The position numbers and the translations under genes are program-made. A DNA stretch of 64,000 nt from Octopus sinensis (taxonomy: Eukaryota), in the NCBI RefSeq assembly GCF_006345805.1, contig NC_043019.1, positions 10,725,360 to 10,789,359 on the forward strand. Reading direction: 5' to 3'. The notes under the pieces were generated by a model that worked only from the letters and a program-made list of their open reading frames with translations, was not told the origin of the DNA and did no database searches. Position 1 is the stretch's first letter, and every line of letters begins with the position of its first letter. Of the stretch, positions 1 through 64,000 are shown piece by piece.

Positions 1-3000
1 TTGAATTAATCAAACATTATCTTGTGGCTTTGAGATTTCGATAATCATCATCAGCATCATCATTTAACATCCGTTTTCCATGCTAGCATGGGTTGGATGG
101 TTCGACCGGGGTCTGGGAAGCCAGGAGGCTGCACCAGGCTCCAGTCTGATCTGGCAGTGTTTCTACAGCTTGATGCCCTTCCTAACGCCAATCACCCCCG
201 TGAGTGTAGTAGGTGCTATTTACGTGCCACTGGCACAGGGGCCAGAGGAGGCTGGCAAACGGCCACAATCGGTTGGTGCTTTTACGTGTCACCAACTTTT
301 GGTATTTTTTATATAGGCTTAGGAATGGCTGTGTGGTAAGTAGCTTGCTTACCAACCACATGATTCCGGGTTCAATCCCACTGCATGGCACCTTGGGCAA
401 GTGTCTTCTGCTATAGCCTCGGGCCGACCAAAGCCTTGTGAGTGGATTTGGTAGACGGAAACTGAAAGAAGCCTGTCGTATATATGTATATATATATGTG
501 TGTGTCTGTGTTTGTCCCCCCCAACATCGCTTGACAACCGATGCTGGTGTGTTTACGTCCCTGTAACTTAGTGGTTCAGCAAAAGAGACTGATAGAATAA
601 GTACTAGGCTTACAAAGAATAAGTCCTGGGGTCGATTTGCTCGACTAAAGGCAGTGCTCCAGCATGGCCACAGTCAAATGACTGAGACAAGTAAAAGAGT
701 AAAAGAGATATCTACTATCATTAGTGGAATAGCCATGAAATTAAATTTTGCAGTTAAAGGGTTAATGCTATAATTAAAGGAAGACCTTGCAAAGTGAGAG
801 GAGGGGACGTTACCAACACTTAACGATATTTATTAATTATTATTATTACATAATGTAAGCAAAAAAAAAAACTTCAACTAGCAATGAGAAATCAGTACAA
901 ATGTAAGATAAACACAAGTGTCTGACGATGGGGGGGGGCAGGGAAGGGGTTGTCGTCAACTCAACCTTTCTACCATTATACAATTATAGAAATGGGGGTG
1001 CAGAGGGGGGAAGGAGCAGGGGATGCTGGGAGTCGGGAGGAGGGGGAAATAATGACAGATACAAGAAGCTCTTGATCTCAGAAGTTATTCGAAGTTTCTT
1101 ACACACACACAGACACACACATGCATGTTCCCACCGTTACCACTGCTCTAGCAGTGTTGTTGTTGTTGTTGGTGGTGGTGGTGATGGTAGCGGTGGTGCA
1201 GAGAAGTGAAAGTAGAGGCTTTGCATGTTGTTACATAGAGTGGAATGGAGCAGACAGTCGAGTCGAGTCGGTTAAACGGGTCTTAATTTTGACAGCTCTC
1301 CTTGGCAGGATAAACAACTTAACTGCAACACTTAGTCAACCACTACAACAACAACCATAACAACAACAACCACCACCACCACCACCACTACTACTACTAC
1401 AGCCATCACTACTGTTAGTATAAACAATTATAATCAGCTACATAGCAATTCAAAACTATCCTCTATCTCATCATCATCATCATCATCTTTGAACTCACAC
1501 CCTCACAATTGTAAGTCTAACACTCTGACCACTGAGGCCATGCACCCTCACATGTTATACCCGATATAGTATCGTTTTAACATCCAATTTCCGTGCTTGC
1601 ATGAGTCAGACGAAATATGTTAAGGTGGATTTTCTTATGGTTGGGTGCCCTTCCTGTCACCTACCCTCACTTGTTGTTTCTAAGCAGCGCAATGTTTCCC
1701 ACATGACCAGACATGATTTTTGCAGAAGCCTGGAAATGAAGGACCCCACTTGCAGGACAGAGGACCAAAGCTTTGTGAGTGGATTTGGTAGACGGAAACT
1801 GAAAAGCAGCCCATCGTATATATATATGTATGTGTGTGTGTGTGTTTGTCCCCCAACATCGCTTGACAACCGATGCTGGTGTGTTTGCATCCCCCGTAAC
1901 TTAGCAGTTCGGCAAAAGAGACCGATAGAATAAGTACTGGGCTTAGAAAGAATAAGTCCTGGGGGTCGATTTGCTCGACTAAAGACGGTGCTCCAGCATG
2001 GCTGCAGTCAAATGACTGAAACAAGTAGAAGAGTGTTACTTTTCAAATTATTTGAAACAAAGTTGGTATATTTCAACAGAAATAGGATAATGAAAGGGTT
2101 AAAAGGAGGAGACAGAAACACTGTGGACAACTGTGTCCGAGTCTTAAGTAGAAGCACCAACAAGAACCTACTTCAAAAGATTTTGTTTGTGGTGATTGTG
2201 GATATGTAGCAAGCACCAATCAGAGTTTGCTTCCCACAGAAGAAAGCATAAGCCTACTCAAGATTGCCAATCAACACCATAGAGTGTCTCTTATATATTA
2301 ATCAAAGCTCAATTCAAAATCAAAGTAAGATGTGAAACCATCACTTGTCTGCAACAGGAGAGTTCACCATATTTATGTCACCATCATCATTTTTATGTCC
2401 ACTTTTTTGCATATCTGGATTGTTGGATGGTATATTTGTTGAAGTGGATTTTTCTATGGCTGGATGCCTTCCTCGTTGCCAACTGTCAACTGTTTCCAAG
2501 TTGGTCTTTTCCCCCATGATCAGAAACGAAAGACAGCACTTGCATGACAGTGGCACTCATTAACAACTATCATGTGATGTCAGAGAGACAAGTAAAACAC
2601 ACACATACACACACAATCATCATTTGATGTCTGTTTTCCATGCCGGCATTGCTTGGACAGTTCCACAGAAACCAACAAGTCGGAAGACTGCACCAATCCT
2701 TGCTGTCTGTTTGGCATGGTTTCTTATTTCTTTATTGCCCACAAGGGGCTAGACATAGAGGGGACAAACAAGGACAGACAAAGGGATTAAGTCGATTACA
2801 TTGACCCCAATGCGTAACTGGTACTTAATTTATTGACCCCGAAAGGATGAAAGGCAAAGTCGACCTCGGCGGAATTTGAACTCAGAACGTAACGGCAGAC
2901 GAAATACCTATTTCTTTACTACCCACAAGGGGCTAAACATAGAGGGGACAAACAAGGACAGACAAAGGGATTAAGTCGATTACATCGACCCCAATGCGTA

Positions 3001-4353
3001 ACTGGTACTTAATTTATTGACCCCGAAAGGATGAAAGGCAAAGTCGACCTCGGCGGAATTTGAACTCAGAACATAAAGATAGACGAAATACCGCTAAGCT
3101 AACGTTTCTGCCAGCTCGCTGCCTTTTGGCATGGTTTCTATGGCTGAATCCCCTGATTAGCTTCTTCCAGTTTCCGTCTACCAAATCCACTCACAAGGCT
3201 TTGGTCAACCCAATGCTATAGCAGAAGACACTTGCCCAAGGTGCCACACAGTGGGACTGAACCCAGGACCATGTGGCTGGGAAGCAAACATCACATCACA
3301 CAGCCACGCCTGCACACATACATGCATGCATGCACACACACACACATACATGCATGCATGCACACACACACACACACACACAGAGTGTTTAAAGATTTCT
3401 CTCCACACAATTTCATTTTGGTTGGGGTGTTTGTTTGTCATGGAAATGCAGTGAGATTGACTCCAACTACATTAAGGGTATGCGTCTATGGAGTACTCAG
3501 CCACTTGCATGTTAATTTCATAGGCAGGCTGTTCCATTGATTACTTAGTATGTATGCATGTATATCATCATCATCACCATTATCATTTAAATCCGTCTTC
3601 CATGTATGTATGTATGCTTGGTTATAAAAGAAACACCCCAAAAACAAACACCCAAAATCACAGTCGAAGACAAGAAATATAAACCAAGGGAGAAATCAAT
3701 CACCACCATCATCATCATCATCATCATCATCACCTCAATGATAAACACATATTCCGATCATCATCAATAACACACTAGAAATACATTGGTGTTTGTGTGA
3801 TGTGTGCATGTGACAGAGAGAGACAGACAGAGTGACAGAGAGAGAGAGAAAGAGAAAAAGATAGTGAAAGAGTGAAAGAGAGAGAGAGAGAGAGAGAGCA
3901 AGAGAGAGAGATTGAGTGACAGAGATAACTGACTTGTTCAATGTTAAAACATTGTCTTCACCTATTTCTAACTTCAACGAAAATAACGCAAGATAAAAGT
4001 GTGGAGACAACAAAAACAACAACAATATCATTATCATCATCATCGACGTCGTCACCACCTCCAAAGCCACCACTTACATACAGAGAGCGAGAGAGAGAGA
4101 GAGAGAGAGAGATAGAAATAAAGAGGAGACAGGTGAGAAAAAAAAGAGAGAAATTATGAGCGTCGCATATAATTTTCCAGCAACAGTGCCCCACACAGCC
4201 CACTTGGTTTTTCCAAAAATAATAAAAAATAATAATCTCCGAGATAAACCAATTGATAACGAGGTGAGATAATTATTCTCACATCCCCCCCCATACACAC
4301 ACACACAATATGTAAGAGGGACTAAAGAAAGATAATAAGAGGTGGCTACTCAC

Positions 4354-4367
4354 CTGACTGCTCAAAA
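4354..4367 (-). CDS. CHERP: Candidate 14-nt CHERP microexon ((V)LSSQ)
   Basis: ATTGTTTAG|TTTTGAGCAGTCAG|GTGAGTAG, 183 nt downstream of exon 2 and open in frame after it. The polypyrimidine tract is weak. Confidence 0.4.
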
Positions 4368-4550
4368 CTAAACAATATTTACTCTCGTTATCTTCCCTCC
4401 ACCTCTACACCACACTCAAACCACCAGATACACACACACATACACATGCACACACACACACAAACACATTGAGTGTGACACACAGACACACAAGCCAACA
4501 GAGAAGGAGAGAAAGAGAAATAGGCAAAGAAAGAGAAGCAAAACACTCAC

Positions 4551-4721
4551 CTGATTGCTCTGCGTTGACTTTGAACTGATAATATTGGTAATATTCTCCG
4601 CCGAAGAGAAAACTGAACTTTGCATTGTCTTTCTGTTTCTGTTTGGTCATCTGCTCAAATTCTGGGCCATTTCGGGCCACAAAATTGGCCAGTTTGTCGA
4701 TGATATTCTTCTGTTCAAGAT
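4551..4721 (-). CDS. CHERP: CHERP exon 2, SURP/SWAP domain (calcium homeostasis ER protein, U2 snRNP-associated splicing factor)
   Basis: 171-nt exon bounded by ...AATGTTTAG| and |GTGAGT, phase 1-1. Encodes (D)LEQKNIIDKLANFVARNGPEFEQMTKQKQKDNAKFSFLFGGEYYQYYQFKVNAEQS, a SURP motif with CHERP-type residues. Confidence 0.95.
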
Positions 4722-5045
4722 CTAAACATTGAAAAAAACGAAAAAGAAAATAAATGAATAAAACAGAGGAGAAAGGTTCGTTAATTACAAAGACTCACGA
4801 GTTAGTTATAATTAGCAGTTTACGGATGACTAAGTGAGTAGAGTGATTGCTACTAATTAAATCTTTTGTAACCATTCCTCAGTTCAAATTCACTATCTTT
4901 GAATTAATTTGGAAAATAACAAAGGATTGTGGTAAGAAGCTTGCGCCTTGGGCAAGTGTCTTCTACTATAGCCTTAATTCGATCAAAGCCAGGTGAGTAG
5001 ATTTAGTAGGTGGAAACTGAAAGAAACCTGTCATATATATATATA

Positions 5046-5580
5046 CTAGCACCATGACCTGGCGTTGCTGGGTCATAGTGCTAGTGCATGCATATACAGC
5101 TGCGTGCATGCGCACATAAACGCGAGTACTGTCCAAATCTCCGACCAATCCCATACAAATAGCTGGCATTCAATTGGCGCATCAAGTTTCGGGCATTTTG
5201 ATTGGGTTTTGGATAGAAAATTCACAAATAAGTTACTTCTATTGATTTTTTTAATGGCTTTGCGGGGTGACTGGGGAAATGTAAAGATGTGCACGACCAC
5301 CCTTGGATGGTTTTGAATGACCATAGAAAGTGCGAGCCCTCTAACTGAAAAATTGTGGATTTGTATAAAGGACATGCACACGCACACAAACAAACAGACA
5401 TTTTGCCGTTTGTGCTCCCCTATATTTCTGCACCCCCCCGCCACGAACCCCCCTCTTCAATACGCTATTTCACCATGCATTACCCCTCTCTCGATATCCT
5501 ACGTTCTACTTGCCTAGTACCTGTCCTCTGAACCACCCCTCCCACTGGTGCTCCCCTATATTTCTGCACCCTCCCCCATA
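5046..5580. mobile_element. Helitron/Helentron-like non-autonomous element fragment
   Basis: Terminal hairpin ACTAGCACCATGACC...GGTCATAGTGCTAGT (5046-5086) and an internal short duplication TGCTCCCCTATATTTCTGCACC. Confidence 0.4.
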
Positions 5581-6300
5581 AAAAGCACCATCCGAACGTG
5601 GCCGATGCCAGACCCCTCTGGCACCTGTGCAGGTGGCACGTAAAAAACACCCACTACACTCGCGGAGTGGTTGGCGTTAGGAAGGGCATCCAGCTGTAGA
5701 AACACTGCCAGACTAGACTGGAGCCTGGGGCAGTCCCGAGCTCCCCAGACCCCGGTCGAAACCGTCCAACCCGTGCTAGCGCGGAAAACGGACGTTAAAC
5801 GATGATGATGATGATGATGATGATGATATATATGTGTGTGTGTGTGTGTCTTTGTATCAGTGTTTGACCTCCACCACTACTTGACAACCAGTGTTCATGT
5901 GTTTATGTCTCCATAACTTAGCTGTTCCCTGTGTTTACTTTGCAAGTTGTGAGATTTGTGTTTTTTCTGATCACGTCGCCTTACTGGCACTTGTGCTGGT
6001 GGCACGTGAAATATTCGAGCAAGGTCGTCGCCAGTGCCGCTGGACTGGCTCCTGTGCAGGTGGCACGTAAAAAGCACCACTTGGGCGTGGCCGTTGCCAG
6101 TACCACCAAACTGGGCCTCGTGCCGGTGGCACGTAAAAGCACCCAGTACACTCTCGGAGTGGTTGGCATTAGGAAGGGCATCCAGCTGTAGAAACTCTGC
6201 CAGATCAGATTGGAGTCTGGTTCGCCAGACCTCAGTCAAATCGTCCAACCCATGCTAGCATGGAAAGCGGACGTTAGATGATGATGATGATGATGATGTA

Positions 6301-7025
6301 TGCTGTAGTCTGTGATTTTGTCATGAACAAGAACAAAGAGCCAACGTGAAATTTTACATTAAACTTAGGAAGAGTGCTAGAGATGTTGAGCATGCTTCAG
6401 CAAGCTTATGGTGACAAGGCAATGGGTTGTATGCATTGTTTCGAGTGGCACGGGCGCTTCAAAAGCAGAACATCCCTAGAAGATGATGAGTGATTTGGAA
6501 GACCTGCCACAAGCATCAAGCCCAGAAACATGATATTGTGCATCGAGAATTCATCCCCCAGAGCCAGATTGTCAATCAAGAGTTCTATTGCAATGTTTTG
6601 AAGTGTTTGAGGGAGGACATTTGGCAAAAGTAATCTGATCTGTGGAGTGTGAAGAATTGGATTCTTCACCGAGTTCTCCTCACTCGTGAGTTTCTCACCA
6701 AAAACAACATGGTATCCTTTCTGCATCCACCCTATTCGCCATATTTAGCCCCTGCAGACTTCCATCTCTTCCCCAAAGATGAAAAGGCAGTTCAAAGGTC
6801 ACTGTTTTAACACCGGTGCCAAGATCCAGAACAAACTGCAGAAAGTCCTCGACTCGCTTATGGAAAATGACCTCCAGGCCAGATTCCAAAATAGCAGGAA
6901 CACCAGGACTGGTGTATTGCCAATCAAGGTGACTACTTCAAAGGAGATGATGTTAAAACTTAGGTAAATAGGCTATTTTTTTTATTGAGCGTAACTAGTC
7001 CAAGGACCTTTTGATACCACCCCAT
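6301..7025 (+). mobile_element. Mariner-family transposon relic (internally deleted, frameshifted)
   Basis: Fragments translate as EQRANVKF, LQQAYGD, CFEWH, SLEDDE..GRP and HPPYSP.LAPADFHLFPKMK (mariner YSPDLAP-D motif). Confidence 0.85.
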
Positions 7026-7749
7026 AAAAATTAATATGGAATTTTGATAGAATGTTTTAATTCAGATCACTTTAAGATCAGATGTTTGTATCGTATAACC
7101 AGGTGTGGTTTCAAATAAATTGATGTCAGTAAGGTTAAAACACTTTTTTGATAAGATCTTGCCTGAGACCACTTTCTGTTTTATGACGCAAAATTACGCC
7201 AATTTGAGATAATTGTATTTAAAGAAAAACTATCCACTTATAATTCAATTATATAGGAGAAATTTTATTTTGTTCCCCATCCAGATATCATCATCATCAT
7301 CATCAACAACAATATCCTCATTTGATGTCCATGTTCCATGCTAGCATGGGTTGGATAGCATGACAGGATTCAATGGGCCCCAAGGAGTGCGTCATACTCC
7401 AATATCAGTTTTGGCATGGCTTCTATGGCTAGATGCTCTTCCAAACACCAACTGCTGGGTACTTTTTTTGTGCTACAAGCACTTGTGAGGTCACCATGTG
7501 ACTCGCAAGACTGCAAACTCTGAGTGGGGAGGGGAAACTTTATGCTTTGAGAATAAAGAGTAGAGGCGGGTAAAGTATGAGAGAAAGGACTGGAGCAGAA
7601 TGGGTTTCTTGTTACAGAGGAGCGACATGACTGCTCACCAGCTGAATAATGGAAAAGTTAGTTGGGACCTTTTTCCCACTAAATACCCTCTAAATTATTA
7701 GATTATTTGCAACTAAAAGAAAGCATAGGTGCAAGTGTGGCTGTTTAAT

Positions 7750-8140
7750 GGATGGAAGCACTCTGTTGGTTACGACGACGAGGGTTCCGGTTGATCCGAA
7801 TCAACGGGTCAGCCTACTCGTGAAATTAACGTGTAAGTGGCTGAGCACTCCACAGACACGTGCAACCCTTAACGTAGTTCTCGGGGGATATTCAGCGTGA
7901 CACAGAGAGTGACAAGGCCGGCCCTTTGAAATACAGGTACAACAGAAACAGGAAGTAAGAGTGAGAGAAAGTTGTGGTGAAAGAGTACAGCAGGGATCAC
8001 CACCATCCCCTGCCGGAGCCTCGTGGAGCTTTTAGGTGTTTTCGCTCAATAAACACTCACAACGCCCGGTCTGGGAATCGAAACTGCGATCCTACGACCA
8101 CGAGTCCGCTGCCCTAACCACTGGGCCATTGCGCCTCCAC
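7750..8140 (-). mobile_element. Full-length tRNA-derived SINE with an 11-bp TSD
   Basis: Head GTGGAGGCGCAATGGCCCAGTGGTTAGG...GTTTCGATTCC (A/B boxes). TSD GGCTGTTTAAT at 7739-7749 and 8141-8151. Confidence 0.9.
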
Positions 8141-9058
8141 GGCTGTTTAATAAAAAGTTCGCTTCTCTAAAACATGGTTCTCGGTTTGGTTAGTTGGACA
8201 TGTGTGTGTATGTGTGTGCATGTGTGTGTGTGCATGTATTTATGCTTTCGTATTTGTGTTTGTTCCCCACCACCTGGTTGACAACCGGTGTTGATGTCTC
8301 TACATCCCTGTAACTTAGCAGTTCAGCAAATGAGAACAACAGAACAAGTACCGGGTTTTAAAAAAAGAGAACATTCTGAGGGGGGGGGGGGGCAATTCGT
8401 TGACTAAAAATCCTTCGAGGTGCTGCCCCAGCATGGCCACACTCTAATATCTGAAACAAGATATATATAATATATATAAAATATATATGGTACAACTGCT
8501 ATACAATGCACCAAAGAACATAGCATGAAGGTCACGCTTCACAAAATGTTGCAGCTACCACAGGATACACTAAGTAATATGGCACGAGTGCCACCCCCCA
8601 ACACACGTCACAACCGTTGTACCACCACTACCATCACCTCCACCACCACCACCACCGCCATCACCACAGCCCTGTACATGACGTGACACACTCGCCACAT
8701 ACTGCACCCAACACATAGGACGCAGACTGACAAAAGTAATATCCTGGTTGATTGACATGTAAATAACATTCACAATAAACCGATCCTTCAGTGGTAACCA
8801 TGAATAAATGCACTGGCCAATGGTTAATTTATTTATTTTTTGTGGTCGAGTTCTTCCAACCTTTCATATCCGACTGGAAGTTTTAACAATAGACAATTAA
8901 ATAGAGGATTAAACTTCCTAAATGTATTAATAGACGGAGCAGGCAAATTGTCAACACGTAGGCCAAGTTGACACTGAAGGTCACTGAACTATGACACAGA
9001 TACATCCAAGAGGCCGGTCAACAGACCACAGATTCATGTTACCTCTCCATAGACTCAT

Positions 9059-9645
9059 TTAATTCTTTATTGCCCACAAGGGGCTAAACATAGAGGGTAC
9101 AAACAAGGACAAAGGGACTAAGTCGATTACATCGACCCCAGTGCGTAACTGGTACTTATTTAATTGACCCCGAAAAGATGAAAGACAAAGTCGACCTTGG
9201 CGTGATTTGAGCTCAGAACGTAGTGGCAGACAAAATACTTATTTCTTTAATACCCACAAGGGGCTAAACACAGAGAGGACAAACAAGGACAGACAAATGG
9301 ATTAAGTCGATTATGTCGACCCCAGTGCGTAACTGGTACTTATTTAATTGACCCTGAAAAGATGAAAGGCAAAGTCGACCTTGGCGTAATTTGAGCTCAG
9401 AACGTAGTGGCAGACAAAATACTTATTTCTTTACTACCCACAAGGGGCTAAACACAGAGAGGACAAACAAGGACAGACAAACGGATTAAGTCGATTATAT
9501 CAACCCCAGTGCGTAACTGGTACTTATTTAATCGACCCTGAAAGGATGAAAGGCAAAGTCGACCTTGGCGGAATTTGAGCTCAGAACATAGCGGCAGACG
9601 AAATACCGCTACGCATTTCGCCTGGCGTCCTAACGATTCTGCCAG
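9059..9645 (-). mobile_element. Trimeric SINE (~180-bp units) within one 16-bp TSD
   Basis: TSD CTCTCCATAGACTCAT at 9043-9058 and 9646-9661. Confidence 0.85.
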
Positions 9646-10959
9646 CTCTCCATAGACTCATGTCTCCTCATTGTGTCATGGGCTGCTGAAGATTGCAGTG
9701 ACACATATCTCTCCTTGATAACAGTGGGAGGTGATGGCAGTTTCTTTGTGTCTGAGAATTATGAGACAGCAAGTGACTATTTAAAACCATTCTTGACGCT
9801 GCAGGCCTCTTCATCCTGCCTACACTGAGTAGTTTTAAAGTGAAACTCAATCAGTGCAATCTGATCCCACTCTTTACACCTTTAGCATTTAAACTGGCCA
9901 TATCCAGCTGTATCCATCCCAAAAATTCTCCCTTGTTTTATTTCAAAGCATCTACATTTGGCCTCTCACATCTACCCTGCAATGTCATTCTAAAAGTGAG
10001 CAATCACTTCATCAAAATTTTGAAGCTACAAAATAATGCATGAGGAATGGCTATGTGGTAAGAAGCTTGCTTCCCAAACACATGGTTCTGGGTTCAGTCC
10101 CACTGCATGGCACCTCGGGCAAGTGTCTTCTACTATAGCTTCAGGCCGACCAAAGTATATCAAGACCTTTTAGTTTCCATCTAGCAAATCCACTCGCAAG
10201 GCTTTGGGCAGCCTGAAGCTATGGTAGAAGACACTTGCCCAAGGTACCATGCAATGGGATTGAACCCAGAACCATGTGGTTGAGAAACAAACTTCTTACC
10301 ATGAGGCACGTCTGTGGGGAAAACTATGGTCCACAGGACTTTTTGAAAGGTATGCCTCAGAAGAATTACTTTGAATGTAAACTGCTTCTCGGAAACAGTT
10401 GCCAATGCCTAATATACACACACATACACACACACTTTTGCAGCACATACTCCTCCCTGGTGAGAATGAAAATCATAAACTATTATTTCCAAACCATTTC
10501 AATAAATTCCAGACAATCTAAAATCAATGAAACTCAAAACAAAGCACAGTTCAATATTGTATGTGAATGTGTACAAACACATTAGCCTTCTATCAGAAAA
10601 TTGAAGTCAGCTGCTATAAAACAGTAGTAATGCAGTGTAAGAAGGCAGCGGGAATATCTGAGAAGCTGATGTTGTTTAACTCTAGGTCGGCCCAGATCCG
10701 GTAGTACTACAGTACGAAGACAGAAGGCCAAATGCCAAGGCATGACAGACAGATCAAACCCAACCCCACCCTTCCAATTATACCATGTCTTTCCCTAGTG
10801 GGGTGAGGTGGGGGGCTTACTATGCTGCATGCGCCAAATAATGATATATAACTCTTTTACTTGTTTCAGTCATTTGACTGTGGCGACCATGCTGGAGCAC
10901 CGCCTTTAGTCGAGCAAATCGACCCCAGGACTTATTCTATCAGTCACTTTTACTTGTTG

Positions 10960-11757
10960 AGTTTTGCTTGTCATCACCAAGACCTCCTCTTTCAGATGAT
11001 GCCACACTTGTTGCACACACAGAAAGAGCCCTGCTGTGCATCACATCCTGCTTTGCAGAGGCCACCCAGCTCTTCGGGCTGGAAGTAAGCTTGAAAAAAA
11101 AAAAGACTGAGGTCCTACACCAACCAGCTCCTCAGGAAGAGTACAGGATGCAGCACATCACCATTGCCGAAACAGAACTGAAGTCGGTACAGCAGTTGAC
11201 TTATCTTGGATGTACCGTTTCATCAGATGCAAGTATCAACAAAGAAATTGACAACAGACTTGGAAAAGAAAACAAAGCATTTGCCAGTCTGCACAAGCAT
11301 GTGTGGAACAATAAGCATCTTAAGGTCAGCACAAAAGTCAGAGTCTACAGGGCTGTAGTCCTCACAACACTCTATATGGCTCTGAGACCTGGGTCCGCTA
11401 CCACTGTCATCTCAGGCCCCTTGAACGTTTTCACCAACACTGCCTTTGTACCATCCTCAGCATCTACTGGAGCGACTACATCACCAGCACTGAGGTCCTC
11501 AAGTGAGCCAAAGGTCACCAGCCTGGAAGCCCTTTTACTTGAGACACGACTACGTTGGGTAGGACATGTTGACAGGATGAAAGACCACCACCTACCCAAG
11601 ATCATCATGTATGGTGAGCTCACCACTGCCCACCACAACAGAGGGGCACCAAAGAAGCATTACAAGGACTGCCTGAAGCAGTCCCTTAGTATTTGTGACA
11701 TTGATTATCATGAGTGGTCCACTCTAACAGCCAACCGTGCTGCTTGGTGCCATACCT
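10960..11757 (+). mobile_element. RTE (BovB-like) LINE fragment, RT C-terminal half
   Basis: LSDDATLVAH (decayed FADD), FGLEVSLKKKKTEVLHQP, TYLGCTVS, KVRVYRAVVLTTLY, RLRWVGHVDRM, GAPKKHYKDCLK. Confidence 0.9.
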
Positions 11758-12002
11758 GTTTCTTTATTACCCACAAGGGGCTAAACATAGAGGGGACAAA
11801 CAAGGACAGACAAACGGTTTAAGTCGATTACATCGACCCCAGTGCGTAACTGGTACTTAATTTATCGACCCCGAAAGGATGAAAGGTAAAGTCAACCTTG
11901 GTGGAATTTGAACTCACAATATAACAGCAGACGAAATACCGCTAAGCATTTCGCCCGACGTGCTAACGTTTCTGCCAGCTCTCCACCTTACCATCAGCGA
12001 TG

Positions 12003-14110
12003 CTGTTTCCTGTTGAGACCTAGAGGACTGATAAATAAAGGAAACTACCTAGACTCATTGCTAACTCCCACCTTACTGACAACAACTCTGCACACAGTTT
12101 GAATGGCTCTCACCAGCCATTCATCTACTCCTAGGTTCTGCAGCAACCACCAGATGAGCGAGTAAGGGACCCTCTCAAAGGCTTTCTCCATGTTGACAAA
12201 TACCAAGTACAGTGGTTTGTTTTTGGATAAATACTTCTCTTGCAGTTGCTGAACTATAAAGCGAGCATCAGTAGTGTTTCTCCCTGGCACAAAATCAAAC
12301 TACATCTCATCTAGGTTAATTCTCTTCCTAATTAGTTGTAACTTTCATGATTTGGTCCAGCAATTTGATACCACTGTAATTACTTCTGTCTAAGGTGTCT
12401 CTTTTACCCTTTGAAAAGCAGTTGACTATAATGCTGTTACACCAGTTGTTGGCTATGATACCTTCCTAGACAACCTGGTTAACAATAAGTGTGACTAGGC
12501 TTTATCCAACTCTGCCAGATATTTTAAGCATCTTGGCAGTAATTCCTGATGGACCAGAGGCTGTCATCTTCATCATCTTTTGATGTCTGTTCTACATGCT
12601 GGCATGGGTTGGATGGTTTCATGGGAGTTGGCCAGCTGGAGAACTGCCCGGGTTCCATTTCTGTTTTGGCGTTGTTTCTATGACTGGATGCCCTTCCTAA
12701 TGCCAACCACTTTACAGTGTAGTGGGTGCTTCTACATGACACCAGCACCCATGAGCCTGCAAGACTAGGATCTCTTGGCTGAGAGAGGGATGTAGAGGAC
12801 ATGACTGTATGCATGGACAGCTACGATTTTACTTAGCTTGGTGTGTCTTCTCAAGCACAGCAAACTGCCAGAAGTTGCATATCCTTAATTGTTTTATCTA
12901 TTATATTTATCATTATTCCAATCTGCCAAATATTTTAAGCAACTTGGCAGTAATTCCTGAGGGACCAGTGGTTTTCTTAATCATTATGTCAATTGTTTAT
13001 CTATCATACGGCTATCAACAACAGATTATCCTTCTCCTCGTGGCAAGCTGGCAGAATTGTTAGCATGCCGGGCGAAATGCTTAGTGGTATTTCGCCTGCC
13101 ACTATGTTCTGAGTTCAAATTCCGCTGAGGTCAACTTTGCCTTTCACCCTTTCAGGGTTGATTAAATATGTACCAGTTACGCACTGGTGTCGATATAATC
13201 GACTTAATCCGTTTGTTTGTCCCTTCTGTGTTTAGCCCCTTGTGGGTAGTAAAGAAATAGAAGATTATCCTTCTCCCATGCACTATCCCACTCTGCCAGA
13301 TATTTTAAGCATCTTGGCAGTAATTTCTGATGGACTAGGGGCTTTCCCAGTCTTCATATCTTTATCTGTTTTGTCTATAATACCATCAACAACAGATTCT
13401 CCTTCTCCTATGCATTCTCCATATTTAAATACCTTTCACAGTAGCATTTCCATGCCTCTTTCTTTTCAGAATCACTAAGTGCAAGTTTGCCATTATCCAA
13501 CTGTACACACTTCTCTCCCACAACATCTCAATTTTCTCTGATACATTGTCTTGCAGTCTGGAAAACCTCATGCCTCTAGTCTTCACACTTGAACATTAGC
13601 AAACCTCTTCCTCTCTGATTTCCTCTTACTAGACAGACCCGTTGCCGAGCTTCTTTTCTAGCCATTGGTATATTTCTCTGCTCCCTCCATTCTTCCACTT
13701 CCAAGCCTGCCCCTTCACTTTTATGGTTCTGCCTACTTTACCGTTCCAACACCATGTCACCCTTGCTCTGGCTAGAACTTTGCACCAGCTACAGATTTGG
13801 TCAATCACCCTCAATAGGTTGTCTCAAAGGAACTTCCAACTCTCCTCTACATCATAAGTCTTTATCTCCTCCTCCTCATCATCATCAAATGCTCCAACTG
13901 GTATTTCTCTAAATTTCTGCCTGTTCACTGAATCTTAGAGTTTACATAACTTTCTTCCCAGACTGATTTATGTCTCCAAGACCTTTTAGTTCTAAGTCTG
14001 AAGTTGCTAGCCACTAAACTATGCTGGGTTAAACATACCTCACCTGGAAAGGACTTTGCATTCATAAGCATCTATCTATCCCATTTTTCTACAGTAAATG
14101 TAGTCAATCC
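12003..14110 (-). mobile_element. Fragmented RTE-clade LINE, interrupted by other repeats
   Basis: ORF 12045-12290 (MPGRNTTDARFIVQQLQEKYL..KPLYLVFVNMEKAFERVP) is the RT N-terminal part. Linker/endonuclease-proximal remnants lie at ~13300-14110. Confidence 0.75.
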
Positions 14111-14184
14111 CATAAAGCAGGATTCCCCAACCACCAGGCCATGGAGCATATGGTACTGGGCCTCACAGAACTAATGCTACAATT

Positions 14185-15170
14185 TTATTTCTATTCTAGT
14201 GGTTGATGTGGTGACGGAGAGTGCAAGAGAGAGATTGATAATGGAGATACTGTATGTGGATGAACTTGTTCTGATGAGTGAGATGATGGAGGGATTGAAG
14301 AAGTTTCAGAAACGGAAGGTATTTGAAAGTAAGGGTTTGAAGGTAAACCTCAGGAAGACGAAAGTGATGGTGAGCAGAGTGGAAGTGTTAGTGAGTAAGG
14401 TAGATCCACATAGTGTGTGTGGGAGGAGGGTAATGGCAAATGCAGGAAATGGATTCATGGTAGATGTACGAAAATGAAGAAGGTGACCCAAGACTGGCAA
14501 GAGATTTTATTTGTGGAAGATGAGAGAAAGGAGCTGGAGGATGGCGGAACCAGTGGAGATGGTGAGAGGGTTTTGTTATTTGGAAGATCTAGTGGATGTA
14601 AAGCAGCTGTGACAGCAAGAACAAGACTTGGCTGGGTGAAGTTCAGGGAATGTGGAGCATTATCATATGGGAAAAGGTTCTCCTTAAAGATGAAAGGAAG
14701 GGTTTATGGGAGTTGCGTGAAATCTGCAATGCTGTATGCAAGTGAGACATGGTGTCTGGGGGAAAGTGAAATAGCAATTTTGAGAAGGACCGAGAGAGCA
14801 ATGTGTGGTGTGAAACTATTGGATAAAAGGAGGGGTGAGGACTTGCTGGGGATGCTGGGGTTGGAGGAATCTGTGGAACATCTGGCAAAGATGAATGGAG
14901 TGTGGTGGTACAGACATATGTTGAGGAAGGATCAGGATCATGTTCTGAGGAGAGTGCTTGAGTTTAAAGTGAATGAACTGTGAAAGCGAGGTTGACCAAA
15001 GAAAAGGGGACAGGTGGAGGAGGAGATTGGGAGGGTTGGCTTGAGGAAGTAGGATGGCCAAAACCAGGTGAGATGACGAGAAGGTGTGAGAGAGCGGCTG
15101 CTGTAGGAGTGAGGTAGATTCGGCCACCTCCATTAACGGGGACAAACCCAGATTTAAAATATTGGACATT
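14185..15170 (+). mobile_element. RTE-clade LINE 3' fragment
   Basis: EILYVDELVL (YADD-like), GLKVNLRKTKVM, SAMLYASETW, W.RHMLRK. Confidence 0.85.
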
Positions 15171-17755
15171 GATCAGTCTAATGAGTTTGCAGGGTGTTTT
15201 TGCATTATGTATGTCATCATCATCATCATTTAACATTGGTTTTCCACACTGGCATGGGTTGGATGGTTTGATCAGAGCTGGTGAGCTGCACTAGGTTCCA
15301 GTTTGATTTGGCTTGGTTTCTATGGTTGGATGCCCTTCCTATTGTGTGCTGGGTGCTTTTAATGTGGCACTAACACAAGCACTCCTATGTGGCACTGACA
15401 CAGGACTCTTGCAGTCCAATTCTCCTCACCGGGGGATGCAGCCTTAACACTTCTGCTGGTAACGAAAACAATAAGGGATCAAGATCCTTCCTGAGCCTTA
15501 TGGACTCGTGGAGTCGGCTTCCCAGTTTCCAAGGTTCAACAGGACAGTCTGGCACAGGAAATACTCATTTTTGTCAGCTGAGTGGACTGGGGTAATGTAA
15601 AACGAAGTGTTCTGCTCAGGAACACAACACACTGCCTGGTCCAAGAACTGAAACCACAATCTTACTCTAACCACTAAGCCACGTGCCTCCACATATCATC
15701 ATCATCCACATCGTTTAACGTCCGTTTTCCATGCTAGCATGGGTTGGACGGTTCGACCGGGGATCTGGTAAGCCAGAAGGCTGCACCAGGCTCCAGTCTG
15801 ATCTGGCAGTGTTTCTACAGCTGGATGCCCTTCGTAACACCAACCACTCCGTGAGTGTAATATGTGTGGTATATATATAACATACATGTATTATATATGT
15901 AATACATATGTAACATATATGCAATAATTAAATTACATATATCACTATGTACTTTGTGTTTTGTTATGGTTCATAGAAAAGCTGTCCTGTGTGGAATCAG
16001 TCTGTGGGACAAAACTATATTGGGGAGACCAATGGCATAAAGTATTTAAATGATGTCTGCAAGATGCCTTCATGCTGTAGAAATAAGAAAAGTTATCTTT
16101 TTTCACTTGGGCCCAGACATGGATGTGCAGTTCCATAGTTTTTAGTCTTGTGACAATAATTTCATTCTTACTTACACGGGTTCGTCAGTTAATTAATTAA
16201 TCAATTATCCAGTATTTTGATTAGGCTAAAAGCAGAGCTGTGTGGTTAGGAAGTTTGCTTTGCAACCACATAGTACCCAGTTCCATCCTATGGTACAGCA
16301 GTCTTCTATCATAGCTTTGGGCTGATCAGTGACTTTGGAAGGGCGGTGAATTGGTAGGATCACTATTGCACCTGGATAAAATGCTTAGTGGCATTTCTTT
16401 TGGCTTGTTACATTCCAAGTTCAAATCCTACCAAGGTCAACTTTGCCTTTCTTCTTTTCAGGATCTTTAAAGTACTGTAATCAATTAATCCCATCCTCCT
16501 AACACTGATGGCCTTGTAATAAAAAAAAAACTTAAAATATTAAAGTCTTTGGAAGCCCGTTATATATGAATACGTGTGGTGCTCTGGAACAAAATTTCTG
16601 AGTGTGGTATTTGTTCTGCTCCGAGTTGCAGAGAAGCATCCCTGTCTGTCACTTTGGCTAACATAAATGCTGTTAATTAAGTGGCTAGTTCGTTGGGAAC
16701 CTGTGACCATCAACGCTATAGTGCACATCAAGTGTTAAAAGTTAAACAACAGGAATCCAAAGGGTATTCAACTTTGGTTAATGTTAACGAGTAAAGAGAC
16801 AGGTCTGCTTCTGGAGAGGACGCAAGTCAATCGAAAGTTAACTTTCAATGTATCAGCCAATTGTTTCTTCTCTAACGAGGTGGACTTAGCCTATGAATTA
16901 CGTTAAGAAGGTACGAGATGAGCGGAATAAAGAATACGTGCACCACCCGTTTTCGGCGTAGCAAAAACCCTAACCCGAAACCGAAACCTAAACACCGGGT
17001 GTGCGTATTCTTTACTTTCGCCACGAGATGTCTCCTTCAGGAGAGGACGCTAGTGTATCGAAAGTTAACTTTTGCTATATCGGACAATTTACTTTCTCTC
17101 CAATCCAACTAGGTGGACTTAGCCTATTCTTGAATTACGTAAACTGTCCGTAATGAAACGAAACGAAACGCAACAGCAGCTGATTGAAACAAAAATCGCC
17201 AACCGGCAACAACAATATCCGTATTTATTCAGTCATTTCGTCTCTCCACACCGGAAAATACACAATAATACACACATATATAAAATATACATACATGTTT
17301 ATTAGAATTAGACTTATTAATTCTTCGATTTACGAAAAATAGATTCTAAAATGTTTAATTAAATTCTCTGAAAGTGAAACGTTGGCGGTTGCGGTAATAT
17401 GAACATCGATACATAAGGTGGTATGTAACGTGTAAAATGTTTATATAAAGCGTCGAAATTATTCGTATGATACTAAATATTATTTCGATCGACTATCAGT
17501 CGGAAAAATACGAAATATTTCTGAATAAACAGATGAAATCTGGCAATTAACGTTGGGGGTTGTCTTGGTAAAAACATGTTTTGGCACCGGACGACGGCCA
17601 CACATGTCTGTTAAAGATTGTATCACGCAGCCTATATATCGCTACCGTACTTCGTTCGGTGGTAGGAAATAAAGCAGGGAAGATGCCTTGTGGTTCGATC
17701 TTTCGGTAACACCGAAATAATTAAAATTAAAGGCAATTTAAATCGTTTTTCTTAC

Positions 17756-17780
17756 CTTCAGGCGGATTCGGAATATCCAT
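17756..17780 (-). CDS. CHERP: CHERP coding exon 1 (MDIPNPPE + first base of D)
   Basis: Minus strand reads AAAATCAAC-ATG GAT ATT CCG AAT CCG CCT GAA G|GTAAG: a good invertebrate start context and a canonical donor. It splices in frame to the 4551-4721 exon, giving MDIPNPPEDLEQKNIIDKLANFVARNGPEFE, which matches the recalled vertebrate CHERP N-terminus (MEMPLPPDDQELRNVIDKLAQFVARNGPEFE). Confidence 0.9.
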
Positions 17781-17794
17781 GTTGATTTTCGACT

Positions 17795-17820
17795 CGGAAG
17801 TAAAAACAACTGACTTCCGG
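17795..17820. promoter_or_regulatory. Inverted pair of ETS/GABP-type motifs at the CHERP promoter/5' UTR
   Basis: CGGAAGT (17795-17801) and ACTTCCGG (17813-17820) lie just upstream of the ATG, in a repeat-free, visibly CpG-rich segment (~16.9-17.9 kb). This is typical of a TATA-less housekeeping promoter. Confidence 0.6.
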
Positions 17821-18451
17821 TTATCTGCAGTGAATGAATAACGTTTTTTTTTTTTTTTTGGTTTCGTGTGTTAAAATATTAAGGAATAATATAAATCATT
17901 GCAGAATATTCTGGGTGATTTTTATATCATAAATGTATATTAACTATTACCGTTCATCAATTTAAACTAATTTATCACAACGCTTAACGACCTGGATTTT
18001 TCAGTCAGAGCGTGGTTATTCATTACTAGTCTGTATTTTAAAAGAATTTGAACAGAAAACAATTAACTGCAAAGTTATTAATATATTAAATATAAATGAA
18101 TGTATTTCAACTGTAATTCTTGAAATATTTCATACAATGGTGACATTATTGCTGAAATTTACTGTAACAACTAGAAGCTTCTCTTTTATCTATGTATGAT
18201 GCTAGTAGACAGCAGTTGAATGTCAAATTCATCTGCAGTTTCAAAGGCAAGAAATTGCATATCAGTTTGTGCCATCTCACCTGAGTTGAAACTCACAATG
18301 TCTTCTTCCAAATGCTGTTGTGCTTCCACAAATTGGAAAAGTCTGCAGTTGTAACTTTTTTTCCTCAAACTACCAGACTTTGGGACTCTCTTCTATTTCA
18401 TTGTTTTCTTCCTTCTTATGATCTGAACTCTCTCAAGACTAGATATATTGA

Positions 18452-18876
18452 GGATCTTTTCGGTTTGAATGGCAGTTTTTAACATAATTTCTAGGTAACT
18501 AAACACTTTTAAACTTCGTATACTGGTAGAATGTGTTTATAAAACATCTTTTTCTCTTGGCTTTATTGAGAAAATTCTATAGTTTGTAAGATATTTGTTG
18601 TTTTTTTCTTCAATTTCTGCAATTTCAACTAATCACTGACGTCCATTGAGGTAAAAAAAAACATTCTGTGCTGTATGAATATGTCCCTTGTTTAAGAAAC
18701 AGATTGGGTTTATTTACATTTGTGAAGAAAAAAAGATACCCTTCCCCCACCCCCAACCCGAACCCTAACCCTAAAACAGTTTGAAATGCAATAGATCGAT
18801 ACTAGGGTCATAATTATGGGTGACAATTTCATATGACACCGCTAGAAAAAAACTGCCGTTCAAACCGAAAAGATCC
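18452..18876. mobile_element. ~420-bp MITE with ~28-bp TIRs (GGATCTTTTCGGTTTGAA[C/T]GGCAGTTTT)
   Basis: TIRs are visible at both ends and there are internal CCCTAA repeats. Other copies at 47245-47660 (inverted), 48391-48810 and 49773-50179, with a partial copy at ~52272-52403. Confidence 0.9.
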
Positions 18877-19115
18877 AATAAATTAATTCCTTTCATCTTA
18901 ATTTCTCCTTCTTCACAGTCCCTTACACTAAGTGACTTCTCACCTTGTTTGAGACTTTCTTATGAAAAAGAAATCAGATTAATTCCAAAGATATTGTAGT
19001 TCTTCGTCACCTCTGCTCTATATGATTGTATAGGGTGATCCAAAAGTCTTGTCATCCACTACTGAAAGTAATAAGAACAATAGAGGAACAATATGATAAT
19101 ATCTAACACACATAT

Positions 19116-19527
19116 AGCGCAGGAGTGGCTGTGTGGTAAGTAGCTTGCTTACCAACCACATGGTTCCGGGTTCAGTCGCACTGCGTAGCACCTTGGGCAA
19201 GTGTCCTCTACTATAGCCTTGGGCTGACCAAAGCCTTGTGAGTGGATTTGGTAGATGGAAATGGAAAGAAGCCCGTCGTATATATGTATATATATATATA
19301 TGCATGTGTGTATGTATATGTTTGTGTGTCTGTGTTTGTCCCCCCAACATTGCTTAACAACCGATGCTGGTGTGTTTACGTCCCCGTATCTTAGCAGTTC
19401 GGCAAAAGAGACCAATAGGATAAGTACTGGGCTTACAAAGAATAAGTCCCGGGGTTGAGTTGCTCGATTAAAGGCGGTGCTCCAGCATGGCCGCAGTCAA
19501 ATGACTGAAACAAGTAAAAGAGAAAGA
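19116..19527 (+). mobile_element. tRNA-derived SINE with an internal (TA)/(TG) microsatellite; representative of the most abundant family
   Basis: GCGCAGGAGTGGCTGTGTGGTAAG...GGTTCAGTC head and GAAACAAGTAAAAGA tail. Other copies at ~317-707, 24411-24775(-), 27780-28160(-), 34927-35400, 38648-39075(-), 57840-58200 and 62690-62990. Confidence 0.85.
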
Positions 19528-20593
19528 ATAATTTTCCCACATTAACTTGTGTAGGTTAAACTACATAAAATGTTGGAGAAAGAAACCTAAATGTTTCTTA
19601 CAATATATACCAATGCATACATCATCATCATCATTTAACGTCCACTTTCCATGCTAGAATGGGTTGGACGATTTGACTGAGGACTGGCGAACCAGATGAC
19701 TGTGCCAGGCTCCAATCTGATCTGGCAGAGTTTCTACAGCTGGATGCCCTTCCTAACGCCAACCACTCTGAGAGTGTAGTGGGTGCTTTTACATGCCACC
19801 GGCACAGGAGTCAGTCCAACAGCACTGGCATCGACCTCGCTCGAACGTTTTGTTCATGTGCCACCAGCACAAGTACAGTAAGGCAACGCTGGTAACGATC
19901 ATGCTCAAATGGTGCTTTTTGCGTGCCCACCAGCACAGAAACCAGACAGCTGCTCTGGCAGTGACCGCGCTCGGATAGAGCTGTTAGCACACCACTGGCA
20001 CGGGTGCCAATCATCGAATTTGGTTAGCGAAATTTTTTCAGAGACCCTTAAAATACTATTGTGGATCCCTAATTTACTATTTTGTTGCATGGATCCCCAA
20101 AACTCTTATATGGACCGCCAGGGGCCAAATGGACCCCAGTTGAGAACCACTGAGCTAAGTGTTTGGAGTATGAATTAACATGAAATTTTGATGGAAGGTT
20201 TTTATTTAGATTTCATTAAAATAGGAGGTTTGTATCATACGACCAGGGAAAATCTTAGATGTGTTGCAAAATACACCGGGCCGACCAAAGCCTTGTGAAT
20301 GGATTTGGTAGACGGAAACTGAAAGAAGCCCGTCGTATGTATGTGTATGTATGTATATATATATATATCTATATAGTTGCCAGCCTCGCCTGGCACCTGT
20401 GCAGGTGGCACGTAAAAAGCACCCACTACACTCACGGAGTGGTTGGCGTTAGGAAGGGCATCCAGCTGTAGAAACATTGCCAGATAAGACTGGAGCCTGG
20501 TGCAGCCTTCTGGCTTCCCAGATCCCCGGTCAAACCGTCCAACCCATGCTAGCATGGAGAACGGACGTTAAACGATGATGATGATGATGATGA

Positions 20594-20645
<52 letters not shown>

Positions 20646-21749
20646 GTATGTGTGTGTATATGTTTGTGTCTGTGTTTGTCCCCTCAACATCGCTTGACAA
20701 CCAATGCTGAACTTAACAGTTCAGCAAAAGAGACCGATAGAATAAGTACTAGGCTTACAAAGAATAAGTCCTGGGGCAGATTTGCTCGACTAAAGGCGGT
20801 GCTCCAGCATGGCCACAGTCACATGACTGAAACAAGTAAAAGAGTAAAAGAGTAGAAAGGATTGTTAGCTGGTGTTTGGGATGTAAACTTTAAAATTTTG
20901 ATAGAAGAAAGTTTTAATTTTAATTAGTTCATAACACAAAGTTGGTTTGGTATCAAAAACGGTTACGACAGAGTGTTGTAGCTTAAAGTTTTGACTTCTA
21001 TTTTTAACTGGTCAAATGAGGTGCGCTGGGTTGTTGTTTTTTCTTCTTGTTTTGTTTTGCGTCACATGATATCTTATAACATTCCCGTTAAAGCAACTAC
21101 AGCGCACCTTCTCCAACAATGTCTGCACTTGAAAGTCAATGACATGTCAATGCGGTCACTCAACTGGCTTGAAATAGCAGTTAAATCCTCATGAAAGCAA
21201 CTCAATTGTTTTTATACAGAGCGCCGCCTCGACTGGCTTCCGTGCCGGTGGCACATAAAATACACCAATCCGACCGTGGCCGTTGCCAGCCTCGCCTGGC
21301 ACCTGTGCAGGTGGCACGTAAAACGCACCCACTACACTCACGGAGTGGTTGGCGTTAGGAAGGGCATCCAGCTGTAGAAACATTGCCAGATAACACTGGA
21401 GCCTGGTGCAGCCTTCTGGCTTCCCAGATCCCCGGTCGAACCGTCCAACCCATGCTAGCATGGAGAACGGACATTAAACGATGATGATGATGATGATGAA
21501 AGGAAGGACAGATTAGAAAATATTGTCCTTGATGTGAAGTTGCATGGTTTAGTGGTTAGGGTGTTGTACTCATGATCATAAGATCCTGGTTTCAATTCTC
21601 CAACCAGGCAGTCTATTGTATTTCTGAGCAAAACACCTCATTTCATGTTACTCCACTTCAATCAGCTGTACATGAATTCCAGCAATGGTGGGGAAGTTAA
21701 CCCTGCAATGGACTAGTGTTCCATTCAGGGGAAGTGTTGTAACATCAGT

Positions 21750-22136
21750 GGTGGAGGCGCAATGGCCCAGTGGTTAGGGCAGCGGACTCGCGGTCATAGG
21801 ATCGCGGTTTCGATTCCCAGACCGGGTGTTGTGAGTGTTTATTGAGCGAAAACACCTAAAAGCTCCACAAGGCTCCGGCAGGGGATGGTGGTGATCCCTG
21901 CTGTACTCTTTCACCACAACATTCTCTCACTCTTACTTCCTGTTTCTGTTGTACCTGTATTTCAAGGGGCTGGCCTTGTCACTCTCTGTGTCACGCTGAA
22001 TATCCCCGAGAACTACGTTAAGGGTGCACGTGTCTGTGGAGTGCTCAGCCACTTACACGTTAATTTCACGAGCAGGCTGTTCCGTTGATTCGGATCAACC
22101 GGAACCCTCATCGTCGTAACCGACAGAGTGCTTCCA
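21750..22136 (+). mobile_element. Full-length tRNA-derived SINE (same family as 7750-8140) with a 12-bp TSD
   Basis: TSD TGTAACATCAGT at 21738-21749 and 22137-22148. Confidence 0.9.
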
Positions 22137-24006
22137 TGTAACATCAGTCATTTATAAATATGAAAACTGGGTTAAGCTGTGGCCCAATTAGTCTGAGGGC
22201 ACACAATAAACCTAAGTCTAAGTCTCTTTAAGATTGTGAGATTGTGGTTTCAGTTCCCTGACTGGGTGATCTATTTGTGTTCTTGAGTAAAACACTTCAT
22301 TGCATGTTACTCCACTCCACTCAGTTGTGAGTGAATTCCAGTAATAGCGGGGAAGTTAAACCTGTGATGGACTGGCGTTCCATCCAGTAGGGAGTGTTGT
22401 AATGTCAGTTACTTATATGCCATGAAAAGCAGGTTCACCGTAGCCTTTTAAGTCCTAGATCCCACAATACACGTAAGTCTAAATCCTCTTAAGATCATAA
22501 GTTCATAGTTTCAATTCCTAGCAGTGCATTGTGTCCTTGAGTGAAACACTTCGTTCCATGTTGCCCCAGGCCCACTCAGCTGTAAAATTAATTGCAACAA
22601 TAACTTGGAAGTAGACCCTGTGAGAGATCAGCATTATTTATATACCTATTTTTTTATTACCCACAAGGGGCTAAACACAGAGAGGACAAACAGATTAAGT
22701 CGATTATATCGACCCCAGTGTGTAACTGGTACTTATTTAATCAACCCCAAAAGGATGAAAGGCAAAGTCGACCTCGGCGGAATTTGAACTCAGAACGTAG
22801 CAGCAGACGAAAAACCGCTCAGCATTTCGCCCGGTGTGCTAACGATTCTGCCAGCTTGCCGCCTTGCATTATTTATATACCATGCATCATTTATATACAT
22901 CATTTAAATACCTTGTGAGAGATCAGCATCGTTTATATATAAATTGAGTTAAGCTCTAACCTTATAAGTCCATAACCAAGGGTTCAACACAAACTTAAAT
23001 TTTAGTTTCCTCGAGATTGTGATTTCAATCCTCAGTCCAAGCAGTCCATTGCATTCTTAAACAAAACACTTCATTTCACATTGCTCCAGCACCACTCATC
23101 TGTAAAATGAGTTCCAACAATAACTGGTAAGTTAACCTTGCAATGGAGTGGCGTTCCATCCAGGGGTGAGGGAGTGTTGTAATCTCTGTCACTAATACAC
23201 CATAGAGAAAGGGTAATACTTTGACCTCGTGATTCCTAGTGCATGAGACCTATGTTTGAGTCTCTTTAAGATCATGGTTCCCATTCCTGGACCAGGGTTA
23301 ACTTCTTCGGCAAAGCCCGACAGACCTAAATAAATCTAAGATGAATTAACAAAAACGTCGAAATCGAATTGAACCACTATCCGACTCGTGGCCGATGCCA
23401 GCGCTGCCTCCACTGGCTTCTGTGCCGGTGGCACATAAAATACACCAATCCGACCGTGGCCGTTGCCAGCCTCGCCTGGCACCTGTGCAGGTGGCACGTA
23501 AAAAGCACCCACTACACTCACGAAGTGGTTGGTGTTAGGAAGGGCATCCAGCTGTAGAAACACTGCCAGATCAGACTGGAGCCTGGTGCAGCCTTCTGGC
23601 TTCCCAGATCCCCGGTCGAACCGTCCAACCCATGCTAGCATGGAGAACGGACGTTAAACGATGATGATGATGATGATGATGGGTGGATCACAGCTTAACT
23701 GCTTCTAAATCTGTCCATCTGCTTAGTGAACATTAAACCAGGAACTGAACAACAAGAATATTTCCGGTACTGATAACCACAACTTCCTTCCAGCATCCGT
23801 CACTAACAGTGATCCAGTTTTTCTGACTTCAGTCTGAAAAACAATGGAAACTGAATTTTGTCTGATGTCAAACTCATTCACAATAACTCTTTTAATTGCT
23901 TCTGTGAGACGTGTCACGTATAACAAGTTAAGTAGATTGCATCATTTATTGGACAATCTATCTTCCTCTTTGTCTGCCTCCATTTCTCTTTCTCTCTATA
24001 GATAAA

Positions 24007-24392
24007 CTAGCAGTATCGCCCGGCATTGCTCGGGTTTGTAAGGGAAATAACTATATAAGCATTTTTAGAGAGTTATAGCCAAAAAAATGCATTAAAAATG
24101 GAAAAAAAATAATGGTAAATTTTTTTTTAAATTGTTGACTCATCGTAGACATTTTTAGAGTTACTTCCCTTATATAATAGCGAAAAAATGCATTAAAATG
24201 GAAAAAAATGATGGTAATTTTTTTTTTAAATTGTAGACTCATCGTAGAATCGCGCTAATACCCAGAAGGGCTCGATATGAATCACGACTATAAGATACCA
24301 GGTTTTGGTTACACTGCACCGCAAATTGTGGGAGTAGTTAGGAATCTAAATCGTAGGAGACAGACATACAACTTGACTTTTATATATAAAGA
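24007..24392 (-). mobile_element. Non-autonomous Helitron
   Basis: Minus strand begins A|TCTTTATATATAAAAG and ends CCCGAGCAATGCCGGG-CGATACTG-CTAG|T: 5' TC, 3' hairpin plus CTAG, and an A/T insertion site. Confidence 0.8.
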
Positions 24393-25181
24393 TAAACATA
24401 CATATATGTACTCTTTTACTTGTTTCAATCATTTGACTGTGGCCATGCTCGAGCACCGCCTTTAGTCAAACAAATCGATCCCAGGACTTATTCTTTGTAA
24501 GCCTAGTACTTATTCTATCGGTCTCTTTTGCCAAACCGCTAAGTTCCGGGGACGTAAACACACCAGCATCAGTTGTCAAGCAATGTTGGAGGGAATAAAC
24601 ACAGACATACACACACACACACACACATATATACGACGAGCTTTTTTCAGTTTCTGTCTACCAAGTCCACTCAGAAGGCTTTGGTCGGCCCGAGGCTATA
24701 GTAGAAGACCATGACTGAACCCAGAACCATGTGGTTGGTAAGCAAGCTACTTACCACACAGCCACTCCTGTGCCTAGTAGAAAAGATTATTATTATTACA
24801 TGTAATTTATTTTAGCCTTCAATGGAGGGACAATACCCAAGTTTTGCAACTTATGCATGGCAAAAGAACTCACTATATAAAAAGAACTCATATATATATA
24901 TATGTATATATATTTAGCAATTAAGGACAACTACTTAATAAGGAAAACTTAACAAGAAATTGTCAGGTAGATAGCGTAAAAACCTCATAAGAGAAAAAAT
25001 TTCGAAAATAATTATTTCTTATTGAACATATTAATTTATATATAGAGGGCATTATACATACATGCCAGGAGGCATTCTACATACACGCCATACGCTAAGA
25101 GGGACAATCAGTCATTTCTACCAAAAATATTACTAATCCCACCGAATGCAATTTTTCAAAGAAAGACATTTAAAAATATAT

Positions 25182-25229
25182 AGACCTGTATCACAGTGAT
25201 TTCATACTTACGTAATCATCAGCAGGCCT
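25182..25229 (-). ncRNA. Minimal type I hammerhead ribozyme (family 1, inverted copy)
   Basis: Exact reverse complement of 25802-25849. Confidence 0.8.
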
Positions 25230-25801
25230 GAATATACTATAAATAAACAACGACCTGCCTCGCTTAAGCCGATCAGCTAACTGATCAATATCAACGAAGC
25301 ACATGGGTGGGTTTATATATACTATATCCGGATGAATGGCAAACTTTTACGAATTGCATTTCGGGAGAGGAAAAGTTTTTTCGGAATAAAAAATTTAGCA
25401 ATTAAGGACAACTGTAATATTTTTGGTAGAAATGACTGATTGTCCCTCTTAGCGTATGGCGTGTATGTAGAATGCCTCCTGGCATGTATGTATAATGCCC
25501 TCTATATATAAATTAATATGTTCAATAAGAAATAATTATTTTCGAAATTTTTTTTCTCTTATGAGGTTTTTACGCTATCTACCTGACAATTTCTTGTTAA
25601 GTTTTCCTTATTAAGTAGTTGTCCTTAATTGCTAAATTTTTTATTCCGAAAAAACTTTTCCTCTCCCGAAATGCAATTCGTAAAAGTTTGCCATTCATCC
25701 GGATATAGTATATATAAACCCACCCATGTGCTTCGTTGATATTGATCAGTTAGCTGATCGGCTTAAGCGAGGCAGGGTCGTTGTTTATTTATAGTATATT
25801 C

Positions 25802-25849
25802 AGGCCTGCTGATGATTACGTAAGTATGAAATCACTGTGATACAGGTCT
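25802..25849 (+). ncRNA. Minimal type I hammerhead ribozyme (family 1)
   Basis: AGGCCTG-CTGATGA-T TAC GTAA GTA T-GAAA-TCAC T GTGA-TA-CAGGTCT. It has a 7-bp helix I, intact CUGAUGA and GAAA cores, a GNRA-capped helix II and a quasi-palindromic helix III. Predicted cleavage is after AUA (25842). Confidence 0.8.
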
Positions 25850-26004
25850 ATATATTTTTAAATGTCTTTCTTTGAAAAATTGCATTCGGTGGGATTAGTA
25901 ATATTTTTGGTAGAAATGACTGATTGTCCCTCTTAGCGTATGGCGTGTATGTAGAATGCCTCCTGGCATGTATGTATAATGCCCTCTATATATAAATTTA
26001 TATG

Positions 26005-26056
<52 letters not shown>

Positions 26057-26059
26057 TGC

Positions 26060-27240
26060 ACTACTATCCAAAAGTTTAAGACCACCTACAAAAGTTTGTT
26101 TCAAAGGGGAATTTTTAGTTCAATGTCATCACCATCATCATCATCATCATCGTTTAACGTCCATTTTTCCGCGCTAGCACGGGTTGGACAGTTCGACCGG
26201 GGTCTGGGAAGCCAGGGGCTGCACCAGGCTCCAGTCTGATCCGGCAGAGTTTCTACAGCTGGATGCCCTTCCTAACGCCAACCACTCCGCGAGTGTAGTG
26301 GGTGCTTTTTATGTGCCACCTGCACAGGTGCCAGGGGGGGGGGTCCGGCATCGGTCACGATCGGTTGGAGCTTTTAATGTGCCATTGGCACGGAAGCCAG
26401 CCAAGGCGGAGCTGGCAACGGTCACGTTCGGATGGTGCTTTTTTTATGTGCCACCGGCACTGGAGCCAGTTGAGGCAGCGCTGGCATTGGCCACGTTCAT
26501 TTTAATCATCTAAATGAACCTACCTTCGTTGCTCCAATAAAGGACGTTTAGATCTGCCTGGTAGGAAGCTGCAGGACCTTTGTGAGTGTTTTCTGGTCTG
26601 TAAAATTTATTGATCAATTTAGATAAATTTTTTTGTATAAAAATATGGAATAACATATTGCATAAAGCTTGAGATTTATTCGATATAGAATAACACTATT
26701 TATACATATTTTACATGCAAATAATCATATTTCTTGACAGCAAGTCTATTTGGGAATGTTGTCAAAATCATTGCAATATATTTTGATTATTTACACTCCT
26801 TATGTGCTGTCAGTTGAGATGACATCACTTAATGACTGTGTTAAATGTGTTATTGTTTCTTTCAGGTTCAATTATTAAAAATAAGTAAAATTAGTGAAAT
26901 TCCTAAAAGTCAACCGATATATGGGCAAAACCAGTAATTTATCACATGGAAAGAGACAAAGCATTGTCACATTAAGTAAGTGAAGGCTAGGTATTATGAA
27001 ACAAGAAAAAAATAACAACAGAGCTCAGTCAGGTCGTCCAAATGTGACTTCTAAATCACAGGATAAGTTCATCGGAGTTACCAGTCTTGGAAACAGGCGC
27101 TCGACACAAAATGAAATTGCTGCACAAATAAGTGAAACCAGCAATGCTAACGTGTCTCCTACAACCATGAGAAGACTCATTGCTGCCGGTCTAAATGGCC
27201 ATTGTGCTGCCAGAAAACCACTGTTTCGACTACATTGGAC
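26060..27240 (+). mobile_element. Tc1-like transposon relic (left end and DNA-binding domain), interrupted by an RTE tail at ~26130-26497
   Basis: TIR-like CACTACTATCCAAAAGTTTAAGACCAC. Translations MGKTSNLSHGKRQSIVTL and SGRPNVTSKSQDKFI...RRLIAAGLNG..AARKPL match the Tc1 paired-like HTH region. Confidence 0.75.
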
Positions 27241-27358
27241 TCCTCATTCACATAATCACCAAACCTGGAGCTTAACTATAGTCTGTCCATAGCACTTACT
27301 CAGCATTACCTGACACCTTTGAGTCTTTTTGACACCATTACCTCTCATAAACTCAATG

Positions 27359-27398
<40 letters not shown>

Positions 27399-28526
27399 TA
27401 CATATATATTCTAAAAGACTCCGCCGGTTACGACGACGAGGGTCCTAGCTGATACGATCAACGGAACAGCTTGCTCGTGAAATTAACGTGCAAATGGCTG
27501 AGCATTCCACAGACACGTGTACCCTTAACGTAGTTCTCGGGGATAATCAGCGTGACACAGAGAGTGACAAGGCTGACCCTTTGAAATACAAGTACAACTC
27601 ATTTTTGCCAGCTGAGTGGACTGGAGCAACGTGAAATAAAGTGTCTTGCTTAAGGACACAACGTGTCGCCGGGAATCGAACTCACAACCTTACGATCATG
27701 AGCCGAATGCCCTAACCACTCAGCCACGCGCCCTCATACATATATATATATACATACACACACATACATCTTTTCTTCTTTTATTTGTTTCAGTCATTTG
27801 ACTGTGGCCATGCTGGAGCACCACCTTACAGGGTGTTTTAGTTAAAGAAATTAACCTCAGGACTTGTTCTTTCTAAGTCTAGTGCTTATTCAATTGGTGT
27901 CTTTTGCCAAACCACTAAATTACAGGGATGTAAATACACCAACATTGGTTGTCAAACGATGGTGGGGGGGGGAAACACAGGCACATACACATAAATATAT
28001 ACATATATGATGGGCTTCTTTCAGTTTCTATCTACCAAATCCACTCACAAGGCATTGGTGTCAGCCCGAGGCTATAGTAGAAGACACTAGCCCAAGGTGG
28101 GACTGAACCCGGAACCATGTGGTTGGGAGGCAAGCTTCCTACCATACAGCCATGCCTGCCTATATATATATATACATGCATACACACATATAAATATATG
28201 AACATAAATATATATACATGCATTTATACACACACACACATATATATACACACACATTATTAGTTATGTACCATTGTACAATTACTTCTAAATTAATTTC
28301 ATTGAATTTTAATGGAAACTTTACAATAAGATGTTGCCATAAATTTAGAAAGACATTCAAATATATCAATTATTAATTATAATTTTAAAAATATTATATA
28401 ATAAGGTTAATTCTTAAAATAGGTTTAATATAGTGAGTAAATAGATAACTAATTGTTGTGATGTAAAGTATTTAAATTTCTTTTAATCATAATGTAGAAT
28501 TCTTATCTTTATTTTTTATTCTTTAA

Positions 28527-30575
28527 CCCTTTAGTGACCAGACCAGCTGAAAATAATTCCCCTTTATTTGTTTGGACCAGCCAAATCTGGCCTCATTCCT
28601 CTACAAAATCGCTAAAAAAATAAGCAAATCATATTATTAAATTCTCTTAGCTTTGAGATAATGCAAGATAAAGCCTTACCCACCTTTATTCAAGTGAAAA
28701 TATGATGAAATTTTTGAGACATTTTGGTTTTTTCCAATATTTCCTGAGAAGTGTACATCGTAGTTTTTAATGATATTGCATCAGCAATTAGTGATTTTGT
28801 CTTTGAATGTTTTACTCTTGATGATGTACAAAATATAAACGAAAACAACAGTGATTTTGTCTTCAGACAAATCTGATATTGATATTTATGTATCTTTGTC
28901 GGATGAGGACGATTTTGATCACAAAAGTGATAAAAATGAAAGTGATGAAAATGATATTGAAATCATTATGGCAACATGGTTGAAGATTATTACATCAACC
29001 ACAATTCCCAATTTCACAGAAAAGACTAGTCCACAATGAAAGTCTACCTCCTGATGATCAACCACTGGATTCTCTATTTTTATTTTTACTGAAGGGTTTT
29101 TTTGAAACTTTAGTTTTTACTTTTTTGAAACTGTTGTGGTGGAAATATATAAATACGCTCAATGCATATTTCTATTCGTGGAAGACCTGTCTATGATGGC
29201 AGCCTGCTGATATTGTGGAAATGCAAGTTTTTTTTTACTCTACTCATTGTGTTTGGTATCAAACAGCTTCCTTGGCTGTGGAACTACTGGATTCCTGATA
29301 TAAGGTATGGTGATCCAGATATCTCCAGATATGGTGACCCAGATATATCCAGATATCTAGCTATATTTAATTCAAGTATTGTTTATGTAAAAAGCCACAA
29401 GGTACCTCCGCCACCAAAGGACTACGACCATTTGAAATTTCGAGTTGACACCTGTGTGGGTGGCACGTAAAAAGCACCCACTACACTCACGGAGTGGTTG
29501 GCGTTAGGAAGGGCATCCAGCCGTAGAAACACTGCCAGATCTGACTGGGCCTGATGCGGCCTTCCGGCTTCACAGACCCCAGTTGAACCGTCCAACCCAT
29601 GCTAGCATGGAAAACGGACGCTAAACGATGATGATGATGATGATGATGATGATGGTGACCCAGATATCTAGCTATATTTAATTCAAGTTTTGTTTATGTA
29701 AAAAGCCACAAGGTACCTCCGCCAACAAAGGACTATTATCATTTGAAATTTCGAGTTGACGTTGCATCTCAGTCACATGAGGGCTTTTCTTCCAGAAAGT
29801 ACAGAACTGGGAGAAAAGCAAAAATTAACGGAGGTGGATGTCAACAGAGAAAATATTGACTTCCATAAAGTGGAAAAAATAAATGGAAGGAAAAAAGTTT
29901 GCAGACTGCGTTCACAACAAAAAACAAAAACTGTGACAGAATATCAGGTTGAGACTGCATATACGTGTTCATTTTGCAAAAGTACTCTTGTGTAAAGGGT
30001 GCTTTGCACAGTTTCATGATAGAAATATGGCATAACTATATTTTGTCGTTTGATAGTAATACTGTCATGTATTCCTTTCATGTTATACGAATAATATGTG
30101 TAAGTGAGAAATACATATTAAATTTCAGTATGTTACACACCTGTATTCACCTTTGTCTCGCCTGTTAATGAGCTTTTTTTTATTAGCTACAGTCATCTAA
30201 TAAATGTATTCATTAAATTGTATAAGAGTACATACATAGCCAAATGGTACATTGACTTGTCAAAGAATTTTGTACTTTATTTGCAATGACAATTTTTGAA
30301 GGAAATATAGAGAAAGAATAAAATCTTGTACCGATTATACCTGTATTTTAATTAATTCAAATTAATGTACTTCATCTTGAAAATTGGCAAAATCTCCCTT
30401 CTTTTCTTTCTCCTTCTTTCTGTTTCTCTGTCTCTCTGAAATGGCCATGAAAAGCCCCTGACAATATTCCCTTTCTTCAGAAAGTTTCCGTTCACGAATT
30501 CTGTATTATTTACACACCGAAACACTAGTTAGTGTGTATAGAAGTATTTATTGATAAACGGCCAGTTCTATAGGG
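28527..30575 (+). mobile_element. piggyBac-like transposon relic
   Basis: Left end TTAA|CCCTTT and degenerate right end ...TAGGG|TAA. Acidic N-terminal fragment (SDIDIYVSLSDEDD) and Cys-rich C-terminal fragment (RKKVCRL...ETAYTCSFCKSTL, continuing after a frameshift to CFAQFH). Confidence 0.7.
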
Positions 30576-30934
30576 TAAGGATTAAGATTATATAGTAACC
30601 CCAATCCTCTCCTAAGCTTCAAATTCAGTTTCTCGCTACTTGAATTCATGTAATGGCAAAATCAGGTGGTTGCAAATCTCAACAACCTGCAATTCGAGTT
30701 GTCGTTTTCTAGTGAAATATTACAAAAAGGTTGTTTTATCTTCTCTACAGAATTCGAAAATAATTTTTGACATATTCCACACAGTTGACTGCTAGACTTG
30801 AAATACAAGCAAATGAAATTTCCCGAAATTTCCTATCAATCCACTGAGGATTATGATAGTCATCATCATGAGGATGATGACGATGACATAGCACCAGCAA
30901 CAATAATAATAATAATAATAATAATAACAATGAA

Positions 30935-31270
30935 ATTATTGTATACAGTGCTCAGGTGCACCACAACTTGTCAGAAAGTGCGTATAGAGTATATGCAGTA
31001 ATGTACAAATGTCTGGAAAGCGAACAATGTATGAGTCAGATACATGCTTGTGTGTGTATGGAGGGGAGAAAATCAAGTGTAGGGGTTGGTGAATCTCAGG
31101 AAGCATGGAAGTTTTGAAGGATGCAGTGCTCCGACAACTAACAACTGATGCCGGCAGTTTGTTCCATGCTTCAGCAACTCTCAGCGTGAAAAAAATGTTT
31201 CCTAAAGTCATGGGAGCTGTGCTGTTTTCTGACTTTGTAAATATGTCCACGGGTGTTAGACGGGTGGAGT
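30935..31270 (-). mobile_element. CR1/L2-clade LINE 3' end
   Basis: FFTLRVAEAWNKLPASVVSCRSTASFK is the typical CR1 ORF2 C-terminus. Confidence 0.8.
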
Positions 31271-31484
31271 TTGAAAAGGAGACGGGTGGAGTTTGAAAAG
31301 GGACGGGTGGAGTTTGAAATTCTTTTTACCTCGTTGCACGAACAGCTGTTTTAAGTGAAGGGCCAAGACTGTTCCATTATCCCTGGTGGTTTATTTTATC
31401 GACATCTGCAGAATAAAAGACAGGATTAGCCAGTCCTTCTCATAGAAAAAAACAACAAAACAAAACAACTTATATGTGACAGAA

Positions 31485-32400
31485 ACCACCCCAGGATGGC
31501 CTATTATGTTGCAGCATAGTGCAGAATGGAACTTAAGGGAAGATATCATAAATGTTTTTGGTAAGTAGAGCAACCAAGATTACAAAACAAACTTCTTAAA
31601 CCCCAGGATGGCTTGTTGTGTTGTATCACAGCATAAAATTGAACTTAAAGAGAGGGAGATTTGGCTAATGTTTCTAATATATATCACCAATATCAATATA
31701 TCACTTCTTACAAACCTATCAAGGAAACTCCAACCAAACTAATACCAACACATCATCAATGATACATCACCATCAACCTAGACACCACAACACCACCACC
31801 AACCACCACCAAACCAACCACCACGAATACAAACACATCACCAATATTACCACATCACCAACCACGAAGCCAACATCAACAATACCACCACCACCACCAA
31901 CACCACTGCCACCACCACCAATACCACAGCTGCCACCCCCAACAAACTTCTTAAACCCCAGGATGGCTTGTTGTGCTGTATCACAGCAGAAAATTGAACC
32001 TAAAGAGAGGGAGATTTGGCTAATGTTTCTGGTAGGTAGAATAACCATGATTAGGAAACAAAACTTTTTAACCATTTGGTCCTACCACGTCTGCAGTGTA
32101 CATATATTTACATGTGTATACCACCCCAGGATGGCCCAGTGTGTTGCAGCCCGGTGCAGAATGGAACTTAAGGGAAGATTTGGCTAATGTTTCTGGCAAG
32201 TAGAGCAACCAAGATTACAAAACAAATTTTTAAACCCCAGGATGGCTTGTTGTGTTGTATCACAGCAGAAAATTGAACTTAAAGAGAGGGAGATTTGGCT
32301 AATGTTTCTGGTAGGTAGAACAACCATGATTAGGAAACAAAACTTTTTAACCATTTGGCCCTACCACGTCTGCAGTGTACATATATTTACACGTGTACTG
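31485..32400. repeat. Complex tandem repeat (ACCCCAGGATGGC...GAACTTAA...TTTGGCTAATGTTTCT units)
   Basis: Unit starts recur near 31488, 31600, 31955, 32123 and 32234. An interleaved ~270-bp block (~31683-31940) is duplicated at ~33293-33550. Confidence 0.8.
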
Positions 32401-32599
32401 ATACACGTGACAGCATAAACATAAGCACACAGACACAGGTACACACATACATTAATATATATATACATACATAAAGACATATGTACATACACATGTATAC
32501 GCATAGACATGTGATGTTGATCTATATTGGACAGAGTAACACCTGTGCTACTGAGAAACACGAGAAACACGCCAGCATGTTTGCTGTGACGTGTTCCAA

Positions 32600-34090
32600 C
32601 TGTTACCGTCACCACCGCAATAACCACAACTACTACCACCACCACCACCACGACTACTACCACCGCCACAATCACCACCACCATCACCACCACCACCACT
32701 ACTACCACCACAACCACTACCACTACAACCACTACCACTGCAATCACAACCACCACCATTACAACCACCACCACAATCACCACCACCATCACCACCACCA
32801 CCACCATCACCACCACCACTACTACCATGACAATCACTACCACTACAACCACTACCACTGCAATCACAACCACCACCACTACAACCACCACCACAATCAC
32901 CACCACCATCACCACCACCACCACCATCACCACCACCACCACCACCACCACCACCACCATCACCACCATCACCACCACCACCACCACAACCACTACCACT
33001 ACAACCACTACCACTGCAATCCAACCACCACCACTACAACCACCACCACTACAACTACCGCCACTACAACTGCCACCACTACAACCACCATCACAATCAC
33101 CACCACCACCACCACTGCCACCACCATTATCACAATCACTGCCTCCTTCAATACCGTCAACACCACATGACTGCAACTGAACAAACCCACCTACCTGACC
33201 TTCACCAACACCGCTGCTACCACCACTACTACCACCAACACCACAACTACCAACACCGTCACCACCACCAAAAACAGCACCACCACCACCTTATCACCAA
33301 TATCAATATATCACTTTTTATAAAACCTATCAAGGAAACTCCAACCAAACTAATACCAACACATCATCAATGACACATCACCATCAACCCTGACACCACA
33401 ACACCACCACCAACCACCAACCATCACGAATACAAACACATCACCAATATTACCACATCACCAACCACGAAAACAATATCAACAATACCACCGCCACCAA
33501 CACCACTGCTGCCACCACCAACATCACTGCTGCCACCACCAACATCACCACCACCAGCAACATCAATACCACCACCACCACCACCAGCATCACCACCACC
33601 ACCACACCACCACCACCACCACCACCAATACCACCACCAGCAACATCAATACCACCACCATCAGTAACATCAACACCACCACCACCACCACCACCACCAA
33701 TACCACCACCACCACCACCAATACCACCACCAGCAACATCAATACCACTACCGCCACCACCACCACCACCACCACCAATACCACCACCAACAACATCAAT
33801 ACCACCACCACCACCATCACATCATGAATGCCTTCACATCACCAAAAGCATCAGCAACAACCATGAAAGGGACACCAACACTCTCACATCACTCACATAC
33901 TGCCACCACAAATAACAACACACCACCAACCAACACACCACCACCACCACCACCACCACCTCTGCCACATCATCACCAATACAAACACATCCCCACCAAT
34001 ACAACTGACCAACACCACGTCAATCATAGTAGCACTTCCACAAATACTAAGACCAAACCTACTACCTTGATTCCACCATGACCCCCACCA
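32600..34090. repeat. (CAC/CAA/TAC)n compound trinucleotide low-complexity tract
   Basis: Seen directly; it produces spurious poly-His/Thr/Val/Gly ORFs. Confidence 0.95.
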
Positions 34091-34202
34091 CCATTCAAGC
34101 CAGTGAGGAAGCTGTGGCTGTTTGATCTGCTAAAAGCAATACATTAATCTGCTTCAAATCACATCTACTGTCTTAAAATAAAATACAGCCATATCATTCT
34201 TA

Positions 34203-34819
34203 TTTCTTTACTGCCCACAAGGGGCTAAGCACAGGGAGGACAAACAAAGACGGACAAACGGATGAAGTCGATTATACCAACCCCAGTGCGTAACTGGTAC
34301 TTATTTTATTATTATTATTATTATTAATCGACCCTGAAAGGATGAAAAGCAAAGTCGACCTTGGCAGAATTTGAACTCAGAACTTAGCGACAGACGAAAT
34401 ACCTATTTCTTTACTACCCACAAGGGGCTAAACACAGAGAGGACAAACAAGGACAGACAAACGGATTAAGTCGATTATATCGACCCCAGTGCATAAATAG
34501 TACTTATTTAATCGACCCCGAAAGGATGAAAAGCAAAGTCGACCTCGGCAGAATTTGAACTCAGAACGTAGCGACAGACGAAATACCTATTTCTTTACTA
34601 CCCACAAGGGGCTAAACACAGAGAGGACAAACAAGGACAGACAAACGGATTAAGTCGATTATATCGACCCCAGTGCGTAACTAGTACTTATTTAATCAAC
34701 CCCGAAAGGATGAAAGGCAAAGTCGACCTTGGCGGAATTTGAACTCAGAACGTAGCGGCAGACGAAATACTGCTAAGCATTTCGCCCGGTGTGCTAACGT
34801 TTCTGCCAGCTCACCGCCT
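34203..34819 (-). mobile_element. Trimeric SINE within one 19-bp TSD, inserted in the 5S pseudogene
   Basis: TSD TACAGCCATATCATTCTTA at 34184-34202 and 34820-34838. Confidence 0.85.
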
Positions 34820-34920
34820 TACAGCCATATCATTCTTAATGCACCAGTTCTCGTCTGATCACCGGAGTGTTGAGCCTAGTTAGTACTTAAAGGGGTGACT
34901 GCATATGAAACCTATGTGCT
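34820..34920 (+). pseudogene. Degenerate 5S rRNA pseudogene, with its 5' part duplicated at 34184-34202 as a SINE TSD
   Basis: TACAGCCATATCATTCTTAATGCACCAGTTCTCGTCTGATCACCGGAG..GTTGAGCCTAGTTAGTACTT..GGGGTGACTGC..GAAACC..TGTGCT follows the metazoan 5S consensus (TACGGCCATACCAC...CTCGTCTGATC...GGTTAGTACTTGGATGGGAGACCGC), with an internal deletion near box A. Confidence 0.8.
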
Positions 34921-35088
34921 TTTTGGGCACAGGCATGGCTGGGTGGTAAGAAGCTTGCCTTTCAACCATATGATTCCAGGTTCAGTCACACTGAGTGGCA
35001 CCTTGGGCAAGTGTCTTCTACTATAACCTCAGGCCAGCCAAAGCCTTGTGAATGGATTTGGTAGATGGAAACTGAAAGAAGCCTGTTA

Positions 35089-35137
<49 letters not shown>

Positions 35138-35857
35138 TTGTGTGTGATTGTGTGTCTTTATCCTCCACCACTGCTTGACAACTGGTGTTGGTGTGTTTAC
35201 ATCCCTGTAACTTAGCAGTTCAGCAAAAGATACCAGCAGAATAAGTACCAGGATTAGAGAGAAAATAAGTATTGGGGTCGATTAGCTCAACTAAAAGGTC
35301 TTCAAGGTGGTGCTCTAGCATGGCCACAGTTTACAGTCTAATGACTGAAGCAAGTAAAAAAATGGAAGAATAAAAGAATAAAGAATAAAAAATAAAAAAT
35401 GAAAGAATAAAAGAATGAAGCATGAATAAAATAATGAAAAAAGAGTCAGGATGCTCATGGGTGGAATGCCTTTGATCATAGATCAGTTTGTATATGGTTG
35501 ACCTACGATTAAACAATATCATCATCATCATCATCATCATTATTAAATCACTCCTAGATCACATCTATCAAATGTAATTCAGGTTTAATCTAAGTCTGAA
35601 GGGAAAGGCTAGATGGTCATGGCAGGAATACTTTTGATCATAGATCAACTTGCAATGGTTTAAACTAGTATTAAACATCATCATCAACAACAAAGGAGCA
35701 TATATGTGATCACTCGACGTGCTTGAAGTAGTAGCCAAATCACCTTCAAATAACACCTTAGAGTCTTAGAGCAACCTTGAATGATACCCAACTGGATATA
35801 AAAAAAGTTTGGAGAAAAAAGAAAAAAAATTGTTGATTTGATATGAGAAGTGAAACA

Positions 35858-35891
35858 TCTGATGTTTCGGACAATTGTCCTTCTTCAGAGA
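35858..35891 (-). ncRNA. Minimal hammerhead-like motif (family 3)
   Basis: Minus strand reads TCT-CTGAAGA-A-GGAC AATT GTCC-GAAA-CA-TC-AGA. Helix I is only 3 bp and helix III is ACAT (possibly decayed ACGT). Confidence 0.5.
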
Positions 35892-37252
35892 GAAATAACA
35901 ATATAAAGACCGACATCATGGTTGTAGACAAGGGAGAGAAAGAATACAGAAGAGGTTGATAACACTGTTATAGAAAGGGAGAGTGTACAGTGTATGACTT
36001 TAAGCTGCATCCAGTAGTAGGGACCAGGTTCAAGAGTTTGAAGGTTTTGAGGAGTGTGAAAATACCTCTCAGCCACTAATTGTGCCCAGGTTTATTCTGA
36101 CCTGGAGTAGTTGCACCTGTCAGGGTCCCAGTTATGGGTTAATTATTCTATTAATAATTATTACTATTTTGTTGTGTAGACCCCCCAAAACTCTTATATG
36201 GACCCTCAGATTCCATATGAACCCCAGTTGAGAACTACTGCCAGGTGTGGACCCTGGGAATTTTGAAAGGGAAGGCACACGGTCAGAAGGGAGTACAGTT
36301 CCAGGAGAAAAGGATGTAATAGCATTGTTTAGAAGGGCACACTTCTTTTCTTGAGGGGGACACGTGTCCCTCAGGTCCTACCTTGGGTCAGCCCCTGACT
36401 GCTTTAAGCAAAATTTCCACACAAGTCATTAGTGATTCCTCACTTAATTAACACCTGGGTACTAATGTATATGAAGACTGAATGTGATAGATTCTGTACT
36501 CTGTGGAAGGAACCTTTATGGTTCAATGGAGGGGAAAGTGGCCGCAGCAATGCATTGAGGAGTGCAGAGAACAAGCTGAAACAAATAAGACATCCACTGC
36601 ATCCGTCTCCATCCTCTGTCATCCTGACCTGGTCTTGCCACTGGATTGAAGATGGTCAGATAAGAGGATAAAAGAATATTGTGAGAGTCAAGATTTTTCA
36701 AAATGAATTCGGATCTTTGAATTCAAATAATGGCCGTGTATGAAAAGAAAAACAGAAACGACTCGGTGGTTACAACTGGAATGCTTTTGAACATAGTTCT
36801 CCTTGGTTAAAGCTGACCGAGGGTTAAACAACAACAGCAATAAATTGGTGACACATACACACCACAGTACATACACAATACACATAAATACACACACACA
36901 CACACACACACAAACATAGCACAGTACATATTTTATTTTATTTATTTTTAAAATTTTATCTAGTTTCAGCTCACGAGCTGTGGCCATGCTGGGGCACCGC
37001 CATATGTACACACACATAAGGCGGCGAGCTGGCAGAACCGTTAGCACGCCGGGCGAAATGCGCAATCGTATTTCGTCTGCCGTTACGTTCTGAGTTCAAA
37101 TTCTGCCGAGGTCGTCGACTTTGCCTTTTATCCTTTCGGGGTCGAGAAATTAAGTACCAGTTACGCACTGGGGTCGATGTAATCGACTTAATTCGTTTGT
37201 CTGTCCTTGTTTGTCCCCTCTGTGTTTAGCCCCTTGTGGGTAATAAAGAAAC

Positions 37253-37283
<31 letters not shown>

Positions 37284-37869
37284 TACACATAATACAGACA
37301 CAAAAATGGCACCGTATATAGACAGTACACGCGCATACACGCACACTAGAACTACAATCACTGCGATCATGGCCATCGTTATCACGACGACGACAACGAC
37401 TACCACGATCACAACCAGAACTACCTCCACCACAACCACTGCCGCCGCCGCCACCACCACCACCACCACCACCACTTCAACACCAGGTTTGTCATCAACC
37501 TCCCCGTTGGTATTTTAGTTACTACCACTTCACTACAAGAAAGTTGTTAATCCTATGATAGTTATATATTTAGCTTCAGACATGTTTCTTCCTATCTTCA
37601 CCCCCTCCCCCCCGTACATATGGTTTCCCCCTTTTTCCTAACTTAGTGTCTTGACTGAGTGTAAGCCCACAACGTCGTTAATTATATAGGGCTGTCGACT
37701 ACTGAATCAATGATGTGCAGTGAGTCTTGGTAAGACTTTCGGAAGACAGTTTGCCCCACCACATCGACACCATATCAGCTGATGAGTACCTCTCTCTCTC
37801 TCTCTCTGTGAATGTGTGTGTGTGCGTGAGAGAGAGAGAGAAAACAAGAGAGGCTGGAGAAACAGGCAG

Positions 37870-37974
37870 AGATAAACAGATAGATAGATAGATAGATTGA
37901 CAGACAGACACGGATAGATAGATAGATAGATAGAAAGATAGATAGGTAGATAGATAGATAGACAGACAGACACG

Positions 37975-38020
<46 letters not shown>

Positions 38021-38057
38021 GAGAGAGATAGTTAGACAGACAGACAGACAGACAGAC

Positions 38058-38102
<45 letters not shown>

Positions 38103-38163
38103 TAGTTAGACAGACAGACAGATAGAGAGAGAGAGAGATAGACAGGCAGACAGATAAATAGAG

Positions 38164-38206
<43 letters not shown>

Positions 38207-38211
38207 TAGAC

Positions 38212-38245
<34 letters not shown>

Positions 38246-38291
38246 GTTTACAGATAGGTAGTTACATTGAAACAAAGACACACCACACCAC

Positions 38292-38322
<31 letters not shown>
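37870..38322. repeat. (GATA/GACA)n and (GA)n microsatellite
   Basis: Seen directly; another (TATC)n tract lies at 54405-54492. Confidence 0.95.
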
Positions 38323-38327
<5 letters not shown>

Positions 38328-38871
38328 TGCTGGAAGTTAAGACCAGCGACAGTTGTAAAAAAGAATTATTCCAGTTTAAAACTGAAAAGCAGCACAGTAC
38401 ATTAACGAACTTGACAATACTTCTTTTACAAGTCGTATCTTTCCAACGGCTGTGGCCGAGACTTCTATGGTTTATTTTTTTAACCGTTTAAATCAAGGAA
38501 GGGTAAAAACTGCTGCTGTGACTTTTCCTTTCCTTTCCTTTCCTTTTCAGATTTTCCGAGAATGACAGGAAGAGGTGGCCTGAATATTTGTATAAGTGCT
38601 ATTATGTTTAACATGCTAATTCGAGGAAGACTTATCTTCAACGATACTCTTTTACTCTTTCACTCTTTTACTTGTTTCAGTCATTCGACTGCGGCCATGC
38701 TGGAGCACCGCCTTTAGTCGAGCAAATCGACCCCGGGACTTATTCTTTGTAAGCCCAGTACTTATTCTATCGGTCTCTTTTGCCGAACCGCTAAGTGACG
38801 GGGACGTAAACACACCAACATCGGTTGTCAAGCAATGCTAGGGGGACAAACACAGACACACAAACACACAC

Positions 38872-38917
<46 letters not shown>

Positions 38918-39482
38918 GACGGGCTTCTTTCAGTTTCCGTCTACCAAATCCACTCACAAGGCATTGGTCGGCCCGGGGCTATAGCAGAAGACACTTGCCC
39001 AAGATGCCACGCAGTGGGATTGAACCCGGAACCATGTGGTTCGTTAGCAAGCTACTTACCACACAGCCACTCCTGTTATGAAATAACACTAGGTGTGGCT
39101 GTGTGAAAAGTTTGCCTCTCAGCTACATGGTTCTGGGTTTCAGTCCTACAGTGCTGTACCTTGGAAAGCGCCTTCTCTATTATATATTTCTTTACTACCC
39201 ATAAGGGGCTAAACACAGAGGGGACAAACAAGGACAGACAAACGGATTAAGTCGATTCCATCGACCCCAGTGCGTAACTGGTACTTTATTTAATCGACCC
39301 CGAAAGGATGAAAGGCAAAGTCGACCTCGGCGGGATTTGAACTCGGAACGTAACGACAGACGAAATACGGCTACGCATTTCGCCCGGCGTGCTAACGTTT
39401 CTGCCAGCTCTATTATAGCCTCTGGTCGACCAAAGCCTTGTGCGTGGGTTTGGTTAATGGAAACTGAAAGAAGTCCATCGTT

Positions 39483-39524
<42 letters not shown>

Positions 39525-39553
39525 ATATATATATATATTATATATATACATAC

Positions 39554-39597
<44 letters not shown>

Positions 39598-39723
39598 CAT
39601 ATATATATATATATATACATACATACATATCCAAACAAGAAAGCACAAAAAAAACACAACAACCCGAGGATGTGGAACAAATATAGTATTATTGGACGCT
39701 CAGGAAAGAAGGAAAGAAGGAGG

Positions 39724-39758
39724 GTTTAACGTTTCGAGCGGAGCTCTTCGTCGGAAAC
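39724..39758 (-). ncRNA. Minimal hammerhead-like motif (family 2, core variant CCGACGA) in a short repeat (~39631-39810) inserted in (TA)n
   Basis: Minus strand reads GTTT-CCGACGA-A-GAGC TCC GCTC-GAAA-CG-TT-AAAC. The flanks are homologous to the 43461-43625 copy. Confidence 0.55.
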
Positions 39759-39819
39759 ATAGGAGAAGGAAAGATCCAGAGAAGGGAAGACAGAGGGAAA
39801 AAAAATCGCCATATATATG

Positions 39820-39877
<58 letters not shown>

Positions 39878-40816
39878 ATACGATGAGCTTCTTTCAGTTT
39901 CCGTCAACCAAATTCACGCACATACTGCATTACCTCTGGATATCCTTGTTGCTTATTTTGATTATAATCACCCCATTTTGAATTATATGGATACTACCAT
40001 ACTAAATTCTGGTGCATGTAACTTAAGTACCATATTCATCTGAATCTAAATTTTACTGAACTTATGTGTGTGTGTGTGTGTGTGTGTGTGTCTTTGTGCA
40101 TGTATTCCCCCCCACCGCTCCAACCACTTGACAATCGGTGTTGGTGTTTTTACGTCCCCCGTAACTTAGCAGTTCGACAAAACTGACTGATAGAATAAGT
40201 ACCATGCTTAAAGAAAATAAGTACTGGGGTCGATTTATTCGGCTAAAAGTTCTTCAAAGTGGTGCCCCAGTATGGCCACAGTCTAATGACCGAAACAAAT
40301 AAAAGATAAAGAGATGGAACAAATAAAAAAAAACCCTAACATTTCCCACCATCCAACGCTCTGGATTGGTTTTTTTAATTTATTGATCCTACGAAAAAAA
40401 TGAAGAGTAAAATTGCCAAGTGCAGGATTTGAACTTGGTGTGCAGAGAGCTGGGACAAATATCCCTTCAATAATAAACATCGGCTTGTGCGCAAAAGTGA
40501 ATGCTTGCATATAATGGGGGTAATTGTCAGACTTCGGCAATAAATTTTATTCATTCTTGTTCATACATGTGCAGACGGAAGCCCCTATATTTTTTAATGG
40601 AAGTTTTCAGAGACACGTTTTTGGATTAACACGAAGTTAATTGGGAGGGTGGTGGTGGAAGAAAGTAAATTGCCCCCCCTCTCCCAAATAATATATTATA
40701 TTGAGATAGAAGCTGAAATGGAGCATAGCAAAGTTTTCACAGAGAGCGGTATTGCTGCTGTTTGGAAGAGGCTGGTGGAAACATCGTTATTATAAATACA
40801 TACAGAGACCTTTATA

Positions 40817-41506
40817 ATGGAAGGTATTCTTTATTTCTTATGTCTGACCATTACACAAGTTTGGTTGTTATCAGTCACACAGCAGATACATGTGTTTGCC
40901 AAAGAAAATATCTCTCGAAATGTTGCGGCAAATCTTCCAGAAGCTTCCGTCATCCAACCTCCATTCCTTGCTGCTGCTGTCAACAATTTAAAGCCGTCTT
41001 CGCAGCCGTCGCTAAGATTATCTCGAAACCATACTGCATTAAATAAATTTAGAACCAGCTCAAGTTCTACCCTTCCTGTTGTCGCTGAACGAAATTCTAC
41101 AAAATTTAACTCTGAACCTACCAGTCTGTACCGAGCACAATCATCTTCGTCCTCCTCCAACACCACTGAAGCACTGGACTTGAAACCGCTAAAGAATGGG
41201 TCGGCAAACACAATTCTTACCAGATATCTTTACTCCCAGCTACCTAATGAAACAGACAAAATGTCTGGTTCCAATTCTACCAGAAGTCCGACCAACAAGG
41301 TTATAACAACCACTACAGAAATAGACTTAATAACCTACTTGTATTTTTCATCAAGTCCCCCACCTGTAAAAGATTCCAAAATGAGGACCTTGGCTTTCTA
41401 TATATTTATTATTGTTTGTATTGGATTAGTTGTTCTCTGTGTTTACCTGTTTTATCGCAAATACTTACGTGAAACCCCAGTTACAGCAGCTCCAACCACT
41501 GACTGA
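40817..41506 (+). CDS. Orphan Ser/Thr-rich (mucin-like) single-pass type I membrane glycoprotein, 229 aa
   Basis: Non-repetitive ORF in a repeat-free island. Hydrophobic N-terminus (MEGILYFLCLTITQVWLLSVT, signal-peptide-like). S/T-rich ectodomain with 7 N-x-S/T sequons (NIS, NHT, NST, NTT, NGS, NET, NST). TM helix TLAFYIFIIVCIGLVVLCVYLFY followed by RKYLR (positive-inside) and a short tail. Confidence 0.75.
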   Translation: MEGILYFLCLTITQVWLLSVTQQIHVFAKENISRNVAANLPEASVIQPPFLAAAVNNLKPSSQPSLRLSRNHTALNKFRTSSSSTLPVVAERNSTKFNSEPTSLYRAQSSSSSSNTTEALDLKPLKNGSANTILTRYLYSQLPNETDKMSGSNSTRSPTNKVITTTTEIDLITYLYFSSSPPPVKDSKMRTLAFYIFIIVCIGLVVLCVYLFYRKYLRETPVTAAPTTD

Positions 41507-42491
41507 CTATATTTACTAATTTACGCCTTTACACGTTTCTACATAGAACTTTAACCGCTGTGAAATATTGCTTTCCCGTTTCATTTGTTGTGTTGAGATT
41601 ATTTAATCCCCGTTCTGAGTTCTTCTGACTTTCTAAAGAAACCTTAACCACTAAAACTTTTAACGTTGTGAATAAGTATTTGTTCATTATCTATGTTCCT
41701 GTTTACCAGCTCCTTTTTATAAATTCAAAGGCTCAATATAAGCAGGGGAAAGACCAGGGCCTCTACAAAAAAAAATCCATATTTATTTTTCAAACTTGTT
41801 CAAGAATAATTAACTATATTGGAAGTTATATACAATGCCTATCTTTCTTCACATCGAACTACTTCTGTATCTAAATGATATCAATTAAATCGGTGGACCT
41901 AATCTTTTTGAGAATTATCTCAATGAGCTAAAACGTTCTAACCTTCACTAATCCAGTTTTATTTTTCTCTAGACTAGATTGGTATTTATCCAGACATTCC
42001 CTTTCCTCGAATAATGTAGGAATAATGAAATCTCTTCAGCTTAAGTGCAACAAGAAAAGCCCTCGCTTGTATCAAATTGTATGAAGGGTGGGCTGACAAG
42101 TTCATACGCTTCTAAGGAGGTAGTTATGATGGAGCTGTTAAATCTAGCATGCATTAATTTCCACTCTTAACTGCATTACTGCTTTTAAAAAAAATCAGAA
42201 CATGAACTGTTATTCCACATCGGCAAGAACCGACATGTATCGTACCACCGGCGAGCGAAATGTTGAGTATTTCAGAAATAGCAACTGAGGTATACCGTAT
42301 CAACGAACACTGATAAAGATATTCGGTGGCTTGTATGCTGAGGAATAATAGCCAATATGTTAGCAGTGCAATAATCCTGCACGTTCAATGAGCTGTCGAG
42401 AAAGAACCTGATGGGAAGCGATGGCTTTTTTTTCTTTGTGGTTTCACTGGGACTATATTAGCCAATTCCTTTTCTGGGAAGAGCTATTTTA

Positions 42492-42925
42492 GGCAATCTT
42501 TCGTCTCTGGTAGACCTTTCAGTCGATTTCCGTAAAATTTTTTTTTTTACATATGGACTTGCGGGAACTTTTGAAGTAATGATAGCGAAAGAGACTAAGA
42601 GAAAGCGATTGTATGACGAGGGAAATTCTTTTGAAGTTACCGTGCATGGGAAGCATTGATGTACATGTGTGCGTGTGTGTTTGATGGGGTGTGGTAGACA
42701 GAAAGTATGTTGTGTAAGTGAAGTGCTTCTGTTAGTGTGTGTGAAGAGACAGTCCATGCACGGTGTCTTCAAAAGAACTTCCCTCGTCATACAATTACTT
42801 TCTCTTAGTCTCTTTCGCTCTCATTACTTCAAAAGCTCCCGCAAGCCCATATGTAAAAAAAAAAAAAAATTTTTTTTTTTTTTACGGAAATCGACGGAAA
42901 GGTCTACTAGAGACGAAAGATCGCC
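42492..42925. mobile_element. Fold-back element/MITE with ~160-170-bp TIRs
   Basis: 42492-42649 is the imperfect reverse complement of 42754-42925, around a TG-rich ~104-bp spacer. It is flanked by 30-bp direct repeats. Confidence 0.85.
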
Positions 42926-43515
42926 CCAATTCCTTTTCTGGGAAGAACTATTTTACTCAACCGATAATTCAATTAATGTAAGGCGATGGCAGAATCGTAA
43001 GCATGCCGGGCAAAATGCTTAGCTTTACGTCCGTCTTTACGTTCTGAGTTCAAATTCCGTCGAGGTCGATTTTATCTACCATCCCTTTCGGGGGGTCGAT
43101 AAAATAAGTACCTGCTAAACACTTGGGAGCGATGTAACTGACTTAACACCCTCCCCCGAAATTGCTGGCATTGTACCAAAAATGTGAAACTAATAAGGCG
43201 CAAACGTACGTGGCTGTGTGGTAAGAAATTTGCTTCCCAACAACATGGTTCCAGGTTCCGCCCCACTGCGTGACAACTTGGGCTAGTTTCCTCTACTAGA
43301 GCCTCGGTCGACAAATTTTTTTGTGAATGGTTTTGGCAGACAGAAACTGAAAGAAGCCGGTCATATATAATTTTTTCCTGACACTCCTGTACAGGTTGAT
43401 GGGGGGGGGGAGAAGCCTAAACACTGGGCCATGGCACACACGCACACACTGTGGATCGTTGGCGATTTTTTTTCCCCTCCGTCTTCCTTTTCTCTTGGAC
43501 TTTCCTCTGTCTCCT

Positions 43516-43550
43516 GTTTCTGAAGAAGAGCTTTGCTCGAAACGTTAAAC
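43516..43550 (+). ncRNA. Minimal hammerhead-like motif (family 2) in a short Penelope-type repeat (~43461-43625)
   Basis: GTTT-CTGAAGA-A-GAGC TTT GCTC-GAAA-CG-TT-AAAC: helix I GTTT/AAAC, helix II GAGC/GCTC, palindromic ACGT helix III. Confidence 0.65.
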
Positions 43551-44208
43551 CACCTTTCTTTCCTTCCCTGAGCGTCTGCTAAAACTTTACATGTACCACG
43601 TCCTCGCGTTGTTGTTTTTTTTTTTGGGGGGGGGTCTTTGTTATATATATGTATACATATATATATGTGTCTTTCTGTTTGTACCCCACCACTACTTGAC
43701 GACCGGGGATGGTGTGTTTACGTTCCCGTAACTTAGCGTTTCGGTCGAAGAGCTCGATAGAATATGTACCAGGCTTAAAAAGAAAACTACTGTGGTTGAT
43801 TACTTTGATTGAAATTCCTCAAGGCGGTGCCCCAGCATGACCACGGTCTAATGACTGAAGCTAGCAAAAAAATTATATACGTCTGTCTGTCGTATATTGC
43901 CGAACATATATTTACGAATACCAAAAAATTGCCTAAGTTTTTTTAGGATTTGAACGTAGGAAATAGAAAGAAAAAAAATTACATACTCCCCCACCTCAAT
44001 CAGATCCTGTCTGTGTCGTGTCATCTGCAGTCTATGGAGTAGGTCAGTGCGTAACCTACAAGTACAGATTAAGAGGGGTGGGGGAAATCCAAACTTTCAC
44101 ATCCTCTTCCACCGCTGAAGAAGGGTGGTATTAAAGTCTGGGATTAAAAAAAAATTTTTCGGACAAAAGTGTTTAAAATTGTATTTGTTAATATTAAGTT
44201 CTCTCCTT

Positions 44209-44460
44209 GAGGCGCGTGGCTTAGTGGTTAGGGTGTCAGCGTCATGATCGTAAGGTTGTGGTTTCGATTCCTGGACCGGGCGACGCGTTGTGTTCTTGAG
44301 CAAAACACTTTATTTCACGTTGCTCCAGTTCACTCAGCTGGCAAAAATGAGTAACGCTGCGATGGACTGGCGTCCTGTCCAGGTGGGGAACACATACGCC
44401 ATAGAAATCGGGAAACCGGGCCCATGAGCCTGGCTAGGCTTTAAAAAGGGTGCATTTATT
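44209..44460 (+). mobile_element. tRNA-derived SINE with a CORE-like central domain
   Basis: GAGGCGCGTGGCTTAGTGGTTAGG...GTTTCGATTCC head followed by TGTGTTCTTGAGCAAAACACTT...CACTCAGCTG...GCGATGGACTGGCGTCC. Degenerate tandem copies lie at 21540-23300. Confidence 0.75.
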
Positions 44461-46164
44461 TATATTGAGGCGGCGAGCTGGCATTCAGACCATGTTAGCC
44501 AATTCCTTTTCTGGGAAGAGACATTCGACTCAACTAATAATAATTCAGTTAATATAAGAGAGTGAACTGGCAGAATCGTTAGTACGCCGGGCAAAATACT
44601 TATTGGCGTTTCGTCGGTCTTTAATTCCAAGTTCAAATTTCGCCGAGATCGACTTTGCCTTTTATCTTTTCGAGGTCAATAAAATGAGTATCAGTTAAGC
44701 AGTGGGGTCGATGTAATCTACTAGCCTTACCTCCCCAGTTTTCTGGCCTTGTGACTATAGTAGAAAGAACTATTGTGTGAACTAGTAATCATTACAGCAC
44801 CAGATAAAATGCTTAGCGGTATTTCATTTGTCTTTATGTTCTAAGTTCAAATTCCGCCGAGGTCGACTGTGCCTTTCATCCTTTCGGGGTCGATAAATTA
44901 AGTACCAGTTGCACACTGGTATCGATATAATCGACTTAATCCGTTTCTGTCCTTGTTTGTCCCCTGTGTTTAGCCCCTTGTGGGCAATAAAGAAATAGGC
45001 ATTTCATTTGTCTTTATGTTCTAAGTTCAAATTCCGCCAAGGTCGACTGTGCCTTTCATTCTTTTGGGGTCGATAAAATAAGCACCAATCGAACTTTAGG
45101 GTCGCTGCAATCGACTTATTCTTCTTCCTTGAAATTATTGGCCTTGTGTTAAAATTTGAAACCAGTATTAGGTTCTCACCTTAAAGCGGCGAGCTGGCGA
45201 AATGGTTAACCCGCCAGATAAAACTCTTAGCAGCATTTCGTCAGTCTTTATGTTCTGAGTTCAAATTCTGTTAATGTCGATTTTTGCCGTTCATCCCTTT
45301 CAGGTTCGAAAAAAGTACCAACAGCTGATCACTGGGGTCAATGTAATCGACTTATCCCCTGCCCCGAAATTGCTGGCCTTGTAGCCAACATTTGAAGCCA
45401 GTTATTAGGTCTTCACCTCACCCTGCAGACTGAAGGTAGCAAACTGACCGAGTCGCTAGAGCATCAAGAACAATAGTATTACTTTACAGTATTTCTCACT
45501 CTGAGTTCAAATCACACTTTCGTTAATTTTTTTTTTTTTTTTTTGATGAAATGAAATACCAGTGCTATACTGAGGCCAATTCCTCTCTTTTTGTTTGCCT
45601 CTCTTCTGAGAGAAATCAACTGTGGTCAGTCCAAATGAAAATGGGCTCTGCTAGGTTTAAAACTTCCCAGTAGCGGCACACTATATATCACAACAGCATC
45701 CCTCTAACTTCATCGGGAGTTCGGGCCCCAAAAGAAAGCAAAATAGTAAAGTCAGGTAGGGGTAACCTTTTTCGAGGAGCGGGCCTCGAAATTTTTTTGT
45801 CAGGTATGCCATTCAGAAAGTCCTGTGGGTCGCAATATGATCACGACTGCACTAATTAAATTAATTAAACATGTTACCTGAACCCCTTAAAGCTCCCGAG
45901 TCAAGGGAGAATGTTAAAGTGATCTCAAATATTATAATCTTATTTTCTCAAGATTAAAAGTATAATTACAACATTAAAAATATAATTACTATGTCATTTT
46001 ACATTTTCGTTTCTGACGTGTTTATAATTACATTTTCGTATTTAATTGCATTTCCCTGCAGATTTAATAAAAATGTAATTACATCATTTGCTCATACATT
46101 TAATAAAACACGTTAATGTTGTATAATTAGAGTTCAGGGTTTCCTGTACTTTTCAATCAGAAAC

Positions 46165-46400
46165 ACTAACCACTAACCCTACTTCTTAAACCTGAGCATT
46201 ACCCGTAACCTTGAACCCAATTACCAAACCGTAACACTAACCCTAACTCTTAATCCTGAGCACTAACCTAATCCCTAACCTTCAACCGTGACCTTAAACC
46301 CAAACATCAAACCTTAATTCTAGACATTAACCCTTAACCTCGTGCTTTATACGCAACCCTAATCCTAAATCCAAACTAACACTAAATGCAACCGTGACTC
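46165..46400 (+). repeat. Degenerate telomere-like (TAACCC)n tract
   Basis: Many TAACCC/TAACCT/TAATCC/TAACAC variants in register. Confidence 0.7.
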
Positions 46401-48051
46401 TATTCTTACAAAAACCATAATAATATATCATAAATTGCATTAAGTTTTGAGAAATTGCTTTTTTTTTTATTATCCACAAGGGACTATACATAGATGGGAC
46501 TATACAAACATAAACTCGAACTTAAAATACAAAAAGAGGATGAATTAAGATGAAAAAATTCAAGAAATCGAATGAAATATGAAAAGATATAATAAAGATG
46601 CGCAATGCCCACTCGACCTCCGAAGTCGAGTGGTTACATTTCGACAGTTTTTTTTCCTTTTTTCATAAATGAATTTCACAAAAATTACAATAAAATTTTC
46701 TCAGCAATTTTTTTCCCTTTTTCATAAATGAATTTCACAAAAATTACAATAGAATTTTCGACAGTTTTTTTCCCCCGCTTTTTCATAAATGAATTTCAAG
46801 AATAATGCATTTTTCCTTTCAGTTTCTCAAATTCTATAATGGGAGGTGGGTATTCCAGTAACCGACACCAATTGTTAAGTTTTGAGAAATAACTACGTGT
46901 TGTAGGGGAAATCGGACTTGCACTTTTTATATTTTATATTTCATTCAAAATACGAATAGCAACATATTTAACAAAAGAAAAACGAGGAAAAAAAAATCAA
47001 TGCAGTACCCAGTGTTTCAGTTGGTCGCACACCACAAGCTTCACTGGCCACTTGTACCGTGTATTTTATAAAAAGAAACTTCTCTTCTAGATTATCAAGT
47101 CCGGGATTTCTAGGTTATTTATAGCCTAAGAGGAACTTCAGTTACTACAATTAATTCAATGCGGATATCAAAGAAAAGTTTATTTTGCTCCACCCATTCA
47201 TGCACTACTTTACCCACCCTGATTATGATATTGAGGGATTTCCAAGTTCTTTTTCGGTTTGAACGGCAGTTTTTTTCTAGCGGTGTCATATGAAATTGTC
47301 ACCCATAATTATCACCCTAGTATCGATCTATTGCATTTCAATCTGTTTTAGGGTTAGGGTTGGGGGGAAGGGTATCTTTTTTGGTTCAGAAATGTAAATA
47401 AACCCAATCTGTTTCTTAAACGAGGGAATATTCATACGGCACAGAATGTTTTTTTACTTCAGTAGACGTCATTGATTGGTTGAAATTGCAGAAATTGAAG
47501 AAAAAAACAACAACAAATATCTTACAAACTATAGAATTTTCTCAATAAAGCCAAGAGAAAAAGATGTTTTATAAACACATTCTACCAGTATACGAAGTTT
47601 AAAAGTGTTTAGTTACGTGGAAATTATTTAAAAAAACTGCCGTTCAAACCGAAAATATCTGATTTCCGTCCTCATGTTCACTGAAAGGCTTGGTTATACG
47701 TCACTCGAGTCGTTCGAGTTTGCGCCTGTCTTTCAAATATATTGCATGATGTAAGGCCTGACAGATTTTACAAAGGATTTTATAAGATGACGAAAGATTT
47801 TATACTTATTCATCAGAAAAGCTTGATAAGAAAAAAGAAATAAAGTAAAAAGAATTAGTATGCTTGTAGAGAGAAAGAAAACTAGAAGGGTATTAACTTT
47901 CTTATAGATAAGATAACCTATTATTTCTTTATTTCTTTTCTTCAGAGAAAATATGACTTATTTTGCAACGTCTTTATATACATATCAAAACGAAACTATT
48001 ATCACGCGAGCGTGTATAACGTTATTTATAGATCGGAATATCTAGATATTT

Positions 48052-48087
<36 letters not shown>

Positions 48088-51000
48088 GATAGACAGAGTC
48101 ACACACCTAGCTTTAGTGATAATAGAAAATGAAACAAAATTCTCGCATAGCCGAAATAAAATAATACATCTACAATTTCCGGCATAATTAAACTTGTGTG
48201 CCACGTTCCACTACGAATTTTCTCATAGCTTTCAAAAATAGATATTTTATGATGAAATTTTCTACAAATGCCTTTCAGACGGTATAGAGAGCGACTATAT
48301 CGGAATTTAATATATAAAAAATAGTTGGTGGGCGCGCACACATGACAATTTTTTTTCAAAATTTTAAGTTGTATTTTGTAGATATCTTGAGGATCTTTTC
48401 GGTTTGAACGGCAGTTTTTTAAAAATAATTTCCACGTAACTAAACACTTTAAAACTTCGTATACTGGTAGAATGTGTTTATAAAACATCTTTTTCTCTTG
48501 GCTTTATTGAGAAAATTCTATAGTTTGTAAGATATTTGTTGTTGTTTTTCTTCTTCAATTTCTGCAATTTCAACCAATCACTGACGTCTATTGAGGTAAA
48601 AAAAAAACATTCTGTGCCGTATGAATATGTCCCTCGTTTAAGAAACAGATTGGGTTTATTTACATTTGTGAAGAAAAAAAAATATACCCTTCCCCCCACC
48701 CCTAACCCTAAAACATTGAAATGCAATAGATCGATACTAGGGTCATGATTATGGGTGACAATTTCATATGACACCACTAGTAAAAACTGCCGTTCAAACC
48801 GAAAAGATCCCCAAATGTTCCCATCTTTCATGTGATATGTAATGGCCGACATCATCTTACTCATTTACACTTGAATAAATTGGAGCAATGTGAAATTAAG
48901 CGCTTAAGAACACAACACTCCGCCCGGTCCTGGAATTGAAACCACTCTCGCAAGATGCTAACAACTAGGCCATGCGCCTTCACGCCAGGAGACACAGCTA
49001 GATGCATTTAAAAAAAAATTATAAATTCTCACACATACTGGGCACTTGCCCGGAGGTGCCACGGGCCTGGGGACCCAATGCAAATTTATGTATGCAATAG
49101 TTGAGTTTGTTGGGGCTCCAACACATTGCTGTGCTTGGGGACCTATAGTGTTGTTGAGGCGGCCCTGCTGAGATAGGGACAACAGCTGATTATATCGACC
49201 TCAGTATTTCACTGGTACTTTATTTTATCGACCCGGGAAAAATTAAAGGCAAAGTTGGCCTTTACAAGATTTGAACTCGTAATGTAATGAGCCATAGCTT
49301 AATACCAGAAGGCATCTTTTTAGAAAAAAATATTATGAATAATTTCCAAACAGAAAATTCTAGATGTTCAAGTTCTAATTACTACGATTCATTTTTTAAA
49401 GTGCAGCAAATATTCAAAATAACTTTCTATGGTTTAAGTTCATTATATTATAGGCCAAAATATATAAATACCATTTTTTAATTATATATTTCTTTGACTA
49501 AAGTCAAAGGGCGCCGCAGTATTTTTAATTCGTTCTAAAGTGCACCAAAAGTGAAATGTGCTTGTGAACGCAGTGACAACACACAAGGTGGGTCGTTTGA
49601 CTGAGCGGTGTCCCATACAAAAATGTAGAGGTCCACCGTGACATTTGTTATATTTAAGTAAAGAAAGTGGTGTGTCTACCGATGACAGGTCTTTCATGAT
49701 AACACTATTTATATGCCTGCTGTTGTTCTTGTATACTTTGTCCTTCAGTTTAATATGGATAGTTAGAATACAGGATCTTTTCGGTTTGAACGGCAGTTTT
49801 TTTAAAATAATTTCCACGTAACTAAACACTTTTAAACTTCGTACACTGGTAGAATGTGTTTATAAAACATCTTTTTCTCTTGGCTTTATTGAGAAAATTC
49901 TATAGTTTGTAAGATATTTGTTGTTGTTCTTTTCTGCAATTTCAACCAATCAATGACGTCTATTGAGGTGAAAACATTGTGCCGTATGAATATGTCCCTC
50001 GTTTAAGAAACAAATTGGGTTTATTTACATTTGTGAAGAAAAAAGATACCCTTCCCCCACCCCTAACCCTAACCTTAAAACAGATTGGAATGCAATAGAT
50101 CGATAATAGGGTCATAATTATGGGTGACAATTTCATATGACACCGCTAGAAAAAACTGCCGGTCAAACCGAAAAGATCCTATATTTATATACACACATAC
50201 ATGTATAATTTGAATTGAACATCTGTTTCAACTTTGATGTTTTGGTTTTATTATGGCACTGGGTGAGCTGAAGACGATATAAAGTATATTGGTTTCAATT
50301 TTTGACACAAGGGCAGCAATTTCGGGGGAGTGAGTACGTTGATTATATCGACCCCAGTGCTCAACTGGTACTATCGACCCTGAGAGTACAAGTTTGAAAA
50401 GTAACAGGATGAAAAGTAAAGTCGAACTCAGAACGTGAGGATGGACGAAATACCCATTTCTTTACTACCCACAAGGGGCTAAACATAGAGGAGACAAACA
50501 AGGACAGACAAACGAATGAAGTCGATTACATCGACCCCAGTGCATAGCTGGTACTTAATTTATCGACCCCGAAAGGATGAAAAGTAAAGTCGACCTCGGC
50601 GGAATTTGAACTCAGAACGTAACGGCAGACAAAATACCTATTTCTTTATTACCCACAAGGGGCTAAACACAGAGAGGACAAACAAGGACAGACAAATGGA
50701 TTAAGTCGATTATATCGACCCCAGTAACTAGTACTTATTTAATCGACCCCGAAAGGATGAAAGACAAAGTCGACCTCGGCGGAATTTGAACTCAGAACGT
50801 AGCGGCAGACGAAATACCTATTTCTTTATTACCCACAAGGGGCTAAACACAGAGAGGACAAACAAGGAGAGACAAACAGATTAAGTCGATTATATCAACC
50901 CCAGTGCATAACTGGTACTTAATTTATCGACCCCGAAAGGATGAAAGACAAAGTCCATCTCGGCGGAATTTGAACTCAGAACGTAACGGCGGACGAAATA

Positions 51001-52970
51001 CCGCTAATCATTTTACAAGACGCGCTAACGATTCTTCCAGCTCCATTTATATTATTGTAATTTCAATTATATATAGATATATAGATACAAGGCCTCAGAT
51101 TGATGGGTAGGTAGTATGCCTGGGCATTACCTTGAAGGGTTTAGTCAAATTAATCGAACCCAGTATTTATTTTAAAGCCTGGTCTCTCTCACCGAAACCG
51201 TTAATGTAAAGATATTGGTCAATCCGAGGTTTAATGGCTGGAAGACATTTGTTCAAAGAGACGCATCAAAAGAGCTCCTTGTGGGCAATAAAGAAATATA
51301 TATAGAGATTAAGCCTTTGATTTCGTTCCGTAACTACAGAGAGAGAGAGAGAAGGGAGTAGGGATCTGGTCAGAACATTTCCAAGGCGTTTGTTTAGCCC
51401 AAGGCGTTATTCTAGATTCAGCTGACCCATTATCTATTCAATAGGACGGGTTTCCACATACATAATAATACTATGAATATGAGGCATATTTACACAAGTG
51501 CTCCTCCTTCCCCAATCCGTCTTTGTTCCCTCACAACTTGAAGAAAAATCGATATTTTTAATATAATTTTCTACGAATATCCTTCAGATGGTTGTAGAAT
51601 TACGATTTTATCGAAATTTAATTTAAAAAGAAAACGATAGGAGCGAAGACATACAAGCTGACACACATTTATCTATAAAATGAAACGAGTAAATTTGAAA
51701 GAAATTGCTGCGCACACCAGTCTTTTTCTTTTTCCTTTTTTTCTTCTTCACAAAATTATTTGGATATACTCGGAATATACACGAACTGAAAAATATTTGT
51801 AGAAAATTTCATTGAAAAATATCCATTTTCCGAGAAGTTATAAGGAAACAAATTCGAGTGAAAGGCCCACTTGTGTAGGTATGCCGGATATGGACATGTG
51901 TTTTGCTGGTGCTATTGTTGCTGTCTAGCCCTTATATCAACAAAGATCAAACTGACCAACGATTAAAAACGTTCCAATAGTGACCATCTGTTGTATTTTT
52001 GTTATTCTTTGAAATGTCAAACAGTATATCTAAGACTGCATAAATCACATGAATCAAATATATTCTTTTTCTTTTTTTTTCAATGGCAATTATAATATTT
52101 AGATAGAAACATTACTATTTCTGAATCTCTCACAGATATTCAGTAACAGTACTTTAAAGTAAAGACTATTTGCCAACATAACGTGGCAGTCCTGGATAGG
52201 ACGAATGTTACTATTGTTTAGCCACCTGGTAACGTCGAAATGCTCGAAATTAAAGTCGAAATATGTTGCAACATATAGAATTTTCTCAATAAAGCCAAGA
52301 AAAAATGATGTTTTATAAACACATTCTACCAGTATACGAAGTTTAAAAGTGTTTAGTTAACTAGAAATTATGTTGAAAACTGCCGTTCAAAAGGAAAAGA
52401 TCCCGTTCGAGTAACATCGTACGCCAGGGGAGTCCACCCTGTTGCCACTTTTTTTTTTGTCATTAACCTTTTTGAGACACTATTTTTATACAGAATATTA
52501 AATAAAAGCCTGTTATCCAAAATTTTATTGTATTAAGGCGGCGAGCTAGCAGAAATGTTAGCACGCTGAGCAATATGCTTACTGGCATTTCGTCCGTCTT
52601 TATGCTCCGAGTTCAAATTCTGCCAACGTCGACTTTGTCTTTCATCCTTTCGGGGAAAGATAAATAAAGTACCAGTTGAACACTGGGGTCGTCGTAATTT
52701 ACTTTCTCTGAACTTGCTGGCCTTGTGACAAAATCTGAGATGAATATTTTTTATACTTCAGGAAATACTCTTGAGTCGTTTTTGTTTACTGTAAATGTTG
52801 AGTTGTGGCTCTTATTACTATGCTCCCGTGGTTTGTTTGTGTTCATGCTGGAATACCAAATCGGGATGTAGACAAATCAGCATGTATATAAATTTATACA
52901 CTCACACACATATACACAGCGCCCAGTGGGACTGAACCTGAGGCCTCATGGTTGGGAAGCAAGCTTCTTA

Positions 52971-53708
52971 TTTCTTTATTGCCCACAAGGGGCTAAACAT
53001 AGAGAGGACAAGCAAGGATAGACAAAGGGATTAAGTCGATTACATCGACTCCAGTGCGTAACTGGTACTTATTTTATCGACCCCAGTGCATAACTGGTAC
53101 TTAATTTATCGACCCCGAAAGGATGAAAGGCAAAGTCGACCTTGGCGGAATTTGAACTCAGAACGTAAGCATTTCGCCCGGCGTGCTAACGTTTCTTATT
53201 TCTTTATTGCCCACAAGGGGCTAAACATAGAGGGGACAAGCAAGGATAGACAAAGGGATTAAGTCGATTACATCGACTCCAGTGCGTAACTGGTACTTAT
53301 TTTATCGACCCCAGTGCATAACTGGTACTTAATTTATCGACCCCGAAAGGATGAAAAGCAAAGTCGACTTCGGTGGAATTTGAACTCAGAACGTAAGCAT
53401 TTCGCCCGGCGTGCTAACGTTTCTTATTTCGACCCCGAAAGGATGAAAGGCAAAGTCGACCTCGGCGTAATTTGAACTCAGAACGTAGCGGCAGACGAAA
53501 TACCTATTTATTTACTACCCACAAGGGGCTAAACACAGAGAGGACAAATAAGGACAGACAAACGGATTAAGTCGATTATATTGACTCCAGTGCGTAACTG
53601 GCACTTAATTTATCGACCCCGAAAGGATGAAAAGCAAAGTCGACCTCGGCGGAATTTGAATTCAGAACGTAAGCATTTCGCCCGGCGTGCTAACGTTTCT
53701 GCCAGTTC
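52971..53708 (-). mobile_element. Multimeric SINE within one 12-bp TSD
   Basis: TSD GCAAGCTTCTTA at 52959-52970 and 53709-53720. Further multimers at 2725-3124 (TSD TTTGGCATGGTTTCT) and ~50455-51042. Confidence 0.85.
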
Positions 53709-54402
53709 GCAAGCTTCTTAATCCTACAGCCATACCTGCGCCATATATTTGTAAACATTTTATGAAATATCTAAAATACATATCAGATTTGCTTTTTGTG
53801 ACAGTTTCGCCGTAACTCTGGTCGGAAACCGTTTACGTAAAAGCAAGCTCTTTCAAACACTCCAAATTTGACCTCTTCCCTTAAACCTTCTTCTGCTTGT
53901 CCGAAGCATTTTCTTTAGTTTGTCCTAAACATCCATGCTTACTTTCAGAATTTTAACCCTTATTTCGTAAGTCCCAAATTATTCTGGTGGTTGAAAAAAA
54001 CACCCCAAAAAACTCTACTGGGAACACGTATCATATGTGATGCATAGACAACAGGGAAATATGTTCTTTATATCCTGTGTATAATATGAGGAAAGGATAC
54101 ATAGGACAGACAAAGGTTTTTCTTGATGGTGGATCCGTATGTGTTACGTGGCTACCACGAAAACAAATGAAGTATATAAATACGATGTTTTCATTGGAAA
54201 AAATCTGGTGACTTTATCAACGTTCTTAAATCAATAAACCAAGGCTTGAGTCATACAATCTTTCGATTACATTGTAACCGTTGTAATCGTGTTATATTAA
54301 TCATCTGCCCGGCTATATTTCTGCTGTCTATCTATCTGTATATATATCTGTAAACTTCTCTCTCAACCTCTCTCTTTCTCGCTTTCTCTGCCTGTCTCTC
54401 TC

Positions 54403-54491
<89 letters not shown>

Positions 54492-54901
54492 TTACGTGTG
54501 TGTATGTTTGCATTCGTGCTAGTACAGGTATGTATATGCATGCATATGTATGCATGTATGTACGTGTGTCAATGCGTGTATAACGTTTAATTACACATAT
54601 TCACTATAGATTACATTATTCATGATCTAAACTAAATATTTTCATTTTTTTTACTAAAAAGTGCTCAACAAATGTTTGCATTGTGAATTATGTGGGGCTA
54701 TACTGTAAGTCTTGAGAGTGGGTAACTATACTGGTAGAGTAAACGTCTGATACGTATACACACACACACACACGCACACATATTTTGCAAACGTCAACTC
54801 TGGTCAAACTAGACATCATACATAAACATATGGTTCCAGGTTCAATCCCACTAAATGGCATCTTAGGCATGTTAGAAGGTTTGGAGATGATGTACAGGTA
54901 T

Positions 54902-55034
54902 TATATATTAGAAGAATTGAGGTACTCAGAAATTTTGATGGTTTTATATTTATAGATATTTATTAGTATGTTACATGTTTTTATAAAAACATGTAATATA
55001 CTAATAAATATCTGTAAATATAAAACCTCATTTC

Positions 55035-55046
<12 letters not shown>
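54902..55046. repeat. Long near-perfect palindrome
   Basis: 88-bp palindrome at 54940-55027 with two mismatches, plus outer 20-bp arms at 54902-54921/55027-55046. Confidence 0.9.
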
Positions 55047-55076
<30 letters not shown>

Positions 55077-55269
55077 CATATATTCTTTATATATTTCAGC
55101 TCAAAGCTATAGCCATACTGGAGCACCACTAGTATGAAGACTATGATTCAGGTTCCAGTGAGTTATATACATATATATATATGTATGAATATATGTATAT
55201 TTATATACATATGCATACATACATATATATATATGTGTGTGTGTGCATACGTGTGTGTGTGTGTGTGTA

Positions 55270-56610
55270 TCTACTATATATGTGGAAAATTGGTGTGTGT
55301 TTGTTTGTTAGCTATCTCCTATGTCATTTTATTGATTTTGATGAAACTTGACACGTGAGTAGAACTCATATCTAGAAACGTCGTGACATACTTAGATTGT
55401 TGATAAAATCGATAATGTGGCCCCTGGAAAGGACCTTTATATCTACCTCATATAACTAATTTTTTTAAACACCTAAGGGAAATAACCCATAGCACCTGCA
55501 CAATATTATTTTAAACACTCAAGGGAAATAACCCATTTCATTGTTTATGTTCGATTACTTTGAATATTGATTTTTTTTCTGTGTCCAATTTCTAATTTTT
55601 GTAGACAATATCACTTTATTTGACACTTGAGTAAAACTCATGTCTGGAAGCCTCGTCACATACTCAGATTGTTGAAAAAAATCGATAATAGGGCCCCTTT
55701 AATGGAGCCTTCTATCTACTACATATTACTGATATTTTATTTAAACAATCCAAGGGAAATAACACATACCACCTGCAGTTTTTAGCAAAGTGATCAATAT
55801 TTGATTTCATGATCAGCCGACCTAATTCTGCATTTCCCTACTTACAGTTTTGAACTGCTAAACATTATCATTGCACTTCCTTAATTTGAATCTTCTACCT
55901 TAAAGACTTCATTCATACATTTCTATACATACATACTTTTTTGAATGCCCATTACTCTGAGAATTCTGCATTTTTACAGTTAACACATTTTTCCATGACA
56001 GTAGATAAATTTTTTCATTCCCAACGTATTTGTAGTGACTTCATGCAAGCATAGTGTGGATTTGATCCTCAATTGCCAAATTCCATGTAACACTTCTCAC
56101 CGTATAACAATAGTTTTTCTGTGAATGACAGCAGTTATACATTTCCCAGATGCCTTAGCTAAGCAGAATAATGTCTTTGCCTCTTGACCCTTTTAACCTC
56201 TCCTAGGCCACCACTGGCAGGAATAGAGATAACAGACCTCAAATAAAATCATTTGTTCTCAACAATATGTCTATCCTTCTGGCTGTTTTTCAATAGTTAT
56301 AAAAACAAGAACTCCATAAGGCAGTTACTGAGAGTGACCATCAGTGAGTGTGAATGTTATTATTGCACTTTCTTCAAACACTTCATTCATATAGTTATAT
56401 GACCTCTTTCACCAACCTCCAAGAATCTTTCTTGTCAACTTTAACCTCCAACAATTTCTCCTTCCTCCAGCTGACAGTTTTTTGTACTTTTCCATGATGG
56501 AAAATACACATTTTGTGGCAGTTATAACGAAATTGCTTTCTTATATCAGAGTAATAAGGTGTTTCAATAGAACACCTTTACCCCCGGGAATTACTGGGTA
56601 CACCAGCTAG
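55270..56610 (+). mobile_element. Non-autonomous Helitron with an internal tandem duplication (~55345-55780)
   Basis: A|TCTACTATATA start and CCCGG GAATTA CTGGG...CTAG|T end. Confidence 0.7.
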
Positions 56611-59288
56611 TATATATATATATATATGTATGTATAAATGTATATACACACTCACACATATGTGATGATGATGATTGAGATGATGGTGATGGTTATAATG
56701 GAGACAGCACTGATGATGGTAATAGTAGTGGTGGTATAGTGGTGACTGTAGTGGTGATGATGATGATGCTGGTTGTGGTGGGGCGGTCATAGTAATGATG
56801 GAGGCAGCTGTAGTGGTGGTGATGGTGGTGGTGATGATAAGAGAGATAAAATGATTTAAAATTGCAAAAAAATATTTTTCCCTTTTTATATGATTCCAGA
56901 TAAGGATACAGCAAATAAACAATAGTAATAACAACAACATCAAGAATAATCGTTTCTCTTATAGGCATAAGGCCAGTAATTCTGGGGGAGGCGGGGTAAG
57001 TTGATTACATCGCCCCCCTGTGTTCAACTGGTACTTATTTCATCCACCCCAAAAGTATGAAAGGCAAAGTTGACATCAGTGGAATTTGAACTCAGAACGT
57101 AGCAGTGGGCAAAATATCACTAATCATTTTGCCTGGGGTGCTAATGAGTCTGCCAGCTTGCTACTACTACTACTACTACTACTCCAATACTACTGCTGCT
57201 GCTGCTACTACTACTAATAATAATAATCCTTTCTACTGAAGGCAAAAGGCCTTGAAATTTTTGGGTAGGGGACTAGTTTTTTTTACATCGTCTCCAGTGT
57301 TTCACTGGTACTTAATTTATCGACCCCCCCCCCCCCAAAGGATGAAAGGCAAAGTTAACTTCGACAGAATTTGAACTCAGAATGTCGTGACAAACAAAAT
57401 GCTGCTAACGATTGTGCCGACTTGAGGGCATAAATAAAGCAACACCGATTGTCAGAATGCTGGGGGACAAACGCAATTGGCACTCTGTTGCTTATGACGA
57501 CCAGGGTTCCAGTTGATCCAACCTGCTCATGAACTTAACATGCAAGTGGCTGAGCACTCCACAGACACATATACCCTTGATGTAGTTCTCAGGGAGATTC
57601 ATTGTAAAACAGAATGTGACAAAGCTGACCTTTTGAAGTACAGTTACAACTCATTTTTGCCAGCTGAGTGCACTGGAGCAACATGAAATAAAGTATCTTG
57701 CTCAAGAACACAATGCACCACTGGGGATTGAACTCACGACCTTACAACTGTAAGCCAAATACTCTAACCACTAAGCCACACACCTTCACTAGATAACCAC
57801 AACACAAACACAAAAATATACAGATAGACATAAATATATGGGTTCAGTCCCACTGCGTGGCATCTTGGGCAAGTGTCTTCTGCTATAGCCCCGGGCCGAC
57901 CAATGCCTTATGAGTGGATTTGGTAGACGGAAACTGAAAGAAGCCTGTCGTATATATGTATATGTATATATATGTATGTGTGTGTATGTGTTTGTGTGTC
58001 TGTGTTTGTCTCCCTAGCAGTGCTTGACAACTGATGCTGGTGTGTTTACGTCCCCGTAACTTAGCAGTTCGGCAAAAGAGACCAATAGAATAAGTACTGG
58101 GCTTACAAAGAATAAGTCCTGGGGTCGATTTGCTCGACTAAAGGCGGTGCTCCAGCATGGCTGCAGTCAAATGACTGAAACAAGTAAAAGAGTAAAGAGT
58201 ATACATGCAATGAACTTTCTCCAGTTTCCGTCTACCAAATCTACTCACAAGGTAGATTTGGTAGACCTAGGGTTATAATAGAAGACAGTTGCCCAAAGTG
58301 GCGTATGGCGAAATTGAACCCAGGACCATGTGATTGGAAATCAAACTTCATACCACACAGCCATGCTTGCACTCAAATTGCATATAAACGTTTCAGCATA
58401 TTTGATATATTTATTTATGCATATTTGATATATTTATTTATTTATTTATTTATTGGGGGTAATCAGTGTCATTTAATATCAAGGTAACATTAATATCCAG
58501 GTAGAACACGTGATGCCAGAAAACAAGACAAACAAAAGAGCACAAGACAAAAACAGTAACCCCCTCCATAAAAAAAATAAAAATAAAAAGGAGTGAACAA
58601 AGTACAAAGTCAGGTACTTCATTGTTTTAAGTGAGAATGTTTTGTTTTTATTATTATTATTGTTGTTGTTGTTGTTGTTATTATTATGCCCTTTTATGGT
58701 AATCAGATTTTGGTTTTGAACATCGAAGATTCAGAACCTAAAAAATGAAATAATAAATAATAAAATGATAATAACAATGATAATGATAATAATGGTTTCA
58801 AATTTTTGCGCAAGGCCAGCAATTTTGGGGAAGTGGGTAAATCGATTCCATGAACCCCAGTATTTAACTGGTACGTATTTTATCAATTTTGAAAGTATGA
58901 AAGCAAAGCTGACTTCAGCGGAATTTGAACTTAGAATGTGAAGATGGATGAAATGGCGCTAAGCTTTTTGCCCACCATGCTAATGATTCTACCTGTTCAT
59001 TGCCCTAATTAGAAAAAAATAATAATGATAATGATGATTTCAAATTTTGACACAAGGCCAGAAAGTTCAGGGGAGGGGATAAGTTGATTACATCAACCCC
59101 AGTGCTTGACTGGTACTTATTTTATTGACCTAAAAGGATGAAAGGCAAAGTCAACCTCGGCAGAATTTGAACTCAGAACTTAAAGACAAACAAAATGCCA
59201 CCAAGCATATTGTCTGGCATGCTAACAATTCTGTCTGCTCACTGCCTTAATAATAATAATAATAAGAAGAAGAAGAAGAAGAATGATG

Positions 59289-59322
<34 letters not shown>

Positions 59323-59749
59323 TAATAATAATAATAATAACCATAACCAGTTGAGCATGTCCTTCAGTAGCTGATCCCAAGCAGGAATAATGTGGGAGCA
59401 TTATACCCATGTGTTAAGAAAGATTCTTTAGGGTTTGAATAATTCACCCTTGGAAACATAGGTGTTTTGTTCATCATCCTTAAACAACCCTTAATCAGGA
59501 ACCTTTTGAGCAGGTTGGGCTACTCAACCCGAAGAAAGTTCTAACTGGGTCCCACCTGCAAAATCATGCACTGTTTATCTTTAGATGAGGTCACCATGTG
59601 ATGCATGTACTTAGTGCATCCTTATCAGATGGGTAGTCATAATGACTATATTCGGCTTTGTATATTTGTACCCCAGCATCACTTTGATGGCATGCGCTGC
59701 TTTCTCACTCAACAATAATGATAATAATAATAATAATCGACATCATCAT

Positions 59750-60900
59750 CATTGTCGTTGTTTAATGCCCACATTCCATGCTGGCATGGATTGGATGGTT
59801 TGACTGAGGGCTGGCAAGTCAGAAGGCTGCACCAGGCTCCAATCTGATCTGGCAAAGTTTGTACAGCTGGATACCCTTCCTAATGCCAACCACTCTGAGA
59901 GTGTAGTGTGTGCTTTTTACATGCCACTGGCATGAGGGCCAGTCAGGTGGTACTGGCATCAACTATGCTTGAATGGTGCTTTTTATGTGCCACTGGCATG
60001 GGAGCCAGTCAGGTGGCACTGGCAACGACCACACTCGAATGGTGCTTCTTATGTGCCACTAGTATGGGTGCCAATCAGGTGGTACTGCTATCAGCCACAA
60101 CAATGACTTCACTTGACTCAACAGGTCTTTACAAGTGCAGTTTATTGCCCAATGATTGAAGGGTACTCTTAAATGGGCCAGTTATACTGCACTGGCATAG
60201 GCCATGGTTATGGTCTCACTTGGATTGCTGGGTCTTCTCAAGCACAGCATATCTCCAAAGGTCTCAGTCACTTGTCGTTGCCTCTGTAAGGCCCAACATT
60301 CAAAGGTCATGCTTCACCACCTCATCCCAGGCCTTCCTGGCTCTACCTCTTCCACAGGTTCCCTCTACTGCTAGGGTGTCACTTCTTCACACAGCTGTCC
60401 TCATCCATATGCAACACATGACCATACCAGCGCAGTCATCCCTCCTGCACACCACATCTGATGCTTCTCATGTCCAACTTTTCTCTCAGGGCACTTACAC
60501 TCTATTGTGTATGCACACTGGCATTACAAATCCAGCAGAGCATACAAGCTTCACTCTTTGCAAGCTTACGCATGTCCTCAGCAGTCACGGCCCAGGTTTC
60601 ACTGCCATGTAGCATGGCTGTTCACACATATGTGTCGTACAGTCTAACCTTTTACTCTGAGCGAGAGGCCTTTTGTCACTAGCAGAGGTAGGGGCTCTCT
60701 GAACTTTGCCCAGGCTATTCTTATACTACTAACTACACTCTCAGAGCATCCACCCCTGCTACTGACTTGGTCACCTAGGTAATGGAAGCCATCAACTATT
60801 TCTAGTCCCCCCCCCCCCAGCATGTGACGGAAGCTGTTTTCTGCCCATTTTCAGTGTTTATTGCCCCTGAGCATTTGTCACACACAAAAACTATCTTCCT
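59750..60900 (-). mobile_element. RTE-clade LINE 3' end including the (GAT)n-tailed 3' UTR
   Basis: Minus strand encodes CGRGRARKAWDEVVK-like C-terminal motifs and runs into the 3' UTR that also occurs alone at many sites (e.g. ~45-290, 5580-5828, 5970-6298, 19620-20010, 20377-20597, 21220-21498, 23380-23680, 26130-26497, 29450-29651). Confidence 0.75.
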
Positions 60901-61581
60901 AGTTAGCTTTCATTTGCAAAAAAAAAATTTTGGACTTGAGTTTACACCCTCCCCTTAGCAAATTTCATTCCTGAGCCAGGGGTTAAATAAACTACAATAT
61001 CAGAATCAAGTTTTACTCTCAGAATAGGCAGATGTAACAATTATGTTTTATAAACCTTTTTTTTGCATTACATCGGAGTCGTTGCTAAAGGTTCTAGTGT
61101 TATTGTTGTTGCTGTTGTTGATGTAACCTTGGCGAACCCTGACCAAGATGACCTGTCTCATTTTGGTAGTCAGTAGGAGTATACACACACATGCACCAAC
61201 ACAGAACACCATTCCTGCGGCGAGCTGGCAGAATCGTTAGCATGCCAGGCGAAATGCGTAGCCGTATTTCGTCTGCCACTATGTTCTGAGTTCAAATTCC
61301 ACCGAGGTCGACTTTGCCTTTCATCCTTCCGGGGTCGATTAAATAAGTACCAGTTACGCACTGGGGTCGATATAATCGACTTAATCCGTTTGTCTGTCCT
61401 TGTTTGTCCCCTCTGTGTTTAGCCCCTTGTGGGCAATAAAGAAACATATATTGGTAATACCGCCTACATCACCCCACCCCCATCATCACCGTTGTTACCA
61501 CCATTACTACTACTACTGGCCCCTGTAACCCCTGCCTTGATGAACGAAATATTAAAACCTTGGAAGGTATTTTTCTCTATG

Positions 61582-62130
61582 GTACTTCTTAAGAAGAGTG
61601 GTCCCGGTGCGCGCACTCGCGTACTCACGCATCCGCGCTTGATTTACTGGCTGGTTGGTTGGTTAGTTGATTGGTTGGCTTTTGGGCTACTGATGCTTCA
61701 CGAATGTTCTAGAATCTAGATTATAACATTTTGAAGAATTAAACTACGTTAAACTTACAAATTACAATTTTCTTTACAATAATGTTTTTCTTTTGACACA
61801 TTCTACCAGTATACGAAGTTTCAAATTGTTTAGTTAACTAGAAAATTCCGTCCATCAAAAGGAAAAGATCCCTAAAACGATTAGCTAGCAAAGTAAATAA
61901 AACACAAAATAAATAATTTTTTAAAAACAAAGTAAATAAAACACAAAAAAACACAAAGTAAGGATCGACTAGCTAGCGCGGATGCGCGGGTACGCGAGTG
62001 CGCGCACCGGGACCACTCTTCTTGAGTAGTACATTTTTCAATTTCTTTGTTATAATCTAGATTCTAGAACATTCGCGAAGCATCAGTAGCCCAAACAGCC
62101 AACCAATCAACTAACCAAACAACCAGTAAA
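61582..62130. mobile_element. Composite inverted-repeat element
   Basis: GC-rich IR pair 61582-61639/61975-62032 and a second IR pair ~61644-61728/62048-62130. It includes an internal fragment related to the 420-bp MITE (TTCTACCAGTATACGAAGTTT). Confidence 0.65.
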
Positions 62131-62326
62131 CCAGCCAGCCAGCAAGCCAGTACGCAACCGACTAACCAGCCAACAAGCCAACTATTCAGCCAGCCAGTCA
62201 AGGCAGTCTATATATGCGTGTACCTTAGGGAGCCTACCGCCTTCTTGTCTTTCATGAAATGTCAAAGAAACTTATGAGCGAAGTGGCCCCAGGCAGATAG
62301 TATAACAAAATCCCATCTGCTACAAC

Positions 62327-62360
<34 letters not shown>

Positions 62361-62660
62361 TTTACATGCTTGTAATCGAGTCAGTTGGGGCAGCTCGGGT
62401 TTGTTAGAAATAGCAGCCAAATTCCCTTCAGTTCATACCTTACCGTTTTGATTTTACTTTAAAGGGATGATAATATGGTGCCCTATATACATAGGCGCAG
62501 GCGTAGCAATGTGGTAAGAAGCTTGTTTCCAGCTTCCCAGCCGTTTAGTCTTGGGTTCAAGTTCAGCTGCACGGCACCTTGGGCAACTGTCTTCTATTAT
62601 AGCCCCTGGCACACCAAAGCCTTCTGCGTAGATATGGTCGATGGAAACTGAAAGAAGCCT

Positions 62661-62694
<34 letters not shown>

Positions 62695-64000
62695 TCCCAC
62701 TGTGTGGCAGCTTGGGCAAGCGTCTTCTATTATAGCTTCAGGCCAACCAAAGTCTTGCAAGTGGATTTGGTAGATGGAAACTGAAAGAAGCCCTGTTGTA
62801 TATATGTATATATGTATGTATGAGTGTGTGTATATATTTGTGCGTCTGTGTTTGTCTCCCCCAACAACGCTTGACAAACAATGCTGGTGTGTTTACATCC
62901 CTGTAACTTAGCGGTTCAGCAAAAGAGACCGATAGAATAAGTGCTAGGCTTACAAAGAATAAGTCCTGGGGTCGATTTGCTCGACTAAAAGGCATAACAG
63001 TTAAAGGACCCAGTGCATACTGTAAAGTGGTTGGCATTAGGAAGGGCGGCATCCAGGCATAGGAATCATACCAGAACAGATACAGAACCTGGGCAGCTCT
63101 TCAGTTGGCCAGCTCTTGTCAAACTGTACAACCCATGCCAACAGGAAGAACACGGCCTCAGTCTAATAACAGAAACAAGTAAAAGATAAAAGATATCTGT
63201 TTTAATAAATGATTTGTACATATTTTCACATGTATTTTATTTGATTATCCATTCCAGTTCTAGTTTTTAGGTGTTTTTCCTTTAACTGTTATGCCTTATA
63301 TATAGATCAGACTGGGCCTGGTGCAGCTTTCTGGCTTCCCAGACCCCAGTTGAACTGTCCAACCCATGCTAGCATGGAAAGCGGACGTTAAAGATGATGA
63401 TGATGATATATGTATATGTACAGCAGCTTTGTTTCTGTCTACCAAATCCACTCAAAAGTCTTTGACTGGCCCAAGGCTATAGTAGAAGACACTTGCCGAA
63501 GGTGCTATGCAGTGGGATTGAACCCAGAACCATGTGGCTCAGAAGTGAAGTTCTTACTACACAGCCATGCCTGTGCCTCTATACTAATAAAGTTTTTAAA
63601 AATATTGTTTGTATTACATCATCTTTTGAGTTATGTTACATGTCTTGAAATCAATTTACCAATGCAAGTTATGGCATGCTAATATATAATATAATATAAT
63701 ATAGGGATGGTGTGGTGTGTGTGTGTGTGTGAGGGGCTTGAAATGAAGCCATGATATTGATTCAAGTCAAACTCAGTAACTTCACTGTATTTTATTTCAT
63801 TTTATCAAACTAGGAAAGAAGTTCAAAAGTTGATTGACCCGAGAGAGATTTCAACTGAAATCTATTACTACCAATCCACCATACGGAAAAGAGTGCAAAA
63901 TAAATGTTGTTTACTTCAGAGGGAAAAGTGATTCTATTGTTTGGGAGAAAAGGGACTGGGCTGGAGATATTAGCCGAGGAAGGGGTTAGTTAAAAAAAAA

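Follow-up and report, generated by a model that had tools for sequence, protein, structure and literature searches.

Fold-back elements with paired fixed ends and hammerhead motifs in the Octopus sinensis genome: a probable non-LTR retrozyme mobilised by Penelope-like elements

Background

Insertions of Penelope-like elements (PLEs) are described, in the available text of PMC8557442, as including an inverted, 5'-truncated copy, bearing a tail of 30-40 bp at one end and being biased towards microsatellites; the same text names the origin of the tandem and inverted insertions, and of the one-sided tail, as the next task. According to the available part of PMC11167929, a PLE protein in purified form nicks AT-rich DNA on both strands and extends them; its starting points on the RNA are two internal sites, between which the tail lies. 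The start sites did not differ between strands, the substrate was mainly uncleaved RNA, and cleavage by the ribozyme was unnecessary in vitro. PLE-driven mobility has also been hypothesised for retrozymes, with circles as the intermediates, in the available text of PMC7229834. Tx1 elements, for their part, target other repeats (PMC4494074, in its available part).

A 64,000-nt stretch of the Octopus sinensis genome (contig NC_043019.1, positions 10,725,360 to 10,789,359 of the forward strand; hereafter the window) contains a repeat at 24912-25998 in which a preliminary description, made from the sequence alone, saw a young hammerhead-bearing fold-back retroelement. Analysis of this locus and its relatives points, with a probability of roughly two in three, to a young family of non-coding hammerhead units, forming fold-backs with one fixed end per arm, that is likely mobilised by a PLE reverse transcriptase and endonuclease priming on both DNA strands, and that is probably copied from circular RNA.

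Results

Structure of the locus

The sequence at 24912-25998 is a fold-back consisting of two divergent, permuted arms of a single non-coding unit of ~481 nt, the numbering of which starts here at window position 25414. The left arm (24912-25413, minus strand) is 502 nt long and comprises unit 204-484 followed by 1-224, its outer end being termed site B; the right arm (25414-25998, plus strand; ~585-592 nt) comprises unit 1-484 followed by 1 to ~101 and ends at site A, with a BLAST match reaching 26005, beyond ~25998. These measurements bear out the earlier reading of permuted ~481-nt monomers, in which the left arm was given ~20 nt of redundancy at a period of 481 and the right arm ~1.2 units at a period of 484, as the repeated portions are found to be 21 nt (left, terminal) and 108 nt (right) at those periods. 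The two arms start at different positions in the unit, and the small homopolymer indels said to be their only differences prove to be one of 1 nt and one of 2 nt. The inner inversion junction, between 25413 and 25414, is blunt at this locus, and its unit positions vary between loci. Both arms face outward in ribozyme sense and both run into (TA)n, as had been noted, with the left flank at 24891-24911 and the right at 25999-26016, the latter followed by (CA)n.

The site A end motif (GCCCTCTATATATAA..., 25980-25998, plus strand) would mark the first or second start of reverse transcription and the site B end motif (GTCCTTAATTGCTA..., 24912-24929, minus strand) the other. The ~120 nt between the two sites form a 'tail', present on the outer end of the left arm only (24912-25035, minus strand) and comparable to that in the available text of PMC11167929. 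Each arm carries one hammerhead motif, at 25802-25849 on the plus strand, with cleavage predicted after A25842, and, in identical form, at 25182-25229 on the minus strand, with cleavage predicted between 25189 and 25188. Six ORFs of the window gave no Pfam match.

Two inverted copies of a common SINE-like repeat (23387-23681 and 26130-26495) flank the element, at distances of ~1.2 kb and ~0.1 kb respectively, and would enlarge the hairpin RNA formed on read-through.

Size, age and subdivision of the family

The 44-nt ribozyme core occurs in 1,190 exact copies in the 2.72-Gb genome, and a looser hammerhead motif has 4,307 matches; with none found in reversed-pattern controls, a chance origin of the motif is excluded. 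Counted on the forward strand, as reverse counts are inflated by overlapping matches, the end motifs followed by (TA)n number 473 for A and 440 for B, which when doubled give roughly 900-950, or roughly a thousand, insertions. Many loci are tandem arrays of two to ~16 consecutive units. Relatives range from 99% down to ~60% identity with the unit, and those with multiple units retain its layout.

The absence of any credible ORF, asserted in the preliminary description, is upheld: the longest ATG-initiated ORF has 29 codons, in a natural two-unit stretch (L064). Judged on this and on a GC content of 33%, the unit is AT-rich and non-coding, as in non-LTR retrozymes, and presumably lacks LTR, PBS and PPT; in many family loci two or more type I hammerhead motifs follow one another, one in every unit, and the copies are dispersed and recently mobile (1,190 cores and ~900-950 ends of each kind). 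On these sequence features the element is probably a non-LTR retrozyme mobilised by a PLE. The original proposal of a young, non-coding hammerhead family of retrozyme or PLE type finds support in its copy number and tandem units, in the covariation of the helices, in the targeting of (TA)n and in ends of the PLE kind. No cephalopod retrozyme was found in the literature searched, to which the supplementary species lists of 10.64898/2026.07.22.740005, a source available in part, may add some.

Sister subfamilies with units of ~475 nt were also observed, at 72-76% identity (L181, L182 and L186) and 60-70% identity (L160 and L168-L178). The first three share the A and B ends of the main family, and L186 is an array of ~14 near-identical units, so that a second lineage also looks young.

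The hammerhead motif and predicted RNA structure

The window motif has the CUGANGA and GAAA core, NUH triplet and helices I-III of a type I hammerhead: a helix I of 7 bp, CUGAUGA, a helix II made up of a U.U opposition and 3 bp closed by a GUAA loop, GAAA, a palindromic helix III of 5 bp with a 1-nt loop, and an AUA triplet. It had been set beside minimal type I hammerheads, a term that does not apply in the sense of the available text of PMC4209133, given these dimensions of helices I and III. An Rfam scan, which the preliminary description had proposed as a check, returned no hammerhead match in 20000-31000 even at E<=1, the only hits being (CA/TA)n noise.

Comparison across subfamilies shows that helix III is invariant, that pairs in helix I switch between G-C and A-U and between U-A and C-G, both sides changing together, and that the first pair of helix II may be U.U, A-U, G-U, G-C or A.C. 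The catalytic core and helices are kept, with compensatory change, down to ~60% identity. The hammerhead of each unit had been described as intact, which is a prediction, because in the young subfamily a U.U mismatch opens helix II at a position where G-C is preferred. The U.U opposition is found in L181 and L182 too. Among predicted retrozyme dimers from Xenopus, one of nine was cleaved, according to the available part of 10.64898/2026.07.22.740005.

Folded alone as a single strand, the motif is no better than shuffled sequences (z about -1), and the active monomer fold lies 2 kcal/mol above the minimum. Helix III is predicted to owe its stability chiefly to pairing between two molecules (-10.1 kcal/mol for the duplex), with which dimer-type hammerhead cleavage, as described in the available text of PMC4209133, would fit; the hammerheads may thus act as dimers through their palindromic helix III. 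In the predicted fold of the whole unit, double changes were found in 30 of 86 pairs, where shuffled sequences gave 14.3 and slid controls 4-9, a comparison favoured by the fold having been predicted from the same nine sequences in which covariation was counted. Circular folds of the sense strand score z -4.1 to -8.5 relative to shuffles and those of the antisense strand lie 3-6 SD below, and in circular folds helix I is predicted to close across the cleavage point with a probability of ~0.9-1.0.

Another dispersed element, unrelated in sequence, has a hammerhead motif of like helix III design, with a 4-bp palindrome, a 1-nt loop and an AUA triplet (L148:7700-8100, L164:7277-8051, L131:935-1823 and L037:2255-2641), and is partly inverted in L164.

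Outer ends are fixed and paired

The preliminary description had suggested tabulating the start and end permutations of the unit genome-wide; carried out on mapped loci, this tabulation revealed a regularity that the description had missed. In all 77 scorable fold-backs, or ~75 once two pairs of probable local duplicates are removed, one arm ends at site A and the other at site B, neither A+A nor B+B being seen, while the inner junction varies. The sites were placed on 46 fold-backs, at unit 98-108 (~100) for A and unit 219-232 (~221) for B. These fold-backs, all with one A and one B end (46/46), belong to a set of 62 mapped elements drawn from 37 best-match loci, the window and 22 contig-1 loci taken in order from the list of exact cores; the remaining 16 have a single arm, ending at A in nine cases and at B in seven. 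Fold-backs make up 21 of the 31 elements in the unselected contig-1 sample, and all 21 have the A+B pair, as do 20/20 fold-backs at new loci and 11/11 scorable loci interrupted by a LINE, three others having an end beyond the stretch or being rearranged. The fixed ends displayed adjoin (TA)n.

This strict pairing points to different fixed start sites for the two strands. The rule accordingly predicts a distinct RNA start site for each nicked strand, contrary to the only in vitro PLE result, as given in the available text of PMC11167929.

Such regularity also bears on the origin of the inversion. Among the public contigs listed, none of the pieces spans the whole stretch or its inversion junction, and no spanning read for the window locus is found among them, which would leave room for an assembly chimera or a fold-back made at the DNA level. 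That origin is nevertheless scarcely credible, as 77 fold-backs with different junctions share one asymmetric pair of outer ends, whereas fold-back read artefacts would give symmetric palindromes, and later LINE insertions, with their duplications, lie within the arms.

Arm lengths, inner junctions and the template

The arms face outward in ribozyme sense in every fold-back, and 70 of 92 exceed one unit. Median lengths are 732 nt for A arms and 1,012 nt for B arms, with maxima above 5 kb; the lengths fit an exponential distribution (KS p 0.16) and show no correlation between partner arms. Fold-back arms contain up to ~12 units, and one single-arm array has ~16. Inner 5' ends occur all around the unit (chi-square p 0.11), three of 92 lying near the cleavage site where four would be expected, so that there is no pile-up. 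Microhomology of at least 3 nt is present at 14 of 46 junctions, against 6.6% expected (p 9e-7); the others have 1-2 nt of microhomology (12), are blunt (4) or carry inserts (16), several of which match nearby element sequence.

Substitutions per site amount to 0.0034 within arms, 0.0025 between the arms of a locus and 0.0161 between loci. Rare variants are often fixed across all units of both arms, as at unit 347 in L128 (4+2 units), 44 in L137 (4+2) and 101 in L203 (3+1), and both arms of the window copy carry at unit 328 a private G>A (window 25741), although variants that look private may belong to lineages sampled too thinly, and arrays can be made uniform by assembly polishing. The 37 locus-wide haplotypes found in 60 loci indicate that there were many sources and that each went through a bottleneck of one unit. 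Of 262 units, 260 keep the cleavage site unchanged, which, with the lack of a 5'-end pile-up, argues that the template was either uncleaved or ligated. Taken together, haplotype unity and intact cleavage sites indicate that a single unit type, in a single orientation and either uncleaved or re-ligated, gave rise to each insertion. A circle would explain the copying of several units of one haplotype directly, and the evidence leans towards a circular RNA template, although in assembled contigs, the material used here, a tandem array and a circle yield the same joints.

The alternative is that a PLE primes at A and B from an uncleaved, linear multi-unit transcript, with the hammerhead weak or dispensable, no circle formed, and slippage or unequal crossing-over re-expanding the arrays after insertion. 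Such a template accounts equally well for the intact cleavage sites and random 5' ends, and the U.U in helix II, the dispensability of cleavage in vitro (PMC11167929, available part) and the local expansion proposed in the available text of 10.64898/2026.07.22.740005 all speak for it, as do mixed arrays at three loci, with blocks of two haplotypes in L035 and a mosaic pattern in L051 and L059; this mixing may reflect template switching, mixed alleles or a polishing artefact. Against a linear template, a single haplotype runs through the two arms, which are often both multi-unit, the 37 haplotypes in 60 loci call for many one-unit bottlenecks, no element contains an internal orientation change copied from a source fold-back, and the catalytic core and helices have been conserved with compensatory change to ~60% identity. 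On this evidence a linear template is considered the less likely of the two.

The idea that edited RNA had served as template was also considered, on the basis of an A>G excess among locus-wide private variants. The excess was 7/19 against 3/136 at first, then 1/21; pooled counts were 6/37 against 11/210 (p 0.027), with p 0.11 in a strand test, and the idea was dropped as the replication had failed.

Relation to Penelope-like elements

The family has the tail at one end, the inverted 5'-truncated arm and the microsatellite target of PLE-mobilised insertions (A+B in 77/77 fold-backs, with (TA)n flanks). Linkage to ORFs encoding a reverse transcriptase (RT) and GIY-YIG endonuclease, had been raised in the preliminary description. 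Autonomous RT+GIY-YIG elements of the same genome are young and have the CxxC linker motif of the Neptune/Nematis type, and in one such family, whose elements terminate in (TA)n, nine of 36 ends carry a ~35-nt tail; fold-backs occur in one of its 24 loci, examined as 10-kb stretches, and this one bears the tail on one arm and none on the other. No PLE sharing sequence with the unit was found, 150 of the 5,029 genomic GIY-YIG candidates having been scored. Neither BLAST nor a profile built from 21 subfamily stretches detected a terminal repeat homologous to the unit in the PLE loci examined, and local alignment of PLE 3' ends with units reached a best z of 2.9, revealing no homologous pLTR. This missing helper counts against the PLE explanation, as no examined PLE locus shares sequence with the unit.

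Among the PLEs observed, one young family (L148:3832-6174, L149-L154 and L271-L287) has frames of 781 aa, an upstream ORF1, (TA)n ends, an optional ~35-nt tail and a hammerhead-like motif in which U3/A8 replaces C3/G8. A second (L155:3845-6169, L157 and L038:5400-6889) has a hammerhead-like motif of its own, and in L038 shares one (TA)n tract, end to end, with a retrozyme copy. In L165, a PLE fold-back, both arm ends are identical.

The units could also be solo pLTRs that remain where copies of an ordinary coding PLE were truncated. In the available text of PMC8557442 the ends, the tail, the inversion and the (TA)n target all belong to the features of PLEs, and the genome holds thousands of GIY-YIG candidates, of which 150 of 5,029 were scored. 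Autonomous PLEs, however, have an RT and GIY-YIG ORF between their pLTRs, and no ORF of this kind lies in the unit or continues an arm. In the mapped loci units instead follow one another head to tail, up to ~16 times; PLE fragments near the element in L038 and L141 are set apart by their own 3' end and (TA)n; and a same-sense PLE lies directly upstream of none of 12 singleton relatives. Solo pLTRs are accordingly held to be very unlikely.

A LINE and a related element insert into the unit

T1, a 5.26-kb L1/Tx1-like LINE with zf-CCHC, RVT_1 (RT) and zf-RVT domains, is exemplified by the copy at G000:C10:39409452-39414713 (L193/L194), the 22 other 3' ends lying in L208-L230. Of its 23 genomic 3' ends, 15 are followed by unit 325-329 (14 identified by BLAST and one, in L209, by its short duplication) and eight lie elsewhere. 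This proportion exceeds the 20% of flanks in one repeat by which target-specific Tx1 elements are recognised in the available text of PMC4494074. Full-length copies are 98-100% identical and lie in sense orientation inside pre-existing A|B fold-backs, with duplications of ~15-36 bp and at times as tandem dimers. At several of the off-target ends the sequence starts with GAT, as it does at the target. Relatives of the T1 protein carry PF03372, one of 120 listed being a TX1 149 kDa protein, and the closest named relative of the nested LINE protein, among the matches listed, is from Argonauta; by its domains and this one named match, T1 is tentatively placed in Tx1.

A 1.7-kb sequence, T2, occupies the same site in the four loci examined, which were chosen for that junction (L187:3972-5672, L264, L265 and L266). 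With an ORF related to the first ORF of T1, no RT and a 23-bp duplication, T2 is likely a non-autonomous partner of T1. The corresponding insertion site, unit 325-347, is empty in the window copy (25738-25760, plus strand). Elsewhere in the window, tandem repeats of 184-228 bp at 2725-3092, 9059-9606, 34324-34770, 50424-51002 and 52965-53430 have units with a 25-42-nt match to the T2 3' end, and are possibly a Tx1-tailed SINE inserting in tandem.

The youth of T1, with its 98-100% identical full-length copies, and its physical association with the unit might suggest that such a LINE mobilises the family by L1-type twin priming. Both T1 and T2, however, sit in pre-existing A|B fold-backs with duplications of their own, the unit has neither a T1-like 3' tail nor poly(A), and T1 does not have (TA)n ends. 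Moreover, the second priming site is fixed in the unit fold-backs, whereas in L1 twin priming it varies. Mobilisation by a LINE is thus regarded as highly improbable.

Clustered A>G changes in a public assembly

The preliminary description had expected read-through to produce double-stranded RNA, a likely substrate for ADAR. Four public sequencing runs were compared with 25134-25616. In one of these, X2, a public assembly guessed to be RNA, from an organism different from that of the best DNA run and without matched DNA, four of the six loose ends listed, from a table with 49 further rows of loose ends, differ from the window by A>G alone, when read on one strand or the other; three are on the ribozyme strand and one is on the complement. 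These changes affect 19 of 21 eligible bases within 58 letters, with no other change, and in one loose end the catalytic GAAA is converted. The other two of the six appear, by eye, to come from a diverged subfamily. At each of six interior sites changed in X2, A is present in all but at most three of ~450 genomic units, and DNA run X15 shows almost none of the changes; a seventh site is commonly variant in the genome. More than three same-type changes within 20 nt were found in no genomic unit examined, and the edited 18-mer is absent from the genome.

The octopus belongs to an animal group known for heavy RNA editing. The clustered, two-strand A>G changes in this single run fit ADAR hyper-editing of hairpin RNA from fold-backs, and lend support to the expectation of an ADAR substrate. 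The fold-backs would then be a dispersed source of long double-stranded RNA.

Discussion

For a non-autonomous retrozyme driven by a PLE and inserted by twin priming, the reading preferred here, we infer the following order of cleavage, circle formation, helper action and priming. A multi-unit RNA would be transcribed and cleaved by hammerheads acting as dimers, with helix I then holding the two ends of the monomer for ligation into a circle of ~481 nt. A PLE enzyme, presumed to be dimeric, would nick a (TA)n tract on both of its strands, with priming at RNA site A (unit ~100) from one nick and at site B (unit ~221) from the other. Each cDNA would travel around the unit until falling off at random, producing arms of less than one to ~12 units, and end-joining would connect the two cDNA ends, by way of microhomology or short templated inserts. 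Read-through of the resulting fold-back would generate long double-stranded RNA, likely to be edited by ADAR.

A more extended and tentative reading, given somewhat less than even odds, is of a three-tier system of RNA parasites. In it, the ~481-nt circle would be copied by a dimeric PLE with its halves locked to two start sites, the host would hyper-edit the double-stranded RNA, including GAAA, and a Tx1-like LINE and its derivative would land in the copies. Were this so, each fold-back would be the fossil of an asymmetric rolling-circle twin priming, and editing of GAAA would switch the ribozyme off.

The family makes two PLE and retrozyme questions, the mechanism of insertion and movement through circles, testable with one small substrate. 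As the unit is short and has hundreds of young copies, genome-wide counts of arm lengths, junctions and haplotypes are feasible. In addition, a LINE with specificity for a ribozyme element would represent a new kind of Tx1 target.

Both the class of element and its link to PLEs are already in print; the fixed paired ends, long tail, cephalopod host and LINE targeting are apparently new. The first three were not found in the literature searched, and the supplementary list of PMC8557442 may include cephalopod PLEs; LINE targeting of a ribozyme retroelement was likewise not found in that literature.

Among described systems, metazoan non-LTR retrozymes (PMC7229834 and 10.64898/2026.07.22.740005, in their available parts) resemble the family in their non-coding, AT-rich tandem units with type I hammerheads, dispersed arrays, structured unit and coexistence with PLEs, a likeness that here rests on sequence, the cleavage and circle being predicted. 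The unit of 481 nt compares with ~170-400 nt in the former source and 51-972 in the latter. Unlike the retrozymes in the available text of PMC7229834, in which the word 'inverted' is absent, most insertions here (21 of 31 in the unselected sample) fold back and have both of their fixed ends in (TA)n. The EN+ PLEs of Neptune type (PMC8557442 and PMC11167929, in their available parts) share partial tandems, an inverted 5'-truncated arm, a tail at one end, (TA)n and a hammerhead with a palindromic helix III; the present family, by contrast, has no ORF and its tail is ~120 nt rather than 30-40. Its strict pairing of one A with one B end also differs from the available account in PMC11167929, where the strands show no difference in start site, and its fold-backs are far commoner than in the same-genome PLE family (one of 24 loci). 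The MRC1-type elements of Chlamys, as presented in the available text of PMC8557442, are similarly non-autonomous PLE derivatives with multicopy head-to-tail insertions; they mostly lack a hammerhead and have a 3' end like that of their autonomous partner, whereas the family here has a hammerhead and no partner was found. Finally, T1 and T2 parallel Tx1-clade LINEs such as Tx1L in Tx1D, Tx1-Mar and Keno (PMC4494074, available part) in using a single site in a multicopy element, in their duplications and in forming tandem LINE dimers, but differ in that their target is a ribozyme retroelement, T1 itself being classed by its domains and one named match.
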